DNA of 36,901 nt from Octopus sinensis (taxonomy: Eukaryota), in NCBI RefSeq assembly GCF_006345805.1, contig NW_021836851.1, forward strand, positions 1 to 36,901, written 5' to 3'. This document shows positions 1 through 36,901 of this stretch, piece after piece. A program made the translations under genes and the position numbers. Every line of letters starts with the position of its first letter. The first letter of the stretch is position 1. The notes beneath the pieces were generated by a model. That model was given only the letters and a program-made list of their open reading frames with translations, was not told the DNA's origin and made no database searches.

Positions 1-137
1 CATCTCAAATAAGTACAGTTGTGCTAACAAATTTAAAAAAAATCTGAAATCTTAATTTTTTCACCAAAAATTTTATTACTAAAAAAACACATTTGGGAAC
101 AAAATTCATTAAAATCATGAAAATAGAGAAAATTAAA

Positions 138-636
138 CTAGTCCTTAAGATCAGTCCGAAGTTTGGCATTTCTATTGGTTATATAAACGCCCAATTGATC
201 AGCCCTCTCGACTATAACCTTACGCTTACGGCTTGAAATAGTTCCAGCAATTTCACCACAAAATCTCCCATTATTCATTAAGAGAATATCAACATCCTTG
301 AGATATAGATAACAGGGATTACTTTGACGGTGTTTATACGGAATTTTCTCAATCCATTTGGAAGCATTTTCTTGGTGAGTTTATTTGATCCGTATCCTAT
401 TTTGGGGGTCCTTCTTGTTCCCTTGCATCGCTGGCGAACCACATTGTCAATACCTTTTGGCTTCCTCCAATTTTTCTAATTATAGACTGAGGTAAATATC
501 TTATACCTTGACACGTGCAAATCGATCAGACTGATGACGAACAAATTTTTTGGTTCTTTTCTTGATGATTTTTATATTATTGACTGATTTGACTAATGGT
601 TTTGTCTATGTATAAATGACAAGAAAAAATCACCAT
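138..636 (-). CDS. RPL32: 60S ribosomal protein L32 (eL32), 3 introns (28, 31, 26 nt)
   Basis: Spliced translation [66 protein letters not shown]...[56 protein letters not shown] introns at ~606-633, 416-446 and 297-322 restore the frame. Confidence 0.97.
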
Positions 637-955
637 AAGGAGGCAAAATCAAACGTGGAATATATTTATTATTTTTAAAATTGATTTTAATATAAATTAT
701 TGTAATCTTGTTCATTAATTAAACAATTCTTTTTAAATTGTCAAAAAAATATATTTTTTAGTTTATAGTGTATTCTCTCTGTTTACATACTTTACGTCAA
801 CCGTTTGTTTTAAAATTATTAAATCCCATTTTTTACTGGATTTTTTGATAATATTTTGAAAATATTAATGATTTTAATTTTTTAGCTATTATTTAATTTA
901 AAAAAATAATAAAACTTTGTGATCAATTATTTGGTTTATTTCAAGTTCAGTTGAA

Positions 956-3592
956 ATGTATTTCATTTTTGTTGTTCCTTTGGGAAAATTAAGACAATTT
1001 CCTTCACTCGAGTATCATTATTTAAATTTACTATCTAAATAAACAGTAACATGCAAAATCCTGAAATCTCACATTTAAAAAAATGCATTGAAAAAAAAAT
1101 GCAAATTCCATTTCACTTTCAAATACTTCTCCAGTCGGACGGGCGACTTTGCTACGATCGACTTTTACTTTCCGAAATTGCATGCGATCATGTACTCTAA
1201 AAATTCTATAATTTCAGATCTCAATTCCATTATTTCTATACATCCAAGACTCAGAACTTGCAGATAAATTGAATACACTGACAGATAAAAATCGTTTTTT
1301 CACACTATAATATATTAGCTAATTTTACATTTGATAATCTATTTGATTACAATTCAGCAGATGATTACGCAGCAGTGAAGAATAATTGCATTGTAGAGAA
1401 ATTAATTTTATTGTTAAAACATTAATTTAGATCATGCAACGACAAATTACTGAAATATTGGATTGGTTTGATTTAATATCCTATGAGTGCACACAACTCT
1501 GCAGAGCTCACATAATCATGGCAAAAAGTTCGGAGGCTTCAAAAAAGTTTGAACATATTTGTATTTTAACAGAGAAATTGTTTCTGCGATTTCTGATTCC
1601 ATGAATTTTTTTGATGATTTTCTAAAAGAATGTGAAATTTTGAAGAATTCTATTATTGAGTAATATCAGTTTTAATATATGTTCGATAGTATTCCTAGCG
1701 TTCTATCCAAATTAAAAAATATTCCAGCTTTCGATTCGTTTTTGAATCCAGTTTTGAATGGACTCGATGAACAAAACTCGGAAGCATTGAAATATTTACA
1801 ATCCAATTCGCTGTTTGATTGGATAATGCCTGAAGGATTTGTAAGAGCTGGTTTAATAATCTTCTTGAAGGGAGAGGATGCTTTTTTTGAACATGCAAAT
1901 TCTGTTTTGAAAGATTTAGACAAAGTATTATTAAATATATTTGATCAATTGCAAGTTTTAAGTTTACTGATAATTTTTTGGCTTTTGTCGTATTATTTAA
2001 CACTCATAAATTTTAAATATTCTCATTATAATTCTTTTAGAAAAAATTAAAGATATTGAAGTTAAAAGATGATTGGACGAATACTGTAGATTTATTTTTC
2101 TCTGATGATCCTCAAAATATATTTTCTAATGTTAGCATGTTACTGACAGATTTACTTAATGAGCCTCAAAATATTCTCAAAAATATTAATGTATGTGAAT
2201 TTTAAATTTTGATAGGACGTCATTAATTCGATGAGTTCAGTTTGTCAAAATAATACGTCAATTACTTCTATAATGGAAGAACAATCCAAGAATGAACAAG
2301 AGTATTTTTCATTAGTAGAGAAATGCAAAATGGTTTTAAATTATAGAGAAAATATACAATATTCGGTTAATAAACATGCTATGTATGTCATTTCCATGAA
2401 ATTTTAGGACTATATTGTGTTACATTGAAAATATTGTTAAATTGAAAGACGAAATAGTTATCCTTATAAAAAACTCGGACAAGTCTTATATTAATGTTAA
2501 GATTCTAAATCAAATATTGAACTCTTCCCATATATATTCAGCTGGTATCAGAGAAACTATGAGACGGGTTCTGGTCAATATGAAATTCGAAAATGTAATA
2601 ATTTAACTCATTTTATTTATTTTAGTGGGCAAAACAGGTTATTGACCAGGCAAAAAAGTTTACTGAACGTGAAAACGAGAAACGTGTAGATTTTTACAAG
2701 TTCTTAAGTATATTTGAACTTAACTTAATCAAAAAAGGTCAAAATTTTCTGGTCGCTTTTTTTGAATTTTTGGATCAAGAAATTACGTTAAATTTTACTG
2801 TAAATTATTATCAGTAATAAATTTAGGCACAAATACCATCTGATTATGACAAGTATCTGCCAAAAATAGCTCCGGAAAGTTTTGAAAAATACGAGAATAT
2901 TTCAAACGAAAATCCGGACTTTGAATATATTAATAAAGGCTATCTAAAAGCAAAGGCTGATGATTTTCTTGATCCGACTGTTATTCCAAAATACATGGCC
3001 GATAGTCATACAATAGTTGATGAAATATTGCGAGAATTTGAAAAGGATTCATCAGATCCTGAAAAAGTGCAAAAGGATGAAATTGATGAGAGTGATGAAA
3101 TAAACGAAGATGAAGTTGATTTATCTATGTCGACTGAAAATATAACCGAAAAAGATTTTTGCGGTAAATCGTGTTCTATCTCAGAAGAGATTAATATAAA
3201 ATCAATCAAACTCTCCATAAATAAGTTGAAATGGGTTTTCTAATTTCAGTATTTCGGTAAATGATTTTGTTCTAATTCGTCTCAACAAGGAGCTTAAAAG
3301 CCGTGTGTTTGTAGTATCCGAGACGGTTTATATATTGGATAAAGTCTCGAGGACAACTCTAAAAACCTACATTTTAGGTATTTTCGGATTTATAATATTG
3401 TAGAAACCGAATCTAATTCAATGCTTTATAATGTAATCGCCCTAGTTACCAGGAGAAGTAAATTTGTTTCCCTGGTTTGTTCCTGTCGTAAATAATTATT
3501 TCAAATAGAAAAGTAGTAAGTGGTATGGATATCAAAATGGAGATACAGTTGTGATGTTGTCGGTAGATCCTAAATTTGTCGAAAATTCTTGA
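956..3592 (+). CDS. RB1CC1: RB1CC1/FIP200 (Atg11 family) autophagy scaffold, compact, multi-intron
   Basis: The N-terminus MYFIFVVPLGK...HLKKCIEKKMQIPFHFQILLQSDG...PLFLY parallels the ubiquitin-like start of RB1CC1 (MKLYVFLVNTG...DLKHAIQSKYKIAIQHQVLVVNGG...PIFLF). IPSVLSKLKNIP matches AVSVMAKIP. The C-terminus SVNDFVLIRL...VSETVYIL matches the Atg11 claw motif QVGDLVLIIL...VSPTLYFL. Many 26-38 nt introns; the middle exons were not fully resolved. Confidence 0.8.
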
Positions 3593-4293
3593 TTATCAGC
3601 AATTTGATGAACACGTTACACGACTATCTATATTCAATTTTTTCAATTAAAATTTATTCAATTTACCTGATCACATTCAGGAAATAGATTGTCGTACTTT
3701 TTAGATCTGTGCTAGTTTTCTAGCAATTTTTGTTCATTTTTTTGTTTCTCTCTAAAAAGAATATAATTTTATTAGAATAAAAATAAATTTCCTGATTACA
3801 TTTTGTGATTACACTACTAAGCCGAAATGTGCCACCAATCGAATAACATTACAGATTTATCAACGTCGTTATAAAATATTAGACAAATTTTGTTTCCTTA
3901 ATGTATTTTGTTCTTTTTCAAAAATCAATCATTCAATCAACGATGATAATTAATTAACGATGACGATGATAATTGGACAAATTAGATCTTAATTAGATCG
4001 AGACGTATCTAAAATTAACATTTAAACTTTTTTATTCGCCAAAACGAACATCTCTTACAAAAAACAAAAATAATTAAAAATGTGTCCAAAAATACATGTT
4101 TTTCAAAATTAACGTCTCAAAATTGTAACTTTTTAACCACCTTTTGAATACAGAACTTTGTTTATAAAAAGTTTAGACTCATGAACCGAAAAAAACCCTT
4201 AACATATTTTCGTTTCTTATTTTTAACCTATATTTCATTAATTTCAAAATTAAAACAAGTCCAAAAATTAAAAAGAGAGAGAAAGTTATCGAA

Positions 4294-4833
4294 TTAAAAT
4301 TTGGTAAAACTCTTCTTAGTAGTTCCAGTCGCAGACTGAACCTTAAGAACAGAGAAGCTGACGGTTTTACTCAACGGTCTACATTCTCCCAAAAGAACAA
4401 TATCGCCTTCTTTGGCATCCCTGAATGCCGGAGACATATGGGCAGAAATATTTTGATGCCGTTTCTCATACTTTCCATATTTGCGAATATAATGAAGACT
4501 AGGCCGCACAGCAACAATAGTTCTGTTCATCTTCATTTTTTTGATTGTGGCTTTGATAAGTCGTCCTCTGATTGAAATATTTCCAGTAAATGGGCATTTC
4601 TTGTCAATGTAGGTACCATTTATAGCCTAAATTGTAAAATATTAAAAATTACTTCTGCAGGAGTCTTAATGCCCAGGCCAACATTTTTGACATATCGAAG
4701 GTTCTGTTTTTTTGTTATTTTTGAAGGTTTTTTATTTAAGAACACAGTCGGCTGACGGGCAAAGTGTCTATCTCCCTAAATAAATGAAAATCGTATGATT
4801 TTAAAGAACTTTATCGACAGTTGTAACACCCAT
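4294..4833 (-). CDS. RPS11: 40S ribosomal protein S11 (uS17), 2 introns (34, 26 nt)
   Basis: [24 protein letters not shown]...[37 protein letters not shown]...KMNRTIV...[26 protein letters not shown]...[17 protein letters not shown]...KKSFTKF*. Confidence 0.97.
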
Positions 4834-5214
4834 ATATAACAAAAGCTAGGATACGAATAAAACGTGCAACAATTTATTAAAATTATTATTTATAAAATCA
4901 TTTATTATATAATTAACTATTTTGTTTATTTAAAACGAATAAAAATCAGCTAAAAGTCTTTATAAAATCTAAAAATAAAAAACTTGATGGCTGATAGAGA
5001 ATTTTTAAGCACGTCGACTTCAATTGAGACTAATTTAAATCTGATTATTGTCTCGCAATATAAATTCACTCTTGTTGTGATAAAATTTTACAAATATCGA
5101 ACAATTGAAATAAATAAAACAATTTATCAAAATTATAAATTATTTAATTTTGAATTTATTTATACAATGATTGTCTATTCGAAACAAATCATTGTTAAGC
5201 TATCACGTGGTTCC

Positions 5215-7633
5215 ATGTCCACAAATGGATCAGATATTGCAAGTCTAACAAGAAAATTAAATTCATTAGTTATAAATTGTGTGTTATTTTTAACAGTCGT
5301 CATCTCTCTTTAAACTCAAAATAGAAGATTCCTCATTCCACAACACTCAAGAAGAAATAAAACGTGTTTATGCGGATTTTGAAAGAATGGTATACATATA
5401 AAATAAAATCAGAATAACATGTCAAATATATTTGATCGGGGAAAACTTGAAGATTTATTAAAGCAAAAATTCTTTTATTTACCATCATTTTCAATTTATG
5501 GAGGTTCAAACAAATCCTAATTTAAAGGCATTCAAGGTCTTTACGACTATGGTCCAATTGGCTGTGCCACTCAATCCAATATTCTTGCAATATGGCGAAA
5601 ACATTTTATTTTGGAAGAGAAAATGTTAGAAGTTGACTGTTCTATTATAACTCCTGAACCTGTCCTGAAGGCCTCGGGTCATTTAGAACGGTTTTCTGAC
5701 TATATGGTCAAAGACATGATTACAGGCGCCTGCTATCGGGCAGACCACCTTATTAAACGTATTATATTCATATATTTTTAGAATTTCTTGAATTAAGGAT
5801 TTCGAATACAAAATGTGAAAATGAATGCAATAAGTTAAGAAATATCATTGATTTGGTATTTTTCTAATTTGATTATTTCAAGTTGGATGGATTGACTCAG
5901 AGCGAGATGAACGCGGTTCTTCGGGAGTTTGAAATTAGAGCCCCCAACACTGATAACCCACTGAGTGATCTAATGCCTTTCAATCTTATGTTTTCTACCG
6001 CAATTGGACCTTCGGGTTCTGTAAAAGGGTTATATTTTGAATGTTAGTTACAGTTTTTTACGACCTGAAACAGCGCAGGGAATTTTTGTTAATTTTGATG
6101 CTTTATTGCGGTTTAACCATCAAAATATTCCCTTTGCTGCAGCTCAGATAGGAAAAGCCTTTCGTAACGAAATTTCTCCTCGATCGGGTCTTCTCAGAGT
6201 TCGGTTCAATTTGTTTTGCTATCAAATCAATTAATAAAACGATTTAACTAATTTAGTGAATTCACAATGGCAGAAATTGAACATTTTGTTGATCCAGATG
6301 ATAAAAGTCACCCAAAATTTGATAAAGTGGCTTCTCTCAAATTGTCTTTGCTGTCTTCTGCTGACCAAATAAATGGGCGACCGAGTAGAGAAGATCTCAC
6401 ATTGGATGAGGCCGTTAAATCAGTTTTATTTTTAAATATATTTTTAGGGTTTGATTGCTAATCAGACACTCGGCTATTTTATTGGCAGAATTTATTTGTT
6501 TTTGATTCGCGTTGGAATAAATCACGACAAATTGCGATTTAGACAGCATCTGACAAACGAAATGGCACATTATGCATGTGACTGTTGGGATGCAGAGTGC
6601 AAGACTTCTTATGTTATATGTTTATTACAATTTCAAAGGGCTGGATTGAGTGTGTTGGATGTGCAGATCGGTCTTGTTATGACCTATGTCAACATTCTGA
6701 GGCTACAAAATCGAAATTGGTTGCCACTCGTCATTATAGCAAACCTGTTTATATATTTATTGTTCATTCAAGATTAAAAAAACCATAACCTGCGCAATTC
6801 CAATTGCTTCTAAAATTAAAGAGAAGTACAAATCGTCCACGAATTCAGTTTTACAAAGTTTAAAAAATATGCCGTCTGATGATGCTATCAAACTAAAAAA
6901 GGATTTAGATGATAAAAAGTTAATGAAATAAATAATAAAATAGAATTGGATTTATCGACATTGAGGATCAACAAATTGAAATTTCGACAGAAATGGTACA
7001 ATTCAAACAATCTGAAAAAAACGTTTCAGGTTAATTTTAGCTGAGTTTTTCAGACGAGGAGTATGTTCCGGGAGTTATTGAACCTTCCTTCGGAGTTGGA
7101 AGGATTATATACTCTATTTTTGAACAAAATTTTTTATGTAGAGACGGAAGCGACACGAGAACGGTTCCTTCATCTCATAAAAATATTTTCAGTTTATCGC
7201 ACTTCCACCGCAGATTTGTCCTTATAAATGTGCTGTGTTTCCACTTGTAAAGAATGAGTCGCTTATTAAAATTTCATCAGAAATTGGTTTTTCAAATTTA
7301 TGTTATTTTATTAGAGGATTCGCTGTATGCGTTGGAAATTTCTTACCGGTCTGACAACTCTGGGGCCTCCATTGGAAGGAAATACGTACGAAATGATCAG
7401 CTCTCAGTTCCCTTCTCCGTGACTGTTGATTTTGACTCCATAAATGATTCGTCGGTTACTATCCGCGATAGAGATACAATGTTGCAGATTCGTGTCCCAG
7501 TTGTCCCCGTTTTAAATAATTTCTATAGATTGATGATGTGCCAAATTTAATACGCTCATTGTGTTCGACTGGTTCAGATTCTATTACGTGGCGGGAGGTG
7601 ATACTACGTTATCCTCTTTTTACTTTTAGTTAG
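5215..7633 (+). CDS. GARS1: Glycyl-tRNA synthetase (eukaryotic homodimeric type), about 15 micro-introns
   Basis: Class II motifs [102 protein letters not shown], plus the anticodon-binding domain [24 protein letters not shown] possible upstream in-frame ATG lies at 5167. Confidence 0.96.
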
Positions 7634-7649
7634 ATCTTGTTTTTGTCTT

Positions 7650-8200
7650 ATAATGGTCACTTTTTAACACAAAAATTAATACACTTAATGAGGAACAAAA
7701 GTGACTACTTAAAAATAATGAAATTTATCATAGTTTTGGGTTATCATTCAAAAAAATTCCAACAGCTAGCAATCTGCTATTTTTATTGATAAACATATTA
7801 TACTTAAAAAATTGACTATTTGTATTCTAAAATCTGTCTTAACGATGAATTTTTGAATATCTATTTACATCTAAAAAGTGACCACTTAAATATTTCCTAT
7901 CTATTTTATTATAAAGTGATTATTATTTTATAAATAGATATTTAATGCCTAAGCACCTTTCTGACCTGAAGAAAACTTTAATTGCCGAAGATTTAAGGAA
8001 TGTACTGTCGCAAAGATTTATTGACATAAAATACAGGATTCCGAAATCGGCGGTCTAAAAAATACTCTCAAAAATACAAAATAATTAATCCCTGTCTACA
8101 GGAATAGGTATGGAAGAATATCATGATATCAATTACCTCGTTACGCTAAGGGTGAAATTTCAAATAATTAACCATTAAAAGAAACTACATACCGAAATAT
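7650..8200 (+). mobile_element. Degenerate Tc1-like element, left end and N-terminal HTH
   Basis: ORF from 7945, MPKHLSDLKKTLIAEDLRNVLSQRFIDIKYRIPKSAV*, resembles a Tc1 paired-like HTH. The motif AAAAGTGAC(C/T)ACTT repeats at ~7697 and ~7874, with an inverted partial copy at ~7655. Confidence 0.4.
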
Positions 8201-8429
8201 TCCTTTGAATCCAATTAAATATATAAATAAAGGTAAACCAAATAAAGACAACAGCGCTACATAATGAAAATAAATTAAGCCGTTTATGATAATTACTTTT
8301 AATAAAGGTTAACCATTATATAAAAATATAATTTTATTTAATATGAATATTTTTAATTATTATTTAGGGTTTTTCTTGATTAATTAACACTATGAGCATT
8401 ATATTTAAGATTAGTTGCTCGATGACCTA

Positions 8430-8502
8430 ACTGTGCCCACGGCCGCACATTCATCGACTCACGGCCGCATGCGGCCGTCACTGCCGCACTTGCGCACCCC
8501 TG
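8430..8502 (-). mobile_element. Solo terminus of a hAT (Buster/Charlie-type) element
   Basis: The minus strand reads CAGGGGTGCGCAAGTGCGGCAGTGACGGCCGCATGCGGCCG..., a typical Charlie/Buster end containing an 18-bp palindrome (8461-8478). It is flanked by TTATAAAT, which fits the nnnTAnnn target consensus. No partner end is seen. Confidence 0.65.
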
Positions 8503-8536
8503 TTATAAATATTCGATTTCGCACAGTTAAATCAAA

Positions 8537-8973
8537 ATGTTTTGTTTCCTATTTTAGCCTGTTTAATCTCTATCGAAGGTTTTTGATGGTTAATATTAAT
8601 TCTTAGGAAACATGTTTGGTTACCTCATGGATGATGTCAATTTAGATTCCGTCAATGATCCGACGGTATTTATTTCATATTAATTTCTACCATTTAGATT
8701 ACAACTACAGGTTCAACTGCAAGTTGAGATTTGATTTATAACTTAATTCATAGAAAAAATTGATCACGATTCCGTCAATCACGAACCATCAAATTTGGCT
8801 TACTCAATTGTGGCTATCTCGGTTATGGCTCAATTACTTTATTACTAATTATATTAATTTACATCTTAACTAATAAATCATTCCCGGAAGTATCAAAAAT
8901 TAAAATTATACCTGAATTCACCATTAAACAGAGCAAAGAATGTATAGTCTGCGTTACCTCTGACTATAGCTAG
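8537..8973 (+). CDS. Orphan small single-pass membrane protein, 3 micro-introns, one probable 1-nt homopolymer error near the start
   Basis: Predicted M(FL)FPILACLISIEG (signal-like)-NMFGYLMDDVNLDSVNDPT-IYNYRFNCK-KIDHDSVNHEPSNLAYSIVAISVMAQLLLLLIILIYILT (TM)-NKSFPEVSKIKIIPEFTIKQSKECIVCVTSDYS*. Three GT-AG introns keep the frame. Confidence 0.5.
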
Positions 8974-9013
8974 AGAGACTGATACTGATTCAGTATGTAT
9001 AATTACAACATTA

Positions 9014-9909
9014 TAGTGCATCCTAGAAAGATAAATAATAATCCTATTATTATAAAGAATGATCCTAAGATTATAAATACAAATCCCAAAAAGATAAATA
9101 ACGATCCCAATATTATAAATAAAAATTACAAAGTGCGTAAAGTAAGGATAATAACATATGGAAGACAATGTTTGCAACCGAAAAATACGAAAGACACTCA
9201 CATTTAATTTATTTAATCAATTTCTAAGATTAAGAAACAATATTCCTGTTAAAGAAATTTCCAAAATAGTTGATATATCACCTTCTGCAATTTACAAAAT
9301 TTGTAAATTTTCGGATGAAAATGAAAATGTTGATTTCTATGCTTATGTACGGTCTAAAGGCCCTAAGAAAAAAGATAACCGTGAAAAATTGAAAAAATTA
9401 CAAATATTATAATGAGGATAATTCTTGACACAATTAGGTGTAGAGAAAAGCTTTTTACAAATTAAAACAACAGTATATCCATAAGCAGATCAAAAATCAA
9501 TAGATTGTTTAAAGAATCAGATTTAACCAGAAAACGTTTGAAGAACGTTCAAAAGTTATTCTCACACAAATTCATAAAGATTCTATTAAATATTACGCAA
9601 CAAAGTTATCAAAACATTCTTTAATAAAAGAATTATTTTTTTGGATGAAAGTGGATTCAACTTACATACATCCATTAATTATGGCTATTCTTTACCTAAT
9701 ATTGAACCCTTATTATTTCAACAAAGTTATAAAGGCCAAAATGTATCCTTTTGTGGAATAATGTCATCAATGTTGACATTAACATTAAATTTTATACGAA
9801 TTATTTATAATATTGGGATCGTTATTTATCTTTTTGGGATTTGTATTTATAATATTAGGATCATTCTTTATAATAATAGGATTATTATTTATCTTTCTGG
9901 GATGCACTG
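9014..9909 (+). mobile_element. Internally deleted IS630/Tc1-like transposon, ~110-bp TIRs, copy 1
   Basis: TA on both sides. The TIR (C/T)AGTGCATCCYAGAAAGATAAAT... is made of five ~21-bp subrepeats. The frameshifted transposase N-half has an HTH (VKEISKIVDISPSAIYKI) and the first catalytic D (DESGFNLH...YGYS), but the rest of the DDE domain is missing. Confidence 0.88.
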
Positions 9910-10015
9910 TAAATATTGTTGAAATTACAAATAATAATTAAAACAAAAACTAAATAATGACTAGAATTTTTTAACAACACCCAACAAGCACACAAGAGTG
10001 ACCCACAACCAATAA

Positions 10016-10083
10016 GTCACAGTCCGATAAAGAAACACGCCGTTAATGAAACGCAACGGCGTGTTTCATTAACCGACTGTGAC
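10016..10083. repeat. 68-bp hairpin / micro-MITE (29-bp arms, 3 mismatches, 10-nt loop), copy 1
   Basis: gtcacagtccgataaagaaacacgccgtt-aatgaaacgc-aacggcgtgtttcattaaccgactgtgac. Confidence 0.85.
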
Positions 10084-10122
10084 ATTTAATATTTCAAACT
10101 CCAAAAACATGAAAAAAGTGCA

Positions 10123-11505
10123 TTAAGGGAGTAAGGAGAAGAATCCGGAGACAGGCTTAGTCTTGTGAAGAAAGTCTCGACTGAAGGTGTCTCTGAGGAC
10201 ATCCCTGACAGCAGCCTTACTAAAGTCATCTCGAATGGCTACAATGGACACGACCTGTTCGGGGGTGATCTGGTCGTACTTGTCAATAAACTCCTACACA
10301 TAAGACAGGACAGAACTGTGATCTCAATGAACATCATCGACCTGTCCTCCTGCTTTAACAGTCTGAGCATATCATCCAAAAAGTGGAAAGAAGGGGAGGG
10401 AGGGAACTATCGGCCAGCCGCCCAAACAACGTCTCCAACTTGTGACATGGACTACTGCCCTCTTCCAATTGAGTTTGCTGAGGGATGTGAGGGTGTGGGT
10501 ACAGTGCGTCGACATAGGCCAACAGGAGGTGGTCTCTGAGTCTGTGGAGGAGGGGAGTGGGGTGACAGAGTTTGGAGTAGGAGGTTATTGGAGTTGGCAA
10601 TCATGTAGTGGGTGAAGAGGGGAGGACACTCCTGTCCTGCCGGTGTTGGATTAGACACGTCAGCTCGTCTACTATATATAGGAGGAGTACGTCTGTAGTG
10701 GGGGAGGAAGGAGATGAGGGAGTCGAGGGACACTTCCATTGCCCTTCCCAGGAGAGAATACCCCTCCACTTGCCTTATCACTCTCAATCGTTGTTCGTGC
10801 ATCCCCACCACTGAAATGTACAGACAAGTCAAAATTTATCACTCGAATTGGTCTCGGGCTCTGTCCTCGAATGCCAATCCGCCCTGTCCTGTTCCAGTCC
10901 CTTCCTCATACACCACCCCAATTCCTCTGAGTAGTGGGCCAGGAATCTGCTTAGTCACTCACCATACCCCTCTATCAGTCCCTCCATCACCTCCTCACTC
11001 ACCAATGGCCCACACACTCAAAAGTCATACCCCACCTTTATATCCACGAAGAAACACCCACATCTGCTATATATACTCACTCACTCACACTGCCTTGTCC
11101 AACCAATTAATCAACGACAGCATCTGATTCCCCTCTGCCTCACTCACCAAGTACTCCAACTACTCCTCATTCTCAACACATACTCGCTCACTCACCACCC
11201 TGTGGTAGCACTCACTGTATTCACTCAACATGTTGTACTCACGGGGGAAACATTCCTCACTATACGCCTGGTCACTCACTATAATATACTCCTATCACAC
11301 ACAGGTCCGCCTTCGTCACCTCCACCACACTCTCCAGGTATTTTAGGATCCACGTCTCTCCCCTCTGTCCTCCACTTGACACCCTTCCACTCGTTCCACA
11401 ATGTTTTACCAATCAGTGAGAAAAACGTTTTCTCAGGCATTTTGGTCGTCCTTTTGGCCTAAAGTTTGTCCTTTCAAACAGTTCCTCAAAACTGGCATCA
11501 ATAAT
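10123..11505 (-). pseudogene. EXOC3: Exocyst component Sec6/EXOC3 fragment (5'-truncated, internally deleted), GC-rich, copy 1
   Basis: Spliced translation IDASFEELFERTNFRPKGRPK, DLCVIG-AYSEECFPREYNML, NQMLSLINWL, LIEG-FLAHYSEELGWCMRKGLEQDRADWHSRTEPE, HYMIANSNN, EFIDKYDQITPEQVVSIVAIRDD aligns collinearly with recalled EXOC3 (IDRRILDRKKQTGFVPPGRPK, DLIVAKNLMVQCFPPHY, NEIVSLLTWV, AWLRKALETDKKDWVKETEPE, QYMIAIINN, KYPDIRDDHIGALLAVRGD). Introns are 21-24 nt. Confidence 0.85.
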
Positions 11506-11705
11506 GTCACCGTCCATTGCCGGACCGTACATACTTTAAAACAAAAAAACATATCATTTCAAATAATAATGACTTAATGATGACAATAAATTAAAATTAT
11601 ACCTGAATTCACCATTAAACAGAGCAAAGAATGTATAGTCTGCGTTACCTCTGACTATAGCTAGAGAGACTTGATACTGATTCAGTATGTATAATTACAA
11701 CATTA

Positions 11706-12590
11706 TCTAGAAAGATAAATAATAATCCTATTATTATAAAGAATGATCCTAATATTATAAATACAAATCCCAAAAAGATAAATAACGATCCCAATATTAT
11801 AAATAAAAATTACAAAGTGCGTAAAGTAAGGATAAATAACATATGGAAGACAATGTTTGCAACCGAAAAATACGAAAGACACTCACATTTAATTTATTTA
11901 ATCATTCTAAGATTAAGAAACAATATTCCTGTTAAAGAAATTTCCAAAATAGTTGATATATCACCTTCTGCAATTTACAAAATTTGTAAATTTTCGGATG
12001 AAAATGAAATGTGTTGATTTCTATGCTTATGTACGGTCTAAAGGCCCTAAGAAAAAAGATAACCGTGAAATAATTGAAAAAATTACAAATATTATTATGA
12101 GGATAATTCTTTGACACAATTAGGTGTTAGAGAAGCTTTTTACAAATTAAAACAACAGTATATCCATAAGCAGATCAAAAATCAATAGATTGTTTAAGAA
12201 TCAGATTTAACCAGAAAACGTTTGAAGAAACGTTCAAAAGTTATTCTCACACAAATTCATAAAGATTCTATTAAATATTACGCAACAAAGTTATCAACAT
12301 TCTTTAATAAAAGAATTATTTTTTGGATGAAAGTGGATTCAACTTACATACATCCATTAATTATGGCTATTCTTTACCTAATATTGAACCCTTATTATTT
12401 CAACAAAGTTATAAAGCCAAAATGTATCCTTTTGTGGAATAATGTCATCAATGTTGACATTAAAATTAAATTTTATACGAATTATTTTATAATTTGGGAT
12501 CGTTATTTATCTTTTTGGGATTTGTATTTATAATATTAGGATCATTCTTTATAATAATAGGATTATTATTTATCTTTCTGGGATGCACTG
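11706..12590 (+). mobile_element. Internally deleted IS630/Tc1-like transposon, copy 2 (left terminus missing ~8 nt)
   Basis: Same TIRs and transposase fragment as 9014-9909. The left end reads attat-ctagaaag instead of attatagtgcatcctagaaag. Confidence 0.88.
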
Positions 12591-12697
12591 TAAATATTGT
12601 TGCAATTACAAATAATAATTAAAACAAAAACTAAATAATGACTAGAATTTTTTAACAACACACCCACAAGCACACAAGAGTGACCCACAACCAATAA

Positions 12698-12765
12698 GTC
12701 ACAGTCCGATAAAGAAACACGCCGTTAATGAAACGCAACGGCGTGTTTCATTAACCGACTGTGAC
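12698..12765. repeat. 68-bp hairpin / micro-MITE, copy 2
   Basis: Identical to 10016-10083. Confidence 0.85.
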
Positions 12766-12805
12766 ATTTAATATTTCAAACTTCAAAAAACATGAAAAAA
12801 GTGCA

Positions 12806-15695
12806 TTAAGGGAGTAAGGAGAAGAATCCGGAGACAGGCTTAGTCTTGTGAAGAAAGTCTCGACTGAAGGTGTCTCTGAGGACATCCCTGACAGCAGCCT
12901 TACTAAAGTCATCTCGAATGGCGACAATGGACACGACCTGTTCGGGGGTGATCTGGTCGTACTTGTCAATAAACTCCTACACATAAGACAGGACAGAACT
13001 GTGATCTCAATGAACATCATCGACCTGTCCTCCTGCTTTAACAGTCTGAGCATGTCATCCAAAAAATGGAAAGAAGGGGGAGGGAGGGGACTGTCGGCCA
13101 GCCGCCCAAACAACGTCTCCAACTTGTGGACATGGACTACTGCCCTCTTCCAATTGAGTTTGCTGAGGGATGTGAGGGTGTGGGTACAGTGCGTCGACAT
13201 AGGCCAACAGGAGGTGGTCTCTGAGTCTGTGGAGGAGGGGAGTGGGGTGACAGAGTTTGGAGTAGGAGGTTATTGGAGTTGGCAATCATGTAGTGGGTGA
13301 AGAGGGGAGGGACACTCCTGTCCTGCCCGTGTTGTTGGATTAGACACGTCAGCTCGTCTACTATATATAGGAGGAGTACGTCTGTAGTGGGGGAGGAAGG
13401 AGATGAGGGAGTCGAGGGACACTTCCATTGCCCTTCCCAGGAGAGAATACCCCTCCACTTGCCTTATCACTCTCAATCGTTGTTCGTGCATCCCCACCAC
13501 TGACATGTACAGACAAGTCAAATATTTATCACTCGAATTGGTCTCGGGCTCTGTCCTCGAATGCCAGTCCGCCCTGTCCTGTTCCAGTCCCTTCCTCATA
13601 CACCACCCCAATTCCTCTGAGTAGTGGGCCAGGAATCTGCTTAGTCACTCACCATACCCCTCTATCAGTCCCTCCATCACCTCCTCACTCACCAATGGCC
13701 CACACACTCCAAAGTCATACCCCACCTTTATATCCACGAAGAAACACCCACATCTGCTATATATACTCACTCACTCACACTGCCTTGTCCAACCAATAAT
13801 CAACGACAGCATCTGATTCCCCTCTGCCTCACTCACCAAGTACTCCAACTACTCCTCATTCTCAACACATACTCGCTCACTCACCACCCTGTGGTAGCAC
13901 TCACTGTATTCACTCAACATGTTGTACTCACGGGGGAAACATTCCTCACTATACGCCTGCTCACTCACTATACACCCCTCGACATAAATATTGGTGAATC
14001 TTCAACTTACTTCATTCATACAAAGAATGATTTAATTTTTTCTTCAGATATATTTTAAAATCTGATAAAATTGATAAAAATTAATTTAATTATTTAAATT
14101 TTGAAATTTTGTCTAAGAAATTTGGAAAAACCAACGACTTTCATTGGCATAAAATTTGGTTATTGTGAGATTAATATGTAGAATAACCTCCTTTGCCGAA
14201 TAGATCTCCCAACACCTTTTTTTCATTGACTCAACTAATTTTTCAAGTGTTTTTGGTGGAATAGAATTCCAAATATCTAATAGATTTTTCCTTCAGTGCC
14301 TGAATGTTCTCATTTTTTTTTTGCCTAATTTGAACCTTCATATAAGCCCACAAATGCTCTATCGGATTTAAATCCGGAGATTGCGAAGGCCATTCTAATT
14401 TTTTAATATTTTTTTCGCGAAAATATTGAATAATCATTTTTGATGTATGGCAGGGAGCGATGTCTTGTTTAAAATATAGTCAACAATCCCCATTTTTTGT
14501 ACAGAAAATGGCAAATTATTGGTCAAAATAGATTGATATTTTGCAGAATTAAGCGTTTTGTCTATAAATACCAAATAGCCTACCCCATGATAGGAAAAAC
14601 AACCCCACACCATGACTTTCCCTAATTTTTTATTACATCATAATTTACCTTTTCCAAATTTGACAATTGGAGTAATATTTTCGAATTTATTCATTTCAAA
14701 TTTTTTTCTATGCACAATTTTTCTTTTTTAGATCGGTAATAATTCAAAAATACATTCATCAGAAAAGATTATTGATCTGAAATCATGGTCTGAAATTTGA
14801 AGAAATTTTTGGACAATCTCGAATCTGGAAACCATGTGTTTTTTTGTTAGAAGTGGTTTTTTCTTTGCAATTCTTCCGAAAATTCCATTTTTATTTAAAT
14901 TTCGTATTATGGTTCGAGACGAGACACGTGTTCCAGAAAACTTTTCTATTTCATTAGAGAGTTCAGAAGCAGTTAAAGATGAATTTTCCTCTGATGTGCC
15001 TACCAAATGATTAATTTGCACATTATTCAAAATTGATAGTCTTCCAGAACCATGTTGGCGGTCATATGATCCAGTTTTATTGTATTTCTTGATAAAATTT
15101 ACGACTGTTGAATATGGAACACCGGTTTCTTTAGAAATTTTAATATATGACATATTTAAGTCGTATAGCGCAATTATTTTCCCTTTCATAAACGAATCGA
15201 GAGTATTATATCTAAAAATTTTTTTATAAGATCAATCTCTAAATACTAGCATAATTTGACGGTTTAAATTTTATAACCAATTTTTATGTCACTAACCTAA
15301 TTGCCGACATGCTTTAAATTTCTTGCAATATTAAAATTTAAATCTATTTTAATTATAAATACAAAAAAATATTATTTTAGAAGATCTAAAGGATCTTAAA
15401 GTATGAATTTATTCGTTTTTAAATGAAAAAAGCAGGAAAGATTAATAACCAAATTTTTTGTCGAGGGGTGTATTACTCCTATCACACACAGGTCCGCCTT
15501 CGTCACCTCCACCACACTCTCCAGGTATTTTAGGATCCACGTCTCCTCCCCTCTGTCCTCCACTTGACACCCTTCCACTCGTTCCACAATGTTTTCACCA
15601 ATCAGTGAGAAAAAACGTTTTCTCAGGCATTTTGGTCGTCCTTTTGGCCTAAAGTTTGTCCTTTCGAACAGTTCCTCAAAACTGGCATCAATAAT
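12806..15695 (-). pseudogene. EXOC3: Sec6/EXOC3 fragment, copy 2, split by a Tc1 insertion in a micro-intron
   Basis: Duplicate of 10123-11505. The 5' part (15473-15695) reads KRFFSLIGENIVERVEGCQVEDRGEETWILKYLESVVEVTKADLCVIG. It has the same internal deletion as copy 1. Confidence 0.85.
13973..15470 (-). mobile_element. Full-length Tc1 (DD34E) transposon, 1498 bp
   Basis: TA target duplication (13971-72 and 15471-72). 23-bp imperfect TIR CACCCCTCGACA(T/A)AAA..TTGGT. Transposase at 14171-15310 with HTH, GRL, SDE, VMVWGC, QDIAPCH and WPSQSPDLNPIEHLW; 34 residues separate the second D from E. It carries one in-frame TAA and two probable homopolymer frameshifts. Confidence 0.95.
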
Positions 15696-15897
15696 ATATT
15701 AATTACAACCTTGTCCAAAGATTTCATACGAAATCCAGATTGAAATAACTTTTTTTTCAAAATTCATGAAATTTCCAATACATAGTATAATCTGAATTGA
15801 ATTAAAAATTATTACTTTCATAATTTCTGCTAAATTATGTGATTTTCCGATTTGATTTATATTCTTTTTTATGTTGGATATGCTCTGAAAAGATATA

Positions 15898-17109
15898 CAG
15901 TGAAACCTCTCGAATCCGCCGCTTCTCGAATCCGCTTGTTTTAATCAAAAATTTGATATTTCTTATGAATGATTCTTGAATCCGCTCCTCAAGTATTATG
16001 AAAAATAATTTTTTATTAACATTTTAAAATTTTTATTACACGTTAAATTGTATTTTTGTAATGCGTCGTTGTGTTAGACTTTCTATCAACGAAAAAATTT
16101 ATATACTACGTTATATTTCTGACAACCCATTTGTTTCTGCACCTCAAATTTCCAGGATTTTTTCTTCACGATTAAAAAAGAAAATTTTTCCGAAAACTAT
16201 AAACGACCTTAAATCAAAATCGGACCTTTTGAATAGGACTGATGTCAAAAATTAAACATAATGAGAATTCCAAAACTCAAATTTAATGAAATTGATGTAG
16301 CGATGATAACATGGATTGACTTAATGGAATCTAGTGGAGCAATTCTATCAGATTCGATGTTAATTGCAAAAGCTCTTAAATTTTGAAAAAATTTTCCAGA
16401 ATTTAAAGCAAGTCGTGGGTGGCTAGAAAAGTTTAAATTACGAAATGGTATCAAGTCAGAAAATTTCATGGAGACACTGGATCAGTAAATCATGATGAAA
16501 AATCTATTGCTGATTTTAATGAAACAATCAGTTTAAAAACTGAACAATATGGATTGGACAATGTCTATAATTCAGATGAAAGTGGTGTTTTTTACAAGGC
16601 GATTTGTTCTAAACATGTGTGCACTAAATCAAGGCCTGGAATAAAGTTATTGAAGGATCGATTTTCTTTACTATTATGCGCAAATTGTTCTGGTTCCGAT
16701 AAAAGAAGGCCTGTAATGATAGGAAGATTTAAAAGTCCAAGATGTTTTAAAAATTTCAACATTGGAAAATATGTTACCTACACCCATTCCAATAAGACAT
16801 GGATGAACCCTGAAATTTTTAACAAGTGGCTCAGTTATTTTGATTGTGAACTTGCGAAGCAAAAAAGAAAAATTCTACTTGCAATAGATAGATGATCTCT
16901 AAAATATTATGCGAATTGAGGAAATGTTATAAAATTTCTGATAATTTGAATATAAATAATTTGTGTATTCAGTCATTTGTATATAAAAAGAAATATTTAA
17001 TCTATATTGTAAGTTCATGTTTTAACTATAAAATTTTATTTAAATTGCCTCTCGAATCCGCCGATTTTTTGGTCGGTCCCAAAATCGGCGGATTAGAGAG
17101 GTTTTACTG
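15898..17109 (+). mobile_element. pogo/Tigger-type transposon, C-terminally deleted
   Basis: TA flanks. 24-bp TIR CAGT(G/A)AAACCTCTC(G/T)AATCCGCCG. CENP-B-like HTH (FKASRGWLEKFKLRNG) and DDE_1 motifs (NSDESGVFYK, KDRFSLLLCANCSG, WMNPEIF, ILLAID), truncated after the second D. Confidence 0.92.
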
Positions 17110-17111
17110 TA

Positions 17112-17450
17112 ATTAAATTCCAGATTGTTGAGAGAAACTCCTCTGTTTACATCTTTCAAAAAACTATAGTCAACTGGAGATTGAACAAATAGAACTTTAT
17201 TATTATTAACCCTTAAGCTTGCATAATATTGCAAACCCGACACAAAACAGTCATAGCTAACTGATCGAGTGAAGAAGCCAAGGAAGAAGGAACTGTCCGT
17301 GCTGATCAACATTAACCTCCAAATCTTTAATACAGCTTTCCGGATTTAATGAGAAGTGGGGAATATCTGGTTCGCCCAGTTCCATTTGTCAGCTTCCTAC
17401 CGTCGCCCACCACACGTCATTTGTTCCTGGAAAAGTTTTACATACTGAAA
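17112..17450 (-). mobile_element. Possible degenerate non-LTR reverse transcriptase remnant
   Basis: HSISYDCFVSGLQYY and SFLKDVNRGV loosely match the RT motifs FDSVxHxxLLxKLxxYG and VxxGVPQG. The frame appears to continue across the empty site of the Tigger element. Confidence 0.3.
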
Positions 17451-17789
17451 ATTTTTTTATGGTAAGTGATCAAATGGATCTTTTTTAACGTCTAATCAAA
17501 AAAATGTATCGGATCTCTTATTTAATACAATAATTCATCATTAATAAAAATATTATTTATTTACTAAAAAGTTTTTAAATTAATTTTGTATGGTTGACCT
17601 TATTAGAATCATTTTTAGGATGTCACTTTTGTTGCTATTGTTTATTGTTATCTCTTAGTTTTTGTTTAACAATTTTACATAATTTTTAACATCGGAATTC
17701 TCTACAAATACCGCTATTTCAAATGCATTATTCTGATCTAACCACGAAAGTTATATTTATCGATAAAAAATGTTATTTGACTGGTTTCT

Positions 17790-18180
17790 GGTGAAAGACT
17801 GGTTTCTGGTAGTATACCCAGACAAAACGGAAATAACTACCATATCCAGCCTTGGAACCAGAAAGGAAGAGAAGTGGAGAACATGCAAGAAAGTTTGATC
17901 TTTTCTTGAGGACTCTGAGGATGTTATTTAAAGAAAAGTGCTGGCTTTTGCTTCCTTTAAAAAACGTGGTCGATCTGGATGAAGCACAAACACATAGGAA
18001 ACCGCCTTTGAATTCGACTGTACAACTCATTTGTCTAACCAATCCTGCCGTACAACGAATTAGAAAACCTCAATTTTTTACACAGATGATCTGGACGATA
18101 CTGCACAAAACAGGGGAGGGTGGAGAAGACTAGCAGAGTGGATTCTGAGTCGCGTGGCAAAAGTGGAATCTTCGTTAACT
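17790..18180 (+). mobile_element. RTE-type non-LTR retrotransposon 3' remnant
   Basis: Frameshifted KTEITTI...IRLYNSFVxPILPYN...DTAQNRGGWRRL, typical of an RTE ORF C-terminus. Confidence 0.6.
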
Positions 18181-18199
18181 TTTTTAATTTGCGAGAATT

Positions 18200-19330
18200 G
18201 CATTAATAATATGATCCAGGAACTTGGCATCTTTTTTTCTTCATAATATCGTCTATATCTGTTGTGAAATCCTGATTTACCGTCAATCTTAGATTCTCAC
18301 TTAGGTGAGTGTGGTAATTGTTTTGTACATGTTCATTAAAGTGAAAAGTTGTTCACATAGATATGTACTTTCAAAGAAATACTGTTATTTTCCGTTTACT
18401 TTCTGTTCAATGTTTTCAATATTCGAATGTAACGAAAATTACACTTTTTAAACAAGAAAATGCTCAATGCTTCCCTTCGTCAATTGTGTTTCCCATAACA
18501 TAAGTTTCACTGCAAAAGCTTGTATCATTTTAAATATTGTGTAATAACATTCTTTCGGCCTTGCCAACTTGTGTTAAGGGTGTTGAGATATTCTGTAATG
18601 TCTACCAAAAATGTTAAGTCTAGCAACCAATCAAGAGATCCAATTTGTTAAAAGACTTGCTGTTGCAAAAATGAAGTGTTTAATTTTTTCTCAAAAATCT
18701 TATCGATACTACACTTCGATGTAACCGCTTTACTGCGGAATGATGTGGCAATCTAAGTAAAAATAATATCGCTGAGAAAATTTTTGAATTGAGGGTGATT
18801 TAGACCTCTGACACGAATAAAATTTACTTTTCGGATAAACACTTTTATTACATTTCCGTTTTTAACAATTCAGTGCAGAGTACCTCGTTGTGCAAAATAT
18901 AGTAAATTTATCTGTGACCGTAAAATTCTCGTCCACACCACAAATGAATATAGCCCCAACTGAACCACAACCATAATGTCAGTGTTCTCGTATAACGATA
19001 GAAAAGTTAATGAATGAACTGATTTATGTCGTGAGTTTATTATGGAAATCAGTGGCCAGATCCGAAATCTTATTCGCCAAAGTATTTCTTGTAAGGCTGA
19101 TACTTACCAAATAAGATCGATAATTGATGGTATGATTTCTGTAGCCTTCATAATACATGATTTTATAAATCACTATCACTATAAAGTTTTATAAATCAAT
19201 ATAAGGCTTTATAAATCACCCGAGAAATAAGTTTTGACAGGTGCCTCACTATCGTCTCAAAATTTGACAAAAAAGATTGCTAATCCTGCAAAAATGCAAT
19301 TAGTGCATCGTGCTTATTCTTTCCCATTTT
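18200..19330 (-). mobile_element. hAT (GTF2IRD2/SPIN/Buster-like) transposase remnant
   Basis: ISLTRNTLANKISDLA, FSIVIRENTDI, KVNFIRVRGLNHPQFKNFL, LPHHSAV and WLLDLTFLVDITEYLNTLN match Buster-clade motifs. Many stops and frameshifts. Confidence 0.85.
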
Positions 19331-20356
19331 CCCATCAAGTTATTATATTCTCGAACATTATAAGATTTGTAAAATTTTAACAGATTTATGATTCCGTGAT
19401 ATTACAGATTTCAGAATACGAGTCAAACAAAGATGAGTCTAAAATCATGATTCAATCCGAAAAACGCAGAATTTTTGAAAACTCCGAAAAAAAGTGAAAA
19501 AAAGATAAATTGTGCAAAAATTTGGAACTATTTAAATAGTTTTTGTGTCCAAATTAAAGCCAAAAGATTTTCAAAAAATATCAAAGATGTTGTAAACCAA
19601 GAAAAAATTTTAATCCACTCAATGCTGAAAATTGGAGGATCTTGTGTTTCTAAAATAAAAAAATGGTAAAGAGTGTTTTTGGAAGGTTTATCGTCTTGTT
19701 GATATTATGGCAGGGAATACCTTCGGACATTAATTTGTATAAAACCGCCATAGTCACATCATTTATTGGGTCAATTTGAAAGTTAAGCTTTGAGCAATCG
19801 CACTTTGGGCACTTTTTATCTCAAATAACGAGACGAAATCCTCTATTTATACTTGTAAAATACGTGCATATACGCGAATATCATTTTAGTAAACTCAACA
19901 GATTTATAAACATATGTGAGTGATATGAGTGATAATGATAAGATATTCTGGTTGTTGTTTTTCACAGAAATATCGGTTCTGATTTTTGTATCCATCGAAG
20001 GGCTGGATAGTCACACAAATTGGGTCCTTGGGCTGTAAGTTTTAATGGTTTAATTACATGACTATACTTCACTGCATTGAAGTGTGTTTGAAATTAATAT
20101 TTACTAGGGTACTTTAATTATGTAATATTGTGTTATAAATTATAACATAAATTATAACTTATAATTTAAACTAAATGGAACATCACTAGTAAAACGCGTT
20201 TAAGTTTGGACGATCACTAAAAGGCAGAATGGGTAAGTGCCTTTGGTCATCTATCTGAAAATTTGTTATTTACTTTCAATGTCCGGGTTCTCTTTATAGA
20301 AGCGTTTTTTCTCCGCTTATATTCAATGTCTTTCAAAGCACAACCACCTGGATATA

Positions 20357-20405
20357 CAGTGGGCCCAAAAAGTCATGGCACCACTTAATAAATTTTTGTC
20401 CCCTG
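20357..20405. mobile_element. 49-bp Tc1-like micro-element
   Basis: TA-CAGTGGGCCCAAAAAGTCATGGCACCACTT...TTTTTGTCCCCTG-TA. The left end is a typical Tc1 TIR start; the right end is a degenerate inverted copy. Confidence 0.4.
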
Positions 20406-20699
20406 TAGTTGAGTTTTGTCCCTTGTCCCTTCGAAGAGTCTAGATAGGTTTTCACATACTCTGAGACAATTCTTTCTTTTATAAAGACCGAGAAGATTAT
20501 TTTTACTTTTGTATTATTAATAATTCCTAATTTTCATAGACCACTTAGACATGTTTCAAGCAACTTTGTGACGTTATTTCAATTTCAATGAGCGTTATCA
20601 TATTCCTAGTCTTGTAAATATATTCTGGTTGTTGTTTTTTACAGCAATATCGGTTCTGATTTTTGTATCCACTTTTATTTGCCCATGAATTGAACAGAG

Positions 20700-22050
20700 T
20701 CGTTTTTGAGCTTCTTAGTTTTCCTAATTCTAAATTTCCTGCACAACTGCAAATTTAAGCATTTAAAAATCTCATCGTGTCTTCTGAAATAAGAATGATT
20801 GAACATTTTTGTCACATCTTGTAGAAAGGAGGTCAACTGTCTTCCTCTACGATTGTGCCCAAGTGGGTTTTCTATGACACAAAAACCGATAGAATCAAAG
20901 CTATTCCAGCAAACAATAATTCATCTTGTATATAGCAGGGAGAGACCTCAGCAAATATAATAGTTTTTTGAGGGAAAAAAGGCCATGCGAGGGTCAAGTA
21001 GAGAGAGACGGCAGAAAAACGGTAAATTTCGACACTCTTAGCTTGGAGATGCTTTTGCAATTCGGAATTCCCGAAAGGACACCCGGGAAAATTAACATCA
21101 TTAAAATCTGTTTGTTTTGTAATATTTTTTATTACTAAGCTAAAGTTGTATGTTGGAACTAAGAAATTTATGATTTTAGATTCTTTGTTGTTGACTATCA
21201 GCTCCATTTTTTCCAGACCATGAACAACTTTAGATAACTCATCCAAGGTGACATCAAAGCATTGACGATCCGTTTGATAAGTTTCGTAATACACTTGATC
21301 AGGCAGATTCCAGCTTCATAAACAATTGCAAGTAATTTCCTTTTTATGACTTTGCCGGAGAGCTTCAATTCCCCCATTGCTACTTGGTCTAAAAGAACAA
21401 ATTTCTTCCAAAATTTCATCCTCAGAAATTTACAAGACCATTGTTTTGCGTGGGAAACTTTCGTAAGTCTGCTTGGAGCATCGGATGTTTGTTTTTGAGA
21501 TGTTCCAAAGTCTCGGAAGTATGTTTATCAACTGAATTGGTAAAAAAAGGATCCATGTGTTTACGACTGACATGGGTTTTAAACCATTTTTCCTTAATGG
21601 ACGTTTGGTAACTGCTTGCTTCACAATCGCAGTCAATCCATGAAACATCCAATCTCGCAGAGTTCGACTTAATGGCTGCAGAGAAACTCTGCTTTTGTAC
21701 AGAACTTTAAATTGCTTGCCCAAAGACACAAGGTGCAAATGAAAGAAGACGGATCCAAGATGGGTCCTCCCGGAGCTTAACACATCAGTGATGAAATCGC
21801 ACAAACAGTTTGCCGCAGAGATCCGAGCCTGTTTGGGGATCCGTAATGGCATCTTCTTAGATTTCAGTAAGTTGAAAATTTTAAGAATATAATTATCTGT
21901 TTTGGGTTCATGAAGAGACAGAGACTTATGTGCCACACGACAAGCTTGATGCTTTGAGAATAGCCTCAATTCTCATTTCGTATATTCTTTGTCTCTTCCC
22001 GTATCAGTTTTAACACCTTTATATTTAATATTACAATTTAGTAATACCTT
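20700..22050 (-). mobile_element. CRE-clade-like non-LTR retrotransposon remnant (pre-RT region), heavily deleted
   Basis: PLRIPKQARISAANCLCDFI and ETLEHLKNKHP...ICSFRPSSNGGIEALRQSHKKE resemble CRE motifs (RIPKxARxxAA; LxxKHP...SFxxGSAGGxDGLRPxHLKD). The downstream part only loosely resembles RT. Confidence 0.55.
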
Positions 22051-22647
22051 CTTTGACATCCACGTTGCCATAACCCACCTCAAATTACTGTAGGGCATCG
22101 ATGTGCACAATTTTTTTATTACCCGACTATAGTCATTTAAATATAGTCGAATATAGCCGAGAACTGTTGAAACTGCTGATTACTTACAAAAGATGTCATT
22201 TACCTCTTCTTTTGCCTAAAACAACTGTCTTCGTCTTTCAATATCAGCCCTCTGGATCTCTGTAAGCGTCTAGTAATAACTGCCGGGTTGTTTTTCAATG
22301 ATATTGAAATTTGAGATAAAATTTGTATTAAATCAATATATTTTATGTTAAGTAAATTATTCATGTTCGGTCAGCTCATGAAATAATTTAATGAATTTTT
22401 CTAAATCTGAAGTTCTAAATCTGTAATTAATTATAAAAAATATTTTTTGATCTTTGGATTATATGTCTTAAAGGAGGTGTTTTAAAAAGTCGCCTCCTAA
22501 TGGTCTTTAAAGCTTAAAAATTTCAAATAAAAATGGTTTACACAGTGTCATAATTTTCCTTTGAAATTTTCATAATTTCAATTTTTGATTATTATAAACA
22601 TAAAATTTCTTGAATGTTAAATTCTGAATAAATTTTATTTATCTTGC

Positions 22648-23316
22648 ATGGCTGTTTGACTATCACATTTAGCTTTAGGATAATTTACAAGAGATACCTC
22701 ACGCGGTAGTCCTACTTGCCAAGCAGGCTGGAGAAGTGTAAATTCGCTTGAGCTGATATTTTTAAGATGATGAAGGCTCTGAAAAGAGAACTTTTATTTG
22801 AATCAAAAGGAACTGGCAATGACGTGGTCACAAAAACAGATAGAATAATTGAAGAACAATTAAAAACATTGCTAAACACAGATGAGCGTTTTAAAGACCA
22901 CAAGTGAAATAGAAATAAACAATTCGTAGATTTATAGGCAAGAAACTGTTGATGCCTGTGAAAAATGTAATCTAACAGATGCCATTACGTGGATTGTCGA
23001 CCCTATTGATGGGACTACTAATTTTGTCCATAAATATCCACATTTTTCAATTTCCATTGGAGTTACAATTTTTAAAAAAGTAAAATTAGGTCAAATACTT
23101 CTAGCCAGTATTATACAATATTGCAATAAATGGTCGTGGTGCTTTCAAAAATAGACAAAAAGTATAAAAATCAAATATTTCTGGTAACCCGACTTGAAAA
23201 TTATTTTTGAATTGAACCAATCTCTTGTCATTGCTAATATTGTGGATGGTCCTAATGATCACATTGTTCAAACAAAGATGTCAAATAATCAAAGACTGCT
23301 ACCACACGTTGCAGGG
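22648..23316 (+). pseudogene. IMPA1: Inositol monophosphatase (IMPA1/2-like), apparently 3'-truncated
   Basis: MA-DNLQEIPHAVVLLAKQAGE...DVVTKTDRIIE...FIG.ET...TWIVDPIDGTTNFVHKYPHFSISIG...GRGAFKN. There is a 1-nt deletion at FIGEE, and homology stops at HVAG. The C-terminal WDxAAG half was not found downstream. Confidence 0.8.
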
Positions 23317-24629
23317 TTTTAGGCCTGAAGTCTGGCGGGAGGCAGAGTCGGTGAGAGATGACGAGGAAAACGAGTCGACACAGGTGACGTCCCAAACAAA
23401 TAAATTAAAAATGGTTATTTCATAACAAATTGGCAATCTCTATGAATGTGCTTATTCTATATTTAAAATACAAGAATTTAGTGTTTGTGTCCAATTTAAT
23501 TCTTCTTTTCTGTTTCGCCCACAAAATTGGTATTTTTCTCGATCAGATTGACACTCTGATTCCAAGTTAGATTTGGAGTGCAACAACATTTTTCCGCTTA
23601 AGATAACTGATACAAATCCAAGTTAATTTTTTAGAAAATAATCGGCAGTCGGCAAGTAACGTCAACTAATAGTTATCTGATAAATTTGTATATTTGTCGA
23701 AACGGAATTTTTCCAGATTGAAAAGACTTATGTGTTAGACACTGCTTAGTAATTACTCTAAATAGATTGCCCGCATTTATTTTAATTTTTTTAAACCAAT
23801 ATGTTAATTAAAAAAATAATTATTAAATGGAAATCAGGATTCAGTGGCTGCACCGCAAATAGAAAAAGTCACCTCGGAAGATTGCAATCGATACATCTGG
23901 TACAGCAATGGTTTCCGGAAATAAATGGACTTCATTCCAATGAGCTTCCTGATCAACGAAAAAATCGTCTAGGTCCTAGACGATTTGCATTTTCTCTTTA
24001 ATATTTTTGGGTGTATCCTCCGAACCTGTCTTCTAGCACCCCGAAATAACAATTGCACAGCAACACAACCAGGAACCTTCAAATTCCAATTTGTAATGGG
24101 CTTATCAGTCTTTGGGTGAAAGAGAATATACGAAATAATATCAGGATAACCAAATTCTGAGGCTAAATGTAATCCTGTACCACAATTTTACTCAAATAGT
24201 CAAATAAAGACTAAACCCTTTTTATAACTGTTTAAATTATTGTACTCAGTGCAACTTAAACAATTGAGGGAATCAGAACTATTGTAAGATATTTTAAATC
24301 GAATTTTTTTAAGTTCCTTTAGTAGTTTTTAGACTTTTAGTGCATATTCTTTCGTCTATTTTTATTTTACTTCAAGCAAAATGAGAGTACAATTCTCTTT
24401 ATTCTTCAAGTGGTCAGTCAGCTAAGTACTAAACTTGTCTAAAAAGGTTTAATTTATTTAAAATGTTCAAATTTAAAAAGTGATTTTAAATGAAAGTAAT
24501 ATTTTTTAAAAATTCAATCTTTTTGAAATATAAAAAATTATATTGGAAGGGGTTATTCATGATCCAGATACAAAAGTAACCTATGCTTGAAATACTCGCA
24601 ACAAACAATAATAAAACAATTCAATCAAA

Positions 24630-25175
24630 ATCTCCGTGATATAACAAATGATGCAAATATTGGTTTTTCTGGAAACATGAATTGGTCGTTATCATTCATA
24701 TTTTTCAAATTAATTTGTTTTTTGGACGGTTCCCAAAGAATCTGTTAAGTTTCATCAATGGATTATTGTCCAACTTCCCATCGATATGTTTGAGTTTCTT
24801 CTGTATTTTTAGAGCGCATTTCTTGTATTTGTTTACAACGGAGAAATCACATTACGACAATTGGATCTGGAGGAAACATTGCATTCTTCTGTATTTTTAG
24901 AGCGGAATTCTTATATGTGTTTACAACGGAAGAATATATACATTTAAAATTGATTCATGCAGCGTTTTACAAAATACAAATCACATTACGACAATTGGAT
25001 CTGGAGGAAACACGGCATTCTACTTGATATCTCCACAATATTACTAATCAGTGTCAGTTACTCCGGAGTATTCATAACGCAAAGTGAGGCTATTCAATTA
25101 ATCCACGATGCAATACGACAGGTGTCGATGACCAACCGATTCACAGGAGGATTTTCTAATAATATACTTTCATAA
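24630..25175 (+). pseudogene. Divergent proteasome beta-subunit-like fragment with internal duplication
   Basis: ITNDANIGFSGN, GILICVYNG...HITTIGSGGNTAFY and AIQLIHDAIRQVSMTNRFTGGF resemble Ntn-hydrolase beta-subunit motifs (GSG; AIYQATYRDAYSGG). Confidence 0.45.
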
Positions 25176-26129
25176 ATAATATCTTAGTCTACACAATATC
25201 TCTCCATGAGATAGTTTAGTCGGCTTATTTCACCTATTCTAACCGCGTTAAATTTGAGTTAATTCTCCAATTACAAACTTTCTTTGATTATTGATCTATT
25301 AAAGATAAGAAATTCTATTCTTGAGATAAAAATCGAATTAATTACAATAAATGACCATTTTAAATCAATTAATCTAATGCATGAGATTATTTTATCATTC
25401 AAGGAAAATTGTGGTTAATCTTTCTTTGATATTTTATCGTAAAACAATACTGAAATTGTAGCCGTCTTTAATGACAATTTATAAATAATAATTCGAAATA
25501 TATTAAAAAGTTTCGAATTGTTGGTTTTATGGAAAAAACATTTCTATCCCAGCAGTATAATTTTAGACCAACTTTTCCAGGGGAAAAAGAACTCAGTCGA
25601 TACCAAAAATATTTTTTAAATAATGAAATATAATATCAGAGAGTCATGGAATATAACCATATAATACAAAAATCAACAATTCAGTAATAGGAAAGTTACA
25701 AAATTAATGAATTGGTGAGAGATTAATCCATTAACTCGAATGATAATAAAAATAAAAAAATAAACAACAAATAAAGAAAACTAACCACAATACAAACAAC
25801 GTGTGGCTCAGGATAATAATTTATAATATTATAGGCGCACCCCGAAGAAATATAAAAATTTAATTAATTATTAATTAATAGATAATAATTTTATATTCTA
25901 TTCCTGTAGTTTCGCATTATAATATCATTGTCGCATTTTTTGATCCAGCCCTTTCCTGACGTTTAGTCAGCAAGAGGCGCTGAACTGCACCTTCTCGAAG
26001 GTCTACAGTGCCAGAGAGAAGGAGGAAGAAGGGGAGGAGGTGCGTGGAGTGCCACCTTCTGCTCACTTCAAAGGCTCTGGACTTAGTAAAATTACTTAGT
26101 TAATTAGTTTCTTTTTTAATAAAGGATTT

Positions 26130-26700
26130 AAGTCAAATCACAAGAGTTTTTCTGAAAATTGATATCAATTTCTGATCATGTCGCTTTTTAAATCTGTCAA
26201 GCCGGCCATTTGAAGCTTTGAAAGTGTTAGGCAATTTCCTTTATAAAAGGACCGGATATTGAAACCTTATCCTCTCGTGGACTCACTGGAATTATGGTGC
26301 TGGCGCAAACTTTTGAATATAAATTGGTACGACAAAGTGTCAAATGTCGTTGTTCTCGAAAGGATTAAACCTACACTGTCGCTTGTGGCGAAAGTTTGGA
26401 AGCAACAATTATCATATTTGGGGCACGTGCTTCGGGAGAATGATATAGGAAAAGAAATCCTGCTGTCTTCGTTCGCTGGAAAAAGGAAGCAGGGTAGACC
26501 AAAACTAAACTGGACATCTGAAGTAGTGAAACTTACCGGACATCATTTGTCGGAAATAGCAGAGCTGGTGGGGATAGAGTTTCGTAGAGGGACTTGTTTT
26601 ACAGAATCGCCAATGGCCAGAATCGGCTGAATATGGCTTAACCTAACCTATCCTCTCGTAGTTTCTGAAATATTTTTATTATCTGTATTATAAAATAATT
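26130..26700 (-). mobile_element. Tigger/CENP-B HTH remnant interrupted by an RTE insertion
   Basis: KASNGRLDRFKKRHDQKLISI at ~26150-26215; NISGPFIKEIA just upstream. Confidence 0.6.
26279..26648 (+). mobile_element. 5'-truncated RTE retrotransposon insertion with TSD
   Basis: ELWCWRKLLNINWYDKVSNVVVLER...LSYLGHVLRE...GKRKQGRPKLNW. It has a (TAACC)n tail and an 11-bp TSD TATCCTCTCGT at 26268-26278 and 26649-26659. Confidence 0.9.
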
Positions 26701-26943
26701 TGTTCTTTAATATCAATGATTAATTTTGTTTCATAATTGATAGCCATCACAGCAAAAGTGTAAATACACGCGTAGATTAAAACTACGTATTTATTAATAA
26801 AATATAATTTTTTTCCTTTACTCTTTGTAGGATTGGCCCCATAGAGGATATTTCTCCCATTTTTACGACATTCAAATAATGATATCCATCTCACCTTTCC
26901 ATAGGCTTATAAAACGGAAGATGGTGTAGATTGGACGCAGATT

Positions 26944-27681
26944 TTGAGGTTTTATCGCCAACTCGAAAATTTCACAAAATTTTTAGACTGTTTTCGGCTT
27001 TATACGACGCACAGCGTGTTGGAGGCTTTCGTTCAACCTCTTTACAATACTCTTTACAAAAGCGGCTATATTGGTACGGCAATTAAAAAACGAAATTACT
27101 CTTATCGAATTGGAAATCCTTTCTTGGAACCGCCTGAAATACGAAATTACTTTCTTATCGAGAATGTCGCTTTTCTCCGGAGCAATAAGAGTTAGCGGAA
27201 AGTTTTCGTTTTTCTCGAAGGATCCGATGGAAGCGGGAGGTTAAAGTTTGTCCAAACAGACAGTAAGTAGGGGTACGAAGCCGACAAGGAGAGACCAGGG
27301 TACCCACGTGTTTGAGGCATTAGCGTCGTTAATAAAAGCGGACAAGAATTTGGATAGATGGAAATTTGGGGATGCTGCAAAGAATTTTTCAATAAGCGAC
27401 AGTATTTGGAGAGTTTGACACAAAAGGCGTCCTGGATCGACGAGGACCGGATGTTTTGGGAGGGTAGGATGGAAAATATTGACAAGAAGTGGATCTCAGA
27501 ATTCGGATGCCGCCGTGTGGAGCCGAGGCTGCTTCCTTCTTGTGTTAATTCATGGGACTTGTTGAAATTCAACTATTTGAACATGAGTAACTGGAATTGG
27601 TTATGTTTTAAGCTTATCAACAAATCTAAAGTAAACATCCGATTTATCTTTACTATTTTGAACATTTGTAGCTATTTTTGA
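26944..27681 (+). pseudogene. Intronless degraded reading frame (246 codons, 4 internal stops) with a possible NMP-kinase-like P-loop
   Basis: ORFs 26944-27195 and 27358-27681 are in the same frame. The bridge reads RKVFVFLEGSDGSGRLKF, followed ~70 codons later by WIDEDRMFW. Confidence 0.35.
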
Positions 27682-27840
27682 AAATTCTTACTCATATTAT
27701 ATACAGAATGACACAATCCCCATTTATCAAATTAAAATCTCATCCGTAATTTGGAATATTAACAATTCAATCATCAAAGGTAAATTCAGAAAGTCAATTG
27801 TAATTCAAAACTGATTTAAACAAAATTTATAATAAAAAAG

Positions 27841-30657
27841 TTATTTAAAAGTAGATGTTTTCCCCTTGGTAAACTTTTTCTTGGAACGAATTTTCTCAAA
27901 AATCTAAATATCTATACACAAATACGTAACAACCCCCTTAGTCTTTTTCCGAGGGTTTAGTTTCCCATCTTTCTTGCCTAAAAATATAATACAGCCACCA
28001 GAACCTTTATTTTCATGAACTGAAGTTTCTCTGACCTTACTTTGATAATCAAACGGTGTGAAATGATCTGTTTTCTTAATCTACCAAATAAGACTACAAA
28101 AATGCCTTTTTGGGTAAAAAATTCTTAGCCTCGATGGGATTCACCACGAGTTTCTTGTCACGTTTTCCGGAAAATGAATAATAGGACTGCGTCCTGACCT
28201 CATTTGATGGATTAAACTCTTCATTAGTGATATTATCCTCCTGGACGACCATCTTTTCTTCTGACTTGATAATATTTTCCTTGAATTTCCACTTTGACAA
28301 AGACTATTGATTCATATTTAAAAATAAACCTGTAAAAGACAATGTGTCGCCATTAAATCCTTAATCTTTGATTTTGAATAAATCTAATGGGAGATGAAGT
28401 AATTAAACCCACATGATATAATCCTATCCTACTCAATTCTGTCCCATCCAACGATTTCATCAATTGAGACCCAATACGAGACTACAAGTATACAATTAAA
28501 CCAGATTACACCTTTAATGTATCTGTGACCTTTTTAGTAGGATTCACCCTGTAAGCATCGCTCGCAAATAAGCCAGAAATATTCTTCCGATCAACTAATT
28601 AGTTAGTCAAAAAAGTAAAACAAACCGTATAACTCATTTTTAGCCCAATTATTGTCGGTCCCCGTAAAATCGTGTAAATGAACAAAAGAAGTCACTTCTG
28701 TTTTGACACTCGGAATATTCGGTTGAGTAGACATCTTAAACTCAGAATAAACCTCGTTTAAAAAATTGTCAATCTAACATCATTTAAATCAAAATTATAC
28801 AGCTTCGTCAGTAAGCGTTGAAGCCTTTACAAAAAATGAGAATATCTCTTCATGATATATACGAATGAGTGGAGGGAGAGGATTACAACAGGCTGTAATG
28901 CCTTCTCGGTCATTCGGCATTTTAAGACACAGTTCAAGCAGCATATTGGCTGACATTACATAAGCTTCGCTCTCGTCCTCTAAGCGGGCTATTCGATCTC
29001 GCCACTCATGTAACAAAATCAACGCATATTTTTGACGGGAATTTAATTCCAAAGAATTATTGATCAGCTTTAAAGAATCTAAATGGGAGAATTCTTTCTT
29101 TTTATAAACCTAATGAACTATTTAACTGGGGAATCTCACCTTAAGGCACAGCTGAGTACTTTTTTGGTAAACTTTATACAAGAGAGCATCATTTCCATTA
29201 TTAATGAGTTCATTCTTCATGTTGTCGTATATATAAAGTAAATAATGTGTATCTTGCGACGCATATTTGAGCATATCTTTGGGAAGAGGTCTTAGAAATG
29301 AATGATTTGCCACAACCTTACACGCCAATCGGCTAGTTGGTAGCCTTTGTTGCAGGGTATTCCAATAAATCTGTATAAAAGATAGGCTAATGAAAAGCGT
29401 GGATATCCCAATGTTCGTGCTGCCTGTCCCGTGTCAAACATGTTAACAACATAAACTGAAAAATCCTTTTGTAGCCAAATAATATCCGAATCTGACCCAT
29501 GGAAAACCTTTAATATTAAAAAATCAAATCAAAAATAAATATTAAATAACAATTACTTTAAGAATGTTGGGATCAGTGAACACTTTATTAAGGACATTTA
29601 GTTCATGACGGAGTGAAAGTGCGTCGATTACGTAGTTTGACTGTCGAGTAGATATCTGTATAAGACAGGTAAATCCTTGAAATGATCGATACGAATGATG
29701 CTATTACTAATTATGGCAACTGGTGTACCTCTAAATCAACAGAAAATTCCGTCGTAGTAGAAAGAATATCAATTAATTGATTCAATTGTTCGATTTTGTC
29801 TATAAAAATAATTTGTTCGTCGTCAAATGAAGTATAATTCTAGAATATAATTATGATGGAACCTGAGGTTGGAGTCTTTCTAGCTGTCTTTTCGGTACGT
29901 TGAACTGCAAAATTTCGTATTTGTAAGGATGGTCATAAAATTCAGTTTCATCTACCAATATTATTAAAAAAATATTAAAGAATTTAAATCAAACAAAAAT
30001 ATACCATCATGCCTTAAGGAGTTATACTTGAAGGTGATTTTGGCAACAAATTTTGATCCTCTTGAATTGTCAAGTTCATCACGAAAGTACATCTGTGGCC
30101 TGACGACATTTTTAGCAGTGAGCAAAGTGAACTATACAGATTTGATAAATAAAATTACTTTTTTGTCTGAATTTAGATTATTGTCAACAACGACTAGAGT
30201 TTCGGGTTTTTTGAGTCCACATTCCTCATCAAATGAATTATTCTGTTTAAAATAACACAATTTTTGTTATACCACACGCTCCAGAATAATATCGTTGATG
30301 TCGACTAGTTTTTCCATGCTGTCACTTATATCAGTAAGACTATCCTTTGAAAAAATGTCGAGTCGAATCATCGAATGGCGAAGAAGCTTCGAAATTCTAC
30401 ATCGGTTTATATTTGTATAAAATAACAATTTTGTTATCTTTTTTTCTTCGATCTCCATTAAATCCTTAAATTGGGGAAATAGAGAACAGTAATCGTCATA
30501 ATCATCTGAATTTTGAGGGAGATTATTCACAGATTGAATACTTTTGCATAAATTATTTATTAAAATCTATTTTTTAAAATTAAAAATCGTTTACTTTTTC
30601 AAAAGATCCCCATTCAGATAAATATTCATCGACTTTAGATGGTCGTTTCATATCCAT
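27841..30657 (-). CDS. EXOSC10: Exosome component 10 (Rrp6/PM-Scl100), multi-intron
   Basis: PMC2NT region [24 protein letters not shown] exonuclease [76 protein letters not shown] domain [18 protein letters not shown]...CCNPLPPL. Ends GKTSTFK*. Confidence 0.95.
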
Positions 30658-30989
30658 TAAATTAATAGCACCACACTATAAATATCGTGCTTTAATAATA
30701 TTTATTTAAATATTTATTAAATAAAATTAATTATATTTATATAATATTTAATTATCACTAAACATTTTTATTATTTGAGAATATTCATTTACTGTATTCA
30801 TAAAAGAAACTAATGCTTCAATTGAAGCAATGTCGGACGGGAAAATTATACATCAGAACAAAACCCAGAAGATTCTAAGAGTTATCTTCAACACCTTTCT
30901 AACTTTTTCAAGCCACATCGAAATTTAGTTATGGCGGGTAGAAAAAAAGTTAACTTCCTGAAGGTATTCCTGGGGAACGCAGGAGAATA

Positions 30990-31440
30990 TAAAAGCCTAA
31001 ATGGTATAAATAACATATATTCAATACTTGGAACCTAAGGTCGGCTTTGACACAATTCCATCCTATGTCAAGAAAATTGGAATAATTATTACTTTTCTTC
31101 ATAGATGATCGACAGTTCATTTGCAAACAGGTCGTATTTGTGAAATTTCTCCACTTCAACTTGCTTTAAACGATCTTGTGAAGTAATGCCAACTTCGATT
31201 AAATTTATTTATTTTTTCCTCTTGTCATACACAAAAATCTCAGGTTTACTGAATTGGACTTTCGTTTCAGTCATAAATTGTGACTTTTGGTTGCCCTAGT
31301 CATAATTGACGTGACAGGTCTAATTTCGACATTTTGGATCGACATTATTGACACAATAGAATGTCCCTTCAATCTCCTGCTTCGTTTAATTCCATACATT
31401 CGACATAATTTAAGATATATAAACTTAGCCACTTCTTTAA
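30990..31440 (-). mobile_element. RLE-type (R4/NeSL-like) non-LTR retrotransposon C-terminal endonuclease remnant
   Basis: EVAKFIYLKLCRMYGIKRSRRLKGHS...NVEIR...KPEIFVYDKRKK.INLIEVGITSQDRLKQVEVEKFHKYDLFANELSIIY..VIIIP, a PD-(D/E)xK RLE pattern. Confidence 0.75.
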
Positions 31441-31649
31441 ATAAATTGACAATAATATAGTCGGAATTTTAAAGAAAACATTTATTAGTTGCAACCTCAC
31501 AATATGAAAATGTCATTCTTATTTTGATTGGGAACATTATTGAATAACATTTATATATCTCAAAGTTATAAAATGCAAAACAACATTGTATATGAACCAA
31601 AAAAATTTTAGAAAACCAATTCTTAGAAAACTAAATCAAAGTAAAAAAG

Positions 31650-32270
31650 ATCAGACTTTCGGGTCATAAGGATAAAATGATTTGTGATCGATGGGACAAT
31701 TGTATACGAATGTAATGCCCATTTTACGAGATTTTTAGTAATCTCTTTTCTCAATTAATGGGCCAGCTGTTTCCAAGAGTTTTGTCAAAAGAAATGATGT
31801 ACACAGGGGACACAAAATAAGAAAAAACGTATGAAACTTCTTTTGTGTTTCAGTTACACGGGAGAAAAATATAAACCGCTTATAATCGTGCCTACGAAGT
31901 TAGCAAGAGTATCAAAAAGCGTGAATCTGAAAAAAAATCGGCATTGAATATGATGTTTTGTGCAAAGCCTGGATGACAAAAAATTAATTGACAATGCAAC
32001 TTGTCATGCTATTTCTGGAAAACTTTCAGACGTCAGCGTAATGTTTTTCCCAAAAAATACAACCTCCTTAATTCAGGCATGTGACCAAAGGATAATAAAG
32101 GCATTTGAGAATTATTTCAAAAACTGGATGATGAAAACGATTATCTATAATGAAAATCTTGCACCACAAATAGACGAAGCAATAGTGGGAATCACACTAT
32201 TGGATGCTATTTCATGTGCAAAATTGGCATGAGACGAGATTACAAACACTTCAATACAACATTCAATACA
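31650..32270 (+). mobile_element. pogo/Tigger transposase remnant (DDE_1 C-terminal part)
   Basis: LLLCFSYTGEKYKPLII; LIDNATCH...FFPKNTTSLIQACDQRIIKAF...ITLLDAISCAKLAWDEI. Confidence 0.8.
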
Positions 32271-32535
32271 AACACTTTAAGCTTTAGAATATGACTGTCG
32301 AGAAAAAGAAAACGCTGGAGAAAGTCTAATTGTTTCGGATATTGTGTAAAATGCTATTTATTAGAGTTTGTGGGATGATAACAGTAGTGATGAAGAGGGC
32401 TATAAAAAAACAATTTCCGGAACATTTTGGTGATCAACAAGTTATAAACAATGCAGATTGCGGATTCAAAATGCTGGTAAATTAAGCAAGAGACTCCAGA
32501 AAATGTATTTGATCTATCCACATTCAAAACAAATA

Positions 32536-32680
32536 CAGTAAACTCTCTAATCCCCACATATCGGTCAGGAACCAAAATGATGGATTCGAAAGGGTTTTTA
32601 TCGATTTTCTAAATTATTTTCCTATAAACACATGAAAAATTAATTTTTTGTAAATGTGGGGGATTCGAAAGAGTTTACAT
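32536..32680. mobile_element. Tigger-family MITE (~145 bp)
   Basis: The left end TA-CAGTAAACTCTCTAATCCCCACA has an inverted, degenerate partner TGTGGGGGATTCGAAAGAGTTTAC. It is similar to the TIR of 15898-17109. Confidence 0.6.
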
Positions 32681-32899
32681 TATTATTAGTTAGATGCGAA
32701 AAAAACAAAACACTCGATTAAAATTTACTAATTTTTTTATTAAAAAATAAAAATTAGAGTTATCTGTCTTGGTTATATTACAAAGGTAGGATATTGAACA
32801 GGAGAGTTCGAAATTTAAAAAAATTAAGGAAACTCTCTTGGTACTCTAATTTTATATGTGTTTCTAATAAATAAATCAAATGAGCCACATATCTTAATT

Positions 32900-33380
32900 T
32901 AGACTTTTAACACATGAAACTTTTTTACGAACACCAGCTCTCCTGAGAAAAATTTTGGAGAGATGCCTCGATTATTATTTCGCCTTTATACCCAGCTTTA
33001 ATAATCGATTTGCACGTCAGAACCGCGATAGATTTCTACCGTTGTTTCAACTTCCTTCATCTTAACCAGATATTGTTCGGCATCTTTTGGTTCTTAAAGC
33101 ATTAGCGAACACTCCCTGGTAAACTGTAATTACAGTTAGAAGCGTATGTTGCAGGTTTAATACCTTCACCTCAAGTTACTTTTATTTCGCAGCATGAAAT
33201 AACTTCATTAGACTTTTTAATATAGTAATCTTCTTGGTCCGTGTTTTAAGACAGGTAGGATCGATCACTCATGCATGTCAATTATTTAAAGGCTAATCCT
33301 CCGTACTCAACAACAAGCGGCTAGAGTTATTACCCTAACAATAAACAGGGTACACAGCCATGAAAAAACTAGCAACTATA
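32900..33380 (-). mobile_element. Possible degenerate non-LTR RT remnant
   Basis: GEGIKPATYAS and IAVLTCK...EASLQN loosely follow the GVRQG-YADD-LQ spacing. Many stops. Confidence 0.3.
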
Positions 33381-33499
33381 CTATTTTCAGTTCAATTTTA
33401 ACACTTTTTTCATTAATTTTGACACTGCAGTAAGCAATATTGACATTTTTTACATCAATTTTGATAATACAATATTTAATTTTTACATTTTGAGATCAA

Positions 33500-34260
33500 T
33501 TTTGACAAACATTTGTATAAAGAGCACACATATAGTTAGAACACTCATTACAGCTGCTTTGTTTTTTTTAGTATAATTTTTTTTTTGCAAAATAACAAGA
33601 AAAATAGAGAAGTTAACTAATTTAGATGCTTTGTTAATTATAAAAGTGCTCAAAAGGGCAAATTTTTATTAACTTATTAAATTTCGCAAATAACAAGCTA
33701 TTTACAGATGAAAAATTTATTACAGAATGCATGGTTGATGCAGACAGTATGTCCTGACTTTTAGTCAAATTTGAAGCTATTTCCATTTTACGAAGAACAA
33801 TTGTGGATTACTGCAAGAAAAAAATTATTTGACAGTATCGTTGACTGCCTAACCACATCTGGGTTTGTACTGGATCGCCAGGAAAGTATTAAAATCGATG
33901 ACACTTCTTAACTTATTAATTATCATAACGGCCTTTCTAAATGATTAAATGATGAAATCACAGATTTTCTACTATTTTTTCGTTGTATTAATCAAGAAAG
34001 CCTTTCAAAAAGTTGTATTTCTTTAGTTTAAAAGACATTTCTCACCACCTTAAAAGTAAATTGAAAATAAAGAATGCGTTCCTGATTTTTCATTGTATTG
34101 TTTGCATCAACATATATGAGCAAACTTTATTCCTCAAGAAAGTTAACCAGAATATGAAAAGATAACTTTACAGACTTAAATCTTTCGCCAATCAACAAAC
34201 CTATTTTAACACCTGATTTTGACAGACAGTCTCACCATTCTCATTCATATTTTTTATAAA
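33500..34260 (+). mobile_element. Internally deleted hAT (GTF2IRD2/Buster-like) remnant
   Basis: N-part KLFTDEKFITECMVDA..VCPD...FEAISILRRTIV joined to the dimerisation-domain end LFASTY...FTDLNL...TPDFD...SHS. Confidence 0.7.
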
Positions 34261-34600
34261 TAGGCACTTTTAAGTATCATTGATTTACATGTATATAAAT
34301 TGTATTTAAATTACCGTTTTTACAGGATTTAGGGATTGACATCAAATTTTGTGTTCATTAAAAAAAGTTTTAGATGTACTTACTTTGCTCTCAATTCTAC
34401 AGATTCTAATAAAAATAAAAGGTTCCTCAAATCAACGGATTTTTCCGCTGAATGTTTGACTTTTGTTATAATAAAAATGTCTTTTATACTCGTGGTTTTA
34501 TCTGCTGCCTGATTAAAAGGACAAGTTTCTTGTAACTATCTTAACTAAAAAGAAAATATTCAAAAATTAAATAAAGACAATAAATAGTCCAGATATTTAA

Positions 34601-35399
34601 TCAAAAATCAGTTAAATTTAACTATAAGATTTAAAATTTTACAAACGAAAAACATATTCCAAGAAACTATAAATATTAATAATAAAATATAAACCGTGAC
34701 TAAACAAACACTCCCACTGACTGCCGTTAATGGAATTTTGTTTTCTTCGATTAATGATATTATTTTATGCACGCATCCCTAAAATACATTAAAAAGTAGA
34801 AAACAGTTTCATAAATGTTAATTTTAAAAAGATTTTCAGAAATATAACAACTTGATGTAATATTTCCATTATAATCGTCAGGGGAATAAGCACCGCAGCA
34901 TTGGAAGGTTTTTTGCCAAAAGTCGACTTCTGGACTGGTTTCTTCATAATTTTTAATGACCCATAAAAACCCACTTTTAAATTTTTCAACACACTAAAAA
35001 TAACTATTAACACATACGCTAGATGTGTGAAAATAAAATAAGGACAGGATAGTTAAGACGAATCCACAAACGAAAAAAAGAATGATAACATACTATAGTA
35101 ATTTATTAGAAAAATTAGTCTACAATTATTCTGCAAAAAAGACGCTTTTTTGTTTTCAGTGATAAAATTCCACATATTAATCCAATAAAAATCATTACAG
35201 CAATAATTATATAAAAAATCCCTGAATATTGAATAGTTTTTATCGACGGATTTCCCAGATTGAGATAGTTCCGGAGAACCATGGCTCCAGCATAGACAAA
35301 AATTTCTGTAATTAACTATAAAAATAAAAATTAATCATATTTTTATACAAAAAGAAGTATTACGTTCAACCAAGTAAAAAGGGGACGTATAACATTCAT
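34601..35399 (-). CDS. Tetraspanin (divergent), multi-intron; 3' end approximate
   Basis: Four hydrophobic segments. The large extracellular loop carries the hallmark CCG (FWQKTFQCCGAYSPDDY...SSC-GCVHKI). Confidence 0.75.
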
Positions 35400-36299
35400 T
35401 TGAATTGTGTTTTAATCAATTTCCGTTGATTCATAATTAATAAATAACGATTTGTATAATTGCTAAAAATGGAGATTTTATCTTGTCGTTGAAAGCTATT
35501 TTTAGAAACAAATGTGTTAAATTTTTGATTAAACTAACACAATTTAAGCCATTTTTCCAACTCTCATGACAGTTTCTGAACACGCGTTAATTTACTCGTT
35601 AACAATAAACAATCCAAACCGGCTGATTTACTCAATGGTACGATTAAGATCTTCAACTTCTTATTGAGATACAAATCTGCGTCTAAAGCACGAATAACAT
35701 TACCGAAGTATAAAAACTTAATCTTGGAGTTATGCAGCTCCGAAATTGTCAGAGCTTACATGAAGGAAATATGTACTTTAAATACATTCAGCAAAGGCAG
35801 GCATAAACATGCCTTATTATCTTGGAGAAAATACTAAATACTCAGTTCTTGGCCGTAAGCGATTGTGCAAAGAACTTTTTGATGCGACTTAGCCTTGTTC
35901 TTCAGTAAGAATGCTAAATTTTTCTCTCCATATTAATACTCCAATTGGAATTTTCATAATTTTTCATACTCAGTATTTGATAGAACATAGCATAGACTTT
36001 TGTTGGTCCATTGAGTTACGTGTATAGTCATTGATATACCTATCTAACACACGATTAAAACACTTTATTAAGGAAAGGTCGCAGTATAGCCAACGATTTC
36101 AATCACTCCCTGAAGTTAAATGTTTTTTACATTTAGAAAGAGTTGACTATCATCCTCGAAATTAAACGTATAATTCATTTAATTATCCGAATAACAAGAT
36201 TTGAAGGATTCCCATTCGTAGTCGTTGAATTATCGCTATTGTTTTTTTGCTAATTAAATATTAATAAAATGTACAACCAACATTATTTAATATCAAAGA

Positions 36300-36600
36300 C
36301 GAGGAAACGAAGTCTTGATGGTCCTAGTGCGCCTGAGGTTTCGACAGACACTAATTCGAAGATGAATATGTCTGGAAGAGCTTATTTACTAGCTTATATA
36401 TCAAACATTAGGAATCGCCAGCAAGGCCGCGACTCAATTCCTTACTGACATTGGTAGAAAAATTTCCTCGAAAATAAACTGCCAGAGGGAGACAAGCTAG
36501 CTCTTTCAGCGAATCTCGGTCGCCGTACCCAGCTGAAACTGCCATTCAATACACAGTGCGATGTCGTTGAGCTGACCCTTTGGTTCTTGACGACTCTTTC
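36300..36600 (+). mobile_element. CRE-clade non-LTR retrotransposon 3' (RLE) remnant
   Basis: LGIASKAATQFLTDIGRKISSK...RETS.LFQRISVAV matches the CRE C-terminal motif (FLxxLGxRI...RExxFLFQRLSxAVQRGN). Confidence 0.65.
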
Positions 36601-36732
36601 AGCCACCTACCCTAGTTAGTATCTATCTTTTTTCTTTAAATAAATTATCAACATGAAAAAAAAATATCAAAATCAAGATTCGAAATCGTGTTTTGCCTTC
36701 TGATGTTGAAAACCTTTTTAAAAAACAAAAAA

Positions 36733-36813
36733 TACCAGCAGTGGGATTCGAACCCACGCACATTACTGTAATACCACCTTAAGCTACCGCCTTAACCGCT
36801 CGGCCATGCTGGC
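36733..36813 (-). tRNA. tRNA-Leu (AAG), 81 nt, long variable arm
   Basis: GCCAGCA-TG-GCCGAGCGGTTAAGGC-G-GTAGC-TTAAGGT-GGTAT-(variable arm)-GTGGG-TTCGAAT-CCCAC-TGCTGGT-A, followed by T-runs (Pol III terminator). Confidence 0.92.
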
Positions 36814-36901
36814 GTCTATCGTGTATCGTCTATCTAGAAATTCTATTATGATCAGCCACTCTCCTATGTACTTAATTAAGGTTAGGGGTATACTTTTTCT
36901 A

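Follow-up and report, generated by a model that had tools for sequence, protein, structure and literature searches.

How did a GC-rich, intron-bearing piece of the gene for EXOC3 (Sec6) come to lie in AT-rich DNA, and did it come from the same genome or from another species? The window that we analyzed (the whole stretch of DNA, 36,901 nt) contains a GC-rich island at 10123-11505. A first-pass annotation had described this island as a collinear homolog of EXOC3 and had inferred that it came from a genome with micro-introns and a different mutational regime. The contrast in composition is clear: 10124-11505 is 49.3% GC, versus 31.5% for the window outside of the repeated block that is described below. 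In 500-nt windows, the GC content is 0.46-0.53 across 10001-11500 and 0.22-0.43 elsewhere, except for a second island at 13001-14000 (0.49-0.53). The limits that had been given for the first island are accurate, and position 10123 is the final base of the fragment's TAA stop codon (10123-10125). In copy 1, the GC-rich sequence continues for ~30 nt beyond 11505.

A truncated EXOC3 gene with very short introns

On its minus strand, 10123-11505 codes for a metazoan-type Sec6/EXOC3, of which the C-terminal ~55% is present, interrupted by GT..AG introns of 21-25 nt. The fragment matches the Sec6 family in Pfam (PF06046) with E = 2.8e-21 and 76.1 bits (the cut-off is 29.7 bits), and it covers only positions 67-327 of the 537 positions in the profile, plus a C-terminal stretch. 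We searched 1.84 billion representative proteins exhaustively with HMMER and obtained 74 matches (best E = 7.5e-22; identities of 20-36%), and in every case, the named matches were metazoan EXOC3. The matching taxa include lamprey, hagfish, beetles, Trichuris, an oribatid mite, Trichoplax, and Strongyloides, as well as a caecilian, a mayfly, crinoids, a sponge, and a tardigrade. The best matches are 24-30% identical and are spread across the Metazoa. Conserved motifs of EXOC3, such as GRPK and YMIAN, are retained in the fragment. This confirms that the island encodes a collinear homolog of EXOC3.

The reading frame was reconstructed by aligning the fragment to its second copy, taking the state of copy 2 at six sites, and removing six introns (see the table). 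The six sites are five 1-nt gaps in copy 1 and a TGA codon near 11020, which is GGA in copy 2. This yields 416 codons in one open frame, which continues down to the stop codon. In blastp, residues 13-279 of the reconstructed protein align to residues ~238-505 of EXOC3 (E = 1e-33, 30% identity), and a second block aligns residues ~306-403 to residues ~645-746. All five of the short introns that had been listed by the first-pass annotation are present, and each must be removed to maintain the frame. In contrast, the "frameshifting" junction that it placed near 10584 is actually a sixth GT..AG intron (intron 5 in the table), whose removal restores the frame in both copies.

Table 1. Coordinates of the fragment, its second copy, the nearby mobile elements, and the native genes of the window
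Feature	Position	Strand	Remarks
RPS11	4339-4620	-	native gene
GlyRS	5431-7500	+	native gene
Distal 3' flank	8897-9011	.	left edge of the duplicated unit; formerly contiguous with 9912-10122
Non-autonomous Tc1-like element	9014-9909	.	~112-nt terminal inverted repeats (97%); TA insertion in the 3' flank
3' flank of copy 1	9912-10122	-	33% GC; contains 68-nt hairpin 10016-10083
EXOC3/Sec6 partial gene, copy 1	10123-11505	-	7 exons, 6 introns; PF06046, blastp, copy-to-copy alignment
Intron 6	10294-10316	-	23 nt; open frame requires its removal
Intron 5	10542-10566	-	25 nt, C-rich, gtcaccccactcccctcctccacag; removal restores frame in both copies
Intron 4	10947-10967	-	21 nt; open frame requires its removal
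Intron 3	11067-11088	-	22 nt; open frame requires its removal
Intron 2	11160-11183	-	24 nt; open frame requires its removal
Intron 1	11268-11289	-	22 nt, gtatattatagtgagtgaccag; open frame requires its removal
Junction between units	11506-11587	.	82 nt; absent after copy 2
Second copy: flank, Tc1-like element, 3' flank, hairpin	11588-12805	.	direct repeats, 97-100%
EXOC3 copy 2, 3' part up to intron 1	12806-13972	-	stop codon 12806-12808
Tc1-family transposon in intron 1 of copy 2	13973-15471	-	26-nt terminal inverted repeats
EXOC3 copy 2, exon 1	15474-15697	-	frame intact, unlike copy 1
Inositol monophosphatase (IMPase)	~22933	+	native gene
EXOSC10	28800-30500	-	native gene
Tetraspanin	~34844	-	native gene

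The first-pass annotation was correct that both N-terminal and internal codons are missing, but its estimates (about 200 and 90) were too low. The alignments begin at residue ~236-250 of the ~750 residues of EXOC3, which means that ~225-240 N-terminal residues are absent. Another ~100-115 internal residues are absent, and this gap falls exactly at intron 5. Thus, the fragment resembles animal Sec6/EXOC3 in being collinear with residues ~236-512 and ~645-746, and it differs in its low identity (24-30%) and in lacking ~230 N-terminal and ~100-115 internal residues. It falls short of a full-length Sec6/EXOC3, which has an N-terminal coiled-coil and complete C-terminal helical bundles. We searched the rest of the window for the N-terminal Sec6 exons and found none, and there are stop codons immediately upstream of exon 1 in both copies. 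Because the first ~230 codons and a visible promoter are lacking, the fragment makes no exocyst subunit.

Two other features of the fragment were considered and set aside. An apparent 32-nt intron at ~10812-10843 arises because copy 1 has a 1-nt deletion there; copy 2 is in frame across this region and aligns to EXOC3 (DKYLTCLY...). The C-rich block might have been an inverted segment that carries the "missing" codons, but the minus strand of this block encodes the conserved THYMIAN motif. As for the splice sites, the third base of the 5' site gives GTT in 8 of 15 native introns and in 1 of 6 introns of the fragment, which are too few for significance.

The fragment is part of a tandem duplication

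The first-pass annotation described a single fragment, but there is a second copy at 12806-13972 plus 15474-15697. More broadly, the unit at 8897-11505 (~2.6 kb) is repeated at 11588-13972 plus 15474-15697, with ~99% identity overall (97-100% by block) and a repeat period of ~2685 nt. The unit comprises ~115 nt of distal flank, a Tc1-like element of ~896 nt, ~210 nt of proximal 3' flank, and the EXOC3 fragment. AT-rich sequence borders the fragment on both sides in both copies. No inverted repeat is common to the ends of the unit, and no repeat is shared at the 5' boundary of the two fragment copies.

The target TA of the Tc1-like element is duplicated (9012-9013 and 9910-9911). The TA at each end shows that the flank was already continuous when the element entered it. 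The EXOC3 fragment lies outside of the element's terminal repeats. In copy 2, the element is at 11706-12590 and its left 8 nt are deleted. Between the element and the fragment is a hairpin with a 29-bp stem (dG of -42 kcal/mol, z = -7.1), and its counterpart in copy 2 is at 12698-12765.

The two units are separated by an 82-nt junction, which does not match what lies outside of the repeat on either side (before 8897 or after 15697). The first ~30 nt of the junction are GC-rich and add 10 codons to the reading frame of copy 1.

Intron 1 of copy 2 is interrupted by another transposon, which is flanked by TA duplications (13971-13972 and 15472-15473). It has the features of the Tc1/mariner family, including a transposase remnant (ORF 14728-15189) that matches HTH_Tnp_Tc3_2 in Pfam (E = 1.5e-12). 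The transposase frame is broken and only an ORF of 153 amino acids is left. Overall, Tc1 and pogo elements crowd the site.

The copies have decayed since they were duplicated

No disabling lesion is common to the two copies. Copy 1 has the TGA codon near 11020 and 1-nt deletions near 11425, 11407, 11357, 10833, and 10392. The lesions of copy 2 are the Tc1 insertion in intron 1, where 5 nt were also lost, together with a deletion near 13796 and insertions at 13309 and 13128, each of 1 nt. Because the copies combined give an open frame of 416 codons, all of the lesions post-date the duplication. The lack of a shared disabling lesion also means that the frame was intact at the time of the duplication, and that the sequence's departure from a working gene was then recent. 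Not all of the 1-nt indels that distinguish the copies need be true decay: some may be errors in a long-read consensus, because similar indels are just as common where the unit is AT-rich. The five deletions and the TGA codon of copy 1, as well as the intact ancestral frame, had been overlooked in the first-pass annotation.

Substitutions between the copies run mostly in one direction: at 10 of 13 sites, a G/C in copy 2 corresponds to an A/T in copy 1. The ten coding differences comprise six synonymous differences (C versus T/A) at third positions, three non-synonymous differences, and one nonsense difference. We infer that the copies drift towards A/T as GC-rich sequence decays in AT-biased surroundings. 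This direction also argues against a local process that maintains or creates GC.

The fragment differs from the native genes of the window

We compared the fragment to five native genes in the window. Together, these five genes supply ~1.8 kb of native coding sequence, all from one 37-kb window, and this sample defines the native range. Exon GC is 50% in the fragment and 39% in the native genes. By codon position, GC1/GC2/GC3 is 53/37/59% in the fragment and 46/37/34% in the pooled native genes, and the GC3 of native exons ranges from 22% to 46%. Since GC2 is equal while GC3 is raised, the fragment's excess GC is mostly at synonymous sites. The introns differ as well. The fragment's introns are 46% GC, versus 22% for native introns (p = 0.002). 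They are also slightly shorter, as had been proposed: 21-25 nt with a median of 22.5 nt (n = 6), versus a native median of 26 nt (15 introns inferred, of which 12 were tested; Mann-Whitney p = 0.004). Native introns are mostly 23-30 nt, with a few of 34-53 nt, and the difference holds against the short class alone (p = 0.010).

Dinucleotide signatures and intron sizes are normally uniform across one genome. The signature distance between the fragment and the rest of the window is 0.240. For comparison, other 1.4-kb pieces of the window have a mean distance of 0.067 (SD 0.023, maximum 0.141), and the pooled native exons are at 0.047. Each half of the fragment, taken separately, is above the native maximum, although part of this distance is due to the segregation of G and C on opposite strands. 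This segregation is strong. In one block, the sense strand of the fragment is 38-44% G and 6-15% C, while in another block, C reaches 43%. At third positions, the ratio of G to C flips between frame blocks from 62:20 to 17:47 (Fisher p = 3e-9). We considered whether CpG is depleted as a signature of methylation, but CG and GC are equally low in the fragment (0.41 and 0.44) because G and C segregate on opposite strands, and not because of CpG loss. Also, GTGAGTGA is found 7 times on the sense strand of the fragment, versus a single occurrence on either strand of the other 30 kb.

The excess of GC is not a regional (isochore-like) property, because the end of the native GlyRS gene is only ~2.5 kb from the fragment's stop codon. 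Native genes flank the fragment within the contig, with GlyRS on one side and IMPase and EXOSC10 downstream. In GC3, intron GC, intron length, and signature, the fragment departs from the native genes, as is expected of a laterally transferred gene. This agrees with the earlier proposal of a micro-intron genome with a different mutational regime, and the mismatch in composition implies that the fragment evolved elsewhere than at its present site.

Which genomes could have donated the fragment?

The source must have had very short introns. Animal introns of under 30 nt have been described only in Myxobolidae and Dicyema (PMC13644364). The median intron is 27 nt in Henneguya salminicola, whose genome is 29% GC, and 22 nt in Thelohanellus kitauei and Myxobolus rasmusseni (PMC13644364). 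The introns of Dicyema acuticephalum are 26.2 +/- 1.9 nt (PMC2222250), and the genome of D. japonicum is 36.7% GC (PMC6736024). The coding sequences of myxobolids are 31-35% GC, and the GC content of myxozoan genomes ranges from 17% to 51% (PMC11905887).

Because the native introns of the window are also ~25 nt, the donor belonged to the same rare class of animals. The donor is a metazoan with this micro-intron architecture, which means either the genome that carries the fragment or a relative of it, and the "co-infecting parasite" that had been suggested narrows to such a relative. A vertebrate, cephalopod, or protist source is ruled out. A vertebrate source, which had been considered unlikely, is excluded by introns of 21-25 nt. 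A retrocopy, also doubted earlier, is excluded because all six introns are retained: the fragment keeps its GT..AG introns and has no A-tract after the 3' flank, so it is not a processed pseudogene.

We did not find a donor. A word-indexed protein search identified no close relative of the fragment, and among 15 billion proteins there was no donor or near relative (best identity 30%). Scanning metagenome contigs with six peptide patterns yielded no closer relative either. In the blastp search with the reconstructed ORF, the best-scoring Sec6 relative was 29% identical; it is from a compact metagenomic eukaryote with large exons. The native genes are similarly isolated. The best matches of GlyRS and EXOSC10 were to chelicerate and mollusc proteins (63-64% and 54% identity), with no myxozoan or dicyemid among the matches listed, and exact look-up of four ORFs from the window in protein collections gave no record. 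Demodex was considered as a match for the gene architecture of the window and was rejected, as its median intron is 79 nt.

A decayed partial gene copy, perhaps from the same genome

We are highly confident of the anatomy of the locus: it is a dead partial copy of EXOC3 that was made at the level of DNA, was duplicated in tandem, and was then struck by Tc1. That the copying was at the level of DNA follows from the retained introns. For the origin, our tentative first choice is that these are a young pair of non-processed pseudogenes whose source may well be another locus of the same genome or of a very close lineage. We lean towards a same-genome source on prior grounds, because partial duplication is by far the commoner event, because the donor shares the rare introns, and because the fragment and the native genes are equally unsampled. 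Neither has close relatives in the sequence libraries, which fits one unsampled lineage. What favors a foreign, related donor is that four partly independent properties (GC3, intron GC, intron length, and signature) all depart from the native genes.

If the source was in the same genome, which the first-pass annotation had raised as a hidden GC-rich compartment, then the parent locus would have a GC3 near 59% and introns of ~22 nt, and it might have been copied by ectopic repair or by segmental duplication. The piece that was copied, as DNA, was the 3' ~55% of EXOC3/Sec6: seven exons with their six introns (21-25 nt), ending in the stop codon and followed by 320 nt or more of 3' flank. It came to lie between genes, in AT-rich DNA with many transposons, and is tail-to-tail with the native GlyRS. 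We regard the order of the later events as shown. A non-autonomous Tc1-like element entered the fragment's 3' flank, and the block of ~2.6 kb (flank, element, and fragment) was then duplicated in tandem, with the 82-nt junction between the units. Later, a Tc1 transposon entered intron 1 of the distal copy, and the copies began to gather private frameshifts, one nonsense codon, and G/C-to-A/T differences.

Alternatively, the fragment and its AT-rich 3' flank might have been acquired laterally from a related micro-intron animal, such as a myxobolid or a dicyemid in the same host tissue, by break repair or by hitch-hiking with a DNA transposon, and then undergone the same duplication and decay. 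We consider this possible, if rather unlikely. Species-level differences would naturally explain the departures in GC3, intron GC and length, signature, and the density of GTGAGTGA: the modal intron length varies between related myxobolids (22 versus 27 nt; PMC13644364), and myxozoan genomes have a wide range of GC content (see above; PMC11905887). The intact ancestral frame points to a recent arrival from a working gene, and Tc1 and pogo elements are dense at the site. However, the fragment lies outside of the neighboring element's terminal repeats, so no carrier is evident; the searches of proteins and metagenome contigs revealed no donor or near relative; and the native range from which the fragment departs was set from only ~1.8 kb of coding sequence. 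Also, partial duplication of genes within a genome is common, while non-transposon nuclear DNA rarely moves between animals. We think it improbable that the locus is an artefact of assembly, either a chimera of two species or haplotypes that were joined via shared transposons, or two alleles that were falsely duplicated. The copies do differ by ~1% and by an insertion polymorphism, as alleles might; each has a transposon on its 3' side; 1-nt indels are numerous enough to suggest noise in a long-read consensus; and it is common to pool parasite samples from host tissue (PMC6736024). Yet the 82-nt junction matches neither outer flank, which argues against a simple join of one allele after another. 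Also against an artefact are the AT-rich borders on either side of each copy, where no repeat is shared at the 5' boundary, and the clean TA duplications of the element with terminal inverted repeats, which lies within a continuous flank. Furthermore, the 2.7-kb unit is shorter than typical long reads.

Could the sequence have changed in place instead? A native, AT-rich EXOC3 might have been made GC-rich by GC-biased gene conversion between the tandem copies or by hypermutation (such as editing-like clusters of A-to-G and T-to-C), as is hinted at by the G-rich, C-poor block of the sense strand, the C-rich block, and the flip at third positions. We consider this very improbable. The Tc1-like element and the flank of the duplicated unit are still 25-33% GC, and the differences between the copies are towards A/T and not towards G/C. 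GC2 stays at 37% while GC3 rises, which is like an ordinary difference in codon usage. Hypermutation of a native AT-rich copy in particular was rejected: the shifts in base content of the exons and introns do not fit it, since the introns' gain of G relative to native introns comes more from T than from A, unlike an A-to-G change, and hypermutation cannot shorten introns. The least probable reading is that one of the copies is still functional, as the 3' part of a shortened EXOC3 or of a chimeric transcript with its 5' exons on the far side of the transposons, and that the frameshifts are consensus errors. Once six plausible introns are removed, the reconstructed frame is fully open, and of the ten coding substitutions that separate the copies, six are synonymous, but decay from G/C to A/T at GC-rich third positions also predicts an excess of synonymous changes. 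Function is further at odds with the stops directly upstream of exon 1 in both copies, the lack of upstream Sec6 exons in the window, the TGA in copy 1, and the 1.5-kb Tc1 in a 22-nt intron of copy 2.

Comparison to known kinds of gene copies

The fragment has the structure and the lesions of a non-processed (duplicated) pseudogene. It keeps its introns and 3' flank, it is truncated at the 5' end, it has frameshifts and a nonsense codon that are specific to one copy, and it was duplicated in tandem with a nested transposon insertion. Unlike a typical example, its composition, intron size, and signature do not match those of the five native genes. Eukaryote-to-eukaryote lateral transfers into parasites show similar features, namely a compositional island with a foreign-looking signature, adjoining transposons, and a sequence that is fresh from a working gene; in contrast to those cases, the fragment is dead, and the donor would need to have had the same rare micro-introns.

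An intron-bearing piece of a gene that lies beside a DNA transposon, in two copies, is also reminiscent of capture by Pack-MULE, Helitron, or CACTA elements. But Pack-type fragments lie between the terminal inverted repeats of one element, bounded by TSDs, and here the Tc1-like element (9014-9909) excludes the fragment. Also, the amplification is in tandem rather than dispersed. The hairpin near the fragment, with its 29-bp stem, differs from the short 3' hairpin of Helitrons, and we saw no ends of such an element. The layout of repeats, hairpin, and element ends thus does not support capture inside a transposon, nor a Helitron origin for the hairpin. We view the locus as a fresh example of a known feature, a non-processed pseudogene with unusual composition.

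Implications

If the source was in the same genome, then the fragment is an ordinary partial duplicate, yet this genome would hold genes of very different composition and intron size. Such a mixture within one genome would matter for gene prediction and for contamination filters in micro-intron animals. If the source was another species, then the fragment would record a rare and datable transfer of ordinary nuclear DNA from animal to animal, between parasites. Although we are doubtful of it, an intron-bearing piece of a housekeeping gene might have moved between micro-intron parasites (two myxobolids or dicyemids that shared one host) and been caught before it decayed. This would be direct evidence that non-transposon nuclear DNA is exchanged between parasites.

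Whichever source is correct, gene annotation that is tuned to the AT-rich native exons would miss or mis-model this locus, and decontamination based on GC content might wrongly drop the contig.

Base composition and a recurrent motif in the EXOC3 fragment

The GC-rich EXOC3 fragment at 10123-11505 (-) is not uniform in composition. On its sense strand, 10900-11400 is G-rich and C-poor, and 10500-10800 is C-rich. Between blocks of one reading frame, third-position G:C shifts from 62:20 to 17:47 (Fisher p = 3e-9). The motif GTGAGTGA occurs seven times on the sense strand, within 10950-11290 (-), and involves three introns and three exons; the remaining 30 kb contains one occurrence. The exonic cases are GGTGAGTGAG, with codons for Val-Ser-Glu, and they resemble perfect 5' splice sites.

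Each copy of the fragment is followed, about 40 nt downstream of the stop codon, by a hairpin with a folding energy of -42 kcal/mol (z = -7.1 relative to shuffled sequences). The hairpin had no match in Rfam over the gathering thresholds.

Features of the window by position
Feature	Position	Strand	Details
Native genes (RPS11, GlyRS, inositol monophosphatase, EXOSC10, tetraspanin)	4339-7500, 22700-23110, 28800-30500, 34700-34990		
Hairpin, 68 nt	10016-10083 and 12698-12765		One per EXOC3 copy; 29-nt stem
pogo/Tigger-type DDE_1 transposase ORF	16554-16895	+	
Short direct-repeat array	24796-25024		88-134-nt repeats
LINE-like C-terminal ORF	26259-26630	+	Recognized by eye
Eukaryotic large-subunit rRNA piece, decayed	32957-33228	-	272 nt; Rfam RF02543, 82 bits
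tRNA-Leu, anticodon AAG	36733-36813	-	Found by both ARAGORN and Rfam

Relatives of the fragment and introns of the native genes

Using blastp with the reconstructed EXOC3 ORF, the top-scoring Sec6 relative (P0011) was 29% identical. It is from a compact eukaryote in metagenomes (ENA ERZ11425636 and ERZ28597622; Logan ERR10857032), where the Sec6 gene adjoins that for lipoyl synthase. One exon of this Sec6 gene spans 437 codons. The organism is neither a close relative nor one with a micro-intron genome.

The introns of the native genes are 23-30 nt long (15 inferred), and 8 of the 15 begin with GTT, the usual start being GTA or GTG. Among animals, introns this short are described only for myxobolids and dicyemids (PMC13644364).

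Differences between the repeat units

Between the two units of the duplication (8897-15697), 1-nt indels are about as numerous as substitutions. Several of these indels lie in short homopolymers, and the AT-rich parts are affected as well. This pattern points to consensus errors in a long-read assembly alongside real decay. A 90-nt patch with 60% GC (8420-8510), some 400 nt from where the duplicated unit has its left boundary, lies amid AT-rich intergenic DNA and contains the 16-nt palindrome CGGCCGCATGCGGCCG.

Mobile-element remains and stray fragments

Remains of mobile elements are dense in the window. The LINE-like ORF, identified by eye, had no match in Pfam. The large-subunit rRNA piece corresponds to model positions 675-954; it is 36% GC, many of its pairs are broken, and it is remote from any rDNA context. 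It is a further stray gene fragment of this transposon-rich window.
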